Assembly: GCA_022785155.1 (NCBI GenBank)
Contig: JALFRH010000053.1
Span: forward strand, 1-56,268
From: Spirochaetales bacterium
Lineage (GTDB): Bacteria > Spirochaetota > Spirochaetia > Sphaerochaetales > Sphaerochaetaceae
DNA: 56,268 bases
Reading direction: 5' to 3'
A model generated the notes under the pieces. That model was not told the origin of the DNA, did no database searches, and was given only the letters and a program-made list of their open reading frames with translations. The position numbers and the translations under genes were made by a program. Below are positions 1-56,268 of the stretch, in pieces; positions within the stretch are counted from its first letter, which is position 1; every line of letters begins with the position of its first letter.

Positions 1-223
1 AGGCTTCCCTTACAAGAGCGAATGCCTTGGGGAGGATTTCATCAAGGCTTCCACCATTCTTGATCTCTTCTTTCCATTTATTCGTATATAAAGGGAATTC
101 TTCATCTTTAAGGCTTTCAGCCCAACTGTATTCTTTTTTTACAGACTCCAGGATAGGGGTCAATCTCTTCATATCTTTCTGCTGCTTGGTGCCGCCAAAC
201 AGCATTGTCAAAAAATTAGCCAT
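1..223 (-). CDS. secA: Preprotein translocase ATPase SecA, first 74 codons only; the gene continues past the window start
   Basis: Reverse-strand ATG at 223-221 opens MANFLTMLFGGTKQQKDMKRLTPILESVKKEY...LDEILPKAFALVREA, the canonical SecA N-terminus. The frame stays open to position 1. It is absent from the ORF track because the window edge truncates it. Confidence 0.8.
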   Translation of the reverse strand, partial: MANFLTMLFGGTKQQKDMKRLTPILESVKKEYSWAESLKDEEFPLYTNKWKEEIKNGGSLDEILPKAFALVREA

Positions 224-345
224 GGAATAAGTTTAACCATTTTTTCTTTCAAAGGGTAGGCGTAACCTTAAATAGAGTAAATGGTTTCTATAAGTAGGTA
301 GATTTGCCCTCTAAAATCGGGTTAAAATGACACATGGAGGATATA

Positions 346-870
346 ATGGATTGGACTCTGGCTGTTGGCAGCGTTAATTTTGGCATATTCGATCTTGTTA
401 CCTTTGCCTTGGTATTGATAGCAGGTATTACAGGTATTGCAGTAGGGTTTTCCCGCTCTGCTCTGAAAATGCTATCTTATGTGGTCTCATTTCCTTTGGC
501 TTTATTGTTTGTGGAGCCGTTGTCAGCCTTTATTAGGGAACATGTAGAGATGAAACAGGTATGGGCCAGCCTCATTTCATATATAGTTCTTTGTCTATTG
601 ATATTCATTTTGATAAAATTACTGGGAAACCTATTGGGTGTAGCCTTTGATACGCTGTCCCTTGGCTGGCTCGATTCATCCTTGGGCTTCATTTTCTGTG
701 GCTTCATCGCCTTTATGTTTATCTTTGTATTATTGGAGTTGGCATCTCTCCAGAAATTCGTAGATTTTACACCTTTGAAAGAAAACAGTATCATCTATAC
801 ACAGGTCTTCTGTAGGATCTTTCCTACAATAGACAGAGCATTCAAAGGAGCCTTAGTTGCCATTAGATAA
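346..870 (+). CDS. CvpA-family (colicin V production) integral membrane protein
   Basis: Small protein with about four TM segments and the CvpA-like N-terminus (FDLVTFALVLIAGITG..GFSRSAL). GGAGG at 336-340 lies 5 nt before the ATG at 346. The ATG at 334 is an alternative start. Confidence 0.65.
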   Translation: MDWTLAVGSVNFGIFDLVTFALVLIAGITGIAVGFSRSALKMLSYVVSFPLALLFVEPLSAFIREHVEMKQVWASLISYIVLCLLIFILIKLLGNLLGVAFDTLSLGWLDSSLGFIFCGFIAFMFIFVLLELASLQKFVDFTPLKENSIIYTQVFCRIFPTIDRAFKGALVAIR

Positions 871-2014
871 TCTATTTGAAATCCAAAATAATACAGCCTC
901 GGATATTTTGGATAGTTATAATTCCGGCTTGCTTCCCCAGTCCCTGCTTTTTTATGGGCCCAGGAACTCCGGCAGGCTTACAGGAGCCATGGATCTCTCT
1001 TTTCTTCTTACAGGAGAAGAAGACAAAAGGGATATCCTTAGGTCCCAGTCCATAATATATCTGCCCCAAAGGGAAATGGGGGCAAGGATCAAGACTGCAT
1101 TGGAGCTCTTCAAGACACAGAGGACCAGGGCCTCCAGGCTCTTTCTCCTTGAAAGCTTGAGACTTGTGCTGATGCAATACCATCCGGCTCTATCTGTAGC
1201 GGCTACAAATACTTCATCTTCCTATTTTTCAATGGCAGGAGAGATAGATGAGTTGTTGTTGGATTTCGAAGATGATGTGGATTTGTCCGATAAAGAGATG
1301 AAGGCTTTTTCCAATGAAATTGAAAGGTGCCTTGATCCCCGTTTCCTTTATGGTGGTAAAAAGAATCCCAGCCCCGTATCCATAGATCAGATAAGGGCTG
1401 TACAGGAATACTTTTCCCAGCTGGGGGAAGAAAAGATCGTAGTCTTCGAGAATGTGGAGGATGCAACAGAAGGGGCGAAGAACAGTCTCTTGAAAATGCT
1501 TGAGGAGCCTGAGGACAAGAGCCACATGATTCTTATTTCCTCCAATCCCCAGAAACTTTTGGAAACAATACTATCAAGGGTAAGGAAGTTCCAGTTCCCT
1601 TCTTTGGGTGAGAAAAAGACATCTCTCTTGATAAAGAAGAAGTTCAGCGTCTGGGAAGACTATCCATCCTTCGATTCCTTTTTCTTTGAGAAAGGAAGTG
1701 GAGAGGAGGCGAGAAAGGAATTCGAAGAAGACCTTAGGACTGTTTCTGAGAGTCTCCTTTCCTCTGTTTTCCTCCCAGGTGAAAAGGAAGAGGAAATACT
1801 TTCCTCCATAGAAAAGCTTTCTGCATGGAGCCACTTTGTTGAAAGTTTGTTATATTTATTGGAAAAGGCTTGGAAAGAAGGAAGAATAAGCAGTATGGAT
1901 GCCAAGAAGAAAGGTGATATCCTTAATTCTTATTTCATTTCCACTGATGTCTACAATATGGGACCAAGAATGGCCTTTGATTTACTTTTAAGGGAGGCGA
2001 TCAGTGTCAAATAG
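857..2014 (+). CDS. holB: DNA polymerase III delta-prime subunit (clamp-loader AAA+ protein with degenerate P-loop)
   Basis: LLFYGPRNSGR.. followed by SLLKMLEEPEDKSHMILISSNPQKLLETILSRVRKFQF, the sensor-1/SRC region typical of HolB. TTG start overlaps the cvpA end. Confidence 0.7.
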   Translation: MPLDNLFEIQNNTASDILDSYNSGLLPQSLLFYGPRNSGRLTGAMDLSFLLTGEEDKRDILRSQSIIYLPQREMGARIKTALELFKTQRTRASRLFLLESLRLVLMQYHPALSVAATNTSSSYFSMAGEIDELLLDFEDDVDLSDKEMKAFSNEIERCLDPRFLYGGKKNPSPVSIDQIRAVQEYFSQLGEEKIVVFENVEDATEGAKNSLLKMLEEPEDKSHMILISSNPQKLLETILSRVRKFQFPSLGEKKTSLLIKKKFSVWEDYPSFDSFFFEKGSGEEARKEFEEDLRTVSESLLSSVFLPGEKEEEILSSIEKLSAWSHFVESLLYLLEKAWKEGRISSMDAKKKGDILNSYFISTDVYNMGPRMAFDLLLREAISVK

Positions 2015-3179
2015 ATTACTTAGAAGGGTTTCAGAGGATCTTTCTCAATGCCCTGAAAAAGAACTGAAAAATCTAATTCTACAAGCCCTGGAGGAGAGCG
2101 ATTTATATTCAGCTCTCTTCAATAGTCTTGATGACGGTCATGTGATATTGGATGAAAAGGGCGTTGTGGTCATGGCCAATCAGCGTATCTTCTCTCTTGT
2201 TCCCTATCAAAGAAAGTATAGAAACAGACCTTTGGAGGGTATGTCTCTCAGAGAGTGCATATCGGATGAAGACCTGTGTATTTATATAGAGGATGTAATA
2301 AATGGAAAACAAAAGGGTGAAGACAGGGACTTTACCATACAGGTTGGCTCTGAACTAAGGACCCTGAGAGTATCTTTCAGGCGCCTCTACACATCCAATA
2401 ACCAATATATGGATATCATCATTGCAGATATCTCTGAAGATATAAGGAAGGAGACAAGGCTTAGAAGAAGCGAAAGCCTTGCCAGCATGACGACCATGGC
2501 TGCAGGTGTGGCCCATGAAATTAAGAACCCCTTGGCTGCAATGCAGATACATACCCAGCTTATGAGGAAGGCTTTCCAGCGTTTTGGTTCCTTGGATGAA
2601 GAAAAGGCCGAAAAGTATTTGTCCGTCATTGAAGAAGAGACGGAACACCTGAATAAGATTGCTGTGGATTTTCTATATGCAGTGAAGCCTCTGGATGTGG
2701 AACTGAGGCTTGGTTCCCTGAATGAAGAAATAGAGGAAGTCATATCTTTCCTGCTTCCTGAAGCAGAGGAAAAGAATATTCAGGTGGAAACAAAGCTGGA
2801 CCCATTTATCCCGCGTATCGAGTTTGACAAGAGACTTGTGAAGCAGGCCTTGTTGAACCTGGTGCAGAATGCCTTTGCCGCCATGAGCGAGGGGGGGAAG
2901 CTTGGAATCACAAGTAAAAACCAAGGGGACTTCATCTCTCTCAGAATAAAAGACAATGGCTGCGGTATTCCCGAAGACAAGCTTTCCAAGATCTTCGAAC
3001 CTTATTATACGACCAAGGCCAGCGGCACCGGTTTGGGCTTGACCCTTGTATATAAGATAATGAAGGAACACAACGGAGATATACATGTAAAGAGCGAATT
3101 GGGAAAAGGAACCGAGTTCATCTTGGATTTCCCTGTTCCTGTCAGTGAAAGAAAGGCTCTGAAAGGGGGTGAAGAGTGA
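2004..3179 (+). CDS. Sensor histidine kinase (PAS-HisKA-HATPase, cytoplasmic, NtrB/Hk2-like)
   Basis: H-box AHEIKNPLAAM. N, G1 and G2 boxes are present (LLNLVQNAFAAM, IKDNGCGIP, GTGLGLTLVYKIM). GTG start lies 6 nt after AGGGAGG. No TM segments. Confidence 0.85.
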   Translation: MSNRLLRRVSEDLSQCPEKELKNLILQALEESDLYSALFNSLDDGHVILDEKGVVVMANQRIFSLVPYQRKYRNRPLEGMSLRECISDEDLCIYIEDVINGKQKGEDRDFTIQVGSELRTLRVSFRRLYTSNNQYMDIIIADISEDIRKETRLRRSESLASMTTMAAGVAHEIKNPLAAMQIHTQLMRKAFQRFGSLDEEKAEKYLSVIEEETEHLNKIAVDFLYAVKPLDVELRLGSLNEEIEEVISFLLPEAEEKNIQVETKLDPFIPRIEFDKRLVKQALLNLVQNAFAAMSEGGKLGITSKNQGDFISLRIKDNGCGIPEDKLSKIFEPYYTTKASGTGLGLTLVYKIMKEHNGDIHVKSELGKGTEFILDFPVPVSERKALKGGEE

Positions 3180-4540
3180 AAACCATATTGATAGTGGATG
3201 ATGAGAAAAACATCGTCAGCGGTTTGGAAGAAGCCTTTACTCTCGAAGGTTATTCCGTTTTGACGGCTTATGATGGCAAGGAAGCTTGGGATAAGGTAAA
3301 CACAAACAACGTAGACCTTGTCATAACCGATCTGAGAATGCCCATGATGAATGGAAATGAGCTTGTTGAAAGAATCAGTTCCTCATATCCTATGCTTCCT
3401 GTCATTGTATTGACCGGCCATGGAACCATAGAGACTGCAGTGGAGTCCATGAGAAAGGGTGCCGTAGATTTCTTTACGAAGCCTGTGGACTTGGACAAGC
3501 TCTTTCTTGTTGTCAAAAAGTGTCTGGCAAATAGTGAGCTTCAGGAACAAAACAAAAAGCTTACTGAAGAAATCGAGAAGTTAAAGAATCAACAGAAATA
3601 CTCCAAGATCATAGGTAAGAGTGGAAAAGTGGCTTCCCTTATGGAGACAATAAACCAAGTGGCTCCAAGTAAAGCAACTGTTCTTATCACTGGTGAAAGC
3701 GGAACAGGAAAGGAGCTGGTCGCAGATGCCATAGAATCCCTTTCCACCCGTCATGGAAAGCCCTTTATCAAGGTCCATTGTGCTTCTTTGTCTTCTACAC
3801 TTCTGGAATCTGAGTTGTTCGGACATGAAAAGGGAGCCTTTACAGGTGCTACATCCCAAAAGAAGGGACGATTCGAGCTGGCAGACGGTGGCACCCTGTT
3901 TTTGGATGAAATCGGTGAAATAGATGCAGCGACACAAGTCAAACTCTTGAGAGTCCTTCAGGAACGCGAGTTTGAAAGAGTAGGCGGGGAGAAGACCATC
4001 AGCGTTGATGTAAGGGTGATTGCTGCAACCAATAGAGACCTTAAGGAAGAGGTGAGGAAGGGAAACTTCAGGGAAGACCTGTATTTCAGATTGGCTGTTG
4101 TGGAGATAAATGTTCCTCCTCTCAGGGAGAGGAAAGAAGATATAGATTTGCTTTCCCTTTCCTTTGTGAAAGAGGTTGCAAAGGAAAATGGCAGGGAAAT
4201 AGATGGAATATCCCCCCATGCCAGAAAGGCCCTCTTCAGTTATTCCTGGCCAGGAAATATAAGAGAGCTTAAAAACTGCATGGAAAGCGCTGTAGTCATG
4301 GCAAAGGGCAAGACTATAGAGTTTGATGATCTTCCTTCCCATATCAGGGGTGAAAGTGAAAAGGAAAAGGCAATATCCTTGGAGCTGCCCATTACTATGG
4401 AAGAGGCTGAAAAGGCCCTCATAATGGAAACCATTTCTTTTGCTTCCGGTAATAAGACCAAGGCCGCAGAACTCTTGGGCATTGGTAGAAAGACCCTTCA
4501 TCGTAAACTTTCTGAATGGAAGGTCGAAGATGACGATTGA
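3176..4540 (+). CDS. Sigma-54-dependent response regulator (REC-AAA+-Fis HTH; NtrC/Rrp2-like enhancer-binding protein)
   Basis: Receiver domain ([17 protein letters not shown]), Walker [15 protein letters not shown] loop (HEKGAFTGA), and C-terminal [19 protein letters not shown]. The start overlaps the kinase stop (GTGA). Confidence 0.9.
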
Positions 4541-6608
4541 GGATGTATTTTCACCTTTTGGCCTATTGAAGAATAAGCTTGGACAATATACTTACAGGGA
4601 AGATCAGGAGAAAATGGCTTCTTTGGTGGAGACTGCCTTTGAAGAGGGAAGGGCCTGTGTAGTTGAAGCAGGAACTGGAATAGGTAAGTCTTTCGCTTAC
4701 CTTGTCCCCGCCTTTCTTCTCCTGGAGAGGGATATGGATGCCAAGGTCATTGTGGCGACCAGTACGATTCCACTGCAGAAACAGCTTTATGATAAAGATG
4801 TTCCTTTCTTGATGGATGCCCTGTCGATAAAGCCCAGGGTCGCCATACTCTATGGTAGGGCCAACTATCTCTGTCTTCGTAAATATAAGACTATGGAAAG
4901 TGAAACGGCCCTTATTTCATCGGATTTGGATTCGGCTGAAGGCAGGCTGAGATCTTGGGTGGAGACTACAGCCACAGGCAGCAGGTCGGACATAACCGAC
5001 GGCAGAGTCGCCTATTTGATGAAGGAGATTATGAGTGACGAGGATGACTGTATGGGTAGATCCTGTCCCTTCTTTGAAGAGTGTTTCTTCTATAAAGCCA
5101 GACGTAACGCCCAAAATGCCAGACTAATAATTACAAACCATCATATCGTCCTCTCCGACGCCCAGATAAGATGGGAAAACAATGAAGATTTTTCATCTCC
5201 CACAATTCTTCCCGGTTATACTCACCTGGTCATTGATGAGGCCCACCATATTGAGAACGAGGCTACAGATGCTTTCAGCAATAAATATTCCCTCCCTTCC
5301 CTTAGGTTCTATTGCGATTCACTCAAGAGAAAAATGGGACGATATGGAAATATGTCTCTTGTGGAGTATCTTTCTCCCTATGAAAGGGAAGACTCAAGGG
5401 GGGAGGGTAAGGTTCTTTTGAAGGAAATCGAAGCCCTTGTCAATGAGGCTGAAGAGTATGATGCGCTCCTAAAGAGGGTCCTCACTTGTTTTCCAGATAG
5501 AAGAGCCATGCTTTTTAAAGAAGAGTTCTTCGCACGCTTCAGGAATAACATCAGCCTTGGGGAAGAGTTGGCCCTTATGCTGAGAAACGTAGGGGAAAGG
5601 GCCATGAGTCTATGGGAAAGCAAGGAAGAGGAGGTAAACCAATATATAGACAGGGCCGAGAGATACGGTAGCGGACTTTGTTATTTGTCTGATGTACTTC
5701 GCAGTTGGATACGCTTCAATGACTATGACAACTATATTCCATATGCAACAGACGGACCGGATGGTTCTCCTGTAATATCCATAGCACCCATGGAGGTGGG
5801 GCAGAAACTTAAGGAGAGACTTGTAGATAAACTGGAGAGCATCATCTACTGTTCTGCGACCCTCAGTGTCGGAAAAAGCTTCGAATACTTTTCAAAGCGC
5901 TCGGGACTTCAAGACTATCCTTCGTTGCTTACAGGGCTCTATCCTTCACCTTTTGACTTCCAGCATCAATTGATGTATCTCATTCCCCAGGACGGAAGGG
6001 AATGGAAAAAGAATGACCAGGGCTATGTTGACTATGCTTATAGTGTCATAAGGGACTCCATCCTCTCCAGTGGAGGCGGAGCCTTGGTTCTCTTTACTTC
6101 ATTTGCAATGATGAACGAAGTCTATGAGAGGGTTGCGGAGGACATAGGAAAAGACATGGAGCTTTTGCTGCAGAACCAAAATACCAGTAGACACGTTCTT
6201 TTGAATAGATTCAAAACAAATGAGGATTCCTCCCTTTTTGCAACTGCATCTTTCTGGGAAGGCATAGATGCTCCTGGTAATACATTGAGGTTGGTCATAA
6301 TAGTGAAACTTCCCTTTGAAGTTCCTTCTGATCCTATATATATGGCCAGAAGCAGTTATATAGACCAGCATAGCGATAGAGGTTCCTTTATGACGCTTAC
6401 AGTGCCAAACGCCGTTATAAAGATGAAGCAGGGGGTCGGAAGACTCATAAGGAACGAAGAGGACAAGGGTATTGTCATGATACTGGACGGTAGAATCGTG
6501 AAAAAGAGTTATAGGCATACTATGTTTTCTTCTCTTCCCGAGGGATATTATCCGGAAGACACCATGGTCGAAAACATTCCATCAAAAATAGAAAACTTCT
6601 TATATTGA
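4530..6608 (+). CDS. dinG: DinG/XPD-family ATP-dependent DNA helicase with Fe-S cluster cysteines
   Basis: Walker A EAGTGIGKSFAYL, DEAH box (VIDEAHHIE), and a Cys cluster between the motifs (CLRKY..C..SCPFFEEC). I chose the ATG at 4530 (MTIEDVF). The longer ORF from 4440 overlaps the upstream gene by 100 nt. Confidence 0.8.
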   Translation: MTIEDVFSPFGLLKNKLGQYTYREDQEKMASLVETAFEEGRACVVEAGTGIGKSFAYLVPAFLLLERDMDAKVIVATSTIPLQKQLYDKDVPFLMDALSIKPRVAILYGRANYLCLRKYKTMESETALISSDLDSAEGRLRSWVETTATGSRSDITDGRVAYLMKEIMSDEDDCMGRSCPFFEECFFYKARRNAQNARLIITNHHIVLSDAQIRWENNEDFSSPTILPGYTHLVIDEAHHIENEATDAFSNKYSLPSLRFYCDSLKRKMGRYGNMSLVEYLSPYEREDSRGEGKVLLKEIEALVNEAEEYDALLKRVLTCFPDRRAMLFKEEFFARFRNNISLGEELALMLRNVGERAMSLWESKEEEVNQYIDRAERYGSGLCYLSDVLRSWIRFNDYDNYIPYATDGPDGSPVISIAPMEVGQKLKERLVDKLESIIYCSATLSVGKSFEYFSKRSGLQDYPSLLTGLYPSPFDFQHQLMYLIPQDGREWKKNDQGYVDYAYSVIRDSILSSGGGALVLFTSFAMMNEVYERVAEDIGKDMELLLQNQNTSRHVLLNRFKTNEDSSLFATASFWEGIDAPGNTLRLVIIVKLPFEVPSDPIYMARSSYIDQHSDRGSFMTLTVPNAVIKMKQGVGRLIRNEEDKGIVMILDGRIVKKSYRHTMFSSLPEGYYPEDTMVENIPSKIENFLY

Positions 6609-6615
6609 GGGTGTT

Positions 6616-7650
6616 ATGGAAAGAGATGAAGTGAATGTAAAGGTCAATGGGTTCCATGCCTTTCGAACAGGATGGCCGAATTACCATTCTTCAGTTTTCC
6701 GAGACAAGGTGGAAATCGTTACAAACGGGCATGGCAGGATAATAGGAGTTACAAATCCTTTGTCCCTGAGATATGCCGTCGTTCCCTCCTCTGCTGAAGG
6801 AATCCAGATATTGGAGATAGGTAAGAATGCCTTCTCGGAGTGCAAGAACCTCAGGTCCATTGTCTTTTCAGATAACCTTGAGTACTGCGGTGAAGGAGCC
6901 TTTGCCGGTACTGAAAACCTTGAAGAGTGTGTCTTTTCTTCAAAAGAGATTGAATTTGGTGACGCAGTATTCTCTTCCTCAGGAATCAAGAGTTTTTCTT
7001 TCCCTTCCAAGTGCACCATGGTTCCTTCCAGATTTTTTCAGGATGCCAAAAGACTCTTTTCTGTTTCAATGCCCTTGGATCTAAAGAGAATCGGTACTCT
7101 TTCTTTTGCAGGAACCAAGAGCCTGAGGTCCATCGACCTTGGTTTCAGGTTGAAGGAAATACCGGACGGAGCCTTTCTTTCCAGTGGAATAGAATCCATT
7201 TCCCTTTCAAATACAATAAAGAGAATAGGAGTGTCCGCCTTTTCAATGGCCTGTAGGCTGGAATCCATTTGGTACGACGGCTCACCGGAAGGTTTCAGAG
7301 GAATGGATTTTGGCATCCATTGGAATAAAGGCATAGCAAAAAACGCAGTTTTGTATGTAAAGAATGAAGAGGGGGGATGGATAAACGCTTTTGAAATGAA
7401 AAGCACCAATAAGGGGAAAGAAGAGGGGAAGGTGGATCCTGTTCTTGAAAAGTATCTGAAGATATTGGGCTTTGATTCCCTTCCCACCCATAGCATTCTT
7501 ATGGAGAGATATAGGAGCCTATCCAGAAAATTCCATCCGGATTCAATCTCTTCTTTAGGCTTGGACCAGGAGTTTTTGGAGTTTGCCTCAAAGAGATTTA
7601 TAGAAATCCATGATGCATATCTATATATATCCCAGGTCATTAAAAAATGA
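6616..7650 (+). CDS. BspA-type leucine-rich-repeat protein with C-terminal J-domain; no signal peptide
   Basis: Repeated I..I...AF..C..L..I units (LRR_5/BspA type) through about residue 215. C-terminal YLKILGF...YRSLSRKFHPDS...RFIEIHDAY carries the HPD motif. GAGGGTG RBS. Confidence 0.7.
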   Translation: MERDEVNVKVNGFHAFRTGWPNYHSSVFRDKVEIVTNGHGRIIGVTNPLSLRYAVVPSSAEGIQILEIGKNAFSECKNLRSIVFSDNLEYCGEGAFAGTENLEECVFSSKEIEFGDAVFSSSGIKSFSFPSKCTMVPSRFFQDAKRLFSVSMPLDLKRIGTLSFAGTKSLRSIDLGFRLKEIPDGAFLSSGIESISLSNTIKRIGVSAFSMACRLESIWYDGSPEGFRGMDFGIHWNKGIAKNAVLYVKNEEGGWINAFEMKSTNKGKEEGKVDPVLEKYLKILGFDSLPTHSILMERYRSLSRKFHPDSISSLGLDQEFLEFASKRFIEIHDAYLYISQVIKK

Positions 7651-7691
7651 GGGAATTTCTTCCCTCATCTGACTATATCTATATAGACGAA

Positions 7692-7955
7692 TTACTCAAT
7701 GACAGCAAGGATATCGCCTGCACCAAGGATGAGATATTCTTCTCCATTGTCCTTGATCTGTGTTCCTGCATATTTGTCATGAAGAACCTGCTGGCCGACT
7801 TTGACCTTGATGGATTCATCGTCGCCTACAGCTACAACGGTAGCAATCTGTGTCTTTTCCTGTGCTGTCTGAGGAATAAAGAGACCTCCTGCTGTCTTAG
7901 TCTCAGCTTCCTTAGCCTTAAGAAGAACTCTGTCTCCAAGTGGAATAATCTTCAT
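7692..7955 (-). CDS. groES: Co-chaperonin GroES (10 kDa); no adjacent groEL
   Basis: MKIIPLGDRVLLK..ETKTAGGLFIP...VKVGQQVL..KYAGTQIK..GEEYLIL...DILAVIE is full-length GroES. Confidence 0.95.
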   Translation of the reverse strand: MKIIPLGDRVLLKAKEAETKTAGGLFIPQTAQEKTQIATVVAVGDDESIKVKVGQQVLHDKYAGTQIKDNGEEYLILGAGDILAVIE

Positions 7956-8012
7956 TTTCTATACCTCTTGTAATTAGTTTTCTTTTGTAGTTGTGTTTTC
8001 AACACAATTGAG

Positions 8013-8041
8013 AATATAACCACGTAATGATGTGACGGCAA
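8013..8041 (-). promoter_or_regulatory. Candidate sigma-70 promoter for groES (TTGCCG-17 nt-TATATT on the minus strand)
   Basis: Minus strand reads TTGCCG tcacatcattacgtggt TATATT. The predicted start falls at the 7-bp palindrome at 7991-8007. Confidence 0.35.
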
Positions 8042-8167
8042 GAGCAAAAAGAGAAGTTTTCAATTTCTTCGTGATTTTACTCAATCACAAAATATGTAAA
8101 AAAAGTGTAGTTTTGGCTCTTGTCTAATGTAGAAACCTTATTATCTTTATTCCAATGGGTGTAACAA

Positions 8168-8542
8168 ATGGAAAGTAATGTATTGACCAAGAAGGAAATC
8201 TCCAAGGGAGAGAAGGGAGGCTTGATATTAAAGGATATCTTTGACAGTTATGCCTCCATCTTCCTTCCAAGATTGGGGAACAAGTGTCCTCGATGTGAAG
8301 AGTTCAAAGCTTTCTTTCGTTACCAACTTGCAACATATCTTTCCCTTAAAAAGAATTATACTCTTGCCCTTCCTGAAGGTGACATGGTGTCCGATCTTAT
8401 TCTGGATACCTATGAAGAGTTTGAAGAAGATGTAGAGTCTTCAATGATTCCAATTTCCAATGAGGGAAGGGTGAATATGCTGTTGGATATCAGAATCCAG
8501 TTTCCGTGCCAAAATGACCCTTTTGATGATATTTTGGAGTGA
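8168..8542 (+). CDS. Hypothetical protein (124 aa, acidic C-terminus, one CxxC)
   Basis: ORF with no recognisable family. Codon usage is similar to its neighbours. Confidence 0.45.
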   Translation: MESNVLTKKEISKGEKGGLILKDIFDSYASIFLPRLGNKCPRCEEFKAFFRYQLATYLSLKKNYTLALPEGDMVSDLILDTYEEFEEDVESSMIPISNEGRVNMLLDIRIQFPCQNDPFDDILE

Positions 8543-8668
8543 GGTGTGTCAAATTGTCTCAAAAAGACAAGGTTTTCACTCCCTTGTGTCAAAAGGAAAC
8601 TATCCACACAATTAATTCAAAGTGAGTTTTTTACTTAATTCCTTATAAAATAAGAAATAAAATAAATT

Positions 8669-8684
8669 TGGCATAATTATTTCA
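8669..8684 (+). promoter_or_regulatory. Candidate sigma-54 (-24/-12) promoter upstream of the alternative sigma-factor gene
   Basis: TGGCATAATTATTTCA compared with consensus TGGCAC-N5-TTGCW. The GG is correctly spaced and the -12 element reads TTTC rather than TTGC. The predicted start near 8695 lies just before RBS AAGGAG (8699-8704) and the ATG at 8713. Confidence 0.3.
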
Positions 8685-8712
8685 TGTGTATTGGTGTTAA
8701 GGAGAAACCAAT

Positions 8713-9585
8713 ATGGCCGATATCAAAAACACTAAATACTCTGATTCCGATAATGAAGTATTGTCTACATATCTCAAGGCAATAGATAAGATTCCATTGC
8801 TTACATATGAAGAAGAGTATGAACTTGCCCTCAAGGCAAAGAATGGTGACAAGAAGGCCAGGGAGAGACTCATCAACTCCAATTTGAGATTTGTCGTATC
8901 TGTCGCCAAGAAGTTCAAAGGACAGGGAATGCCGCTTGAAGATTTGATCAATGAAGGAAACATCGGACTTATGACAGCAGTGGACAAGTTCGAGCCTGAA
9001 AAGGGATATCACTTCATCTCCTATGCCGTATGGTGGGTGAGACAGGCAATCCTGAAGGCCCTTGCTGAGCAGTCAAGACCTGTAAGGCTTCCTCTCAACA
9101 GAAGCAACGAACTGATTCAGATAGTCAGGGCAAAGAACGAGCTTATCCACAAAAAAGGAATCAGCGATCCTAGTTCTGAACAAATCGCCGAGGCTACAGG
9201 CCTTGAAGCCTCTCTTGTAAAAAGCCTTATGGAAGTTACAAGGGATATGATCAGCTTCGACAGCCCTATAAAGGGAGATGAAGACGGGGAAAGCAGCTAT
9301 TTCGATTTCGTAGAGGACAAGTCCCAGTCTCCTGAGAATGATATGGTGAACCATATGATGGAAAAGGATATAAAAAGCCTTTTGTCCATTCTTGGTGACA
9401 AAGAAAGGGACATTATTGAGAAAAGATATGGTTTCAACGGAAATGAACCTATGAGCCTCAAGGCCATAGGGGACGAATATAACCTTACAAAAGAGAGAAT
9501 CAGACAAATAGAGAAGGCTGCACTCCAGAAGCTAAAGAACAATGGAGAGAGCCTAGGCCTTGAATACTATACAGAGGCAATGTGA
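8713..9585 (+). CDS. Alternative sigma-70-family sigma factor (group 2/3, RpoS-like; regions 1.2, 2, 3, 4)
   Basis: LINSNLRFVVSVAKKF, DLINEGNIGLMTAVDKFEPEKGYHFISYAVWWVRQAI (region 2), and LTKERIRQIEKAALQKL (region 4.2). At 290 aa it lacks the long region 1.1 seen in the RpoD at 43518. Confidence 0.85.
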   Translation: MADIKNTKYSDSDNEVLSTYLKAIDKIPLLTYEEEYELALKAKNGDKKARERLINSNLRFVVSVAKKFKGQGMPLEDLINEGNIGLMTAVDKFEPEKGYHFISYAVWWVRQAILKALAEQSRPVRLPLNRSNELIQIVRAKNELIHKKGISDPSSEQIAEATGLEASLVKSLMEVTRDMISFDSPIKGDEDGESSYFDFVEDKSQSPENDMVNHMMEKDIKSLLSILGDKERDIIEKRYGFNGNEPMSLKAIGDEYNLTKERIRQIEKAALQKLKNNGESLGLEYYTEAM

Positions 9586-9603
9586 GTGATAATACAAAGG
9601 TGG

Positions 9604-9628
9604 GGGCTGAATTCTTCAGCCCTCTTTT
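9604..9628 (+). terminator. Rho-independent terminator after the sigma-factor gene
   Basis: GGGCTGAA-ttc-TTCAGCCC perfect 8-bp stem followed by TCTTTT. Confidence 0.65.
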
Positions 9629-9803
9629 GACAATCGATAAAATATGATTTTTTTAAATTGATTATTGCTTTCTATAGAGATAATTGCTAGGTGACTCTTA
9701 ACTGAAGGTCTTTTTCAATTGACTGTATTTTGTTTACCTTGTAACATTGAATGTGACATTAAAGAAAAAAATCTTTTAAACTTAATGAAATAGGAATAAC
9801 TCA

Positions 9804-12506
9804 ATGGCAGACAAAAAGTATGTTTACTTCTTCGGCGACGGAAAAGCTGAAGGTAGAGGCGACATGAAAGATCTCCTTGGCGGAAAGGGTGCAAACCTTG
9901 CTGATATGACAAGTATCGGTCTCCCTGTTCCTCCAGGATTCACAATCACAACAGAAGCTTGCGATTTCTTTGATAAGCATAATGGATCTTATCCAAATGG
10001 CATGAGGGATGAAGTTCTTCAGAATCTCAAGAAGCTTGAGAATCTTATGGGTGCTACCCTTGGAGACAAGAAGAATCCTCTTCTTGTTTCCGTCCGTTCC
10101 GGTGCAGCCCAGTCAATGCCTGGTATGATGGATACAGTTTTGAACTTGGGTCTTACCCCCGATTCTCTTCAGGCTCTTATCGACAAGACAGGTAATGAAA
10201 GATTTGCCTGGGACTCCTACAGACGCTTTATCCAGATGTTCGGTGATGTTGTAATGGGTGTTCCTCATGCAAAGTTCGAAGATGCCCTCCAGTCTGTCAA
10301 GGACGAGAATGGTAAGGTTTTCGATACTGAACTTGATACAGAAAACCTCAAGGAAGTCATCAAGAGATATAAGATCATCTACAAGAAGCATACTGGTGAA
10401 GACTTCCCTGAAGATCCACAGTACCAGCTTTTCAAGGCCATCGATGCAGTATTCAACAGCTGGAACAACGAGAGAGCCATCAAATATAGACTTATGAACG
10501 ATATCAGAGGTCTCTTGGGAACAGCTGTAAACGTTCAGGCAATGGTTTTCGGTAACATGGGCGAAACCAGTGGAACAGGTGTTGCCTTTACTCGTGACCC
10601 ATCCACAGGTGAGAACAAGTTCTTCGGCGAATACCTTATGAATGCTCAGGGAGAAGACGTTGTTGCAGGTATCAGGACACCTCAGAAGATAGATACTCTT
10701 GAGAAAGTGAACCCGGATGCCTATAAGCAGCTTTGCTCCATCAGAGAAAAGCTTGAAAAGCATTACCATGATATGCAGGACCTGGAGTTTACAATTCAGG
10801 AAGGTAAGCTCTATATGCTCCAGACCAGAAATGGTAAGAGAACTATTTTCAGCTGGATCAGAAGCCAGGTTGAAATGGTTGAAGAGGGGCTCATCGATAA
10901 AGAGACTGCTGTTTCAAGAGTACCTGCCAACGAGTTCTCCAAGCTCTTTGCTCCTATTCTCGACAACAAGATTATTAGAGATTTGAATATTACTCCTGAT
11001 ACAAAGGGTCTTAACGCTTCCCCTGGTGGAGCTTGCGGACAGATTTACTTCAATGCAAAAGATGCTGAAAAAGCTGCATCAGAAGGTAAGGATGTTCTCC
11101 TTGTCAGAGTTGAAACAAGCCCTGAAGATATCGGAGGAATGGCAGTATCCCGTGGTATCGTAACATGCCGTGGTGGTATGACAAGCCATGCAGCTGTCGT
11201 TGCCAGAGGTATGGGATGCCCATGTGTATCAGGTTGTGGGGAAATCACAATCAATGAACCTAAGAAGACACTTGTAGTAAACGGCAAGACTCTCCAGGAA
11301 GGGGACTACATGTCCATCGATGGTTTCACAGGTGCCGTATATGCAAGAAAGATCGAAGTAAAGCCTAGTGAAATCATGCAGGTTCTTGAAGGCACAATGA
11401 GAGAGAGCGAATCCACGCTCTATCAGGATTACAAGAAGTTCATGGAATATGTAAATGAGATTAAGACCATGAGCGTAAGAACCAATGCCGATACTCCTAA
11501 GGATGCCAGATATGCAATCATGCTTGGAGCTGAAGGTATCGGTCTCTGCAGAACAGAGCATATGTTCTTTGGCGGAAACAGAATCATCGCCATGAGAAAG
11601 ATGATTCTTGCAGACAACACAAGGGCAAGGGAAGCTGCACTTGCAGAACTTCTTCCAATGCAGAGAAGCGACTTCGAAGGTATCTTCGAGGCGATGAACG
11701 GTCTTCCTGTAGTCATCAGACTTTTGGATCCACCTCTCCATGAATTCCTTCCAAATGACCATACTTCACGTCATGAAATGAGCCAGACAATGGGTATCAG
11801 CGTGGAAGATATTGCCAAGAAGTGCAACTCTCTCCACGAATTCAACCCAATGCTTGGTTTCAGAGGTTGTAGACTTGCTGTAATCTATCCTGAAATCCTC
11901 AAGATGCAGGTAAGGGCGATCATGGAAGCTGCAATCAATACAAAGAGAAAGGGTATCAAGGTAAATCCTGAGATTATGATTCCGCTTGTAGGTATCTACA
12001 AAGAGTTCGATTACTGTAAGGCGAAGGCTGTAGAGGAAATCCAGAAGGTGTTTGCTGAGAACAATCTTGTAATTCCTTATGAAATCGGAACAATGATCGA
12101 GGTTCCAAGAGCTGCAATCACAGCTGATGAAATTGCCAGAAGTGCAGAATTCTTCTCCTTCGGAACCAACGACCTTACTCAGATGACCTGTGGTTTCTCC
12201 CGTGATGACTCTGCTTCATTCCTTACTCACTATGTGGGTGATTCAGATAAGCAGTTCTACGACTATGATCCTTTTGCAACCATCGATTTTGATGGTGTAG
12301 GTAAGCTCTTGAAGATGGCTGTAAGACTGGGACGCAGTGTAAGACCAGATATGCTTATGGGTATCTGCGGTGAGCACGGCGGTGATCCTAAGACTATCGC
12401 ATTCTGTCAGAGTGCAGGACTTAATTATGTTTCCTGTTCTCCTTTCAGAGTTCCTATTGCAAGATTGGCTGCTGCTCAGGCTGCTATAGCTGCAAAGAAG
12501 AACTAA
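9804..12506 (+). CDS. ppdK: Pyruvate phosphate dikinase
   Basis: 900 aa. N-terminus KKYVYFFGDG..GDMKDLLGGKGANLADM, phosphohistidine region GGMTSHAAVVARGMG, and C-terminal PEP-utiliser TIM barrel (FFSFGTNDLTQ). Confidence 0.95.
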   Translation: MADKKYVYFFGDGKAEGRGDMKDLLGGKGANLADMTSIGLPVPPGFTITTEACDFFDKHNGSYPNGMRDEVLQNLKKLENLMGATLGDKKNPLLVSVRSGAAQSMPGMMDTVLNLGLTPDSLQALIDKTGNERFAWDSYRRFIQMFGDVVMGVPHAKFEDALQSVKDENGKVFDTELDTENLKEVIKRYKIIYKKHTGEDFPEDPQYQLFKAIDAVFNSWNNERAIKYRLMNDIRGLLGTAVNVQAMVFGNMGETSGTGVAFTRDPSTGENKFFGEYLMNAQGEDVVAGIRTPQKIDTLEKVNPDAYKQLCSIREKLEKHYHDMQDLEFTIQEGKLYMLQTRNGKRTIFSWIRSQVEMVEEGLIDKETAVSRVPANEFSKLFAPILDNKIIRDLNITPDTKGLNASPGGACGQIYFNAKDAEKAASEGKDVLLVRVETSPEDIGGMAVSRGIVTCRGGMTSHAAVVARGMGCPCVSGCGEITINEPKKTLVVNGKTLQEGDYMSIDGFTGAVYARKIEVKPSEIMQVLEGTMRESESTLYQDYKKFMEYVNEIKTMSVRTNADTPKDARYAIMLGAEGIGLCRTEHMFFGGNRIIAMRKMILADNTRAREAALAELLPMQRSDFEGIFEAMNGLPVVIRLLDPPLHEFLPNDHTSRHEMSQTMGISVEDIAKKCNSLHEFNPMLGFRGCRLAVIYPEILKMQVRAIMEAAINTKRKGIKVNPEIMIPLVGIYKEFDYCKAKAVEEIQKVFAENNLVIPYEIGTMIEVPRAAITADEIARSAEFFSFGTNDLTQMTCGFSRDDSASFLTHYVGDSDKQFYDYDPFATIDFDGVGKLLKMAVRLGRSVRPDMLMGICGEHGGDPKTIAFCQSAGLNYVSCSPFRVPIARLAAAQAAIAAKKN

Positions 12507-12512
12507 AACTTG

Positions 12513-12534
12513 AGGGCGTTCGAAAGGACGCCCT
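12513..12534 (+). terminator. Stem-loop after ppdK (weak T-tract)
   Basis: AGGGCGT-tcgaaagg-ACGCCCT. The downstream sequence is only moderately T-rich. Confidence 0.45.
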
Positions 12535-12610
12535 TACTTAATTATTAATTTGACTGTTTTTATTATTTTACACCTTTACAAAATATGTAAAAGTGTAAAA
12601 TAATAAAGGC

Positions 12611-14503
12611 ATGTACAGAACAGTCGTCCAAATGTTTTATGAAAAAGCCAAAGCAGATCCACTCCTGACATGCCAGAGGGGAAAAAACGAAAAAGGTATT
12701 TTCGTTTCCACCACATATATCCAGCTAATGGAAAAGACAAAAGCCCTTGCCTCAGCTTTGATGGAGTTGGGGGTGAAGAGAGGAGACAGAGTAGGTCTCT
12801 TGTCTGATAACCGTCCAGAGTGGCTTGCAATGGATCTATCCATACTTTCCCTTGGTGCAATTGATGTTCCTAGAGGTAGGGACGCCATGGAGTATGAAAT
12901 TGAATATATTCTGAAGAAAACAGAAGCAAAGGTCTGTGTCGTAGAAAATTTGGAGCTATATAAAAAGCTTTGTAGTGTCAAAGACAGGCTTGATGACCTT
13001 GAGACTATAATCGTAATCGATGAAACAGGAATAGAACTATCAGAGGTAGTCATCTCCTATAATTCCCTTCTTTCAAGGGGAATTGAAAGATTGGGAATAG
13101 AAGGGGAAAGGGATAGGATAGAGAGGGAAGTATTACTTGGAGATGAGAATGATGTCGCAACGATCATATTTACTTCAGGTACTACAGGCCTACCCAAAGG
13201 AGTAATGACAACCCATGGCAACTTCCTCTTTATCTGCAGTGCCGGACCTAAGCTACATGACTTCAAAAAGGGTGAGAAGTGGCTTAGCGTCTTACCTGTG
13301 TGGCACTCCTTTGAAAGAATAATACAGTACCTCTTTTTATCTCTTTCACACACCATTGTATACAGTAAGCCTATTGGAAAGATCATGCTGACGGATATAC
13401 AGAGGGAAAACCCTGATTATATGGGTTCCGTTCCGAGGATTTGGGAGACAGTGAAGGCTGGAGTCTATCAGAACGTAAGAAGTATGAGTAAGACAAAAAA
13501 GGCCCTCTTTAACTTTTTCCTTGGAGTTGGAAAAGAATATAGTAAGGCGAAAAGGAAAGTCCTTGGTTCCACGGCCCACACCAAATGTGGCTCGGTGGGA
13601 GTAGATAGAATGGCAGGTTTCCTTCCATATATTGCTCTTAAGCCCTTAAACCACCTGGGACAGAAACTGGTTTTTTCACAGGTGAAGGCAAAGCTGGGAA
13701 AAAACTTCAAGTTCGGAATAAGCGGTGGCGGAAGCATGGGTAAAGATGTGGAGGAGTTCTTTGCTGCAGTTGATATCAAGCTTCTTAATGGCTATGGCAT
13801 GACTGAAACAGGACCAGTAATCGGTATATCAAATACAAAATGTCCTAAGAAAGCCTTCATTGCTCCCCTTCCTGAAACAACTGTAAAGGTGGTGGACCTG
13901 GAGACAGGTAAGACTCTTGGAGTAGGAGAGAAGGGTGAACTGGTGGTGAAGGGCGGCCAGATCATGAAGGGGTACTATGAAGATGACATCAAGACCAATG
14001 CCATAATAGATAAGGATGGCTGGCTTCACACAGGAGATCTTGCAATCATGAGTAGGGAGGGAGACTTCTCCCTTGTTGGAAGAGCCAAGGATACCATAGT
14101 ACTTTCTGGAGGAGAAAACATAGAGCCACTACCAATAGAAGAGGCCTTGAGAAGTAGCCAGTATATCGAGTCGGCTGTAGTTATAGGTCAAGATAGAAAA
14201 TCTTTGGGTGCTTTGATAGTAATCGACGCAAAAAACTCTGAAAGATATTTGAAGGAATCAGGGATTCCATATATCAACAGAGAGCACTTGGAAGAAATAG
14301 ATGAAGTAAGGTCTTTGATCAACCAGGAAATAACCAGAATAGTATCCAAGAGCAACGGATTCAAAGCCTATGAGCAGATTTCTCGATTCGTCCTTCTTTC
14401 TGAATCCTTCAAAGTCGGAAGAGAGCTATCTGGAAAACAGGAAGTCAAGAGAAGTGTCATCTTAGACCTGTATAAAAAGGAGATCGACTCCCTTTATAAG
14501 TAA
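12611..14503 (+). CDS. AMP-dependent synthetase/ligase (long-chain fatty-acid-CoA ligase family)
   Basis: AMP-binding signature IIFTSGTTGLPKGV, then GYGMTETG and TGDLA..DG motifs. Confidence 0.85.
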   Translation: MYRTVVQMFYEKAKADPLLTCQRGKNEKGIFVSTTYIQLMEKTKALASALMELGVKRGDRVGLLSDNRPEWLAMDLSILSLGAIDVPRGRDAMEYEIEYILKKTEAKVCVVENLELYKKLCSVKDRLDDLETIIVIDETGIELSEVVISYNSLLSRGIERLGIEGERDRIEREVLLGDENDVATIIFTSGTTGLPKGVMTTHGNFLFICSAGPKLHDFKKGEKWLSVLPVWHSFERIIQYLFLSLSHTIVYSKPIGKIMLTDIQRENPDYMGSVPRIWETVKAGVYQNVRSMSKTKKALFNFFLGVGKEYSKAKRKVLGSTAHTKCGSVGVDRMAGFLPYIALKPLNHLGQKLVFSQVKAKLGKNFKFGISGGGSMGKDVEEFFAAVDIKLLNGYGMTETGPVIGISNTKCPKKAFIAPLPETTVKVVDLETGKTLGVGEKGELVVKGGQIMKGYYEDDIKTNAIIDKDGWLHTGDLAIMSREGDFSLVGRAKDTIVLSGGENIEPLPIEEALRSSQYIESAVVIGQDRKSLGALIVIDAKNSERYLKESGIPYINREHLEEIDEVRSLINQEITRIVSKSNGFKAYEQISRFVLLSESFKVGRELSGKQEVKRSVILDLYKKEIDSLYK

Positions 14504-14614
14504 TTGGATTTTTGAATATAAAACGAAATATTATGCAGTAAGCTGAATAATTGTTTATTTTTGGTTGATTTTTCTTTACACTGGTGGTTCAATTAGAAAA
14601 AAAAGAGGAGTCAT

Positions 14615-15637
14615 ATGAAAAGAATTATCGTTTTGGCGCTTACTGCGCTTATTTTATTGATGCCAATTTTTGCTCAAGGTCAAACAGAAACAACAAGTAG
14701 TTATCCTGAGAAGGGTATCACGATGATTGTCCCTTACCCAGCTGGTGGAACAACAGATGTTTCCGGTAGAAAGTTCGCCGCCCTCCTTTCAAAGGAATTG
14801 GGAGTAAGCGTGACTGTAGTTAACCAGGCAGGAGCTTCAGGTTCCATCGGTTGCCAGGCTGCATTGGATGCAGTACCGGATGGATATACTGTACTCTTTA
14901 CAGCTGAAAGCCTTGGAACACAGAGAGTAATGGGATTGTCTGATCTCAGCTATGCCGATTATAAGATCATCTCTCCAATCGTAAATGATCCAAAGGTCAT
15001 CGTTGTTGCAAAGAACAGCAAGTACAATACTTTGGCTGATCTTTTGGCTGACATGAAGGCTAATCCTGGCAAGATCAAGATGAGTTATACAGGTCCTGGC
15101 GGATCTGGACACGTACAGGGTCTCATTATGGAGAAACTTGGATATGTTCCTGCCATGACTGCATATAAGGGTGGAAGTGACTGTTACCTTGCTGTCCTCA
15201 GCGGCGAAGTCGATTTCACAAACTCCAATATTTCTACAGTCAAGGCTCTTATTGAGAGTGGAGACCTCAGACTTCTTGGCGTAAGTTCAAATGTCAAGCT
15301 TAGCATCTATCCTGACGCTCCTCTCTTTGAGGAAGTGGATCCTAATGCAGAGCCATACATGAAGAACGCCTTCACTCCTTTGAACTTCCTTGTTTCAAAC
15401 AAGATCAGTGATGATGTTGTTGAAGTATTGAGAAATGCAACAAAGAAGGTAGTCGAGAGTCAGGAATGGAAAGCTTTTATTGCTGAAAACGCTTTGGAGG
15501 AACTCTATGTCCAGTATCCTACTGTTGCAGATGCAGAAGCATTCTACAAGAGCTGGGAAAGCATGATAAGCTGGATGCTCTATGATGCTGGCGTAACAAA
15601 GCACAGTCCATCAGATTTCGGTATAGAGAAACCCTGA
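14615..15637 (+). CDS. tctC: Tripartite tricarboxylate transporter substrate-binding protein (TctC/Bug family)
   Basis: Signal peptide, then YPEKGITMIVPYPAGGTTDVSGR, typical of Bug/TctC proteins. AGAGGAG RBS. Confidence 0.85.
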   Translation: MKRIIVLALTALILLMPIFAQGQTETTSSYPEKGITMIVPYPAGGTTDVSGRKFAALLSKELGVSVTVVNQAGASGSIGCQAALDAVPDGYTVLFTAESLGTQRVMGLSDLSYADYKIISPIVNDPKVIVVAKNSKYNTLADLLADMKANPGKIKMSYTGPGGSGHVQGLIMEKLGYVPAMTAYKGGSDCYLAVLSGEVDFTNSNISTVKALIESGDLRLLGVSSNVKLSIYPDAPLFEEVDPNAEPYMKNAFTPLNFLVSNKISDDVVEVLRNATKKVVESQEWKAFIAENALEELYVQYPTVADAEAFYKSWESMISWMLYDAGVTKHSPSDFGIEKP

Positions 15638-15657
15638 TTAATATCCGATTCTTTCAA

Positions 15658-15683
15658 CCGCAGGGGGATTATTCTTCCTGCGG
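15658..15683 (+). other. Intra-operon stem-loop between tctC and tctB
   Basis: CCGCAGG-12 nt-CCTGCGG with no T-tract. This is the usual position for a 3'-stabilising or partial-terminator hairpin after a binding-protein gene. Confidence 0.4.
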
Positions 15684-15707
15684 CGTTGTTGTGTAAAGGA
15701 GTACATT

Positions 15708-16184
15708 GTGGAAAAAAGAAAGTTTTCTTCTACTTTTTGGGAAGGAGTGTTTTTATTATTTGTTTCTGTCTTTGGTGTGGTAATGTCTCTCATTTCCCAT
15801 AAAGATTTTAATGTTGAATGGAAACTTTCTCCATATTTGTTTCCTTTGATAATATCTTTTTTTCTTCTCTTTCTTTCCATATCGATTATATTGGATGGCC
15901 TGAAGAATAAAGATGAAAAGAAAGAAAAGGGTAAAGCTGACACTAAATCCCTGTTTCTTTTCGTCATCATATGTATCTGTTACCTCTTGTTTTTCAACTT
16001 TCTGGGCTTTATCCTTTCCACTATCCTTATTCTTGTTTCTTTGATGCTTCTTCTGGGAGAGAGGAGATGGTGGTTCATTGCTTTGGTTTCAATTGTTTCT
16101 GCAATTGTAATTTATCTTCTCTTTGGTAAGTATCTGTCTGTAATGCTGCCTAAGGGAAAGATCTTCTGGTACATAGGGCTGTAA
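15708..16184 (+). CDS. tctB: Tripartite tricarboxylate transporter small membrane subunit (TctB family)
   Basis: Protein of 158 aa with about four TM segments, located between tctC and tctA. GTG start lies 5 nt after AAAGGAG. Confidence 0.7.
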   Translation: MEKRKFSSTFWEGVFLLFVSVFGVVMSLISHKDFNVEWKLSPYLFPLIISFFLLFLSISIILDGLKNKDEKKEKGKADTKSLFLFVIICICYLLFFNFLGFILSTILILVSLMLLLGERRWWFIALVSIVSAIVIYLLFGKYLSVMLPKGKIFWYIGL

Positions 16185-16194
16185 GGAGAATAGT

Positions 16195-17694
16195 ATGAAC
16201 TTTTCAATGCTTATATCATATTTTGCTGACTTCAGATTTATTCTTCTTGTTCTCCTGGGCTCCGTACTGGGCCTATTTATTGGAGCCATTCCGGGGCTGT
16301 CTGTAACAATGGCTACAGCGCTCCTTGTTTCCGTTACATATTCCTGGAGTGCTTCAGATGCCATGGCCACTATAATGGGCTTGTATGTAGTAGGAGTATT
16401 CTCAGGAGCATTATCTGCAATACTAATTAATATTCCAGGTGCACCCAGTAGTGTAGTTACAGCCTTTGATGGTTATCCCTTGAGTAAAAGGGGAGAGGCC
16501 AATAAGGCTTTGAAGTATGCCACATTCTACTCCTTCATTGGTTCTGTATTCGGCTTTGTGGCCTTGGCTCTTCTTTCAGGCCCTATTTCCATGATAGCCC
16601 TGAAGTTCCATCCTGTGGATTATTTCCTTCTTTCCTTCTTCGGCTTACTTGCTGTAGGAAGCTTGACCAGCAAGTCATTCTCCAAGGGATTGGTAAGTGC
16701 TGCCATTGGCTTGTTTATTGCAACGATCGGTATGGACAGTGTTATGGGAAGACCACGTCTAACTCTTGGAATAAGGAGTCTACAGGGAGGGATAAATGTT
16801 GTTCCTGCTCTTGTAGGTCTATTTGGTATGACAGAGGTCATATTATCCATAGCAGAAGGAAAGATGGGTGCCGAAGTCAGCGAGATAAAGAAGGAAAAGA
16901 TTAAGATTTCAGATATGCTAAAGCATTTTCCCCATTCTTTATTATACTCTGCCATAGGAACCTTTATCGGGGCTCTACCAGGAGCTGGAGGACCAGTTGC
17001 TTCCTTCATTGCATATTCCACAGCTGAAAAAATCGTCAAGAATCCTTCCCAGCCCTTCGGTGAGGGTGCAGTGGAGGGTATTGTAGCCAGTGAAAGCAGC
17101 AACAACGCCTGCATTGGTGGTGCCTTGATCCCTATGCTTACTTTGGCTGTACCGGGGGATGCCGTCACTGCAATCATTTTGAGTGTCTTTATTGTTCATG
17201 GTCTTCAGCCTGGCCCATTGTTCATAAAGACCCAGCCTTCGTTGTTCGCCTCAGTTCTTGCAGGAGGCTTTTTGGGTTGTATATTCCTTTTGTTCCTAGG
17301 GCTTGTGATTGCTCCCCGGTTAAGTAAATTGATTCTCGTTCCAAAGAGGATATTGCTTCCTATCGTCACTGTTCTTTGTGTAATTGGAAGTTTTGCCTGC
17401 AATAACAGAGTCTTTGATGTTGTATTGATGTTCCTTTTCGGTCTCTTGGGATATGTTATGAAGAAGCATGATTATCCTACGGCACCAATGGTTCTGGCCA
17501 TAGTGCTTGGAGGCATGATGGACAGTAACTTTAGACGTACAGTGTCTCTTCTGGAGAGTGAAGAACATAAACTATCATATCTGTTTTCAAGTCCCATTAC
17601 CGTTGTTCTCTTTATTTGTGTTGTGGTTACTCTTATATTCAGTATTCCACAAACAAAAAAAATTGTTTCGAAAATAACAAAAAACAGACAATAG
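16195..17694 (+). CDS. tctA: Tripartite tricarboxylate transporter permease (TctA family)
   Basis: 499-aa polytopic protein with TctA-like motifs (GAIPGLSVTMATALL, GALPGAGGPVASF). Confidence 0.9.
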   Translation: MNFSMLISYFADFRFILLVLLGSVLGLFIGAIPGLSVTMATALLVSVTYSWSASDAMATIMGLYVVGVFSGALSAILINIPGAPSSVVTAFDGYPLSKRGEANKALKYATFYSFIGSVFGFVALALLSGPISMIALKFHPVDYFLLSFFGLLAVGSLTSKSFSKGLVSAAIGLFIATIGMDSVMGRPRLTLGIRSLQGGINVVPALVGLFGMTEVILSIAEGKMGAEVSEIKKEKIKISDMLKHFPHSLLYSAIGTFIGALPGAGGPVASFIAYSTAEKIVKNPSQPFGEGAVEGIVASESSNNACIGGALIPMLTLAVPGDAVTAIILSVFIVHGLQPGPLFIKTQPSLFASVLAGGFLGCIFLLFLGLVIAPRLSKLILVPKRILLPIVTVLCVIGSFACNNRVFDVVLMFLFGLLGYVMKKHDYPTAPMVLAIVLGGMMDSNFRRTVSLLESEEHKLSYLFSSPITVVLFICVVVTLIFSIPQTKKIVSKITKNRQ

Positions 17695-17707
17695 ACTAGT
17701 TTTTACG

Positions 17708-18565
17708 TTGTTTTATCTTCATAATGAGCACGTGAAAGATAAAACAAAAGATAAACTGACTACTGTATTGAAATCATATGTAATCGGAGCCACCATGACT
17801 GTTCCAGGTGTAAGTGGTGGTTCCATGGCGATGGTGCTTGGCATTTATGATAGGATTATATCCGCCGTACCTGAACTATTGTCAAAGAACTTTAAGAAAG
17901 CCTTTGTCTTTCTTCTTCTGGCAGGCTGCTCAGGATTGATCGGAGCTTTAAGCGCCTCTCCTTTGTTGAAGTATTTATTGAATAACTTCTACATCATAGT
18001 AATGTATTTCTTTTTGGGTGCTATTCTTGGCTCCGTCCCCATGATAATCAGGAAGAGCCAGGTCAATAAAAAGAACTGGCCCAGATTATTCTTTGCTATT
18101 CCTGGAATTATTATAGTATTGATGATTTCTATGATTCCCGAGGGCTTGATCAAGCTTGGAGGAAGCAATGTGCTTCTACAGATTATCTGTGGAATAGGAG
18201 TATCCATCGGCTTTGTTCTTCCAGGTGTTTCCTTCAGTTACTTGCTTGTTGTATTGGGCTTATATGAGAGTCTCATTACATATTTGTCAAACTTGGATTT
18301 TGTTCCTCTTATTCCTCTTTGCATCGGACTGGTCATAGGTATTGTACTTTTGGCAGGTTTGTTGAAGAAGGCTATGGAAAACTGGCCTACAATTACATTC
18401 CCTGTAATAATGGGCTTTGTATTGGGCTCTCTTCCTCAGGTGTTCCCCGGGCTTCCTCAAGGTGCAGCCATTGTATGGTGTCTGCTTTCCTTCGTAATTG
18501 GTGGTGCTATTATATGGTTGACAAGCGGAGAACTTCAATTCGTTAGAAAAAGTGTAGCAAAATAG
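17708..18565 (+). CDS. DUF368-family membrane protein (family recently linked to undecaprenyl-phosphate recycling)
   Basis: VPGVSGGSMAMVLGIYDR and a second LPGVSFSYLLVVLGLYE half-repeat are diagnostic of DUF368. The start is uncertain. The track start is TTG at 17708, and the next in-frame ATG is codon 30. Confidence 0.75.
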   Translation: MFYLHNEHVKDKTKDKLTTVLKSYVIGATMTVPGVSGGSMAMVLGIYDRIISAVPELLSKNFKKAFVFLLLAGCSGLIGALSASPLLKYLLNNFYIIVMYFFLGAILGSVPMIIRKSQVNKKNWPRLFFAIPGIIIVLMISMIPEGLIKLGGSNVLLQIICGIGVSIGFVLPGVSFSYLLVVLGLYESLITYLSNLDFVPLIPLCIGLVIGIVLLAGLLKKAMENWPTITFPVIMGFVLGSLPQVFPGLPQGAAIVWCLLSFVIGGAIIWLTSGELQFVRKSVAK

Positions 18566-18591
18566 ATTTGTTTTTGTTATTCTAAGTCAGC

Positions 18592-18664
18592 GCCAAAATA
18601 GCTCAGTTGGTAGAGCGACACCCTCGTAAAGTGTAGGTCAAGGGTTCGATTCCCTTTTTTGGCT
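18592..18664 (+). tRNA. tRNA-Thr (anticodon CGT)
   Basis: Cloverleaf read by hand: acceptor GCCAAAA/TTTTGGC, D-arm GCTC-AGTTGGTA-GAGC, anticodon loop CTCGTAA, T-arm AAGGG-TTCGATT-CCCTT. One C-A mismatch at the base of the anticodon stem. Confidence 0.9.
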
Positions 18665-18683
18665 ATATTTTTTTTGAGTTTGT

Positions 18684-18873
18684 TGTTGTTTTGAAAGTTA
18701 ACTGGTAATATTCCCTGAAAACCACGCAGAAAGGGTCCGTTTTGGGCCTTTTTTTATTATGGTTTTTTACAACTAAATTGGTAATATACAACCTTTGACA
18801 ACTTAACTGATAATATTCTTCTGCTAAAAACCTTGTTTTCCACTGCAACTATTTACAACTTAACTGGTAATAT
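18684..18873 (+). repeat. Four direct copies of a 22-bp motif (consensus TTTACAACTTAACTGGTAATAT)
   Basis: Copies at 18690-18711 (19/22), 18766-18787 (20/22), 18795-18816 (20/22) and 18852-18873 (22/22). Copy 1 carries an outward extension TGTTGTTTT (18684-18692) shared only with the inverted copy at 19454-19482. Confidence 0.85.
18731..18755 (+). terminator. Rho-independent terminator downstream of tRNA-Thr, lying between repeat copies 1 and 2
   Basis: AAGGGTCC-gtttt-GGGCCTT stem (two G-U pairs) followed by a T7 run. Confidence 0.55.
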
Positions 18874-19476
18874 CCGTTTTTCGTATCTTCTTGTAAGTAT
18901 TAGATGGTATTGAGAATGATAAATCAGGCTCCCGTAGGAGCCTTGGATATGTAGTGAAATGTCGTCATTTAAGAAGTTCCGGAGAGAACTCAACAAGCTT
19001 GATTTCAGTAGGGGATTCCGATATGGCGGTAGCAGGCTTTGCTGGAGTCTCCTTTTCCTAAAAATGCCGGACAACAAGAAGCTATCCGGCAATGAATTCA
19101 AAAGCAGCGGTTTTATGTTGGCTGTCAACCTGGCTATCCTTTCGGATAACTAAAGTCGCCGAAATCGTAAGTCCCCGGCGTGGACTCATCAGTTATCCCC
19201 GATGAGGGCTGGATACCCTTCCGAGCATCTAATTGTCTTGGTACTTACCCTGCCCAAGCGCAGTACAGCTTTTACGTGCCGCTACACGGAACATTCAAGT
19301 TCACAATTACTATACGGAAAAACAGACGCAAAGGCAATGTTTTTTATGAACTTGGACCAACCGGAACGAGATTTGTTAAATCGCCTGTAACGGACTTATA
19401 TTACCTGTTAAGTTTGGAAAAGATTATGGGATATGATCTGGATCGGTGGGGAGAATGTTACCAGTTAAGTTGTAAA
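18852..19476 (+). ncRNA. Candidate large structured RNA of about 625 nt; class unassigned and strand uncertain
   Basis: 18852-18873 can pair with 19455-19476 (21 Watson-Crick pairs plus 1 G-U). The core has no ORF with an RBS. It looks more G+C-rich than the flanking spacers (by eye) and is packed with hairpins, e.g. GGCTCC-cgta-GGAGCC at 18927-18942, GCCGGA-13 nt-TCCGGC at 19066-19090, GGATAACT..AGTTATCC at 19144-19197, CTCATC..GATGAG at 19185-19206, CTTGG..CCAAG at 19237-19258 and CGTG-ccgcta-CACG at 19275-19288. Confidence 0.4.
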
Positions 19477-19482
19477 ACAACA
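19398..19482 (-). repeat. Two inverted copies of the 22-bp motif
   Basis: Reverse complements of 19398-19419 (18/22) and 19456-19477 (21/22) match the consensus. 19454-19482 is a 25/29 inverted match to 18684-18712. Confidence 0.85.
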
Positions 19483-19587
19483 TCCGCTCTCTTTTTCTAT
19501 CTACTTATTCACCGGTTTACACGGAGAAATATTCAGATCCAGAAATAATTAGGGGGACTTTACTCTGTCAGTCAGTCGGATTATCCC

Positions 19588-19608
19588 TTTACTCTTAACA
19601 GTTAATAT
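19588..19608 (+). repeat. Degenerate direct copy of the 22-bp motif
   Basis: TTTACTCTTAACAGTTAATAT has one gap and several mismatches against the consensus. It lies outside the inverted pair. Confidence 0.45.
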
Positions 19609-19741
19609 TTTTCATCGGCCTTGATATCTATCCCGGTCTTATTTTGCTCTAAGTCTTTTTCAATAATGAGAGTTGTGGTATTATCCCATAGGAATTGTTT
19701 ACTTTTAAACATTTCGTACTATATTCTTAAGGGAGGACAAT

Positions 19742-19966
19742 ATGGAAGAGATTATTATCGACCTGTCTCAGGTTCCCATGACACAAGAAGATCTTGCCTC
19801 TCTAGAGGAGCTGATATCCAGGTCCAAGACTATGGGCCCTCAAATTGGTATTCCATGGAATGAAAAGGTATATGATTATATGTTTGAATCAGGAGCCTTT
19901 TTCGATCCAACTCTTTCTATTTTTGGTGACTACATTGAATGGGACCCGGAAGAAGATGATCTATGA
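19742..19966 (+). CDS. Small acidic hypothetical protein (74 aa), translationally coupled to tsaD
   Basis: AAGGGAGG RBS 5-6 nt upstream. Its stop overlaps the tsaD start (ATGA). Confidence 0.55.
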   Translation: MEEIIIDLSQVPMTQEDLASLEELISRSKTMGPQIGIPWNEKVYDYMFESGAFFDPTLSIFGDYIEWDPEEDDL

Positions 19967-20976
19967 TTGTATTAGGTATTGAAACTAGCTGTGATGAATG
20001 CTCTGCTGCAGTGGTAAAAGACGGCAGAGAGATAATGTCCAATGTTATTGCAACCCAGATTGAGCTCCATAAGCCATACCAAGGGGTTGTTCCTGAACTT
20101 GCCTCACGTCTTCATACTGAATGGATTGAGCAGGTGGTTGCCGCAGCAATCATGCAGGCAGGAATAAAGAATGAAGATCTTGTTGCTGTTGCCGTAACAA
20201 ATAGACCAGGTCTCCTTGGCTCACTTCTTGTAGGGGTGAACTTCGGTAAGTATTTTGCAGAGACTCTGGGTATTCCTTATATAGGTATCGATCATATAAG
20301 GGCCCATCTCTATGCATCCCAGATTGAAACTCCTCTGGAGTATCCATATCTTGGAGTCCTGGTGTCAGGAGGGCATACTGTCATTTGTAAAGTCAACGGA
20401 TATGACGATGTAGATGTTCTAGGAACAACTATAGATGATGCTATTGGTGAAGCCTTCGATAAAGTCGCCAAATTCTATGATCTTGGCTTCCCTGGGGGCG
20501 TAGTCATAGATAGACTGAGTAAGAGTGGAGACAGCAATGCCTTTCTTTTCCCTGGTCCTAGTCTTGATAGAAAAGAACATCCTTATGATATGTCCTACTC
20601 TGGCCTCAAGACTGCCGTCATAAACCAAAAAGACCAGTTCAGAAATGGTGACAGCCCTGATACTCCTGAAAACATTGCAGCCTCTTTCCAGAGACAGGCT
20701 GTGGGTATTCTTATGAAGAGAGTAAAGCTTGCATTGAAGGATACAGGCCTAAAGAGGGTAAGCGCCGGTGGTGGTGTCGCTGCCAACTCATTGCTGAGAA
20801 GCGAGTTGAAGAACCTTGAAAAGAGTGGATACACTGTCACCTTCCCATCTCTCAAGCTTTGTACTGACAATGGTGCCATGATAGCTGGCTTGGCTTATAG
20901 ATATCTTATGGATGGAAAAAGAGATCAGGATACACTTACTGCCAGTGCCCGAGTATCTGCGTTCAAGAAGAACTGA
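19963..20976 (+). CDS. tsaD: tRNA N6-adenosine threonylcarbamoyltransferase TsaD (Kae1/Gcp)
   Basis: MIVLGIETSCDECSAAVV.., HIRAHLY, VSGGHT and GGVAAN motifs. Confidence 0.92.
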   Translation: MIVLGIETSCDECSAAVVKDGREIMSNVIATQIELHKPYQGVVPELASRLHTEWIEQVVAAAIMQAGIKNEDLVAVAVTNRPGLLGSLLVGVNFGKYFAETLGIPYIGIDHIRAHLYASQIETPLEYPYLGVLVSGGHTVICKVNGYDDVDVLGTTIDDAIGEAFDKVAKFYDLGFPGGVVIDRLSKSGDSNAFLFPGPSLDRKEHPYDMSYSGLKTAVINQKDQFRNGDSPDTPENIAASFQRQAVGILMKRVKLALKDTGLKRVSAGGGVAANSLLRSELKNLEKSGYTVTFPSLKLCTDNGAMIAGLAYRYLMDGKRDQDTLTASARVSAFKKN

Positions 20977-21051
20977 ACTCTTTTTAAGAAATTTTACAAA
21001 ACCTATTGCAACAAAGAGGCAAATCCTGTATCTTCTTTTTGTCATTGTGAT

Positions 21052-21122
21052 TGGGATGTAGTGTAACGGTAACACTGCAGATTCTGGTTCTGCCTTTGGG
21101 GGTTCGAGTCCCTCCATCCCAG
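21052..21122 (+). tRNA. tRNA-Gln (anticodon CTG)
   Basis: U1-A72 acceptor TGGGATG/CATCCCA with G73, anticodon arm GCAGA-TTCTGGT-TCTGC, T-loop TTCGAGT. Confidence 0.88.
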
Positions 21123-21131
21123 TGTTTACAT

Positions 21132-21203
21132 GGTCCCTTCGTCTAACGGTTAGGACGGGAGATTCTCAGTCTCTAAATAGCAGTTCGATTCTGCTAGGGA
21201 CTA
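21132..21203 (+). tRNA. tRNA-Glu (anticodon CTC)
   Basis: GGTCCCTTCGTCTAACGGTTAGGAC is a Glu-type D-arm. Anticodon loop TTCTCAG, T-arm AGCAG-TTCGATT-CTGCT. G1-U72 wobble. Confidence 0.85.
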
Positions 21204-21253
21204 AAGTTAAGGGCAACGAATAGTTGCCCTTTCATTTTGCTTGAGAGGTTCAA

Positions 21254-22924
21254 ATGATTACAGCTTCCAACATTTCTCTTTCTTATGGTACACAAGTTCT
21301 TTTCAAGGAAGTAAACCTTAAATTTACTCCAGGTTTACCTGAAGTAAACCTTAAATTTACTCCAGGTAACTGCTACGGCATCATCGGTGCCAACGGTGCA
21401 GGTAAATCAACTTTCCTGAAGATTCTTTCAGGTGAAATCGAACCTGATTCAGGAGAGATTGTAATCACTCCCGGTGAAAGACTTGCTACATTGAAGCAGG
21501 ATCACTTCAAATATAATGATTATAGAGTAATCGACACTGTAATCATGGGTTTCAAACATCTCTATGACGTCATGCAGGAAAGAGATGCCATCTATTCCAA
21601 AGATGATTTCTCTGAAGAAGATGGATTGAGGGCTGCGGAGCTTGAAGGTGAGTTCAGTGAACTTGGTGGCTGGGAGGCTGAAGCGACAGCTGCACAGATG
21701 CTGGATGGTCTTGGAATCCCTGTAGCTCTTCATGAAAAGAAGATGAATGAAATCGAAGATAACCTGAAGGTAAGGGTACTTCTTGCCCAGGCACTCTTTG
21801 GAAATCCAGATATTCTTCTTTTGGACGAGCCTACCAACCACCTTGACCTTGAGTCCATCCATTGGCTTGAAGACTATCTTGAAGACTTCAACAATACTGT
21901 CATTGTTGTAAGCCATGACAGACACTTCTTGAATACTGTCTGCACCCATATCTGTGATATCGACTATGGCCGTATCCAGCTCTATGTAGGTAACTATGAC
22001 TTCTGGTATATGTCATCCCAGCTTGCTGCAAAGCAGATGAAGGATGAGAAGAAGAGAAGGGAAGAGAAGATTGCGGAACTTAAGGAGTTCATCCAGCGCT
22101 TCAGCTCCAACGTTGCAAAGGCAAAGCAGGCTACAAGCCGTAAGAAGCTTATTGATAAACTCACTATCGATGATATCAAGCCATCTTCACGCCGCTTCCC
22201 ATATGTTGCATTCAAGCCTAACAGGGAAATCGGAAAGAACGTTCTTGAGATAAAGAATCTTTCCAAGACCATTGAAGGTGAAAAGGTCATCGATAATCTC
22301 TCCATAACCATTAATCCTGGTGATAAAGTTGCTTTTGTAGGTCCCAACCACTATGCAAAGACAGTTCTTTTCCAGATCATCAGTGGTGAAATGGAACCGG
22401 ATGAAGGGTCATATACTTGGGGTGTAACCACTTCCCTCAGTTATTTCCCAAAAGATAACTCCAAGATGTTTGGTCCTGGCATAAACATGACGGAGTATCT
22501 CCAGCAGTTCAGCAAGGAGGATGATGACAACTATGTCAGATCTTTCCTGGGAAGAATGCTCTTTACAGGTGACGAGGCTTTGAAGGATTGTGGCGTCCTC
22601 AGTGGAGGAGAGAGGGTAAGAGTCGTTTTGGCCAAGATGATGCTTGAAGGAAACAACTGTCTTATTTTCGATGAGCCTACATCCCACTTGGATCTTGAAT
22701 CAATCCAGGCCCTTAACAATGGTCTTATTGATTTCAAAGGGGTTCTTCTCTTCAATTCCCATGACCATCAGTTTGTAGATTCTCTTGCAAACAGAATCAT
22801 CGAGTTCACTCCAAAAGGTATCATCGATAAGATGGAAAGATTCGATGACTACTTGGTTGACGAAGATGTAAAGGCAAAGAGAGACAAAGCTTACGAAGGA
22901 TATAAAGGAGCTGTTGTAATCTAA
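21254..22924 (+). CDS. ABC-F family ATPase (YbiT-like, two ABC domains, no TM domain)
   Basis: Two Walker A motifs (GANGAGKST, GPNHYAKT), two LSGG signatures and an inter-domain linker rich in K/E. It carries an 11-codon internal repeat just before Walker A. Confidence 0.9.
   Translation: MITASNISLSYGTQVLFKEVNLKFTPGLPEVNLKFTPGNCYGIIGANGAGKSTFLKILSGEIEPDSGEIVITPGERLATLKQDHFKYNDYRVIDTVIMGFKHLYDVMQERDAIYSKDDFSEEDGLRAAELEGEFSELGGWEAEATAAQMLDGLGIPVALHEKKMNEIEDNLKVRVLLAQALFGNPDILLLDEPTNHLDLESIHWLEDYLEDFNNTVIVVSHDRHFLNTVCTHICDIDYGRIQLYVGNYDFWYMSSQLAAKQMKDEKKRREEKIAELKEFIQRFSSNVAKAKQATSRKKLIDKLTIDDIKPSSRRFPYVAFKPNREIGKNVLEIKNLSKTIEGEKVIDNLSITINPGDKVAFVGPNHYAKTVLFQIISGEMEPDEGSYTWGVTTSLSYFPKDNSKMFGPGINMTEYLQQFSKEDDDNYVRSFLGRMLFTGDEALKDCGVLSGGERVRVVLAKMMLEGNNCLIFDEPTSHLDLESIQALNNGLIDFKGVLLFNSHDHQFVDSLANRIIEFTPKGIIDKMERFDDYLVDEDVKAKRDKAYEGYKGAVVI
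21308..21367 (+). repeat. Perfect 27-bp direct repeat with 33-bp period inside the ABC-F gene
   Basis: GAAGTAAACCTTAAATTTACTCCAGGT occurs at 21308-21334 and again at 21341-21367, separated by TTACCT. It encodes EVNLKFTPG-LP-EVNLKFTPG. Confidence 0.95.
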
Positions 22925-23685
22925 TGACAGTGGCTGTTGATATTGGCAACACGAATATTGTTGTCGCCGCTTATGACAATGGAGTTTGGAATAAACCCTT
23001 CAGAGTCTTTACCGATACCAAGAAAACCGGTGATGAATACTATGTAATCTTCTCTTCTCTCTTCGATGAGAGGGGAGTTGATAGAGAAAAGGTGGACAAG
23101 GTCATTATTTCTTCTGTTGTTCCTTTCTTGACCAGAAGCATTGAAAAGAACATGAAGAGAATCTTTAAGACCGATCCCATTATGGTCACCCATAGTGTTG
23201 AGAGTGGACTGGTAAAGGATACCATCCCACCTGAGCTTGGGGCCGACCTGTTGTGCAATATGGCTTATGGCCATCATCACCATAAAGACAGTGCTGTCAT
23301 GGTAATAGATTTCGGTACAGCCCTTACTTTCAGCACTGTTTCTTCAAAGGGTGAGGTGCTGGGGGTTGCCATCGCCCCCGGTCTTGTAACAGCTGTCAAC
23401 GCTCTCTTCGGATCCACAGCCCAGCTGCCTCAGGTAGAGCTTAAGGTACCTTCTTCAGTTCTTGGCCGTGACAGCATGGAATCTATAAGGGCTGGTATCA
23501 TGGAAGGATATGCAGGTCTTGTCGAGACAATAATCAACAAGACGGAGAAAGAGCTTGGGGAAAAACTCTTTGTTATGGCCACCGGTGGTCTCAGCTCCAC
23601 CATTTCCACCCTTATAGACCGTTTGGATGAACTGGATCCTATTCTTACTCTCAAAGGGCTTGGGCTTATTGCAGGATTGAACTAA
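22924..23685 (+). CDS. coaX: Type III pantothenate kinase
   Basis: MTVAVDIGNTNIVVA.., IDFGTALTF and ATGG motifs. The start overlaps the ABC-F stop (TAATG). Confidence 0.9.
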   Translation: MTVAVDIGNTNIVVAAYDNGVWNKPFRVFTDTKKTGDEYYVIFSSLFDERGVDREKVDKVIISSVVPFLTRSIEKNMKRIFKTDPIMVTHSVESGLVKDTIPPELGADLLCNMAYGHHHHKDSAVMVIDFGTALTFSTVSSKGEVLGVAIAPGLVTAVNALFGSTAQLPQVELKVPSSVLGRDSMESIRAGIMEGYAGLVETIINKTEKELGEKLFVMATGGLSSTISTLIDRLDELDPILTLKGLGLIAGLN

Positions 23686-23687
23686 GA

Positions 23688-23715
23688 AAATGGCTGGTCA
23701 TCAGATCAGCCATTT
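23688..23715. terminator. Bidirectional stem-loop between convergent coaX and the aminopeptidase gene
   Basis: AAATGGCTG-10 nt-CAGCCATTT. Confidence 0.6.
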
Positions 23716-23723
23716 ATACTCTC

Positions 23724-24941
23724 TTAGAATACGAAGTTTCCTTTATCCATTATAAGTACTTCTTCACCTTTATAAGTTGTTGCGGTAATACGCATATCAG
23801 AACTTCCAACCATAAAATCCGTATGGACAAGACTCATGTTGCATCCATAGTCTTTCGGGTCCTTGTCTCCGATTTCCAGATTCGAAGTATAGCCTGAGCC
23901 AAGGGCAATATGACAGGAAGCGTTTTCATCGATAAGTATGGATCCGAAGACCAGGCCCATCCTTGAAATGGCGGAGGAATCATCTACAAGGGCGATTTCT
24001 CCAAGTCTTGAGGAGCCTTCATCGATTTCAAGGTAGTTGTCCATTGTTTCTTGACCGACCTTGGCTTCCGCCTTAATGCACTTTCCGTTTTCAAAGAAGA
24101 GTTTGACGCCCTCCGTTTCGTTTCCCATGACGCTGACAGGTCTTGTGGTTGAGATATAGCCTTGGGCTGTATCTTTGTCCGGGGTGTTGAATATCTCAAG
24201 GGTAGGGAAGTTTGGATAGAAACATTCACCTTTTGTAGTCAATGAAGAGCAGCCTTCAAACTTGGCCTCTTTTCTGAATCCTACACTAAAGTTCGTTTCC
24301 TTACTCTTGAAATGAAGAGTTTTGATTTCAAGGTCATTGATCTTTTGGATTCTCTCTTTTACTTTCTTGTCTTCATTTTTCCAATAAGATAGATAATCCG
24401 GAGTATCTATATGGAGAATGGAGGCGAGAATATCCGCCAAGTCTTCCTCAGTCTTATCCTCCCCCAAAACAGCTTTCGCCCACTTGTTGCCAGGAGCACA
24501 GCATACACACCAAGTGATGTGGTTCTCCATATATAGCTTTGTCAAATCTCTTCTGGCGATTTTTACAGAAGATGAAAGAGCCTGATACTTGTTGTCATCC
24601 AGTTCCGGTAGTCCTATCCTTTCATCCCTACATTCAATCCTTACATTCTTTATTCCGACCTGGATCCCTTCTTTTACGAACTCTTTCATAAAGGATGGAA
24701 TATATGTAAGGTCTTCCTTTTCCTGATAGTAGGCCCTGTATTTATCGAGTAAGAGATCGGAGACGCTTATATTTACATATCCCGCTCCCATTTCATAGGC
24801 TTTTATTGCCATGTTCTGGGCATAATAATAGGCGTCTGGAGAAACGGCGATATTCAGGTGTTCCCCTTTTTTTAGGGCGACACCGAGATTCAACACCAAG
24901 TCGGAGAGTCTATCTGCATATAGTTTTTTATTCATTATCAT
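23724..24941 (-). CDS. M29-family aminopeptidase (AmpS/PepS type)
   Basis: 405 aa. The C-terminal HIALG..NLE....H.DFM region is typical of thermophilic metalloprotease family M29. Confidence 0.85.
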   Translation of the reverse strand: MIMNKKLYADRLSDLVLNLGVALKKGEHLNIAVSPDAYYYAQNMAIKAYEMGAGYVNISVSDLLLDKYRAYYQEKEDLTYIPSFMKEFVKEGIQVGIKNVRIECRDERIGLPELDDNKYQALSSSVKIARRDLTKLYMENHITWCVCCAPGNKWAKAVLGEDKTEEDLADILASILHIDTPDYLSYWKNEDKKVKERIQKINDLEIKTLHFKSKETNFSVGFRKEAKFEGCSSLTTKGECFYPNFPTLEIFNTPDKDTAQGYISTTRPVSVMGNETEGVKLFFENGKCIKAEAKVGQETMDNYLEIDEGSSRLGEIALVDDSSAISRMGLVFGSILIDENASCHIALGSGYTSNLEIGDKDPKDYGCNMSLVHTDFMVGSSDMRITATTYKGEEVLIMDKGNFVF

Positions 24942-26103
24942 CCTCCTCGTCCATAAAATATCCGCCGCTATAAATGGTTATTTCCTCTCCATCCTTATCA
25001 AGGGCTGTAATGACAGTGCTCTCTCTTCCAAGAGGAAGGGAAAGAGACAGGAGACTATCCACCGTTCCTTTGATGTCGTCTTCCTTCACAGCCTCTCCCT
25101 TAGGGCCTCCAACCGTTATTGAGATGGCACGCATTCTGTCATATTCAGGTATCAAGGTGATGTCTTCATCAAAGAGAGGTGAAGATACTTCAGAGAGGGT
25201 GATCATGCTGGCTCTTCCTGAGAGAGGATCTTGCCTCAGGTATAGATCCATCAACGCTTCTCCCTTTGGATTGGATGAGTATTCAACGATCTTTCCTCCG
25301 TTAAACCTGATCGAGAGATTGGTTATTATTTCTCCCCATAGGACAATAGGCTTTGAAATATTGAGCCATCCGGTAAGGGATGTGGGGTCCATGAGCCTAT
25401 AGATATCGGAGGAAGTTATTGTAGGGCAGAATACCCTCTCTGTGACTGTTTCAATGAATGAAGAGTTGAAAGAAGAGCCTTTAAGGAAGGAAAACTCCAG
25501 GTCTGTTCCTTCGTCGTCTGCAATTCTACACTTATCCAAATCCAGGCCATTGAAGAATTTAACCAGATATCTGACGGATTCTTCCTTCCTCTTGAGATAT
25601 GAAATGAAGTCATCCCTCTCCAAAGATAGGATATTGTAGAGTATGGAAGAGGATGAAGATCCATATTCATCCAACACCTGGTCCCAGTCATCTGTCGGAA
25701 GAGGACAGGTTACAAAGGGAAGGGTGGGGGGAGGATTATCCAAGGGATCGGAAAGAAGCTTGAAGGACTGAAGATCCGCTGCATCATATTCCCTGTCTCC
25801 TTCAAGCTTTGGAAATGCCTTGAATAGAGGAATATAGACAAAACATGTAGGAGCCTTTGTCAGAGGGGAGGATGACATGAAGTCATAGTTTTCCACTATT
25901 CTTCCTTTCTCCAATCTCTGGATATAACTGCCGTTACCTGTGATTGCTTTGGCCTTGGCTGCCAGAAGTTTTGCAAACTCTCCGTTTTCCTCTTCAGTGT
26001 TGATGGACAATACGTCGCCTTCTTTGATCTTCAGGGCGCACTCTATTATTGCATCTGCGTATTTATCAAAAAAAATATCCATAATAAATAATAAAGGCGG
26101 CAT
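24928..26103 (-). CDS. Divergent M29-family aminopeptidase paralogue
   Basis: N-terminus FDKYADAIIECALKIKEGDVLSI parallels that of the downstream paralogue, but the C-terminal metal-site region is not obviously conserved. The start is uncertain, either 26103 or the ATG at 26082. Confidence 0.65.
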   Translation of the reverse strand: MPPLLFIMDIFFDKYADAIIECALKIKEGDVLSINTEEENGEFAKLLAAKAKAITGNGSYIQRLEKGRIVENYDFMSSSPLTKAPTCFVYIPLFKAFPKLEGDREYDAADLQSFKLLSDPLDNPPPTLPFVTCPLPTDDWDQVLDEYGSSSSSILYNILSLERDDFISYLKRKEESVRYLVKFFNGLDLDKCRIADDEGTDLEFSFLKGSSFNSSFIETVTERVFCPTITSSDIYRLMDPTSLTGWLNISKPIVLWGEIITNLSIRFNGGKIVEYSSNPKGEALMDLYLRQDPLSGRASMITLSEVSSPLFDEDITLIPEYDRMRAISITVGGPKGEAVKEDDIKGTVDSLLSLSLPLGRESTVITALDKDGEEITIYSGGYFMDEEDDNE

Positions 26104-26111
26104 CCGCCGCC
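26083..26111 (-). terminator. Stem-loop plus T/A-rich tract after the Pur-like gene
   Basis: Minus strand reads GGCGGC-ggat-GCCGCC followed by TTTATTATTTATT. It overlaps the longest possible start of the next gene. Confidence 0.45.
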
Positions 26112-26116
26112 CTCTA

Positions 26117-26377
26117 TCAGTTTCTCCTACCGCGGTCTCTCTTGGTTCCGTGTAGTTTTACATAATCCAAAGTCTTTTGGAACTCGTTGATGAATTCACC
26201 CAAGTCTTCCTGATATACAATTACAGACTGTCTAAGAAACTTGCCTTCTACATCAGTTGGTCTTGATTCCACGATATTGAGATAAAGATCTCCGTAGACG
26301 TTTTCTTTTACATTGAAAAAATAAGTTCTGTCATTCTTCACAAGTTTTGTTGAAAAGACTTCTCCTCGCTCACCCAT
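26117..26377 (-). CDS. Pur-alpha-like nucleic-acid-binding protein (DUF3276/Bpur family)
   Basis: EVFSTKLVKNDRTYFFNVKENVYGDLYLNIVES....QSVIVYQEDLGEFINEF matches the PUR repeat pattern. The ATG at 26377 lies 7 nt after GGAGGG. Confidence 0.75.
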   Translation of the reverse strand: MGERGEVFSTKLVKNDRTYFFNVKENVYGDLYLNIVESRPTDVEGKFLRQSVIVYQEDLGEFINEFQKTLDYVKLHGTKRDRGRRN

Positions 26378-26611
26378 ATAATGGCCCTCCGTATACATCA
26401 ATATCATAAATGTATTGAAATATTAGTTCAATAAGTGGACAAAATAATAACCATAATAAAAAACTCGAAGAATAACGCAAGATTATCCAAAAACTTTGAT
26501 GATTTGAAAGAATTTTGCAAAAAATACTAATGAAAGCAAAAGAATAGTTGCAGAGATGCAAAACTTGTGAGAAAGTAATTGCAACCAAGAGTTAAAGAGA
26601 GGAATGTTACT

Positions 26612-27697
26612 ATGAAATATGGACGTACCTATAATTTTTCTGCAGGCCCTGCAATGATGCCGGAACCTGTATTGGAAGAAATCAGAGATGAAATGATGAA
26701 TTATCGCGGCAGCGGTATGTGTGTTATGGAGATGAGCCATAGATCCAAGGTATATCAGCAGATTATCGATGATGCTGAAAAAGATCTTAGAGACCTGATG
26801 GGCATTCCAGACAACTATAAAGTCCTTTTCATCCAGGGTGGTGCTACTCTCCAGTTCTCCATGATTCCAATGAATCTTATGAAGAATGGAAAGGCTGTCT
26901 ACATTGAAACCGGTGCATGGTCAAAGAAAGCCATTGCAGAAGCAAAGAAGTGCGGTGAAGTCATTGTCGCTGCATCAAGCAAGGACAAGAACTATACTTA
27001 TGTCCCTGATTGTTCAGATCTGGATATTCCTGAAGATACAGACTATGTCTACATCTGTGAAAACGAAACTATCCATGGCGTTACATACAATAAGCTTCCT
27101 AATACAAAGGGACATATCCTGGTTTCAGACCAGTCTTCCATGTTCCTCAGTAAGCCATGCAATGTCAGCGATTATGGTTTGATCTATGCCGGTGTCCAGA
27201 AGAACGTAGGACCTGCCGGTATGGTAGTCGTGATCATAAGGGAAGACTTGATCAGAGATGATCTGGATAATCTTCCTATTTATCTCCAGTATAAGACACA
27301 TGCAGATAACGGAAGTATGTACAATACTCCTAACTGCTGGGCCATCTATTGCTGCGGAAAAGTATTCAAGTACCTGAAGGATATGGGCGGCCTGGAAGTA
27401 ATGCATCAGAAGAACCTTGACAAAGCCAAGGTCATGTATGACTTCCTGGATTCCTCTTCCATGTTCAAGGGAACTGTAGAAAAAGAGTTCAGATCCTTGA
27501 TGAATGTTCCATTCGTTACAGAAAGCAAGGAGCTTGATGCAGAAGTTGTGGCTGCTACAAAGGCTGCCGGTTATGATAACCTCAAGGGCCATAAGAGTGT
27601 AGGAGGCTTGAGGGCAAGTATCTACAACGCCATGCCAAAGGATGGAGTTGAAGCTCTTGTCGAATTCCTGAAGAAATTCGAAGAAGAACATAAATAA
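26612..27697 (+). CDS. serC: Phosphoserine aminotransferase
   Basis: MKYGRTYNFSAGPAMMPEPVLEEI.., GGATLQF, and an active-site Lys context (VQKNVGPAG). I chose the ATG at 26612, which follows AAAGAGAGG. Confidence 0.92.
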   Translation: MKYGRTYNFSAGPAMMPEPVLEEIRDEMMNYRGSGMCVMEMSHRSKVYQQIIDDAEKDLRDLMGIPDNYKVLFIQGGATLQFSMIPMNLMKNGKAVYIETGAWSKKAIAEAKKCGEVIVAASSKDKNYTYVPDCSDLDIPEDTDYVYICENETIHGVTYNKLPNTKGHILVSDQSSMFLSKPCNVSDYGLIYAGVQKNVGPAGMVVVIIREDLIRDDLDNLPIYLQYKTHADNGSMYNTPNCWAIYCCGKVFKYLKDMGGLEVMHQKNLDKAKVMYDFLDSSSMFKGTVEKEFRSLMNVPFVTESKELDAEVVAATKAAGYDNLKGHKSVGGLRASIYNAMPKDGVEALVEFLKKFEEEHK

Positions 27698-27727
27698 TTA
27701 TCCTATACATGATATCCAATATGCATT

Positions 27728-27750
27728 TCCCCTCTCCGGAGGGGATTTTT
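27728..27750 (+). terminator. Rho-independent terminator after serC
   Basis: TCCCCTC-tccg-GAGGGGA followed by TTTTT. Confidence 0.8.
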
Positions 27751-27819
27751 GTAGTCAAAAGTCTAAAGTAAGTTTAGAGTTTTATATGGATAAAAAAATT
27801 GCTGATACCCTTAGGAAAG

Positions 27820-28453
27820 ATGGCGAAAGCCAATAATGTATCTATTGCACCCCTTCGTCTCTAAGATGAAATTGGTATATATAGACAGAGATACCAACTA
27901 TAGGTATTACGACGTAAATCAGACCAGCAGACTTGGTCTCATCAGGTATCTGAGGGAAATGGGTATGTCCATCAAGGATATAGCCATGTTGTTGGATAAG
28001 GAAGATGTGGATCTCATTGAAAAGAAGCTCGTTGAAAGAAGCATACAGATAAGAAATGAAATCAGGGCTTTGAGGGAGACACAGGCTGCTGTTGAAAGTA
28101 CTATCAAATCCATTGAACGATACAGAAAAACCCCTGTCCCTTGAATATATCGAGCGTAGGTATATTCTTTATATTCCTGCTCCCTTCGACTTTTATCCTT
28201 ATGGCATAGAGAATTACTAAGAATGTATCAAAAGCCTGAGATTAAATCTTCTGGAAAAGAAGATTCCTCAGCTTCTTTTATACAATCTTGGAACCAGCGT
28301 CAAGAAAGAAGATTATTTAGAGGGAATACTAAAGAAAAGAGGACTTCTCTCATGTATGGATTACTACAAGGACAGAAGAAGGCGCACGACACTAATATAA
28401 AGTTGAACCGTGTATTGCCGAAGGACACGATACGTGGTGTGAGAGGGGGCTAA
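27820..28453 (+). pseudogene. MerR-family transcriptional regulator, disrupted by a nonsense codon plus frameshifts
   Basis: ATG at 27820 reads MAKANNVSIAPLRL then TAA (27862-27864), at the position where MerR proteins have ..RTLRYYDEIGL. DEIG continues in frame. The reading then shifts +1 into LVYIDRDTNYRYYD...LREMGMSIKDI (ORF 27836-28144). Downstream effector-domain-like fragments (LEYIERRYILYIPAPFDFY..) sit in other frames. Confidence 0.65.
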
Positions 28454-28494
28454 TTACTACCTACTCGATTATTCTATGATCAATAACTGAATTT

Positions 28495-28522
28495 GAGCAA
28501 AAAAAATGCTCCTTACCGGAGC
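28495..28522 (-). terminator. Rho-independent terminator after tRNA-Gly
   Basis: Minus strand reads GCTCC-ggtaa-GGAGC followed by a T8 run. Confidence 0.75.
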
Positions 28523-28524
28523 TA

Positions 28525-28596
<72 letters not shown>

Positions 28597-28643
28597 ATTA
28601 CGTCAGAGATACTAGATTAATAAAGAAAAACTGTCAACAGCTT

Positions 28644-29267
28644 TCAGAAAAGTTCTTTTTCTCTTTCCTCTTTTTTTTCAGTGAGCCTGAAAGAAAGCCT
28701 ATGAATGGGGCAGGGGCCATACTTTCCCAGTGCCTCATAGTGTTCCTTGGTGGGATAACCATTATGTCGGTTGAAACCATATTGGGGCCATTTTTCATGG
28801 GCCATCACCATAAGTCTGTCCCTGTGGTTCTTTGCCAGTATCGAAGCCGCCATAATTTCAGGAATCTTGCCGTCACCCTTGACTATGGCCTCCACCGGAC
28901 AATCTACATCCGGCGTCTTGTTTCCGTCACAAAGAAGGATTGATACTTCAAACCCCTTGTCCCTTATTTTCTCGTAACACTTCTTCATGGCCAATAAAGA
29001 AGCGTTGAGAATATTGATTTTATCTATGGTCTTGTGGCTTACGGCTGTCACGGACCAAGCTACGGCCTTTTCCTTTATGACCTTTTCTGCTTTTATTCTA
29101 TCCTTTTGGTTCATCTTCTTTGAATCATTCAATATTTCAATGGGAAAATCATTGGGGAGAATAACCGCAGCAGCGACCACAGGTCCAGCCAATGGCCCTC
29201 TTCCAGCCTCATCAGTGCCGCAGACTACTTTCAATTTATCAAATTGTTCAAATAACTCTATTTGCAT
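28644..29267 (-). CDS. rnhB: Ribonuclease HII
   Basis: VCGTDEAGRGPLAGPVVAAAV.. and the DSKK motif. 207 aa. Confidence 0.92.
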   Translation of the reverse strand: MQIELFEQFDKLKVVCGTDEAGRGPLAGPVVAAAVILPNDFPIEILNDSKKMNQKDRIKAEKVIKEKAVAWSVTAVSHKTIDKINILNASLLAMKKCYEKIRDKGFEVSILLCDGNKTPDVDCPVEAIVKGDGKIPEIMAASILAKNHRDRLMVMAHEKWPQYGFNRHNGYPTKEHYEALGKYGPCPIHRLSFRLTEKKEEREKELF

Positions 29268-29326
29268 ATAATGATGATTGTAAAAAAAAGATAAGCCTTG
29301 TTAAATACTTGGGAAAAGGAGAAAAG

Positions 29327-32158
29327 ATGTTCCTCAAATCGCTTGAAATCAATGGATTCAAGAGTTTTGCCGATAAAACCCATATTGATTTTGCGGATGG
29401 CATTACATCCCTCTTAGGCCCCAATGGTTGTGGCAAGTCCAACATTGTGGACTCAATAAAATGGGTTCTTGGAGAGCAGTCAACAAAGACTCTGAGGGCC
29501 TCAAGAATGGATGATGTAATATTTGCCGGGACAGAGACCAGAAAACCAAGGGAAATGGCCGAGGTCACTTTGACCATAGACAACGAGGACCATAAGCTTA
29601 TGACAGATGTACCTGAGATCGTCATAAGACGTCGTATTTATCGCACAGGCGAAAGTGAATACTACATGAATGGCCAAAGGTGCCTTTTGAAGAACATCAG
29701 GGAACTCTTTATGGATACAGGAGTAGGAAAGAGCGCCTACTCTATTCTCGAGCAGGGAAAAATCGACCAGATACTCTCCAACAAGCCTGAAGACAGACGT
29801 TATATCTTTGAAGAAGCTGCAGGCATAAGCAGATATAAGGCAAAGTGTAATGAAGCACAGAATAGAATCGAGAAAAGCCAGGAGAACATCAACTCCCTTT
29901 CAGCAACAGTCAATGAAGTAAAGCGCACCTATGAAAGGACGAGGGTGCAGGCAGCAAAGGCCATGAAGTGGCAGGAACTGAAGGATAAGGCCTTCTATCT
30001 CGATGTGGATATAAAGCTTTCCCGTGTTGATATGTTCTTGAAACTGAAGGAAAAGAGACTTCAGGATAGGGATGCTGCACAGTCTAGAAAAGCCCAGCTT
30101 GAAGAAGAGCTTTCCACCTACGATGATGTCATTACATCATCCAGCGGTGAAGTATCTGAATTCCAACAGAAATCCAAGAACCTTGAAATATCCATAGGTA
30201 AGGCTGAGGCTTTGGTCAGCAGCATTACAGAGACAATTTCTGCCTATGAAGATAACTACAGGCAGTATTTGGAGACCCTTTCATACAGCGAATCAAGGTG
30301 CAATCAGATACAAAATGAAATTGAAAGGACCAAGGCTGATGCCGAGGAAGCCAACTCGAATCTCGAGGATTACATCGACCGTCTGGATGAGAAGGAAAAA
30401 CAGCTGAAATATACTGAAAACGCTCTCTTTGAAACAAGGCAGGAAATAGGAAAACTTAACAATGAGATCAAGAAAGCCGAAGAGAGTAACGCTGATTTGG
30501 ATAATGAACTCAGAGATCTGTCAGACGCTTTGAGAAATGTAATTGAATCCCTTATACAGGAGGTTGATGAAAAGACCGGCACTGAGTACAGTGCAGACAG
30601 AATGGAAAAGGCTGAGAACTCTTTCAGATCCTCCATCCGTTCCATTTTGGACGAATTGGACCAGCACTCCTCCTTTGTTTCCCGTCTTCCCCAAGGCATA
30701 GACTATTCGGCGGAAATCGCTTTAAAGGACTTCAATAGACTAAAGAGTGCTGTAGACAGCCTTGAGAATCTCTTCAATGAGTATAAAGCCTCAATTCCTC
30801 CTGTCATCGATACTATTCTCTCTCCTGAAGGTCTGGTTTCAAAAAAGAGGGACATTGAGGAGAAGGAGAGTGGAGCCAGAAGTGTAATCACTGAAAACAG
30901 GAGAATAATTGAAGGTGCCAGAGTACAGATAGAGAGTAGGGAAAGTGACGTTATATCCCTACAGACAAATATAGCTTCTTTGAAGGAACATATAGGCTCG
31001 TTGAAAGTCACCGTGGAGAATCAGAAGGAAAACATAAAAAGATATAATTCCCAGATTCTCCAAAGGGAAATGGACTTGGATGACGAAAGGGCCAGCGTCG
31101 ATGTAGCCAGACGTCGTGTCCATGAGATGAATGAAAAGATCAAGGACAAGGACCAGGAGAAGAAAGACAAGATCGCCCAAATAGCCGATCTCAACAGGCA
31201 GCTTGAGGAGATAAACTCCCTTTTGGCAGAGAAATATCAGAACCTGGATAAGAAGAGACGTGAAAAAGATGAGCTCCTTCAGGCCATAAACAAGTGTGAA
31301 AACGAATTTACCACAAACAATATGTATGCAGAGACCATAGATAACGAAATAAAGAATATCTTTTCCAACTTCTATGATACTTATGCAAGAAACCTCAAGG
31401 AGTTTGAAGATAGAATCCGAGATGATATGCCTGATGAAAGCGAAATGAAGAAAGAGTTTGATGCTGTGAATCAGGAGATAAAGAATCTTGGAAACATCAA
31501 CCATACCGCCAAGGATGAATTCGACCAGGCCGAGGACCAATACAAATTTTATTCCAAGCAGCTGGAAGACTATGAAAACGCCAAAAAAGATATGGAAAGC
31601 GTCTTGGGTGAGATATTGGATAAATCCAAGACCATGTTCATCAAATCCTACAAGGAGATCAGCGATAACTTCCAGGCAATGTTCAAGAGGCTCTTCGGCG
31701 GAGGAAGGGCTGAGTTGAGCTTGTCAGACCCGGATGATGTACTTAACTCAGGTATAGAAATACTGGCCCAGCCACCAGGAAAGAACATGAGCACCTTGTC
31801 TCTCTTATCAGGTGGAGAAAGAAGTATGACTGCCGTTGCTCTTCTTTTTGCAACCTATCAGGTAAAGCCATCTCCTTTCTGTATCCTGGACGAGATTGAT
31901 GCCGCCCTGGACGATAGGAATATCGGGTATTTCCTTGATGTTCTTCAGGATTTTGCAAGAGACAGCCAATTCATCATCATTACCCATAACATACACACTG
32001 TCACCGGTGGAGATACAATGCTTGGTGTATCCCAGATGGAGCCTGGCGTATCTACGGCTGTAAGCTATAGAATCGCTTCCATCTCAGGACAACCTAGAAT
32101 TATCAACGACGAAGGTGAGAGCGTCGAATTTGATGAGGAGGGAAGGCGAAAAGAGTAA
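29327..32158 (+). CDS. smc: Chromosome segregation protein SMC
   Basis: MFLKSLEINGFKSFADKT..LLGPNGCGKSNIVD (Walker A), long coiled coils, a hinge, and C-terminal LSGGERSMTAVALLFA and ILDEIDAALD. The ATG at 29327 follows AAAGGAGAAAAG. The longer track ORF from 29192 overlaps rnhB. Confidence 0.93.
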   Translation: MFLKSLEINGFKSFADKTHIDFADGITSLLGPNGCGKSNIVDSIKWVLGEQSTKTLRASRMDDVIFAGTETRKPREMAEVTLTIDNEDHKLMTDVPEIVIRRRIYRTGESEYYMNGQRCLLKNIRELFMDTGVGKSAYSILEQGKIDQILSNKPEDRRYIFEEAAGISRYKAKCNEAQNRIEKSQENINSLSATVNEVKRTYERTRVQAAKAMKWQELKDKAFYLDVDIKLSRVDMFLKLKEKRLQDRDAAQSRKAQLEEELSTYDDVITSSSGEVSEFQQKSKNLEISIGKAEALVSSITETISAYEDNYRQYLETLSYSESRCNQIQNEIERTKADAEEANSNLEDYIDRLDEKEKQLKYTENALFETRQEIGKLNNEIKKAEESNADLDNELRDLSDALRNVIESLIQEVDEKTGTEYSADRMEKAENSFRSSIRSILDELDQHSSFVSRLPQGIDYSAEIALKDFNRLKSAVDSLENLFNEYKASIPPVIDTILSPEGLVSKKRDIEEKESGARSVITENRRIIEGARVQIESRESDVISLQTNIASLKEHIGSLKVTVENQKENIKRYNSQILQREMDLDDERASVDVARRRVHEMNEKIKDKDQEKKDKIAQIADLNRQLEEINSLLAEKYQNLDKKRREKDELLQAINKCENEFTTNNMYAETIDNEIKNIFSNFYDTYARNLKEFEDRIRDDMPDESEMKKEFDAVNQEIKNLGNINHTAKDEFDQAEDQYKFYSKQLEDYENAKKDMESVLGEILDKSKTMFIKSYKEISDNFQAMFKRLFGGGRAELSLSDPDDVLNSGIEILAQPPGKNMSTLSLLSGGERSMTAVALLFATYQVKPSPFCILDEIDAALDDRNIGYFLDVLQDFARDSQFIIITHNIHTVTGGDTMLGVSQMEPGVSTAVSYRIASISGQPRIINDEGESVEFDEEGRRKE

Positions 32159-32240
32159 CTTCTCTCTGAACTTGTACGTTGACCAACAATACAGTTTTAC
32201 TGTATAAGTTTTACTTGGAGTTTATTTTTCGGAAGACGAA

Positions 32241-33578
32241 ATGTTTGACAGTATTAGTAGTAAGTTCACAGGTATAATGAGAAATCTCTCCGGTAAGGGA
32301 AAGATTTCGGAAAAGAACATAAGAGATGCAGTAGAAGAAATCAAGGAAGCCCTCCTTGATGCGGATGTTAATCTTAGAGTTGTCAGACGTTTTGTCAATT
32401 CAACCATTGATGAGGCCTTGGGTGAGAAGGTATTGAACTCTGTCAATCCTGGACAGCAGTTTACAAAGATCGTCTATGACAAGATGGTCTCTCTTCTTGG
32501 TTCCAGCGAAGATGAGACAAAACTCAAGCTCAAGGGTAAGGACGCAACCACTGTAATCCTGATGATGGGTCTTCAGGGTTCAGGTAAGACCACAGCGTCC
32601 CATAAACTTGCATATAGACTTAAGAAAGACGGAAGAAAGGTCATGATGGTTGCAGCCGACCTTGTCCGTCCTGCCGCCATTACACAGCTCCAGGTCCTTG
32701 GTGAAAAGGTTGGGGTGCCGGTCTTCGTCATTCCAGGTGAAAAGGATCCTGCAAAAGTCGCTGAAAAAGCCATCGACAAGGCGAAGAGGGAAATGTTCGA
32801 TACAGTAATCATCGATACCTCTGGCCGTATGCACCTTGATCAGGAACTTATGGAGGAGATTCAGAGAGTCGCCAAAGTATCCAGACCTGATGAATGTTTG
32901 TTTGTAGCCGATGCAATGACAGGTCAAAGTGCAGTCGACATCGCCAAAGAGTTTGATGAAAAGGTCGGAATTACAGGTGTAATTCTCACAAAGTTCGATT
33001 CCGATACCCGTGGTGGTGCCGCCCTTTCCCTCAGAAGCGTCGTAGGCAAACCTATCAAGTTCATCGGTGTCGGTGAGAAGATGGAGGACTTGGACCCCTT
33101 CCATCCTGAAAGAATCGCTTCCAGAATCCTCGGAATGGGTGACGTAGTATCACTTGTAGAAAAGGCACAGGAAGCTTTTGATCAGAAGGAAGCTGAAAAA
33201 CTCCAGAAGAAGATGGAGAAGAATACCTTTGATCTCCAGGATTATTTGGATCAGCTTGATAACATGAACAAAATGGGCAGTGTAGACAAGCTCATTGAAA
33301 TGATACCGGGGGCGAAAGGCAATATTTCCGAAGATGATATCAATCTTAAGGAACTTGAAAAGGAAAAGGCCATAATCAGATCCATGACAAAGTTTGAGAG
33401 ATCGAACTATAGGATAATCGGCCCTTCAAGAAGAAAAAGAATCGCTAAAGGCAGCGGGACAAGCGTTGCTGAAGTCAATCGTCTTCTCAAGAAATTTGAA
33501 AAGAGCAAGCTGATGTTGAAGAAGCTTGCTGGAAATAAGAAATTACAGGCTCAAATGATGAAGCAATTTGGCATGTGA
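32241..33578 (+). CDS. ffh: Signal recognition particle protein Ffh
   Basis: GLQGSGKTT, DTSGR and TKFD GTPase motifs, with a Met-rich M domain. Confidence 0.95.
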   Translation: MFDSISSKFTGIMRNLSGKGKISEKNIRDAVEEIKEALLDADVNLRVVRRFVNSTIDEALGEKVLNSVNPGQQFTKIVYDKMVSLLGSSEDETKLKLKGKDATTVILMMGLQGSGKTTASHKLAYRLKKDGRKVMMVAADLVRPAAITQLQVLGEKVGVPVFVIPGEKDPAKVAEKAIDKAKREMFDTVIIDTSGRMHLDQELMEEIQRVAKVSRPDECLFVADAMTGQSAVDIAKEFDEKVGITGVILTKFDSDTRGGAALSLRSVVGKPIKFIGVGEKMEDLDPFHPERIASRILGMGDVVSLVEKAQEAFDQKEAEKLQKKMEKNTFDLQDYLDQLDNMNKMGSVDKLIEMIPGAKGNISEDDINLKELEKEKAIIRSMTKFERSNYRIIGPSRRKRIAKGSGTSVAEVNRLLKKFEKSKLMLKKLAGNKKLQAQMMKQFGM

Positions 33579-33606
33579 GCCTTCATGTAGTATAAGGAGA
33601 ACAACC

Positions 33607-33867
33607 GTGAGCACAACAATGAGACTCAAGAGAATGGGCACAAAGAAGAGACCTTATTACAGGATCGTAGTGCAGGACAACAGAATCGCAGCAACTTCAA
33701 AGACAATCGATGAAGTCGGTTCATATCGCCCGGTAGAGAGCGAAAATCAGGTTACACTTGATGACGCCAAAATAAAGGCATGGATTTCTAAGGGTGTTGT
33801 AGTTACACCTACAGTTAAGAGCCTTCTCAATGGAAAAGGAATTTCACTCGACAGAAAGCAGGGCTGA
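33607..33867 (+). CDS. rpsP: 30S ribosomal protein S16
   Basis: ..MRLKRMGTKKRPYYRIVV.. GTG at 33607 lies 7 nt after AAGGAG. The ATG at 33619 is an alternative start. Confidence 0.88.
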   Translation: MSTTMRLKRMGTKKRPYYRIVVQDNRIAATSKTIDEVGSYRPVESENQVTLDDAKIKAWISKGVVVTPTVKSLLNGKGISLDRKQG

Positions 33868-33889
33868 TTAATCCCTGAAAGGAGTCGAG

Positions 33890-34123
33890 ATGGAAAAGGA
33901 ATTAGTAGAGTTTGTGGTCAAGAGCCTTGTTGACGCTCCAGATGAAGTGAGTGTCAATGTTATTGAAGGCGAAAAGTCTACAATTCTTGAGCTTAAAGTC
34001 GCTCAGGAGGACGTAGGTAAAGTGATCGGCAAGCAGGGACGTATTGCAAAAGCAATAAGGACTATCCTTTCTGCATCTGCAACCCGCGACGGTAAGCGCG
34101 CCACTTTGGAGATTCTTGACTAA
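33890..34123 (+). CDS. KH-domain RNA-binding protein (YlqC/UPF0109)
   Basis: [19 protein letters not shown] is the GxxG KH motif. Conserved position between rpsP and rimM. Confidence 0.85.
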
Positions 34124-34635
34124 TGAAAGCATTGCTCCTTGCATCGGCAAAAGTAGGTAAAACCCATGGTGTGGATGGTTTTTTGAGAATATATTCCCTT
34201 TCCGGTGAGTATAGACACCTTAAAAAGCTTGAAACCTGTAAGGTTACTACTAAGGACGGCAGGGAGCTTAGTCTTGTAGTAGACTCCGTCAGAGTCGATG
34301 GCGAACTCTTTCTAATGCGTTTCAAGGATTATTATACTCCTGAAAAATCCAGGACCCTGTCCCAGTCAATTCTCTATATTCCAAGGGAAAATGCTCCGAA
34401 GCTTAAGAAGGGCGAGTATTATATAGCGGATCTATATGGTATGGAAGTCTTGGTTGACGGAAAAAGGGTAGGGGTGGTCGAAGATACTATCGAGGGAGCC
34501 CAGGCTCTATTGCTGTCTGTAAGAAAAGATAGTGATGGAAAACTCTACTTGGTACCTAATCTTCCTGTCTATGTCAGCTCCATCGATGTTGATGGAAATA
34601 CCTTGGTGCTTGATGCTCCATATTTGTTGGAATAG
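34123..34635 (+). CDS. rimM: 16S rRNA processing protein RimM
   Basis: Position in the operon, plus GKTHGVDGFLRI and a PRC-barrel C-terminus. Confidence 0.85.
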   Translation: MKALLLASAKVGKTHGVDGFLRIYSLSGEYRHLKKLETCKVTTKDGRELSLVVDSVRVDGELFLMRFKDYYTPEKSRTLSQSILYIPRENAPKLKKGEYYIADLYGMEVLVDGKRVGVVEDTIEGAQALLLSVRKDSDGKLYLVPNLPVYVSSIDVDGNTLVLDAPYLLE

Positions 34636-34637
34636 AG

Positions 34638-35384
34638 ATGAAGATTACTATTTTTACTCTTTTTCCTGAACTGGTTGAGCCTTTTTTCAAATCCTCCATT
34701 ATGAAAAGAGCAGTTGAAAAAGGGATTATCCAATACAAAATAGTCAATTTCCGTGATTATGCATCAGGAGTGCATAAAAAGGCTGATGATGAACCCTTTG
34801 GAGGAGGGGCGGGTATGGTGATCATGCCTGAGCCTTTATCCAAGGCCCTCTCAGATTACTCTGCAAAGGGAAAGAGAGTAGTGTTTCCTACACCAAGCGG
34901 CAAAGTGTTTACAGAAAAATATGCTTCGGAGTTATCCAAGGAAAGCGAACTCTTTTTTATCTGCGGTCACTATGAAGGTATAGATCAAAGAGTAATCGAT
35001 GAGTTTGTGACTGATGAAATCACAATAGGGGATTATGTGCTTTCATCAGGGGAGACATCTTCTATAGTAATAATAGATGCTGTTTTCAGACTTATTGACG
35101 GTGTAATAACAAGTGAAAGCCTTGAGGATGAGAGTTTTAACTCAGGACTTTTGGAATATCCCCAATATACTAGGCCTGGAACCTATTGCAATAAAGATGT
35201 GCCTAGTGTATTATTATCAGGCAATCATCGCCATATTACCGAATGGCGCGATTGCAAACGGCTGGAAAAAACACTGCTCAACCGGCCAGATCTGCTCTCG
35301 CATGCCTCTCTCAGCATAAAGGAGCGACAGAATTTATTGAAAATTATTAGTAAAGTAGAGGACGATGATTATGGACATCATTAG
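34638..35384 (+). CDS. trmD: tRNA (guanine37-N1)-methyltransferase
   Basis: [23 protein letters not shown] and IGDYVLSGGE-like motifs. Confidence 0.93.
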
Positions 35385-35727
35385 AGCGATTGAAGCTAAG
35401 CAGATCAAAGAGAATGCTGAAAATTTCAGCGTTGGTGATACAGTTAAGGTTTTCTTCAAGATTGTTGAAGGAACAACAGAAAGAATCCAGGCTTTCGAAG
35501 GTATCGTAATTGCCAAGAACAACAGCGGTATCAGAAAGACTTTCACAGTCAGAAAGATCAGCTACGGTGTTGGAGTCGAAAAGATTTTCCCTGTCCACTC
35601 ACCAAGAATTGAGAAGATTGAAGTTCTAAGAAGAGGCCGTGTCAGAAGAGCTAAGCTCTACTATCTCCGCTCAAGAGTAGGAAAGGCTGCAAAGGTCAAG
35701 GAACTCATTGTCAGAAAGAACGGCTGA
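35371..35727 (+). CDS. rplS: 50S ribosomal protein L19
   Basis: [54 protein letters not shown]. The ATG at 35371 has better spacing from GAGGA than the ATG at 35365. Confidence 0.92.
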
Positions 35728-35748
35728 GTCTAAAACATTTCTTTGTTT

Positions 35749-35779
35749 CCCTTCGCTTTTCAGGTGGAGGGTTTTTTTT
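35749..35779 (+). terminator. Rho-independent terminator after rplS
   Basis: CCCTTC-11 nt-GGAGGG (one G-U pair) followed by a T8 run. Confidence 0.7.
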
Positions 35780-36157
35780 ATGAATTTGAAAAAGATGAAT
35801 GGTTACATGAAATATTTGTGTTTTTTTACTTATTATTGTAACTTTCATCCCTTTTAGTGTTTTCTCTGTTAGACTACACAAAAACTACACCATAAATGAG
35901 GGATAAAAAGCAAAAATAGATTAGAATTTCATTTCACGTTTTTTGCTTTATGTGCCATAATCGTTGGTGAATAGTGTATTCTTCTTTATTGTAGTGGACT
36001 TCTGCAATAAAGTTTTCTTCCTTGAGGGAGAGTTGGAATTGTTGAGACCTATACTTTATTGCATGTCTCTACTTGGCTGGAATTATCTGGCAGAGTCGTT
36101 TTGAATCAAAAAACATTAAGAGTTCTCATGAAAAATGGGAAATAAGGATGGCGACAA

Positions 36158-38164
36158 ATGAAAAGAAAGAGTTTTGGAAAGTGGGCTATCGTAGCTCTTC
36201 TCGTAGTTGCTGTACTTTTCAGCTTTACTGTCTGCAGTAAGAAGGCTGATACAACACCTACAACAACTACAACTACAACTACTACAGCTCCAGCTACCAC
36301 TGCTCCAGTCACTACAGCTCAGGAAAAGGTTGAGACACCTGTTGTGACTGCTCCGGAACCGGCTCCTGTTGTTGAGCCAGTTGTAGAACCTGTTGTTGAA
36401 CCAGTTGTAGAGACCCCAAAGGCTGAGGAGCCGGCAGTAGTCGAAACTCCTGCAGTTGTTGAGGAACCAGTGGTCGTAGAGGAACCAGTGGCAGAAGCTC
36501 CTGTTGCTGAAGAACCAGTAATCGATGTTCCTGTATTCTCCACAATTATCAGCGCATACGGATTGTCTGCTAACGTAGAAGCATACTCCGATCACGCTGT
36601 TATCACTCTCCCAGCCGGTACAACTGCAAATGATATCAAGATGATTGCAGAAGCTTTCGTAAAGGCTTATCCAGAAGCAGCTGCAGTTACATACTCTCTT
36701 GACGGCGACAAGCTCAACCTCAGCTACCCAGCACAGGCCGATGCCGTTATCGTAGCAGTTGTTGCTCAGGTCGAAAAGGACGTCAAGTGGGCTGCTGATC
36801 AGATTTTCGGAACACCTGCAAAGGCAGAAGTTGCTGAAGAAGCTCCAGTTGAAGCTCCTGTTGTCGAAGAAGCTCCAGTTGTTGAAGACAAATCTTTCAC
36901 AGTTAAGGAAAACGGAGATATCGTTGCTTGGTATAGCTACAGAGGACTTGCTGAAGCTAAGGTCGAAATGACTGATACAGAAGCTGTCATCACATACCCA
37001 GCTGAATATATCTACAAGTCTGATATCGATGCTGCTGTTGCAGTTGCAGCTAGCCTCTTCCCTCAGTATGTACCATATGTTACATATTCAATCCCAGAGG
37101 AAGGAACTCTTGTTGTTGACTATCCAGCAATCGGTACAACAGAAAAAGTATCTATTCTCGGATACCTCAATGATGCTGTAACTACATATATTGACGGTGT
37201 ATTCACTGAGATGTTCAAGGCAGAAGCTCCAGCAGTTGTCGAGGAAGCTCCAGTTGAAGAAGCAGCTCCAGTTGAAGTACCTGTATTCTCAACAATCATT
37301 TCTACACACGGCCTCTCAGCCAACGTCGTTGCATACAGCGACCACGCAGAGATCACAGTTCCAGAGGGAGCTACAAAGGCTGACGTAGACTATGTAGCAG
37401 CAGCTCTTGTCCAGGCATATCCAGTTGCAGCAGCTTGCCAGTACTCCTTCGACGGTTCAGTCGTAACAGTTACATACCCAGCACAGAGCGATGCATTCGT
37501 AGTAGCAGCAGTAAAGCAGCTTGAAAGCGATGCAAAGTGGGCAGCTGATCAGCTCTTCGGAACAGCAGTTGCAGCAGCTCCAGCAGTTGTCGTGGAAGCA
37601 CCTGTTGAAGTAGTAGCTCCAGTTGTAGAAGTAACTCCAGTTGTAGAACCAGCACCAGTTGCTGAAGCACCAAAGGCAGAAGCTCCAGTTGAAGAAGCTA
37701 AGCCAGAACCAGCTCCAGTTGCAGCACCAGTTGTTGCTCCAGAGCCAAAGGCTGTCGAGACAATCAATAAGTTCTCTGCTAGTGTTGCAGGTGTTGCTAA
37801 GATTAACAGTGCTTACGATCCATCATTCTATGCTACATTCGAAGGTAGATTCGGTTATGATTTCACATCTAACTTCTCTGCTGGATTTAGTGTTGGTTTT
37901 GATCTTGATGGTTATGTTCCAGTCAAGGTATTCGGAAAGTATAACCTCCCAATCGAAGGTCTCTATGTAAAGGCTGATGTCGGTGGAAGAATCGGTCTTG
38001 ATAACCGCGGAAATCAGTTCGTTCTTGGTGCAGACCTCGGATATGAACATGCTCTTACAGATTCTATCTCTGTATTCGGAGAAGCTGGTGCTGAATTCAT
38101 ATTCGCAGCTGATAAGGTTCAGGTTGTTCCTGGCGTTGCAGTTGGTGCTAAGATCACATTCTAA
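36158..38164 (+). CDS. Putative surface-exposed outer-membrane protein: lipobox signal peptide, Thr/Pro/Val/Glu linkers, three copies of an uncharacterised domain of about 100 aa, and a C-terminal beta-barrel
   Basis: Signal peptide MKRKSFGKWAIVALLVVAVLFSFTVC, then a T11 run and (PVVE)n. The domain repeats begin VPVFSTIISAYGLSANVEAYSDHAVITLP.., SFTVKENGDIVAWYSYRG.. and VPVFSTIISTHGLSANVVAYSDHAEITVP... The last ~170 aa alternate in an amphipathic beta pattern and end ..VGAKITF. Confidence 0.75.
   Translation: MKRKSFGKWAIVALLVVAVLFSFTVCSKKADTTPTTTTTTTTTAPATTAPVTTAQEKVETPVVTAPEPAPVVEPVVEPVVEPVVETPKAEEPAVVETPAVVEEPVVVEEPVAEAPVAEEPVIDVPVFSTIISAYGLSANVEAYSDHAVITLPAGTTANDIKMIAEAFVKAYPEAAAVTYSLDGDKLNLSYPAQADAVIVAVVAQVEKDVKWAADQIFGTPAKAEVAEEAPVEAPVVEEAPVVEDKSFTVKENGDIVAWYSYRGLAEAKVEMTDTEAVITYPAEYIYKSDIDAAVAVAASLFPQYVPYVTYSIPEEGTLVVDYPAIGTTEKVSILGYLNDAVTTYIDGVFTEMFKAEAPAVVEEAPVEEAAPVEVPVFSTIISTHGLSANVVAYSDHAEITVPEGATKADVDYVAAALVQAYPVAAACQYSFDGSVVTVTYPAQSDAFVVAAVKQLESDAKWAADQLFGTAVAAAPAVVVEAPVEVVAPVVEVTPVVEPAPVAEAPKAEAPVEEAKPEPAPVAAPVVAPEPKAVETINKFSASVAGVAKINSAYDPSFYATFEGRFGYDFTSNFSAGFSVGFDLDGYVPVKVFGKYNLPIEGLYVKADVGGRIGLDNRGNQFVLGADLGYEHALTDSISVFGEAGAEFIFAADKVQVVPGVAVGAKITF
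36365..36412 (+). repeat. Near-perfect tandem repeat (24-nt unit x2, 12-nt sub-period) encoding PVVEPVVEPVVEPVVE
   Basis: cctgttgttgagccagttgtagaa / cctgttgttgaaccagttgtagag. Confidence 0.85.
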
Positions 38165-38183
38165 TCAGATTTGGAATGACATA

Positions 38184-38209
38184 AAGGGCTGGGAGACCAG
38201 CCCTTTTTT
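38184..38209 (+). terminator. Rho-independent terminator between the two surface-protein paralogues
   Basis: AAGGGCTGG-gaga-CCAGCCCTT followed by a T run. Confidence 0.85.
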
Positions 38210-38301
38210 CTGTGTAAAATAAGTGTATTGAAATAAACTTGGATTGTATAATGTCACTTCTGCAATTATTATTTGTTTATAAGAATACATAAGAGGTGTT
38301 C

Positions 38302-39939
38302 ATGAAATCTAAAAAGAATTTACTTAAGGTTTTATCTGTCGTATTTGTTGTTTTTTTGCTGCTGATGACCCTATCTTCCTGTAAGAAAAAAGAAAGCGAA
38401 GATAAACTTGCTGCTAATCCTTCAGCTTTGGTAAATATGAATGCAGTTGCTCAGAGTGGTGCTAATTCCGGTAATTCCATAGTATCTGTTCCTGTACCTG
38501 TAAATGGTAAGGAAATGTATACTACTGTAAGCGAAGAAATAGTTGAAAAACCTTCTCCATCAGAAGAAGTATCAATGAGCTTAATAAAAACTCAAAATAA
38601 ACCTGAAGAAAAAGAAGAAATAGTAGAGGTTTCTCCAAGACCTACTACTGAAGCAGTTGTTCCAGTTCCTCCTGTATTTGCATCCAATTTAGATGCAGTT
38701 GTTTCCAATGTAGAAGTAATTGAGAATAAATCTGAACTGGAAACAGTTGAAATGGAGCCATCTCCTGCTGCATCTTTTGAGCCAGAGAATTATGAAGGAC
38801 CTTCAAATATTAAAGACGCTTCTGATGACAGAGGCGCCATCCTTAGTGATAGTTATTCTTATGCTGGATATAATGTAGAGTTTAAAGTATATCCAGATAA
38901 GGCTATATTTAGATTTCTCCAGTCTAATCCTTCGATTCAGTTTATTTCTGCTCTCCTTGATAAAGTCGTTGAGGTTTACCCAGTTGTATATGATGCCGTC
39001 TCTTATAGCTATGATGGTGAAGTCCTTGAATTGTCTTATGCTGATGGTTTCTTTGGCAGCAATAAGGAAGAAGTTTATACCAATCTCTTTAAACTTAGGG
39101 ATATACTTCTTTCTTTTGAAGAAAGCACCAATAAATATAGTAAGGAGTATCAACTCTTTGGAAAGAAAGTATATATTGAAGCAGATGAAACTGGTGCCTT
39201 CATTACATCCGACCAGCCTTTCTCCGGGGAAGAAATAGCATATGCCATTGAAGTATTAAAGGCCAATTACCCTGAAGAAAGCAAATATGTTACTTATTCT
39301 TTGGAATCAGATGGCATCAAGCTTACGTATCCTGAAGTGGATGAGGATTATATTGTTGTTGCCCTTGATGAACTGGAGAAACTCATACTTTCTTATACTC
39401 CTATGCCTATAGCTATGGTTGAAGAAAGTGGAATAGATGTAGAAACGCCAGTTGTTCCAGAAGAGACAACTCAAGAAGAGGCAAAGGAAGAAAGCGAAAT
39501 CATCAAGGTTGAACCTTTGACAACTGCAGGAAAGACACTATCCAAGATATCACTTGGAGTTACTCTTAAGTCTGATTTTGATTTCTCAGATAATAATCCA
39601 TTTGTATTTGGCCTGGAAGTAAGAGGTGAATACCAAATCAATAGTAGATTCGGTGCTGGAATTAAAGTTGGATACGATTTTGCTGGATACATTCCTGTAA
39701 TGGGATATATCAAGTACAATTTTCCAAATCCAGAGGGACTATATGTCTTTGGAGAGGCTGGATTATCAATAGGCTTGGGAGATAAGCCCACAGGTCTAAT
39801 CCTAGGTGCCGGCATTGGTTATGAGGTTGAGTTGATAGATAATCTTTCCATCTTTGGTGAAGCAGGTGTCATGTTCAAATCCAATTCGGATGTAAAGGTT
39901 GTCCCCAATCTTACAATCGGTGCAAAATATAGTTTCTGA
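38302..39939 (+). CDS. Paralogous putative surface/outer-membrane protein: lipobox, spacer, two copies of the same domain class, and a C-terminal beta-barrel
   Basis: Signal peptide MKSKKNLLKVLSVVFVVFLLLMTLSSC. Domains resemble YSYAGYNVEFKVYPDKAIFRF...VYPVVYDAVSYSYDGEVLELSY and FGKKVYIEADETGAFITS...ANYPEESKYVTYSLESDGIKLTYP. The barrel ends ..LTIGAKYSF. The ATG at 38302 lies 5 nt after AAGAGG. Confidence 0.75.
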   Translation: MKSKKNLLKVLSVVFVVFLLLMTLSSCKKKESEDKLAANPSALVNMNAVAQSGANSGNSIVSVPVPVNGKEMYTTVSEEIVEKPSPSEEVSMSLIKTQNKPEEKEEIVEVSPRPTTEAVVPVPPVFASNLDAVVSNVEVIENKSELETVEMEPSPAASFEPENYEGPSNIKDASDDRGAILSDSYSYAGYNVEFKVYPDKAIFRFLQSNPSIQFISALLDKVVEVYPVVYDAVSYSYDGEVLELSYADGFFGSNKEEVYTNLFKLRDILLSFEESTNKYSKEYQLFGKKVYIEADETGAFITSDQPFSGEEIAYAIEVLKANYPEESKYVTYSLESDGIKLTYPEVDEDYIVVALDELEKLILSYTPMPIAMVEESGIDVETPVVPEETTQEEAKEESEIIKVEPLTTAGKTLSKISLGVTLKSDFDFSDNNPFVFGLEVRGEYQINSRFGAGIKVGYDFAGYIPVMGYIKYNFPNPEGLYVFGEAGLSIGLGDKPTGLILGAGIGYEVELIDNLSIFGEAGVMFKSNSDVKVVPNLTIGAKYSF

Positions 39940-39946
39940 GGTGAAA

Positions 39947-40456
39947 ATGGAAAACCAATATACTAAAAAACCAAATAAAAAGAGTGCAAAACAAGCTCAA
40001 CAGAGGAACTCAAAGAAGCAGAATAGGCCTCAAAAGAGTGAAAAAGCAAAGAAGGGAGGAAGACAAGGTAAGCAGCCTATCAGCGGTTTCTCGACTCTCT
40101 CCCAAGTTGCAGGAGTCCCTTTAAAGAGATCATACCACTCATCTTTGGATGTTCCTCTTCCAAAAGTCGTGTCAGAACCACATCCTATCTGTCCTTATTG
40201 TGGAGAGAAAATAGACTTGATCGCCGATTCCTTCTTTGTGGGCGGAGAATACATTCATTTCGATTGTATGCTTTCTTCCATTAAGGAAAAGGAAGTGTTG
40301 AAAGAGAATCAGTGTATCAGTTATATCGGTTCCGGTGCATTTGGTGTATGTCAGAAGAATGAAGATGGCAACTACACCATCATAAAAAGAATCGAAGTAG
40401 AGAATAAAGAAGATTCCTTGAAGATGAAGGATTACGTAGAAGGACTAAAAGTGTGA
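39947..40456 (+). CDS. Hypothetical protein with Lys/Gln-rich basic N-terminus and a CPYC...HFDC zinc-ribbon-like motif
   Basis: GAGGTG RBS. The stop overlaps the coaD GTG start. No family recognised. Confidence 0.55.
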   Translation: MENQYTKKPNKKSAKQAQQRNSKKQNRPQKSEKAKKGGRQGKQPISGFSTLSQVAGVPLKRSYHSSLDVPLPKVVSEPHPICPYCGEKIDLIADSFFVGGEYIHFDCMLSSIKEKEVLKENQCISYIGSGAFGVCQKNEDGNYTIIKRIEVENKEDSLKMKDYVEGLKV

Positions 40457-40935
40457 AGACTGCAGTATTTCCCGGTTCATTCGATCCAATGACCAACGGT
40501 CATTTGGATATTGTCAAAAGGGCTGCTATTCTCTTTGACAAAGTATATGTAGCTGTAGGAGTCAATAGCAGTAAGACGCCGCTTTTTACACCAGATGAGA
40601 GGATCGCACTTGTAAAGGAAAGTGTAAAAGACCTTCCCAATGTGGAAGTTTGTCTTATAAAGGGTCTTGTTGTGACCCATGCAAAGGAACTTGGAGCCCA
40701 ATGGATTGTTAAAGGTCTGAGGGATGAAGAAGACTTCAGATATGAATCTGACTTGGAGAGAAACAACAAATTCATTGAAAGTGAAGTGGAGACCATTTAT
40801 CTATCTGCATCAAGGGAGAACATTTCAACAAGGTCTTCCAGCATTAAAGAGTTCATAAAATATGGTGTGGATGTTACAGGATTCCTTCCAAAACCCTTCG
40901 CAAGAGTGATTACAGAAAGATTTTTTTCCAAATAA
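40453..40935 (+). CDS. coaD: Phosphopantetheine adenylyltransferase
   Basis: AVFPGSFDPMTNGHLDIVKRA (T/HxGH motif) and an ISSS-like motif (ISTRSSSIKE). Confidence 0.92.
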   Translation: MKTAVFPGSFDPMTNGHLDIVKRAAILFDKVYVAVGVNSSKTPLFTPDERIALVKESVKDLPNVEVCLIKGLVVTHAKELGAQWIVKGLRDEEDFRYESDLERNNKFIESEVETIYLSASRENISTRSSSIKEFIKYGVDVTGFLPKPFARVITERFFSK

Positions 40936-40955
40936 CTCTTTTCTGTATTGAGAAT

Positions 40956-40989
40956 AAAGAGCTTTAGGCAGGCTAGAGCTCTTTTTTTT
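40956..40989 (+). terminator. Rho-independent terminator after coaD
   Basis: Stem of about 12 bp (AAAGAGCTTTAG..CTAGAGCTCTTT) followed by a T8 run. Confidence 0.8.
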
Positions 40990-41044
40990 ATCAAATTTCT
41001 ATTGACTAAACACCTCGTTTTTTCGTTTAATAGTCATGTTGATT

Positions 41045-41126
41045 GGAGAGGTTCCCGAGCGGTCAAAGGGGGCAGACTGTAAATCTGTTGGCTATGCCTT
41101 CGAAGGTCCGAATCCTTCTCTCTCCA
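41045..41126 (+). tRNA. tRNA-Tyr (anticodon GTA), long variable arm
   Basis: GGAGAGG acceptor, CCCGAGCGGTCAAAGGG D-arm, anticodon loop CTGTAAA, variable arm TGGCTATGCCTTC, T-arm GAAGG-TCCGAAT-CCTTC. Confidence 0.9.
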
Positions 41127-41130
41127 ACAT

Positions 41131-41157
41131 GCCTCCTTATACTAGGGGGCTTTTTTA
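41131..41157 (+). terminator. Rho-independent terminator after tRNA-Tyr
   Basis: GCCTCC-8 nt-GGGGGC (one G-U pair) followed by a T6 run. Confidence 0.7.
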
Positions 41158-41173
41158 TTTTTGGGAGTTAACC

Positions 41174-41623
41174 ATGTTCTACGATTCAGGTCTTTCCTTT
41201 GAATGTCAAAGATGCAGATATTGTTGCTCTTCTGAGCCTGGGTATGTTTTTCTTTCTGAGAAAGATATTGAAAATGCCAGTGAAGCTTTATCGATACCCA
41301 AAGAAGAGTTCCTGGCACTCTATACAAGAGACGTAGATTACGGCTTGTATTATATGGTTTCTCTGAAAGAAAAAGACAATTACGACTGTATATTCCTATC
41401 AGATAAAGGTTGCTCTATATATAACGGTAGACCTCTGCAGTGCAGGACATATCCTTTTTGGCCCAGTATAGTAGAAAACAGAGCCAATTGGGAAAGCGAG
41501 AAGAAAAGCTGTCCCGGAATCGGCAAGGGATGCATTGTAAGCAAAGAAGAAATTGATGAAATGCTGCAGCAGGGCAATAGGAATATTCCTTTTGTGAAAA
41601 TGAAGAAAAAGAAACATATTTAA
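41174..41623 (+). CDS. YkgJ-family cysteine-cluster protein (CxxCxxCC putative Fe-S/Zn domain)
   Basis: FECQRCRYCCSSEPGYVFL...CIFLSDKGCSIYNGRPLQCRTYPFWP. I chose the ATG at 41174 because the longer track ORF runs through tRNA-Tyr. Confidence 0.75.
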   Translation: MFYDSGLSFECQRCRYCCSSEPGYVFLSEKDIENASEALSIPKEEFLALYTRDVDYGLYYMVSLKEKDNYDCIFLSDKGCSIYNGRPLQCRTYPFWPSIVENRANWESEKKSCPGIGKGCIVSKEEIDEMLQQGNRNIPFVKMKKKKHI

Positions 41624-41675
41624 TATTTTCTTTTTGTTTTTCCGAATTTTTCTGTTATATATATAGTGAAGTCTT

Positions 41676-43517
41676 ATGCCTCGTTTTACAGATAAAACCA
41701 TTGATAATATTCGAAGTAGAGTTACTATCTCCGATGTGATGCAGAACTATGCCTTCATTGAAAACAAGGGAGGATCCAAGTGGGTGAAGTGTCCATTTCA
41801 TGGAGGAGGAAATGAAAGAACACCCTCTTGCAAACTAGACGATGCAAGAGGAACATTCTATTGCTTCGGCTGCCATGAATCTGGCGATATCTTCTCTCTT
41901 GTAATGAAAAAAGAAGGTGTGGACTTTTCATCTGCTGTTGAAATGCTTGCCAAAAAAGCCGGTGTTGAGTTGGAGGAAGTATCAGACACATACAATAAAG
42001 ATGAGGCCAAGAAGAGAAGGGAAGAGAAGGAAAATCTCTATGATTTGTATTCACGGCTTTCAAACACCTTCCACTATCTATTGCTAAACTCAAAAGAGGG
42101 AGAAAAGGCCAGGGAGTATCTTAAGAAAAGAAATGTGAGCTCTGAAATGATTGAACTTTTCCACCTGGGTTATGCTCCATCCAATAAGGATTGGCTCTAT
42201 TCCTTCTTGTCTGGAAAGGGATATAGTCCAACATTTCTGAATCAAAGTGGACTTTTCTCCCAAAAGAGTGATAAATGGCCTCTGTTTCGTAGTAGACTCA
42301 TGTTCCCCATACGCGATAGGCAAGGTAGGACAATTGCCTTCTCTGGCCGTGATTTGACAGGAGACGAAAGGGCCCCTAAATACATAAACAGTCCTGAGAC
42401 TACCATTTATCAGAAAAAGGAGAACTATTTTGGCTTATATGAAGCAAAGAATACTATTGCTGAAGGTAAAATAGGTCCTATTCTCTGTGAGGGAAACTTC
42501 GATGTAGTTGCAATGCATCAGGCTGGATACACCAGTGCCATAGCCTCCCTGGGTACATCCTTTACAAATGAGCAATGTGCAAACATCAAGAAATGGTATC
42601 CAAACAACCAAGTGTTCAATATCCTCTTTGATAGTGATGCTGCTGGACAGAAATCAACAGAAAGAGCTCTGTTGATCATAAACAGAAATGGATTTGAGCA
42701 GAGAGTACATAAGCTCACTACTGCAAAGGATGCCTCCGAGCTTCTGGAAAGAGATGGAGAAGAAGGGGTCAAAAACGAGTTTGAGCCCTATGTTTCTGGC
42801 TTTGACTATCTTGTGCAAACCAACTTAAATCGTTATGATATAAAGACTGCCAGAGGAAAAGTGGATTTTCTTAAATCTCTTTCCGAGTATCTTGCCGGAT
42901 GCAGTAGTGAGGTTGAGAGAGATAGTTATATTTTGTCTCTTTCATCTATACTGGGTGTATCGGACGAAACCATTAAGGAGGATCTGAACAAGGCCAGAAC
43001 CACTGGAAAAAGTGTTGAAGGCGGGGAAGAAGAAGCAGCTGATAATAAGGAAAGAGAGAGAAGAATCTCTATAGATCTTTTTGCCTTGCTCTATCTGGCA
43101 AATCATAGGTCTATTTTCAGAATATATCGTTCTAAGCTTTCCTTTGGCGACCTTGAAGACAGGGATGCGCAGAAGCTATATGTGGCAATGGAAAATGCCA
43201 TGAGAGATGGAGTCGAATCTAATGAACTTTTCTTGACTTATTTGGGTGATCCTGAATTAAGAAGTATGGTCTCCACATCATTTGCCTTAGATGAATATGG
43301 CAAACTGCAGGAAGGAGCCCTTGATGAAGCAATAGATAGAATCAGGTTGAGATCCATGGAAAAGAAAAGGGATGTATTAACCACCCAGCTGAAACTTAGC
43401 GGCACATTGGATCCTGATGAGGTTCAGGATTTGTTGGAGAGAAAAGTCAAGCTGGATATATCAATTAAAGAATTGAGAAGTAAGCTTCTCTTAGTCAAAG
43501 TGAATAGTGAGGAATAA
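41676..43517 (+). CDS. dnaG: DNA primase
   Basis: Zinc finger CPFHGGGNERTPSCKL..YCFGCHESGD, and a TOPRIM domain (LCEGNFDVVAMHQAG, FDSDAAGQK). Confidence 0.93.
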   Translation: MPRFTDKTIDNIRSRVTISDVMQNYAFIENKGGSKWVKCPFHGGGNERTPSCKLDDARGTFYCFGCHESGDIFSLVMKKEGVDFSSAVEMLAKKAGVELEEVSDTYNKDEAKKRREEKENLYDLYSRLSNTFHYLLLNSKEGEKAREYLKKRNVSSEMIELFHLGYAPSNKDWLYSFLSGKGYSPTFLNQSGLFSQKSDKWPLFRSRLMFPIRDRQGRTIAFSGRDLTGDERAPKYINSPETTIYQKKENYFGLYEAKNTIAEGKIGPILCEGNFDVVAMHQAGYTSAIASLGTSFTNEQCANIKKWYPNNQVFNILFDSDAAGQKSTERALLIINRNGFEQRVHKLTTAKDASELLERDGEEGVKNEFEPYVSGFDYLVQTNLNRYDIKTARGKVDFLKSLSEYLAGCSSEVERDSYILSLSSILGVSDETIKEDLNKARTTGKSVEGGEEEAADNKERERRISIDLFALLYLANHRSIFRIYRSKLSFGDLEDRDAQKLYVAMENAMRDGVESNELFLTYLGDPELRSMVSTSFALDEYGKLQEGALDEAIDRIRLRSMEKKRDVLTTQLKLSGTLDPDEVQDLLERKVKLDISIKELRSKLLLVKVNSEE

Positions 43518-45944
43518 ATGGCTGAAGACATCAAAAGAAGTGATCTACTACTTAGTCTAATTAAGCTGGAGAAAGAAAAGGGTTTTGTTTCCCTTGTAGA
43601 CGTCATTGCTGCAAAAAAAGCTTTTAAGGAAGGAAAGAGTTTTTCCAACGAAGAAATTATTGATGCATTAAAGGAATTTGACGTCCATTATACAGAAAGT
43701 GAAGACGGCACAGACTATGATGAAGAAGAACCTACACAGGAAGAACTGGAAGGTAAGGTAGACATTGAAGAGCCTCTTTCTCTTGATGATGACTTTGATG
43801 AATTTGAAGATGAAGAACCTACAGCCGATGATCTCAACGAGCTGGAGAAAGATGTAGACTTTTCTGATGATGAAGATAAGAAAAGACATGATGATGAAGA
43901 CGATGATGAGGATGATGAAGAGGAAATAGAGGAAGAAGAATACGCTGAAGATAATATGAATGAATGGAAAGGCACTGATGAAGATGCCGAAACCAGTGAA
44001 AGGTTCATAGATATTTCTTCTTTCAGCGAACATACTTCTGAGCATCGTGCATCTCATCAGGGCTCAAATAAGTATGATACAAGCCAGGATGATCCTATTA
44101 GACTCTATCTCAAGGAAATAGGAAACGAAAAGCTCCTCACTGGTGAGCAGGAAGTGGAACTTGCAAAACAGATGGAGAAGGGGTCACAGATTGTAAATTC
44201 CGTCATTAGGGAATCTGGAATACTTATTTCTTTCTTCTCAAAAGTCATCGAACATATCAACAAAAAGATTGATGAAGAGAGTGAAGAGACTCTTAGCCCT
44301 GAAGAAATCAAGGAGTTCCTCTCTATCCAGAAACGCTATAACGCAAACTATAAGGATGCTCTTGGAAAAGAAGTTACAAAGGCTATAACAGAATACAATG
44401 AATTGAAGAGCAAGGTCCTTCTTGCTTCTGATGATCCTAAGATGAATCTTGAGCTTATGAAAAAGAGGGAGGAACTTTTAAATAGGCTTGGTGGTCATCC
44501 TGATGAAAAAAGCCCAAGATATGAAGGAAAGAAGAGGGCGGACTTTGAAACAAGGGAAGCTTGGATAGAGTGGTGCAGAGACTGTTCCAGACGTTCTTTG
44601 ATCAAGGAATATAGACAGGCTCAGATTGACATCAAGAAGGAAGAAGAGGAAAGAAATATTGCTCTTACCAGAGACGCAGCAGAACGTGATGCCAAGTTCA
44701 GGGAAGAGCACAAGGATATGAAGCCTCAGGATCTTGAGAAGGAAATAAACAAGTTCCATAACAAGCTGAGGGAGGAAAATACAAATATCGGTCTTGCTTT
44801 GGCCAAGAGATTCAAGGATGCAGAGAAAGAAATCGAAATCTTGGAAAGCAATAACTATATTCCTGTAATCGACTGGATCAGTTCCATTGAGCTTCAGCAG
44901 GAAGACATCGATGATCTGACTGATACCTTTGTCAAGGCAAAGGATACCATTCTTGCCTGCAACTCCAAGAAGGCTGATATCGAATCCAAGCTCCATATCT
45001 CCACTGTCAGAGAGCAGAGACAGCTTGGACGCGACCTTGCAACAAGATCAAAGGCTCAGATGATAGAGGAAAGCTTGGGGCTTGATGTTGAGACTATCAA
45101 GGATCTCATCAAAGAATTGCAGCTTACTGAAAAGAAGCTTAGAAACATTGAGAGTACCTTTGAGTGCAGTACATCAAAAGTTATTGAAGATGTAAACAAC
45201 ATTCAATACGGACAGCGTATCCTTAAGTTTGCCAAGGACAGGCTTATCAAGGCAAACCTCAGATTGGTCGTTTCTATTGCCAAGAAATATACCAACAGGG
45301 GATTACAGTTCTTTGACCTTGTACAGGAAGGAAACATCGGTCTTATCAAGGCTGTTGAGAAGTTTGAATATGCCAAGGGCTTCAAGTTCTCTACTTATGC
45401 CACATGGTGGATCAGACAGGCCATCACCCGTAGTATTTCCGACCAGGCAAGAACTATCAGAGTACCTGTACACATGATCGAACAGATTAATAAGGTTGTA
45501 AGGGTATCGAGAGTATTGATGCAGTCACTTGGTAGAGAACCCACCGACAAAGAGATTGCCGATGAGCTTCAGTGGCCTGAAAGCAAGGTCAAGACAGTCA
45601 AGAGCGTAGCAAGGGAACCAATAAGCCTTGAAACTCCTGTCGGAGAGGAAGAGGATTCTGTACTTTCTGACTTCATTGAGGACAAGGATGCTGAAAACCC
45701 TGCCAACCAGACTGCTTATAAGCTTCTGCAGGATAAGATCAGAGAGCTTCTTTCTGGCTTACCTGAAAGAGAGCAGGAGGTCTTGAGAATGAGATTCGGT
45801 CTTGATGACGGTTATGCCCTTACTCTTGAAGAGGTAGGTTTGTACTTCGATGTAACAAGAGAAAGAATCAGACAGATTGAAGCCAAGGCTCTAAGACGTC
45901 TTAGACACCCTAAGAGAAGTAGACAGTTGAAGGACTGGAACTAA
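43518..45944 (+). CDS. rpoD: Primary RNA polymerase sigma factor RpoD with an enlarged, extremely acidic N-terminal region
   Basis: C-terminal [63 protein letters not shown] and [28 protein letters not shown]. It follows dnaG as in the macromolecular-synthesis operon. Confidence 0.95.
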
Positions 45945-46006
45945 TTATAGTAGATAAAGATAGAAAAATCCGTTAACATGGATTTTTGGTAGGAGAATAT
46001 TTATAA

Positions 46007-46891
46007 ATGGCAAGTAACAATACTAAGCTTGATTGCCTGATTAAACTTCAGGAAAAGATTTCAGAGAAGTTGGATCAGGAAAAGCAGAAGGAAATCATTC
46101 CAGAGAAGTTGGGCAAAGATACCCTTGAACTTAATAAAGCCAAAACAGGGCTTGAAGAACTTAATGCTCAACTTGATGCTGCTATAGAGAGTGAAAAGTC
46201 CATCTCAATCCAATATGATGATGCTTTTGCCAAGACACAAGAATGCCAGAAGAGATTTGAGTTTGCTTCTTCACAGAGAGAGTTTGAAGCTCTTCAGAAA
46301 GAACACAAAGATGCTGAAGACAACTTCAACCAGCTTAGAAAACTGAAGAAAGCTAAGAAAGACGAAATTGAATCAATCAGCAAGAGAGTTGCTGAAATGA
46401 CAGAGCATGTAAATACTCTTCAGAGTGAATATGACAAGGAATCTATGGAAGTTGATGGAAAGATTGAAGAAATCAACAATAGAATCCAGGTCATCGATGA
46501 AGAGATTACAACCATCAAGGGTGATTCCGTTTCTGATGAATCTTTCAACAAGCTCTATAATATTGCCAAGAAAAAGGGTGGAGTAGGACTTGTTCCAGTA
46601 TATGGTCAGGTATGTATGGGATGTAATACTGTACTTCCTATGCAGTTTGTCATTGATCTTAGGATCAAGCAGCATAATGATGAGATTGATACATGTCCAT
46701 ATTGCTCAAGAATGATTTACTACATGGAAGGTCTTCCTGCTGAAGAAGAAAAGAACTATCTATTCGATGACTTCGACGCAACAAGAATTACTGCTAAGAA
46801 TAATGATAATATTGATAGTGATGATTATTCTGACGGTGATAACGATGATGTCCTCGAATCAGATGACAGCTCTTTTGATGATGTGATCTAG
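46007..46891 (+). CDS. Coiled-coil plus C4 zinc-ribbon protein (COG1579/DUF164-like) with an acidic Asp-rich tail
   Basis: Long heptad-like N-terminus, then VCMGCNTVLP...CPYCSRMIY, and tail NDNIDSDDYSDGDNDDVLESDDSSFDD. Confidence 0.7.
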   Translation: MASNNTKLDCLIKLQEKISEKLDQEKQKEIIPEKLGKDTLELNKAKTGLEELNAQLDAAIESEKSISIQYDDAFAKTQECQKRFEFASSQREFEALQKEHKDAEDNFNQLRKLKKAKKDEIESISKRVAEMTEHVNTLQSEYDKESMEVDGKIEEINNRIQVIDEEITTIKGDSVSDESFNKLYNIAKKKGGVGLVPVYGQVCMGCNTVLPMQFVIDLRIKQHNDEIDTCPYCSRMIYYMEGLPAEEEKNYLFDDFDATRITAKNNDNIDSDDYSDGDNDDVLESDDSSFDDVI

Positions 46892-46897
46892 TTTTTT

Positions 46898-47218
46898 CCA
46901 GGTTCCTGAAGTAATCGCTTGAAATATAGAGGAAAGTCCGGGCTCCATAGGACACAGTGCTGGCTAACGGCCAGGAGCAGTAATGCTACAGATAGTGCAA
47001 CAGAAAGAATACCGCCGAAAGGTAAGGGTGAAAAGGCAGTGTAAGAGACTACCGCTTATTTGGTGACAAATAAGGCAGGGTAAACCTCACTGGGAGCAAG
47101 ACCAAGTATGTGGGTGGCTTGTCCGGCTATATCCACGGGTAGGTCGCTTGATCTGGTAAGTAATTGCCAGGCTAGATAGATGATTACATAAACAGAACTC
47201 GGCTTATCGGGAACCTGT
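46898..47218 (+). ncRNA. rnpB: RNase P RNA, bacterial type A
   Basis: P1 CAGGTTCC/GGAACCTG. P2 GTAATC/GATTAC. P4 halves GAGGAAAGTCCGGGC and ACAGAACTCGGCTTA. Conserved ACAGAAAGAATACCGCC and GGTAAGGGTGAAAAGG..GTAAGAG elements. Confidence 0.9.
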
Positions 47219-47237
47219 TTTATATTTGGAGGATGAT

Positions 47238-48011
47238 ATGATAAGGATGATTAGACTTCTTCTTATTATATCATCCTTTCTTTTTTTAGTTTCTTGCAAC
47301 AAGAACGATTTGGATAGAATAGCAAAAGAAGGGGATTGGGAGAAAGTATTACAGCTTTCCGATGAAATCATCAGTTCAAAGGGACTTGAGAAAGAAGCTT
47401 TATATTACAATGCTATATCTCTTTATTACACAGGAAATTATGTTAAGGCTGTAGATTCTTCTCGTCTATATGTTTTGATGTATGATGATAATAATCCTGT
47501 AATTCTCAAGATTCTTTTATATAAGGGTGTCAAAGAGGAAGCTTATAGTGCCGGCCTGGTATTATTTCAGAATAAAGCAATGAATTCCAGTGACAAAACC
47601 CAATATTTCAAGGTTCTTAATGATCTTGGGCGAATCGACGAAGCTTCTATGATGATTTCCGATTTGAAGGAAAGTCTTCCTGTCTATGACTATTGTTTTG
47701 CCCTTATAAACGGCAATGCTACATCAATGCTTATACTTGAGAGCCTTGAGATGCTTTATGATAGTGAAGGTATAAGCAATAACTTTATTTCTATGGTAAA
47801 CAAAGCCTTTAATATATTTTCTAAACGAGAGTATAGGGTAAAGCCGGAGTCATTCATTAAAGAGACATTTGATGGAAATGCCCAATATGCTCTTATAATC
47901 GGTGATTTCTTCTATAGCATCTCAGAAATAGAGAAGGCCATGTATTATTGGAATTATGCAAAAGATATGTATCCCAATGCTTATAGAAATAGAGTAGAAG
48001 GCCTTAACTAA
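47238..48011 (+). CDS. Putative lipoprotein with TPR-like helical repeats
   Basis: MIRMIRLLLIISSFLFLVSC lipobox. GGAGGA lies 4 nt before the ATG at 47238. The track TTG at 47226 is an alternative start. Confidence 0.6.
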   Translation: MIRMIRLLLIISSFLFLVSCNKNDLDRIAKEGDWEKVLQLSDEIISSKGLEKEALYYNAISLYYTGNYVKAVDSSRLYVLMYDDNNPVILKILLYKGVKEEAYSAGLVLFQNKAMNSSDKTQYFKVLNDLGRIDEASMMISDLKESLPVYDYCFALINGNATSMLILESLEMLYDSEGISNNFISMVNKAFNIFSKREYRVKPESFIKETFDGNAQYALIIGDFFYSISEIEKAMYYWNYAKDMYPNAYRNRVEGLN

Positions 48012-48828
48012 GGTCTTCTATCTCCATTTTTATATCTACACCCTCACCGCGAGGCAGAATACCCTGGGTGTTTGGATTTGAAAGCAATACCTTTGCAAGG
48101 TGTCCCTTTCCCCCGGTTTCCTTTAGTTTGGATATTATATATTGGTCAAAAGAAGGTTCTTCTTCATTCTCCTTCATGGTCTTTACCATCATCCAGTTGA
48201 ATACCCCTTCTTTATCCATCCAGCAGATGGAAGGATCTACACCAGGATAACTTTGATAAAGTAGGTTTGTAATACCTTGCTTTTCGCTTAAGTCCTGTAC
48301 ATAGGCCATTACAGCGTTGTTCAATTCTTCCCATTTTCCCATAGCAACAAAATCTGAAGAATTTGTCATCAAATCAGGAATGACAGCTTTTATCTCTCTA
48401 TCACTGAATAAAGCCTTGGCATCTATAAGACACCACTTATCATCAGTAAGGGGAAGAATGTTCAAATCTTTATCAAAGATAAGTACGGAAGGAATAATAT
48501 CATTTTCGATGCATATTCTTATTGATACATCCAAATCAAGAGGAAAGTATATATCGTTATTATCTTTCTCCTGGCCAAATATTACTCCATATACTTTATT
48601 CTTTGCCCTAAAGCATAGATCCATGAAATAAGGAACAGTGTATTCCATCTTCAACCATTGCATATCTCCAGAGTCCATGTTCTCGATAGATGGAATAAGA
48701 GACAAGAAATGATTAAGGGCAATAGGGTAGAGTGCCTCGTTCTTTTCTTTTACCATCTCAGAGATGGCTTTCTTGGATAACCCCGTCAGTTCAGGATCAA
48801 AATACAGTTGGCCTTTCTGTTCAATCAT
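48004..48828 (-). CDS. Hypothetical protein (274 aa), translationally coupled to mazG
   Basis: The ATG at 48828-48826 overlaps the mazG stop (AATGATTGA). No family recognised. Confidence 0.55.
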   Translation of the reverse strand: MIEQKGQLYFDPELTGLSKKAISEMVKEKNEALYPIALNHFLSLIPSIENMDSGDMQWLKMEYTVPYFMDLCFRAKNKVYGVIFGQEKDNNDIYFPLDLDVSIRICIENDIIPSVLIFDKDLNILPLTDDKWCLIDAKALFSDREIKAVIPDLMTNSSDFVAMGKWEELNNAVMAYVQDLSEKQGITNLLYQSYPGVDPSICWMDKEGVFNWMMVKTMKENEEEPSFDQYIISKLKETGGKGHLAKVLLSNPNTQGILPRGEGVDIKMEIEDLS

Positions 48829-49642
48829 TCTTTTCGTCTCTCTTAATCTCATCCCACAACTGATTCATTTCATCAACATGATCTTTATCAAGAGGAATAC
48901 CTTTTTCTCTTGCTGCATCAAACAGTTTCTGGAATCTAGTTTTGACTTTATCATTACACCTGTATAAAGCAACATTTGGTCTTACTTTCAGGAATCTTGA
49001 AAGGTTAACTACTGTAAACAATAGATCTCCAATCTCTTCCTCAATGTGATCTTGGTTGTTCTCAGCGATGGCTTCTTTAACTTCCTGAAGTTCTTCATAT
49101 ACTTTATCTATTACTCCATTGGCATCATTCCAATCAAACCCAACCTTTTTCAATTTTTTCTGTATCTCATAGCTGGCCTCTAAAGGAGGGAGTGAGGAAG
49201 GAATATGCTCAAAAAAGTCTTCAGATTTTTCTTTATGACCTTCTACGTTCTCCTTTACCTTGTTCCAAAGAGTCAAAACTCCTTCAACATTATCTGTATG
49301 CTCATCTCCAAAGACATGAGGATGCCTTCTGATAAGTTTCTGACAAACTTCATTAATAGCTTCATAAGGTTTAAAGTCATTCTGCTCTTCATGGAGTCTA
49401 AGATTCATGAATACGTTTATCATGACGTCACCGATTTCTTCTCTCTCACTATCTATGTTACCTTTTATTACTCCATCAAGGTATTCATAGCTTTCATCGA
49501 TAAGAGACTGTGTTGCTGTCTTATTGGTCTGAACCCTGTCCCAAGGACAGCCTTCAGGAGAGCGGAGTAAGGTAATGATTGTGTATAGGTTATCTAGAGC
49601 ATCGCTAAGGTTATCGGCATCTTTGTAATCAATTTTTATCAT
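48821..49642 (-). CDS. mazG: Nucleoside triphosphate pyrophosphohydrolase MazG (tandem MazG domains)
   Basis: LRSPEGCPWDRVQTNKTATQSLIDESYEYLD and EEIGDVMINV, with a second EEIGDLLFTVVNL repeat. Confidence 0.9.
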   Translation of the reverse strand: MIKIDYKDADNLSDALDNLYTIITLLRSPEGCPWDRVQTNKTATQSLIDESYEYLDGVIKGNIDSEREEIGDVMINVFMNLRLHEEQNDFKPYEAINEVCQKLIRRHPHVFGDEHTDNVEGVLTLWNKVKENVEGHKEKSEDFFEHIPSSLPPLEASYEIQKKLKKVGFDWNDANGVIDKVYEELQEVKEAIAENNQDHIEEEIGDLLFTVVNLSRFLKVRPNVALYRCNDKVKTRFQKLFDAAREKGIPLDKDHVDEMNQLWDEIKRDEKND

Positions 49643-50470
49643 GGAAATACATTACTACAATTTATTAAATAGTGGAACAATATTGAAAGGTGGAGAAACT
49701 TCATTTAGAGGTGACATGCCGGAGTTCATCTCCAGGACTTCTACAGATACAAATCCTCTGCTGGGACTCTATTCAAGGCAGACCTTAAAGTCCGACATTC
49801 TGAGCTCTACGGAATTGGAGAACGATAGGGTAGGGGCTAAGGACTATAGGCGTAAGGAGAAGGCGTTCAAGACGATTACGGAATTCAGTTCATCGTCGAA
49901 TCCTTTACTTGCATAGGAAGTGTTTACTCCTACGAAGAGGAATCTGCTGGAAGCCGGTAAGATGTATTCAGATGTATTCATCCTTGACATTGGTCAACAA
50001 GGTTCTCTGGCCGAAGATCAATTTTGAAAAGACCGAAAATAAATTAATAGTGATGATCCATCAAGATAATACGCAGGAACAGGAAGCAGCTAATCAACAC
50101 CGGTGCCATTGAACATAACAAAGCCAACAGAAACGAAGGTAGATCCAGGATAGACATGTCCGGACTATAGTTCATGGTTAAACCTTAACCCACCAGAATT
50201 GGAAATCCATTGCCGCGTTTTTCGGCAAAATACATCCAGTTCTGACTCGTATAAAAACCCTTAATCCAGGAAGTATTGGTATTACCCGAGGAGAATTAGT
50301 AACCGACAAGAATACTTAATAGTTTAAAACTAATTATAGTTCTAATTGACAGAATATATATTATATACATAAAAGTAATATGAAACATATTGAATTTATG
50401 TAGTTGTTTTATTTGTCATTGATAAACCCATGAATCTATTTTTATGATTAATTATCAGGCAGGAAACATT

Positions 50471-51982
50471 ATGAAAGACTACGATGCCATTGTAGTTGGA
50501 GCTGGTAACTCAGGTCTAATAGCTGCAATGGAATTAATTAAGAAAGGAAAAAGAACTCTTATCATTGAACAAAACAACTATCCAGGAGGATGCGCTACAT
50601 CCTTTGTCCGTGGTAGATTTGAAATTGAACCATCACTACATGAACTTTGTGGTTTTGGTTCTGACGATCATGATGGAAGTTTGGTGAGATTATTCAAGGA
50701 CTTTGGTATCCAATGTCCTTGGATAAGTATCAAAGATTGTTTTAGAGCTATAGGAAAATATTCCGATGGTACGTCTTTTGACATTACACTGCCTAATGGT
50801 AAAGCCAAGTTCATAGAAAAAATTGAAGAATATGTTCCAGGCTCAAAAGATAAACTGAATCTCCTGTTCTCAGTTATGGAAGATATCCATAATGGCCTCT
50901 CTTATATTTCCGATAATACAAAATACAGTGTTCTTCATTTGATTAAGAATTATCCAGGAATGCTGATCTCCGGTTCATATACCGTCTTGGAAGTATTCGA
51001 TGCCTTGGGTATACCTTGGAAAGTAAAGGAAATTCTTTCTCTTTATTGGTCCTACTTAGGTGTTGATATTGAGCATCTCAACTTTGTGCACTACTCTTCC
51101 ATGCTCTACGAATATATTTCCAATCCAATATATATTCCAAAATATACCAGCCATTATCTATCTTCTCTAATATTAAAAAGATACCAAGAGTTAGGAGGCG
51201 AAATCTGGTATTGTGTCAAAGGAGAAGAGTTCCTCTTCAAAGATAATAAGTGTATCGGTATCAGGACCAACAAGGGAGATATCTATGCTCCTCTAGTCTT
51301 CCCTGATATAAAACAAGATATAATCTATGGAAAGATGATTCGGGAAGATTTGGTTCATATAAGACAAAAAAAGATCTTCAATGCCAGGAAAGGAAACTAT
51401 TCTGGAATCCTCTCTACTGCATATTTCTGCCTTGATGTAGACAAAGATGAGTTAGGCATTAAAGATTATTCCATATTCTTCTCAGGAAACAACAAAAAAC
51501 AAAGTAATGAAATCTTTCTCAATGATTTTGTGATCTTCCTTTGTTATAACGTAGCAGATCCAGAATTCTCTCCTAAAGGAACTACCGTCGTTTCCTTTAC
51601 TGCTTTTGCTGATCCTGTTTTCTTTGAAAGATTAAAACAGGAAGAATATTATTCTGTCAAAACAAAGATGGGAGAATATTTTATTTCACTATTGAAAGAT
51701 AAATTATCTATAGATATTTCGAAACACATAGAGGAAGTTGAAATAGCCACTCCTTGGACATTCTCTCGATATCTCAACACTCCCATGGGCTCTGTTTATG
51801 GCCATGCAGCTGAAGATTGGGATAGTGTTGTGGCAAGAACCCTAAATATGGATAAAGATTACTCTATCCCAGGCTTATATCCTATTGGCTGCGATACAAT
51901 TAAGGGTGATGGATACTCTTCTGCATATTTGGCAGGTAAAGATATTGTGGATTTTGCTTTGGAAAGGATCAAAGAACAATGA
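50471..51982 (+). CDS. FAD-dependent oxidoreductase of the phytoene-desaturase (CrtI-like) superfamily
   Basis: Dinucleotide fold DYDAIVVGAGNSGLIAAMELIKKGKRTLIIEQNNYPGGC. About 500 aa. I chose the ATG at 50471 after AGGAAAC. The track start is 50444. Confidence 0.75.
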   Translation: MKDYDAIVVGAGNSGLIAAMELIKKGKRTLIIEQNNYPGGCATSFVRGRFEIEPSLHELCGFGSDDHDGSLVRLFKDFGIQCPWISIKDCFRAIGKYSDGTSFDITLPNGKAKFIEKIEEYVPGSKDKLNLLFSVMEDIHNGLSYISDNTKYSVLHLIKNYPGMLISGSYTVLEVFDALGIPWKVKEILSLYWSYLGVDIEHLNFVHYSSMLYEYISNPIYIPKYTSHYLSSLILKRYQELGGEIWYCVKGEEFLFKDNKCIGIRTNKGDIYAPLVFPDIKQDIIYGKMIREDLVHIRQKKIFNARKGNYSGILSTAYFCLDVDKDELGIKDYSIFFSGNNKKQSNEIFLNDFVIFLCYNVADPEFSPKGTTVVSFTAFADPVFFERLKQEEYYSVKTKMGEYFISLLKDKLSIDISKHIEEVEIATPWTFSRYLNTPMGSVYGHAAEDWDSVVARTLNMDKDYSIPGLYPIGCDTIKGDGYSSAYLAGKDIVDFALERIKEQ

Positions 51983-53184
51983 GTAAGTTAATAAAAATTG
52001 GTAAATCAAGACTAAAGGATATGCTTGGATTTAAGAATCTAGGAAAACACAGAGACGAAATAATAGAGTCTTCCAGTAGTGAAGATATTTCTTACTTTGA
52101 TGCCATTTCTGAGAAAGCCCAGAGTCTTCATCCTTTGATTCTCAACGTTAAGGTTGAAGATATTATACCAAGGTATGATGCCAAGGAGTTTGTATTCTCA
52201 TCCATAGACTCTACTCCCCTCCCCTTCTTTAAGGCAGGAAGTTATATATCCATCAAGACAATAATAGGAGAAGTATATACATCTCGTCCATATTCCATTT
52301 GTTCCAGTCCAAAGGATGCTTTAAGTGGAAAGATATCCATAATGATTGAAGACTATCCAGATGGCTTTGTTGCCCCTTATTTATATAAAAACATAAAAAT
52401 AGGAGATGTCTTTCAGATTTCATCGCCAATGGGTACTTTCTATTATGATAAGTTGAGGGATAATAAAACTATTGTCGCCCTTGCTGGTGGAAGTGGAGTC
52501 ACTCCCTTTATTTCTATGGCTAAGGCAATAAGAGATGGAATCGAGGATTTCAATCTATTGTTAATCTATGGAAGCAGAAATAGAGAAGCTATATATTTCA
52601 AAGAAGAACTTGATGAAATTGAAAAGGAAACGACAAAAGTCAAAGTAGTACACGTGTTATCTGATGAGAAAGTTGATGGTTATGAATATGGTTTTATAAC
52701 TTCCGATATAATTAAGAAATATGTTTTTGAGCCCCAGTATTCTGTCTTTGCCTGTGGTCCTGGTAACTTCTACACCTTTATGAAGAAAGATATTCAGAAA
52801 CTCAATATTCCTCAACGCTTTATCCGTTTCGAGATGGAAGCTGTAAGTAGAGATCTTTCTTCTGATCCAGATTATCCAATTCATTACGAAAAAAAAGAGT
52901 ATAATGCTCTAGTCAAGCAAGGCGGTAAAGAATACAGGATAAAGTTAAGTAATGATGAGCCAATTCTATCTGGCATTGAAAGAGCGGGTATTAAAGCAAA
53001 CGCTTCCTGCCGCTCAGGAGTTTGCCTTTGGTGTAGGACAAGGGTTGTTGAGGGAAAAACATACAATCCAAAGAAAAATGATAATAGAAGAAAAGGAGAT
53101 GTTCTATTGGATTATATTCATCCTTGTGCTTCATTTCCTCTCTCAGATCTAGTATTGGAAATACCTGAATCCGAGTTATTCTAG
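51979..53184 (+). CDS. Ferredoxin-NAD(P) reductase-type flavoprotein with a C-terminal [2Fe-2S] ferredoxin domain
   Basis: RPYSICS (RxYS FAD motif), AGGSGVTPFISM (NAD(P) binding), and C-terminal CRSGVCLWCRTRV....C cluster ligands. ATGA overlap with the upstream gene. Confidence 0.75.
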   Translation: MSKLIKIGKSRLKDMLGFKNLGKHRDEIIESSSSEDISYFDAISEKAQSLHPLILNVKVEDIIPRYDAKEFVFSSIDSTPLPFFKAGSYISIKTIIGEVYTSRPYSICSSPKDALSGKISIMIEDYPDGFVAPYLYKNIKIGDVFQISSPMGTFYYDKLRDNKTIVALAGGSGVTPFISMAKAIRDGIEDFNLLLIYGSRNREAIYFKEELDEIEKETTKVKVVHVLSDEKVDGYEYGFITSDIIKKYVFEPQYSVFACGPGNFYTFMKKDIQKLNIPQRFIRFEMEAVSRDLSSDPDYPIHYEKKEYNALVKQGGKEYRIKLSNDEPILSGIERAGIKANASCRSGVCLWCRTRVVEGKTYNPKKNDNRRKGDVLLDYIHPCASFPLSDLVLEIPESELF

Positions 53185-53880
53185 CCTAAAGGAGAAGAGT
53201 TCCTTTGAAATTTCTGTGTTCCAGATATTAGTGTATTCTGTAAACGCAAAAGTCACTGCAGCATATATTTTTACTTCAACAGGTAAAACGTAGTCTCCAA
53301 TAAGCTCTTCTCCCTCATTTATACTGGCCAATGTACTAAAGGAATCGCCGTCATAGCTTCTTCTCAATTCTCTTCTGGCGATTAATCTACTTTCATTGTC
53401 ATATATAGATAGGATGAGACCATCTTCCTCTGTAAACTCAAACTTCATATTTAACTGACCATCTTTGAAATATCCGTTAGATAAGAGACCGTCACTTTGA
53501 AAAAACTGGTATAAACCATAGGTGTTATCCCCGCTTTTATATTCAACAATAGGTGCACCATCAGTTTTTGCTCCAGTTATTGGATTACAATATGGATATT
53601 TACAAAAAGTGGAATTAAATGAATTTAGAAGAGAAGAATAAGCTGAGGAACTGTCAGCACCTCTAATTATATAGAAAAGGTTTACTTCCGGAGAATAAGG
53701 ACGATTCTTGGTTCTATCCAATAGATAGGAAGAATTAATTTTTATTGTGGCTTTCTGATTTGAAGTATCTGTTATAAAAGACACGGAGGATGAATCAGGC
53801 ACAAACATATTGGGAATGCCACAGGATGATAAAAAAAGGAGGGTAAGTAAAGTAAGAAACAAAAATTTTCTCTTCTTCAC
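53176..53880 (-). CDS. Hypothetical lipoprotein
   Basis: MKKRKFLFLTLLTLLFLSSC lipobox. No family recognised. Its 3' end overlaps the convergent reductase gene by 9 nt. Confidence 0.6.
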   Translation of the reverse strand: MKKRKFLFLTLLTLLFLSSCGIPNMFVPDSSSVSFITDTSNQKATIKINSSYLLDRTKNRPYSPEVNLFYIIRGADSSSAYSSLLNSFNSTFCKYPYCNPITGAKTDGAPIVEYKSGDNTYGLYQFFQSDGLLSNGYFKDGQLNMKFEFTEEDGLILSIYDNESRLIARRELRRSYDGDSFSTLASINEGEELIGDYVLPVEVKIYAAVTFAFTEYTNIWNTEISKELFSFRLE

Positions 53881-53916
53881 TGATTACCCTCCCGATATGG
53901 AATGAAAACCAATACT

Positions 53917-54615
53917 TTAGTTGAGCTGAGCTATTCTTGACTGGGCAAGTTTGGCATATTCTGAACCGTAGTCACCGAATTCACCGACCAACTGCTCATA
54001 GATAGAGATAGCAAGAGCCTTATCTGATTCTTCTGTCAATCTAGCTGCGTTGAACAGAGCACGTGATGAATAGAAGCTTTCAAGACCATATTCATCAAAG
54101 AATGCGTTGTAGATATCTCTAGCTGAATTCTTATCACCATTCTCTTCAAGTGCAGCAGCCATACTCATCAAAGCTACTTCCCTCAAGAATGTCTTCTTCT
54201 GTCCTTCTGCAACTTCATCATAAAGCTCGATGGCTTTTACATAATCGCCATCTTCATAAGCAAGATCTGCAAGAACCATGGTAGCTTTTGCACCAGGATA
54301 GTTCTTGACACCCTTTGCTCTCAAAGCCTCTGCATCAGCAACGAGAGTACTCTTAGCACTGTCATAACCTTCTGCATCAGAATCCATAACTGTAAATTCA
54401 GAGTACTGAGCTGTCAAAGCATCTAGTTTTTCATAGGTTTTTTTGTTTGAGGAATTTACAACTACAGTAACAACAGAAGCAATGACAATAACTGCTACAA
54501 CAACAGCAACAATAATTGCCAAAACCTTTCCGTGCTTACCAAGCCAAGTGTTGGTTGAGTTCACCAACTTCTCTGCATATGTGAGCTGTTCTTCCTTATC
54601 GTTCTTCTTTGCCAT
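53917..54615 (-). CDS. Membrane-anchored TPR protein (YfgM-like architecture: N-terminal TM helix plus TPR-like domain)
   Basis: A single TM segment (VLAIIVAVVVAVIVIASVVTVV), followed by a helical repeat region with LADLAYEDGDYVKAIELY. Confidence 0.6.
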   Translation of the reverse strand: MAKKNDKEEQLTYAEKLVNSTNTWLGKHGKVLAIIVAVVVAVIVIASVVTVVVNSSNKKTYEKLDALTAQYSEFTVMDSDAEGYDSAKSTLVADAEALRAKGVKNYPGAKATMVLADLAYEDGDYVKAIELYDEVAEGQKKTFLREVALMSMAAALEENGDKNSARDIYNAFFDEYGLESFYSSRALFNAARLTEESDKALAISIYEQLVGEFGDYGSEYAKLAQSRIAQLN

Positions 54616-54676
54616 TTCTCATCCTTTGAGAAAGCAGAGAAATACTATCTCTGCTTTCCCTACTCTTCTTTATACC

Positions 54677-56268
54677 TTACTTCTTGAGAAGGTCTGCAAA
54701 AGGATTATAAGAGTCGTCATCATCCTTAGTCTCAGCCATATACTTGGCCATCTCAGACTCCTGGCTTCTCTTGATCATTTCTCTGATGGAGAGAGAAAGC
54801 TTCTGCTTAGCGGAATCTACATCGATAACCATGGCTGTGATAGGCTGACCAATCTTCTCTTTATAGCTCTCGAGAACTGCATCTGTGTACTGCTCGTCTG
54901 GACCAACAAGGTTGTTCTTTCCGATAAGTCCTTCGATATCACCGATGACCTTTACAAATACACCGAATTCTGTGACGGAAGAAACTGTACCAGTAATTGT
55001 AGAGAACTTAGGATAGTCCTTCTTGAGTGTCTGCCAAGGGTTGCCTTCAAGCTGCTTGACTGAAAGCTTGATTCTTCTGTTGGCTGGTTCGACCTTTGTA
55101 ACAACTACTTCTACTGTATCACCTTCCTTGCAGAACTGATCCATGCTCTTGATCTTCTTTGTCCAAGAGATGTCATCAATGTGCAGGAATCCGTCGATAC
55201 CTTCTTCGAGGTTGATGAAAGCACCACTGTTTGTAACCTTTACAACTGGACCGGAGATAACCTTACCAACTGGATATCTTTCTTCAATTGTATCCCATGG
55301 GTTTTCCTCAAGCTGCTTGAGACCAAGTGATACTCTCTTGCTGTCCAAGTCCCAGCCGAGAATCTTTGCTTCAACAACATCACCGATGTTGACGATTTCT
55401 TTAGGATTGGTAATTCTCTTTGTCCAAGAAAGTTCGGAGATATGGGCAAGACCTTCGATACCAGGCTCGATTTCAATAAATACACCGAAGTTGGCAATCT
55501 TTGTTACAGGTCTCTTTACGACATCGCCAATATGATACTTCTGGTCGAATGTTGACCATGGATCTGGCTCCATTGCCTTCAAGGAAAGATTGATCTTCTG
55601 TGTTTCAGGATCGATGTTGATGAGCTTGAGCTGAACAATCTGACCCTTCTTTACGAAATCCTTTGGTCTTGTGACATGACCCCAAGACATATCGTTGATA
55701 TGGAGAAGACCATCGAAGCCACCGAGATCAATGAAGGCACCGAAGGAAGTGAAGGACTTGACAACGCCCTGTACCACATCACCAACGTGAGCAGCTTCGA
55801 AGAACTGCTGTCTGTTCTCCTTGATCTTGTTCTCAAGATACTCTCTTCTTGAAACAACGCTCTTAAGTTTTGTTCCGTTATGGAACTTGTCGATGATGAA
55901 GTAGTCTGTCTTTCCAACAAGAGTTTCAGGATCTTCAACTCTGACTACATCTGCCTGTGATAATGGGCCGAATCCCTTATAATCTGCTCCGAGATCAACT
56001 TCATAGCCACCCTTGATGACTTTGACGAACTTACCAAGAACTGGTGTTCTGTCTTCAGCAGCCTTCTTGAGGACTTCGGTTCTCTCTTTGGCTTCAGCTC
56101 TTTTCTTTGATACAACAACCTGTCCGCGACCATTGTCAAGCTTAAGGATTGTGAGGGCGACCTTGTCTCCAATCTTTGGGAGTTCGATGAACTCATCTAC
56201 TGGGACCTGACCCTCAGACTTATAGCCGATGTCAACGAGGACAGTCTCGTCATTTGTCTGTACTACAG
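54677..56268 (-). CDS. rpsA: 30S ribosomal protein S1, C-terminal part; the gene continues past the window end
   Basis: Repeated S1 domains (G.V.G.V...T.FGAF..L..G.EGL.HISE). The reading frame stays open from 55777 to 56268 (..VVQTNDETVLVDIGYKSEGQVP..). The track M at 55777 is an internal GTG. Confidence 0.9.
   Translation of the reverse strand, partial: VVQTNDETVLVDIGYKSEGQVPVDEFIELPKIGDKVALTILKLDNGRGQVVVSKKRAEAKERTEVLKKAAEDRTPVLGKFVKVIKGGYEVDLGADYKGFGPLSQADVVRVEDPETLVGKTDYFIIDKFHNGTKLKSVVSRREYLENKIKENRQQFFEAAHVGDVVQGVVKSFTSFGAFIDLGGFDGLLHINDMSWGHVTRPKDFVKKGQIVQLKLINIDPETQKINLSLKAMEPDPWSTFDQKYHIGDVVKRPVTKIANFGVFIEIEPGIEGLAHISELSWTKRITNPKEIVNIGDVVEAKILGWDLDSKRVSLGLKQLEENPWDTIEERYPVGKVISGPVVKVTNSGAFINLEEGIDGFLHIDDISWTKKIKSMDQFCKEGDTVEVVVTKVEPANRRIKLSVKQLEGNPWQTLKKDYPKFSTITGTVSSVTEFGVFVKVIGDIEGLIGKNNLVGPDEQYTDAVLESYKEKIGQPITAMVIDVDSAKQKLSLSIREMIKRSQESEMAKYMAETKDDDDSYNPFADLLKK

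Follow-up and report, generated by a model that had tools for sequence, protein, structure and literature searches.

A structured minus-strand RNA related to the leaders of PBECR4 genes, in the remnant of a putative Tn7-like island beside a spirochaete tRNA-Thr gene

The ends of Tn7 are built of 8–9 terminal bases joined to a 22-nt site, and the antitoxins of type III toxin-antitoxin systems are tandem arrays of 34–45 nt repeats, processed by ToxN-type toxins. Tn7-like elements are recognised by inverted repeats of ~20 bp, arrayed at each end, and by their insertion 3' of tRNAs (PMC8649781). In the type III arrangement a terminator is found between the RNA and the toxin gene (PMC5086642). PBECR domains are predicted RNases of the BECR fold (PMC5512222).

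The interval described here lies downstream of a tRNA-Thr gene in a stretch of 56,268 nt of Spirochaetales DNA (the window). It is best explained as what is left, after decay, of a mobile island that entered the DNA about 20 nt 3' of the tRNA gene, and it contains, on the minus strand, a structured RNA of an undescribed family. The identity of the parts (the repeats, the RNA family with its covariation, the linkage to PBECR4 and the deletions in the window) is held with high confidence; the explanation as a whole, combining island remnant, Tn7-like ends, leader RNA and antitoxin, is the one favoured on balance.

Repeat arrays and the nature of the element

The borders of the element are marked by the following features:

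18592–18664, plus strand: tRNA-Thr(CGU), found by ARAGORN and Rfam (69 bits), the presumed attachment landmark
18684–18713, plus strand: repeat copy 1, which makes up the 30-nt terminal inverted repeat of the left end: TGTTGTTTT, then a 22-nt site
18728–18754, plus strand: hairpin resembling a terminator, with a T-run, located after repeat copy 1 and before copy 2
18760–18873, plus strand: repeat copies 2–4, all direct (18760–18787, 18789–18816 and 18846–18873)
19398–19482, minus strand: repeat copies 5 and 6, inverted (19398–19420 and 19453–19482)
19594–19613, plus strand: a degenerate seventh copy, beyond the right end (family D1, 85%; pair I9)

Six copies of the repeat, 22–28 nt long, are observed, against 0.01 expected by chance. 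Four direct copies within 190 bp form the left array and two inverted copies within 85 bp the right one, a layout which generates eight inverted-repeat pairings (I1–I8). The outermost (I1) extends over 30 nt (18684–18713 / 19453–19482), with 87% complementarity and TGT...ACA at the termini. Each terminal inverted repeat consists of 8–9 terminal bases plus the 22-nt site: the extension TGTTGTTTT...AAAACAACA is conserved, with TG/CA at the tips, and AAAACAACA provides the final bases of copy 6, the right terminal inverted repeat.

Two of these copies had been read, in the initial annotation, as the arms of a helix closing a single candidate RNA of about 0.6 kb, which was compared with large ornate RNAs such as ROOL and GOLLD. 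The left arm (18852–18873) is included in copy 4, the right arm (19455–19476) in copy 6. They are complementary, as had been described, and the helix is nearly perfect, with 21 Watson-Crick pairs and one T-G (pair I4, 95%); the fold of the whole interval scores z = -4.4 against shuffled sequences, a figure which includes the inverted repeat itself. The closing helix, however, is one left repeat copy paired with one right copy, out of six copies of a DNA repeat typical of transposon ends. In the strain variant L001 two substitutions, T18865A and A19474C, both break pairs and are uncompensated; the number of left copies varies by strain, being two in L031 and just one in L037; without the arms, shuffled sequences fold about as well as the plus-strand core (z = -1.5), but less well than the minus-strand core (z = -3.4); and the interior is a patchwork of segments with differing histories and divergence rates. 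An Rfam cmscan at E <= 10 gives no match to ROOL, GOLLD, OLE or raiA, and the position next to a tRNA, in which a likeness to ROOL and GOLLD had been seen, is better explained by insertion of a tRNA-targeted island. A plus-strand RNA of about 0.6 kb, closed by this helix and belonging to the large ornate class, is, on this evidence, highly improbable.

The left array starts 19 nt 3' of tRNA-Thr in the window; in two other spirochaete genomes the same end is found 21 nt past tRNA-Thr (L002) and 21 nt past tRNA-Ala (L004). Among relatives, the interval from tRNA-Thr to tsaD is variable: other cargo is present in L014 and L020, and the repeats are absent from L006 and L020. The stretch 19483–19653 is not shared with L014, in which homology restarts at 19654; the seventh repeat copy, located in this stretch, could date from an earlier insertion, as a relic of it. 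The hairpin at 18728–18754, kept in L001 and L002, is probably the terminator of the tRNA transcript; in L002, a group II intron lies 3' of this hairpin. In L037 the distance from the element end to the end of an ISL3 transposase gene is 30 nt, yet the short flank resembles the tRNA-Thr spacer; a second genomic location of the element in L037 is ambiguous.

The 22-nt repeats would most likely be transposase-binding sites of a Tn7-like element, and the arrays are probably the ends of a tRNA-targeting Tn7-like mobile island. Genes tnsA, tnsB, tnsC and tnsD/tniQ are found neither in the window nor in any related contig, the 0.8-kb element being devoid of genes and the related contigs with the same end being either too short or occupied by other cargo. 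Pattern scans of genome, metagenome and viral collections gave no full-length relative. The terminal pattern TGTTGTTTTN5TTAACTGGTAA retrieved L002 and L004, both true relatives, together with two chance-like matches from genome contigs, only chance-like matches from metagenome contigs and none from viral contigs, and the locus has no blastn match in phage and plasmid collections. No second copy is present in the 56-kb window. An AAA_14 ATPase adjoins the Bullifex end; a search with this ATPase gave only fragments of a very common family.

The same repeats may be seen as arm-type sites for a recombinase of the tyrosine or serine type that targets tRNAs, or as operators of a cargo regulator, the island being an integrative element. 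A tRNA gene adjoins the island, several direct and inverted repeats resemble protein-binding sites, and neither a transposase nor a 5-bp target-site duplication is present, the flanks being TTTGT (18679–18683) and TCCGC (19483–19487). Moreover, one pattern match, in a Bacteroidales MAG (L003), falls close to the 3' end of a gene resembling an integrase, as judged by reading the protein by eye; this match, however, is at chance level for the pattern used. At three loci the island starts 19–21 nt past the tRNA 3' end rather than within the tRNA, the far border shows no direct repeat of the 3' end of the tRNA (attR-type core), and the terminal copies carry the conserved extension within a 30-nt terminal inverted repeat. 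An integrative element is accordingly regarded as unlikely, and Tn7-like ends remain the preferred reading.

The 17-mer AACTTAACTGGTAAYAT occurs at 33 loci in viral contigs; those inspected, or with multiple copies, are leucine-rich-repeat (LRR) coding sequences, because the motif encodes NLTGNI. An origin of the window repeats as relics of an LRR gene was rejected: their spacings are 76, 29 and 57 nt, stops are present and some copies are inverted.

A minus-strand RNA linked to PBECR4 genes

The interior of the element contains the following features:

18874–19056, no strand assigned: segment A, a spacer in place of the PBECR4 gene, including a hairpin at 18926–18943
19057–19308, minus strand (19308 to 19057): structured RNA of the PBECR4-leader family, ~250 nt (covariance model R1)
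19065–19091, minus strand: intrinsic terminator of the RNA, a hairpin of 11 bp with UUUUU after it
19309–19337, minus strand: sigma-70-type promoter of the RNA (TTGCCT, 17-nt spacer, TATAGT)
19346–19390, plus strand: remnant of a divergent 158-aa gene (PDC-S57-like), which keeps its first 10 codons (MNLDQPERDL) and then runs into unrelated sequence and a stop

A structured non-coding RNA had been proposed for this interval, and a conserved, covarying one is indeed present, although it occupies about 250 nt of the minus strand instead of 0.6 kb. The six hairpins listed at the time exist, and five of them (19066–19090, 19144–19197, 19185–19206, 19237–19258 and 19275–19288) are helices of the minus-strand RNA. 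It is also true that the core is richer in G+C (0.41–0.52 over 18900–19300) than the repeat-bearing flanks (0.27–0.37), and that no credible ORF is found between the tRNA and 19742.

The predicted architecture comprises a 5' hairpin (P0), a closing helix (P1, 19284–19279 / 19110–19105), hairpins P2 to P7 and the intrinsic terminator, with two candidate pseudoknots and two GNRA tetraloops. Folding of 19057–19308 gives z = -4.2 on the minus strand and -1.7 on the plus strand. Covariation, suggested earlier as a check, was found on the minus-strand RNA, and rests on six lineages only: RNAalifold, run on the family alignment (A5), predicts 52 pairs, of which 20 show compensatory changes, while in a 59-pair model, based on a 10-sequence alignment, 98.3% of the cells pair (28–50% when partners are slid) and 21 pairs change on both sides (2–5 in slid controls), values reached by none of 500 shuffles. 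Five of the 11 pairs of the terminator hairpin (helix 10) covary. The covariance model R1 matches the window at 19056–19308, minus strand, with 284.9 bits over model positions 1–256, a score obtained partly by construction, since the window is a training sequence; independent lineages score 230–262 bits, and L049, outside the training set, 239 bits. G-U pairs, promoter, terminator and downstream gene all place the conserved RNA on the minus strand, where it would be transcribed from 19308 to 19057.

Rfam 15 has no match for the RNA when the window is searched at gathering thresholds; a cmscan of 18560–19800 on both strands, at E <= 10, reports only the tRNA and, outside the RNA, noise, and the leaders of six homologous loci in L038–L045 have no match at E <= 1. 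The families considered include 6S, tmRNA, group I/II introns, hammerhead and riboswitches. Tandem Repeats Finder (18600–19750, minimum score 30) finds no repeats. The segment CUGAUGAG-GUCC...GGAC resembles the core of a hammerhead ribozyme, a possibility which was rejected: the window sequence lacks the GAAA element, other lineages do not conserve CUGAUGAG, and there is no match in Rfam.

In six independent lineages, homologues of the RNA separate the promoter of PBECR4 genes from their start codon. The order is the same in all six: promoter, RNA, hairpin with U-run, RBS and ATG, the terminator hairpin being directly 5' of the RBS. In L039–L045 the promoter is TTGAYW-17-TATAAT, at the same distance from the RNA as in the window, and the encoded proteins share only 51–57% identity. 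The protein P0244 has PBECR4 (PF18813, 4e-23) as its sole Pfam match and is matched by no PADLOC model; no conserved protein partner is found beside PBECR4 in L039–L045. PBECR4 has no match among phage records and a single one among plasmids, a 37%-identical gene of Butyrivibrio pCY360 (L046), whose leader is not matched by R1 even with filters off.

A tblastn search of the whole window gives no PBECR4 match. From L036 and L038 it is seen that 19057–19375 corresponds to the intergenic region between PBECR4 and the 158-aa gene; both are scaffolds, which overlap, with N gaps exactly at the terminator-PBECR4 junction, whereas L039–L045 are contiguous there. The remnant of the 158-aa gene was identified by comparison with L038 (459–935), and matches PDC-S57 in PADLOC at 2e-25. 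The interior consists of segment A and a ~320-bp piece of a cargo module, taken from between the PBECR4 gene and the divergent PDC-S57-like gene; the former is deleted and the latter cut after 10 codons. The element in the window is a deletion derivative and, the PBECR4 gene being replaced by segment A, its RNA is an orphan copy. Elsewhere, segment A is found only in part (18874–18945), beside repeats in L038.

There are two independent cases, the window lineage and L049, in which the RNA is intact while the adjoining toxin gene is lost or truncated. When the window is compared with L037, the orphan RNA differs at 2 of 252 positions (0.8%), segment A at 14 of 183 (7.7%) and the other RNA flank at 5 of 55: the RNA diverges about ten times less than its flanks. 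The RNA of L038 differs from that of the window at only 4 positions. That the orphan has diverged so little could be due to gene conversion, with intact modules of the same population as donors.

Conservation might also reflect recent common descent alone, the core being decayed coding or neutral intergenic DNA devoid of any RNA function. The window element is clearly a deletion derivative, and in some assemblies a 64-aa ORF (18959–19153) is called across the core; such spurious ORFs, however, differ in frame and strand between assemblies. Indels are not multiples of three, stops occur in every frame, and Pfam has no match for the seven ORF fragments of the core, so that a decayed known protein gene is unsupported. 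The region is conserved at about 78% beside proteins only 51–57% identical, and the compensatory changes involve 20–21 base pairs. The absence of any RNA function is thus considered very improbable.

Antitoxin or cis-acting leader

The RNA may be an inhibitor (antitoxin) of the PBECR4 RNase. The two would be produced from one promoter, with the terminator ensuring that more RNA than toxin is made, as in toxin-antitoxin systems of type III and in abortive-infection systems; promoter and terminator of this type III-like arrangement are retained in the window, where the RNA would be an orphan antitoxin, outliving its toxin gene. This mechanism, with the RNA-protein interaction it implies, is put forward tentatively, as a proposal almost as likely to be right as wrong. 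Slightly more tentative is the suggestion that RNA and PBECR4 together constitute a toxin-antitoxin or abortive-infection module of a new RNA-protein class, in which a single-copy, pseudoknotted RNA of ~200 nt, with no repeat array, might directly neutralise a BECR-fold RNase, orphans persisting on mobile islands as stand-alone anti-toxins.

In the main alternative, the RNA would be a leader acting in cis alone, as a riboswitch or as an attenuator that senses a protein or an RNA. An aptamer-like domain would decide between a stop at the terminator and read-through into PBECR4, and the window copy would be a functionless relic. Promoter, multi-helix domain, intrinsic terminator, RBS and gene follow the layout of a riboswitch in six out of six lineages. 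Highly conserved unpaired nucleotides, the two GNRA tetraloops and the invariant candidate pseudoknots fit this reading as well, as does the central part of the terminator stem, whose sequence is unusually conserved, a hint of a second pairing partner. Yet P1 and the terminator are separated by an unconserved, A/U-rich linker of 13–20 nt, and a conserved antiterminator pairing was not found: candidates in alignment A5, assessed by inspection only, show no covariation. Orphans left intact after gene loss in two lineages, with a divergence about tenfold below that of their flanks, are unexpected for an element acting only in cis. Furthermore, a stand-alone RNase toxin would still need an immunity factor, and a conserved protein partner is not seen. 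A purely cis-acting role is accordingly judged rather unlikely, as is a functionless copy in the window, and the antitoxin proposal is preferred.

Comparison with described systems

Tn7-like transposons (Tn7, Tn5053, Tn552, CRISPR-associated transposons and miniature derivatives) share with the window element arrays of ~22-bp sites, inverted at the two ends and asymmetric in number and spacing, TGT...ACA termini (here at 18684 on the left and 19482 on the right) and site-specific insertion at a fixed short distance 3' of a tRNA (19, 21 and 21 nt). The cargo, too, is alike, with defence- or toxin-type genes (PMC8649781). Unlike them, the element of the window has neither tns genes nor a 5-bp duplication, is only 0.8 kb long and is internally rearranged. 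The lesson is that a near-perfect, long-range inverted repeat beside a tRNA is likelier to be a pair of transposon ends than an RNA helix.

ROOL, GOLLD, OLE and raiA are, as the PBECR4 leader, structured non-coding RNAs of undescribed function, found on mobile or prophage DNA; as for ROOL and GOLLD, the RNA in the window is near a tRNA gene, a proximity deriving from the insertion site of the island. In contrast with these RNAs, the PBECR4 leader is ~250 nt long, not 0.6–0.8 kb, has no covariance-model match, and elsewhere consistently precedes genes for one protein family. In bacteria, structured RNA families that covary strongly and are absent from Rfam have become uncommon; the present one is linked to one protein family only, that of a predicted toxin RNase for which no immunity partner is known.

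With riboswitch and attenuator leaders, the PBECR4 leader shares a conserved, covarying domain of aptamer size, followed by a terminator directly 5' of the RBS. It differs from them in that inspection of the alignment shows no overlap between domain and terminator and no conserved antiterminator; in that the controlled gene codes for a predicted toxin RNase rather than for a metabolic or transport function; and in that orphan copies persist without the gene, with no riboswitch match in Rfam. If the RNA were a riboswitch, it would be a sensor gating a suicide or defence RNase, and the question would be which signal is read.

Type III systems (ToxIN, CptIN, TenpIN and AbiQ) and the PBECR4 module have in common a single promoter serving an RNA, a Rho-independent terminator and a gene of endoribonuclease type. 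In both, an H-type pseudoknot (predicted for the PBECR4 leader) is featured, prophages and mobile islands are the carriers, and a protein antitoxin is absent. The RNA architecture is different: in place of a repeat array, the PBECR4 leader is a single, non-repetitive, multi-helix domain of ~200 nt, aligned as a single-copy fold. The protein is also different, being PBECR4, of the BECR fold, and not ToxN/AbiQ, CptN or TenpN; processing of the PBECR4 leader by its toxin, or binding to it, is hypothetical. If the RNA is an inhibitor, the tolerance of stand-alone PBECR4 genes in prophages and chromosomes would be explained, and type III-like control by an RNA antitoxin would reach the large superfamily of BECR toxins, through a completely different RNA architecture.

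Repeats at the tRNA-Thr site

The initial annotation had proposed a plus-strand RNA of about 0.6 kb beside the tRNA-Thr gene, closed by a helix between 18852-18873 and 19455-19476. The two 22-nt arms are complementary exactly as it stated (pair I4). Each belongs to a set of six copies of one repeat, and theirs is only one of the possible pairings. At <=3 mismatches, the six copies of the motif ACAACTTAACTGGTAATAT compare with a chance expectation of 0.01, and the rest of the 56-kb window has none. In the region 18400-20000, the next credible gene after the tRNA starts at 19742; the elements found are:

18592-18664: tRNA-Thr(CGU)
starts at 18684, 18760, 18789 and 18846: four direct copies of the repeat
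19398-19420 and 19453-19482: two inverted copies
19594: degenerate seventh copy

The copies combine into eight inverted-repeat pairings (I1-I8), the outermost of which is 30 nt long (18684-18713 / 19453-19482), starting with TGTTGTTTT and ending with AAAACAACA. The G+C contrast of the core, previously judged by eye, is borne out. On the plus strand the whole interval folds with a z-score of -4.4, a value driven by the repeat itself: for the core without the arms, the plus strand is unremarkable (z = -1.5), while the minus strand scores -3.4. The closing helix is contradicted by the related locus L001, where T18865A and A19474C each break a pair and neither is compensated.

The repeats look like the ends of a mobile island rather than an RNA helix. 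A scan for the terminal pattern, with one genome per species, recovered this end from two further spirochaete genomes, at 21 nt past a tRNA in both. In a Spirochaetales MAG (L002) the tRNA is tRNA-Thr, and the same terminator hairpin and then a group II intron come next; in a Bullifex MAG (L004) it is tRNA-Ala, and an AAA_14 ATPase gene comes after two adjoining sites. The corresponding spacer in the window measures 19 nt. As hallmarks, Tn7-like transposons are described as carrying arrays of ~20-bp inverted repeats at each end and as inserting at safe sites beyond tRNA genes (PMC8649781). Since no transposase gene was found with the repeat-ended element, the 5-bp duplication is absent (the window flanks are TTTGT and TCCGC) and no second copy of the element is present in the 56-kb window, "Tn7-like" is kept as the best-supported label for the island, not as a demonstrated assignment; the repeats might instead be arm-type sites of a recombinase. 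On this reading the interval is a degraded mobile island that targets tRNA genes, and its end repeats imitate a closing helix.

Among relatives, retrieved via the neighbouring DUF368 protein, what lies between tRNA-Thr and the 74-aa/tsaD genes varies, marking the interval as a hotspot. In L014 (6548-8329), a relative of 79% identity, this site spans 2.6 kb and holds degenerate repeat copies and a different cargo: a metallophosphoesterase gene and a gene for a 370-aa protein without a Pfam or PADLOC match; homology with the window picks up again only from 19654. A 4.4-kb interval that holds a hydrogenase gene along with part of a DDE transposase (L020) and one with an AraC/ABC cluster (L006) both lack the 22-nt repeats. 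The left array differs in size even in near-identical strains (two copies in L031, one in L037). Between L001 and the window, the first 100 bp past the tRNA are ~75% identical and the remainder ~99%, which suggests that this segment was replaced by recombination; the divergent stretch (window 18668-18765, L001 6961-7060) holds repeat copy 1 and the terminator hairpin.

Elsewhere in the window, the ABC-F ATPase gene (21254-22924) carries an in-frame 33-bp insertion relative to L001 (window 21305-21370), in which the 27-bp gaagtaaaccttaaatttactccaggt is duplicated with ttacct between the copies. It adds LPEVNLKFTPG just ahead of the Walker A motif, so that the protein is 556 aa long; those of L001, L014 and L036 have 545 aa. 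The group II intron of L002 (7020-7602; Rfam RF02001, 118 bits; RF01998, 37 bits) directly follows the terminator hairpin, and a fragment of it adjoins the PBECR4 gene, described below, in L038 (1910-2199). Class C introns insert after terminators.

A leader RNA upstream of PBECR4 genes

A structured RNA is present in the core, as had been supposed, but it is about 250 nt long and lies on the opposite strand; there is no 0.6-kb tRNA-associated RNA. The original observation was real but incomplete, and its interpretation partly right for the wrong reasons. Five of the six hairpins listed by the initial annotation are helices of this RNA, while the sixth (18927-18942) falls in the adjoining spacer, segment A (18874-19056). 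The minus-strand features are:

19337-19309, minus: promoter, TTGCCT-17-TATAGT
~19308-19057, minus: leader RNA (helix coordinates; fold z = -4.2, against -1.7 on the plus strand)
19091-19065, minus: terminator

The ancestral arrangement is found in L036 and L038, scaffolds with N gaps at the junction between terminator and gene, which their mutual overlap spans. Both carry:

left of the equivalent of hairpin 19065-19091, minus: 222-aa PBECR4 gene (P0244; Pfam PF18813, 4e-23)
right of the equivalent of 19345: divergent 158-aa gene (PADLOC candidate PDC-S57, 2e-25)

Beyond the latter lie a 58-aa ribbon-helix-helix-like gene and two repeat copies. The window retains only the intergenic region and, from the ATG at 19346, the initial 10 codons of the 158-aa gene; segment A stands in place of the PBECR4 gene, which tblastn found nowhere in the whole window.

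The intergenic DNA is also conserved, in shifting frames, upstream of distant PBECR4 genes, as first seen through database read-through "proteins". It is not coding, because indel lengths are not divisible by three and stops occur in all frames. An exact-sequence look-up showed that other assemblies annotate a spurious 64-aa ORF here (18959-19153); the contigs bearing it include L036, L037 and L038. DNA from five further lineages, with PBECR4 proteins 51-57% identical to P0244, was added: L039 is chromosomal, between folA and a P-type ATPase gene, while L040, L041, L042/L043 and L045 are IMG/VR contigs. All five show the same order: TTGAYW-17-TATAAT promoter, 5' hairpin, ~200-nt conserved domain, intrinsic-terminator hairpin with U-run, RBS and ATG. 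Each of the eight intact PBECR4 genes of at least 51% identity that were examined has this RNA linked to it, with the promoter upstream of the RNA and the terminator at its end, immediately before the gene.

For the alignment of 10 sequences from six independent lineages, RNAalifold predicts 52 pairs, with compensatory double changes in 20. Two invariant candidate pseudoknots (GCUGU/ACAGC; GUCC/GGAC interleaved with CGCCGG/CCGGCG) were added to the fold. The resulting model has 59 pairs, with 98.3% of cells paired; sliding the partners by 1-3 columns lowers this to 28-50%. Changes on both sides occur in 21 pairs of the model and in 2-5 pairs of the slid controls; none of 500 shuffles matched the observed pairing values. 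Two hairpin loops are GNRA in all lineages. The covariance model (R1) scores the window copy at 284.9 bits and has no other match in the window. Membership of a known class was not borne out, as Rfam 15 yields no matching family for the locus in the window at E<=10, nor for six homologous loci at E<=1. An RNA family absent from Rfam is shown to exist.

The RNase P RNA at 46899-47221 (bacterial class A, 286 bits) is ordinary and unrelated to the leader RNA. A PBECR4 gene with only 37% identity, on the Butyrivibrio proteoclasticus plasmid pCY360, has a leader without an R1 match; its ~480-nt upstream region (L046, 2001-2485), with a terminator hairpin just before the RBS, could be an unrelated or a highly divergent leader.

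Orphan copies and possible function

The gene-less arrangement of the window recurs, more diverged, in L037, with an ISL3-family transposase gene on its left. Only the C-terminal end of that gene is present (3-272; Pfam DDE_Tnp_ISL3, 8e-16), ending 30 nt short of the element-terminal TGTTGTTTT; L037 represents either a second genomic location of the element or an ISL3 insertion between tRNA and element. The left part of segment A (18874-18945) adjoins a repeat copy both in the window (18846-18945) and in L038 (85-200), where the repeat is in opposite orientation and the segment falls beyond the part that carries the genes. This recurrence points to a rearrangement between inverted repeat copies.

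A second independent orphan, L049 (IMG/VR UViG_3300026522_000212, 345-596, minus strand), was found by pattern scan: the RNA is intact (R1, 239 bits), while the PBECR4 ORF diverges and stops after ~30 codons. Comparison of the window with L037 shows 2 differences in the 252 positions of the RNA, and 14 in 183 and 5 in 55 in its flanks. Two independent orphans, and an RNA changed less than its flanks, argue for a function in trans.

PBECR belongs to a BECR fold family of predicted RNases (PMC5512222), the only description of PBECR domains in the searchable literature, where an RNA partner is nowhere mentioned; from its fold family, PBECR4 would be a toxic RNase. No conserved protein partner was seen beside it. 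The leader RNA may tentatively be regarded as an inhibitor or antitoxin of this RNase, the preferred reading, which draws on the type III-like gene order, the orphan RNAs and the low divergence of the RNA between the window and L037 relative to its flanks. Against it, gene conversion from intact modules is possible, as the L038 RNA is only 4 positions off that of the window. The main rival, a cis-acting riboswitch or attenuator, which the layout of parts and the oddly conserved sequence of the terminator stem would fit, appears somewhat less likely: inspection of the alignment showed no conserved antiterminator, and orphan copies would be expected to decay.

The antitoxin reading may be compared with type III toxin-antitoxin systems, in which a terminator holds the RNA antitoxin in excess (PMC5086642). 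The order of promoter, RNA, terminator and toxin, the defining organisation there, is the same; in contrast, and counting against an antitoxin, the leader RNA has no tandem repeats and the putative toxin belongs to a different family.

Follow-up and report, generated by a model that had tools for sequence, protein, structure and literature searches.

Downstream of a tRNA-Thr gene in DNA from a Spirochaetales bacterium (GCA_022785155.1, contig JALFRH010000053.1), a 22-bp motif recurs in both orientations with no recombinase gene beside it. The question is what such repeats are: the ends of a mobile element, the binding sites of an integrase, or regulatory sequences. Here, we analyzed them within the whole 56,268-nucleotide stretch of DNA, referred to as the window, and compared the locus with its counterparts in other assemblies. 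See Table 1 for the coordinates of all features. The motif, TTTRMAACTTAACTGGTAATAT, is present in six strong copies within 18690–19476, four direct and two inverted. Scanning the entire 56-kb window with the 16-nt core ACTTAACTGGTAATAT, allowing up to three mismatches, gave seven matches, all inside 18696–19608 and located only in 18696–18873 or 19398–19608. Shuffled sequence is expected to yield 0.66 matches, and seven were reached in none of 100 shuffles. A weight matrix built from the motif copies scored six sites at 27–33 bits (plus strand at 18690, 18766, 18795, and 18852; minus strand at 19398 and 19455), with the next-best site in the window at 12 bits. A preliminary description of the locus had counted seven copies. 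The six strong ones stand, whereas the seventh is weak, with three mismatches, a 1-nt deletion, and an ungapped score below 12 bits, and lies 106 bp outside the right terminus of the element delimited below.

Table 1. Features of the repeat locus, with positions counted from the first nucleotide of the window.
Feature	Position	Strand	Basis
tRNA-Thr(CGT), attachment-site gene	18592..18664	+	ARAGORN, Rfam
Whole relic element, 799 bp, 5'-TGTTGTTT to AAACAACA-3'	18684..19482	.	Inverted repeat, homology breaks
Left terminus TGTTGTTT and outermost 22-bp site, L1	18684..18711	+	Repeat, weight matrix
Predicted hairpin with T-run between L1 and L2	18728..18754	+	Prediction; present in other copies
Site L2	18766..18787	+	Repeat, core scan, weight matrix
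Site L3	18795..18816	+	Repeat, core scan, weight matrix
Site L4, innermost left site, perfect consensus match	18852..18873	+	Repeat, core scan, weight matrix
Left-end interior, putative tnsC 3' untranslated region, with hairpin 18926–18943	18874..18964	-	Conserved
tnsC pseudogene stub, last 30 codons and stop	18965..19057	-	tblastn, transitive homology
Cargo, candidate structured non-coding RNA, ~320 nt	19060..19376	-	Fold z-score, terminator, conservation
Site R2, inner right site	19398..19419	-	Repeat, core scan, weight matrix
Outermost right site R1 and right terminus; reverse complement TGTTGTTTTACAACTTAACTGGTAACAT	19455..19482	-	Repeat, weight matrix, homology break
Degenerate copy 7, beyond the element	19588..19608	+	3 mismatches in 16 nt, <12 bits ungapped

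The sites are organized as two ends. The outermost pair is part of a longer inverted repeat (18684–18713 versus 19453–19482, 30 nt, 87% complementary) that encloses 799 bp, in agreement with the preliminary description. This outer repeat, 28–30 bp long, opens with 5'-TGTTGTTT, a segment that precedes the outermost site at each end and none of the inner sites. The terminal trinucleotides are TGT at 18684–18686 and ACA at 19480–19482, and TGTTGT termini are common to all other copies of the element. The layout is asymmetric: the left end carries four direct sites within 190 bp, and the right end carries two inverted ones within 85 bp. The inner left pair is spaced by 57 bp and the right pair by 57 bp (57–58 depending on the register), so the matching pair spacing noted earlier holds.

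We retrieved the same locus from other assemblies using the 74-aa protein encoded at 19742 in the window. Copies in other contexts were found by probing protein databases with translated spurious ORFs that cross the non-coding parts. These comparisons define the boundaries of the element. Homology to the left end in contigs L081–L090, L050, and L007 stops at the equivalent of position 18684, and the break always falls at TGTTGT. The left terminus meets at least four different flanks, namely three variants that follow tRNA-Thr, one that follows a tRNA-like gene, and that of L050. On the right, the module is 93% identical to contig L067 up to window position 19482, after which the two continue into unrelated host DNA. 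Three different flanks are seen at the right terminus, the third supplied by contig L083. The ends had been considered uncertain, in part on account of a terminator between copies 1 and 2; the homology breaks fix the termini at 18684 and 19482. The hairpin itself is real but belongs to the left end, where it is conserved, since L067, L081, L051, and L015 have it in their left ends too, and it casts no doubt on the boundaries. It would probably stop read-through from the tRNA gene.

The position of the element relative to the tRNA is nearly constant. As had been proposed, the insertion lies just 3' of a tRNA gene: the left terminus is 19 nt past the 3' end of tRNA-Thr(CGT) in the window copy and 19, 21, or 22 nt past it in the three flank variants. 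The same tRNA-Thr also precedes the element in L067, L084, L090, and L015. In the L081-type contigs, the left end begins 21 nt after a tRNA-like gene that adjoins an ABC transporter operon. The tRNA-proximal end is the left end in every copy. The tRNA-like gene, a second attachment site (L081 2956–3030, minus strand, also in L082–L089), is 75 nt long and has a good acceptor stem and T arm with an irregular anticodon arm. ARAGORN made no call for it, and Rfam gave a weak match of 20.8 bits to the tmRNA/tRNA clan.

Checking the flanks of the other copies revealed a perfect 5-bp target duplication in L067, which reads ACATT-TGTTGTTT...AAACAACA-ACATT. The window copy is flanked by TTTGT and TCCGC and has no target duplication, as the preliminary description had also found, and L083 has none either, so that one of the three two-ended copies carries it. 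The absent duplications would reflect later rearrangement at a hotspot struck more than once. An empty site would be expected to read tRNA-Thr, about 20 nt, and then TCCGCTCTC directly.

Taken with the interior, discussed below, these features lead us to a reading that we hold with considerable confidence: the motif copies are the TnsB-type sites of a Tn7-like transposon that inserted ~20 bp past tRNA-Thr(CGT) and has lost nearly all of its interior. The reading draws on the end architecture, the boundaries, the position and orientation at the target, and the L067 duplication described above, as well as on the tnsC homology and progressive decay described below. Tn7-like ends consist of arrays of TnsB sites, usually with TGT/ACA termini (PMC8649781, PMC9881144), although these termini are common rather than universal (PMC9881144). 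Arrays of TnsB sites, TGT/ACA, insertion downstream of a tRNA, and a target-adjacent left end are all features of the family (PMC8649781, PMC9881144, PMC10293859), and the homing pathway of a CAST reportedly inserts 30–33 nt after a tRNA-Leu gene (PMC10293859). In common with Tn7 and Tn7-like elements, the element described here has TGT...ACA termini in which an 8-bp terminal segment leads into a 22-bp site, and each of its ends holds several sites, arranged asymmetrically and spaced on the left. Also shared are an insertion that is oriented and lies a fixed short distance past a tRNA gene, a homolog of tnsC that reads toward the left end, defence-type cargo, and, in L067, a 5-bp duplication. 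The element differs in that no tnsA, tnsB, or tniQ survives, no duplication is present at the window copy, the left-end sites vary from one to five by strain, the host probably belongs to a gut spirochaete lineage, and we could assign the site sequence to no described element.

The arrangement of the sites could also be that of arm-type sites for a tyrosine integrase, with the two clusters marking attL and attR, the borders of an integrative island at tRNA-Thr. A tRNA does adjoin the sites, which are direct within each arm and inverted between the arms as in lambda-type attL/attR, and the content of the island varies between strains. However, no integrase gene turned up in any copy. The element begins 19–22 bp beyond the tRNA without duplicating the tRNA 3' end, no copy of that 3' end was found at the right junction, and no shared core overlaps the tRNA. 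Furthermore, the outermost site abuts the terminus. In contrast to lambda-type attachment sites, the termini are inverted repeats bearing TGT/ACA, L067 has a 5-bp duplication, and the neighboring gene is tnsC. We therefore consider this alternative, which the preliminary description had raised, extremely improbable. Other site-specific recombination systems were compared as well. The sequences ACTTAAC and GTTAAGT fit the RYYYAAC/GTTRRRY core of an integron attC, but the nearest correctly ordered pair is 524 bp apart and the close pairs are in the wrong order; an attC needs one hairpin-forming site of 57–141 bp. Compared by eye with their consensus sequences, dif/Xer and IHF sites are off in spacing or sequence.

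The repeats might instead serve as promoters or operators, either for the RNA in the center of the element or for the downstream operon of the 74-aa gene and tsaD. A TTGACA-like hexamer is found in each copy together with TGGTAATAT, a sequence similar to an extended -10 element, and copies 4 and 5 face the central RNA region. The spacer between the hexamers is 10 bp, though, which is too short for sigma-70, and a sigma-70 promoter was rejected for this reason. In addition, the body of the RNA occurs in contigs L070–L075 at 93–94% identity without any motif copy, the left array is found with entirely different interiors, and the number of copies in the left array ranges from 1 to 5 between strains. 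Repeats kept at fixed positions in orthologous loci would have pointed to operators or RNA helices; the tsaD loci orthologous to this one in related species lack the motif. A role as promoters or operators is therefore highly unlikely, and the Tn7-like reading is preferred. From the likeness of TGGTAATAT to an extended -10 element, the motif may have a secondary promoter role.

Next, we examined the interior for traces of transposition genes. Inward of the left end, all copies contain the 3' terminal part of a minus-strand ORF. An ORF of this group, 82–143 aa long, had no Pfam or PHROG match alone, and it became interpretable because of a longer member of its cluster, P0065 (308 aa). P0065 opens with a Walker B-like LIIDEIQ motif, and its residues 1–47 match Pfam TniB (E = 2e-4). 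A direct PDB search with P0065 gave no TnsC match; the link goes via full-length intermediates. Among 1.8 billion representative proteins, the homologs of P0065 are 518–561 aa long and align with it from about residue 240 to the end. All seven full-length homologs tested passed the Pfam cut-offs for TniB and AAA_22. P0090, the closest (E = 1e-53, 43% identity), aligns with the Tn7 TnsC structures 8glu and 7mbw over ~230 residues with E = 1e-16, and a plasmid homolog sits in a tnsA-tnsB-tnsC...tnsE operon. No relatives of P0090 were found in viral contigs. In the window, tblastn aligned positions 18968–19057 with the C-terminus of P0065 at 26 of 30 identical residues (87%, E = 4e-10). From this chain of homology, which is transitive rather than direct, the window stub is therefore judged to be the end of a tnsC gene reading toward the left end. 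The tns genes of Tn7 likewise read from the right end toward the left. The stub is 30, 68, 139–162, or 192 codons long in different copies, and such graded lengths are the pattern expected for progressive decay.

Several other DDE transposon families combine subterminal sites with an AAA+ helper, and a Mu-like, Tn5053/Tn402-like, Tn552-like, or IS21-like origin has to be weighed against a Tn7-like one. These families have in common TG/CA termini, multiple repeats at the ends, and an ATPase of the TniB family, the direct Pfam match of P0065 is to TniB itself, and tnsA and tniQ were not found. Pointing the other way are the length of the homologs and the alignment of P0090 with Tn7 TnsC, and IstB_IS21 matched neither P0065 nor the full-length homologs. 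Tn5053-type elements target res sites, which counts against an origin of that type here. Moreover, insertion in one orientation at a fixed ~20 bp downstream of tRNA genes is the behavior of Tn7-like elements (PMC10293859, PMC9881144). We consider an origin in one of these other families very unlikely. Accordingly, of the two types of transposon end named in the preliminary description, Tn7-like and Mu-like, the former is favored by the exact breaks at the termini, the duplication in L067, and the tnsC remnant in the left end.

No tnsA, tnsB, or tniQ/tnsD was found in the element, the window, or any retrieved copy. In the window, 26 of the 34 ORFs with a length of 230 aa or more were searched against Pfam; for the sister contigs, we used precomputed Pfam matches for homologous genes within 10 kb of the locus. 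Because these three genes are missing, we file the element as a relic derived from the family and not as a functional member of it. This agrees with the earlier view of a non-autonomous relic, as no transposase or integrase was found among the window ORFs examined. The window copy is a deletion relic that does not move by itself, and it keeps both termini, six sites, the tnsC stub, and ~320 nt of RNA-like cargo. It resembles deletion derivatives and solo ends of Tn7-like elements in that both ends are kept, the genes are lost, and the attachment site is that of the family. It differs from the deletion derivatives as a single-locus relic that shows no sign of having multiplied or been mobilized in trans. 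For Tn7-like elements, additional or orphan ends close to attachment sites have been reported (PMC8649781). A MITE or mobilizable mini-transposon was rejected, as there is a single copy in the window, with no duplication, and the scans of genomes, viral contigs, and JGI metagenomes described below gave only chance or LRR-coding matches and one solo end.

We also searched for further copies, as the preliminary description had suggested. Sister copies turned up in related contigs, but no autonomous copy bearing a transposase did. No second copy of the element was found in the 56-kb window. A search of 185,579 species genomes with a 19-mer of the motif returned 17 matches, which is about the chance level, and the only related one was L015. 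A scan of JGI metagenomes for the motif and interior gave no match, and the scan of viral contigs and a two-site pattern searched in JGI data matched only coding repeats of LRR proteins. BLASTN of 18684–19608 against phages and plasmids found nothing. As the motif is nearly absent from these genomes and metagenomes, no autonomous relative with these ends was seen.

By analogy with the family, the 22-mers would be TnsB binding sites. TnsB of the intact ancestor would occupy the four left sites and two to four right sites and would cut at the TGT/ACA termini. A target selector, either a protein or a guide recognizing the tRNA region, would recruit TnsC, an AAA+ ATPase that would direct insertion with a 5-bp duplication. 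The interior would subsequently have been lost through deletion and recombination between the repeated sites, and recombination between repeats would likewise change the number of sites. Target immunity is known from Tn7, and the retained ends might block new insertions in the same way.

The interval between the tRNA and the 74-aa gene is highly variable between strains. Left-end sites number 1, 2, 3, 4, or 5 per strain, with whole units gained or lost (L001–L010, L051–L054, L067, and L081–L090). Some strains (L002, L009) lack window 18945–19579. L001, L051, and L053 retain the left array plus the adjoining ~200 bp (window 18857–19056), followed by ~2.9 kb of different DNA without inverted sites, which rejoins the window sequence at 19607. 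Since the locus differs in this manner between strains, the 799-bp unit is one variant of many and not a uniform small element. L067 has tRNA-Thr, four direct sites, a 2.3-kb interior, four inverted sites, and a different downstream gene, and L083 contains a ~7-kb copy with both ends present. The left-end interior (18874–18964) is 88–93% identical in L001, L015, L050, L067, and L083. L015, from a Candidatus Ornithospirochaeta genome, holds a solo left-end fragment after tRNA-Thr. This fragment is 92% identical to the window, and the two tRNAs are just 82% identical, which indicates horizontal spread. The L081-type copies have two sites just 20 bp apart at the terminus. Degenerate copy 7 is kept in all strain variants, including L002, and it lies no more than ~20 bp from the junctions where the L001-type replacement and the L002-type deletion meet the window sequence. 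This copy is possibly a trace of an older insertion, or a product of chance.

The cargo also differs by copy and includes fragments of type I restriction-modification systems, a PBECR4 toxin, DUF4357, an LRR lipoprotein, and the candidate RNA of the window copy. Defence cargo is typical of Tn7-like elements (PMC8649781). The candidate RNA segment (19060–19376) is GC-richer, and its fold z-score is -4.15 on the minus strand versus -2.0 on the plus strand. A predicted intrinsic terminator on the minus strand (19091–19065) ends the segment. Rfam assigned no family to 18874–19397 at gathering or E-value thresholds, and the seven available sequences, which vary too little, contain no compensatory pairs. 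A hammerhead ribozyme was rejected: although the RNA contains CUGAUGA, stem II is not followed by GAAA and there is no Rfam match. In L067, the segment is 97% identical, with other DNA between it and both ends, and the motif-free contigs show that the module also exists apart from the element. The RNA had been described as possibly the only cargo. This does not hold, because the 30-codon tnsC stub is present as well. Read most simply, the RNA is a piece of defence cargo.

In one of the motif-free contigs, a 1448-aa cas9 gene lies immediately upstream of the RNA module (L070 83–365, 93% identical) and on its strand, and the module is set among sgRNA-like repeats of 110 nt. The RuvC and HNH catalytic motifs of this Cas9 are intact. 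The RNA modules of L070–L075 are flanked by direct repeats of ~70–110 nt with GCTTTGGNGGTGTGYT and a long hairpin. This hairpin resembles a fused repeat/anti-repeat and has a weak, sub-threshold Rfam match to RAGATH-18 (E = 0.35). A functional link between the element family and a Cas9-associated RNA seems very doubtful to us. If it were real, either the intact ancestor found tRNA genes by means of that RNA and Cas9 or the mini-element is still mobilized in trans and so spreads a guide-like RNA, and in both cases it would be a type II CRISPR-linked Tn7-like system. To our knowledge, no type II CRISPR-linked Tn7-like system has been described, and the cas9-linked RNA module is the part of this locus most deserving of separate study.

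In general, a cluster of repeats beside a tRNA with no recombinase of its own could here be assigned to a specific transposon family, because the strains could be compared and a 30-codon stub could be traced by transitive homology. No new mechanism is involved; the element adds a case to a well-known class of mobile elements. What it brings to light is a Tn7-like lineage, with a tRNA-Thr attachment hotspot, in hosts that the one named relative and the sample types suggest to be uncultured gut spirochaetes, along with a decay series at that hotspot consisting of one to five left-end sites, graded tnsC stubs, and fragments of defence-type cargo. The repeats are thereby spared misannotation as operators, CRISPR-like arrays, or a novel element.

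The surroundings of the locus show some further variation. In one strain, L003, an IS200-type Y1 transposase gene (PF01797, 5403–5870) takes the place of tctB within tctCBA, an operon that lies upstream of the locus. In L059, from a related species whose 74-aa protein is 74% identical, the region upstream of the 74-aa/tsaD operon (57–2222) contains a serine resolvase gene as well as an ORF of 344 aa whose product has a zinc ribbon of the IS1595 type. Because of this resolvase and the IS1595-type ORF, that side of the operon is a landing site for other mobile elements too. The 74-aa ORF itself (window 19742–19966) has a strong ribosome-binding site and shares 4 nt (ATGA) with the beginning of tsaD. 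It belongs to no Pfam or PHROG family, and its homologs are 60–80% identical and keep their position in related species. Further downstream, the ABC-F ATPase ORF (window 21254–22924) encodes 556 aa here versus 545 aa in ten other strains, and its translation contains a tandem in-frame duplication (EVNLKFTPG occurs twice) just ahead of the first Walker A motif.
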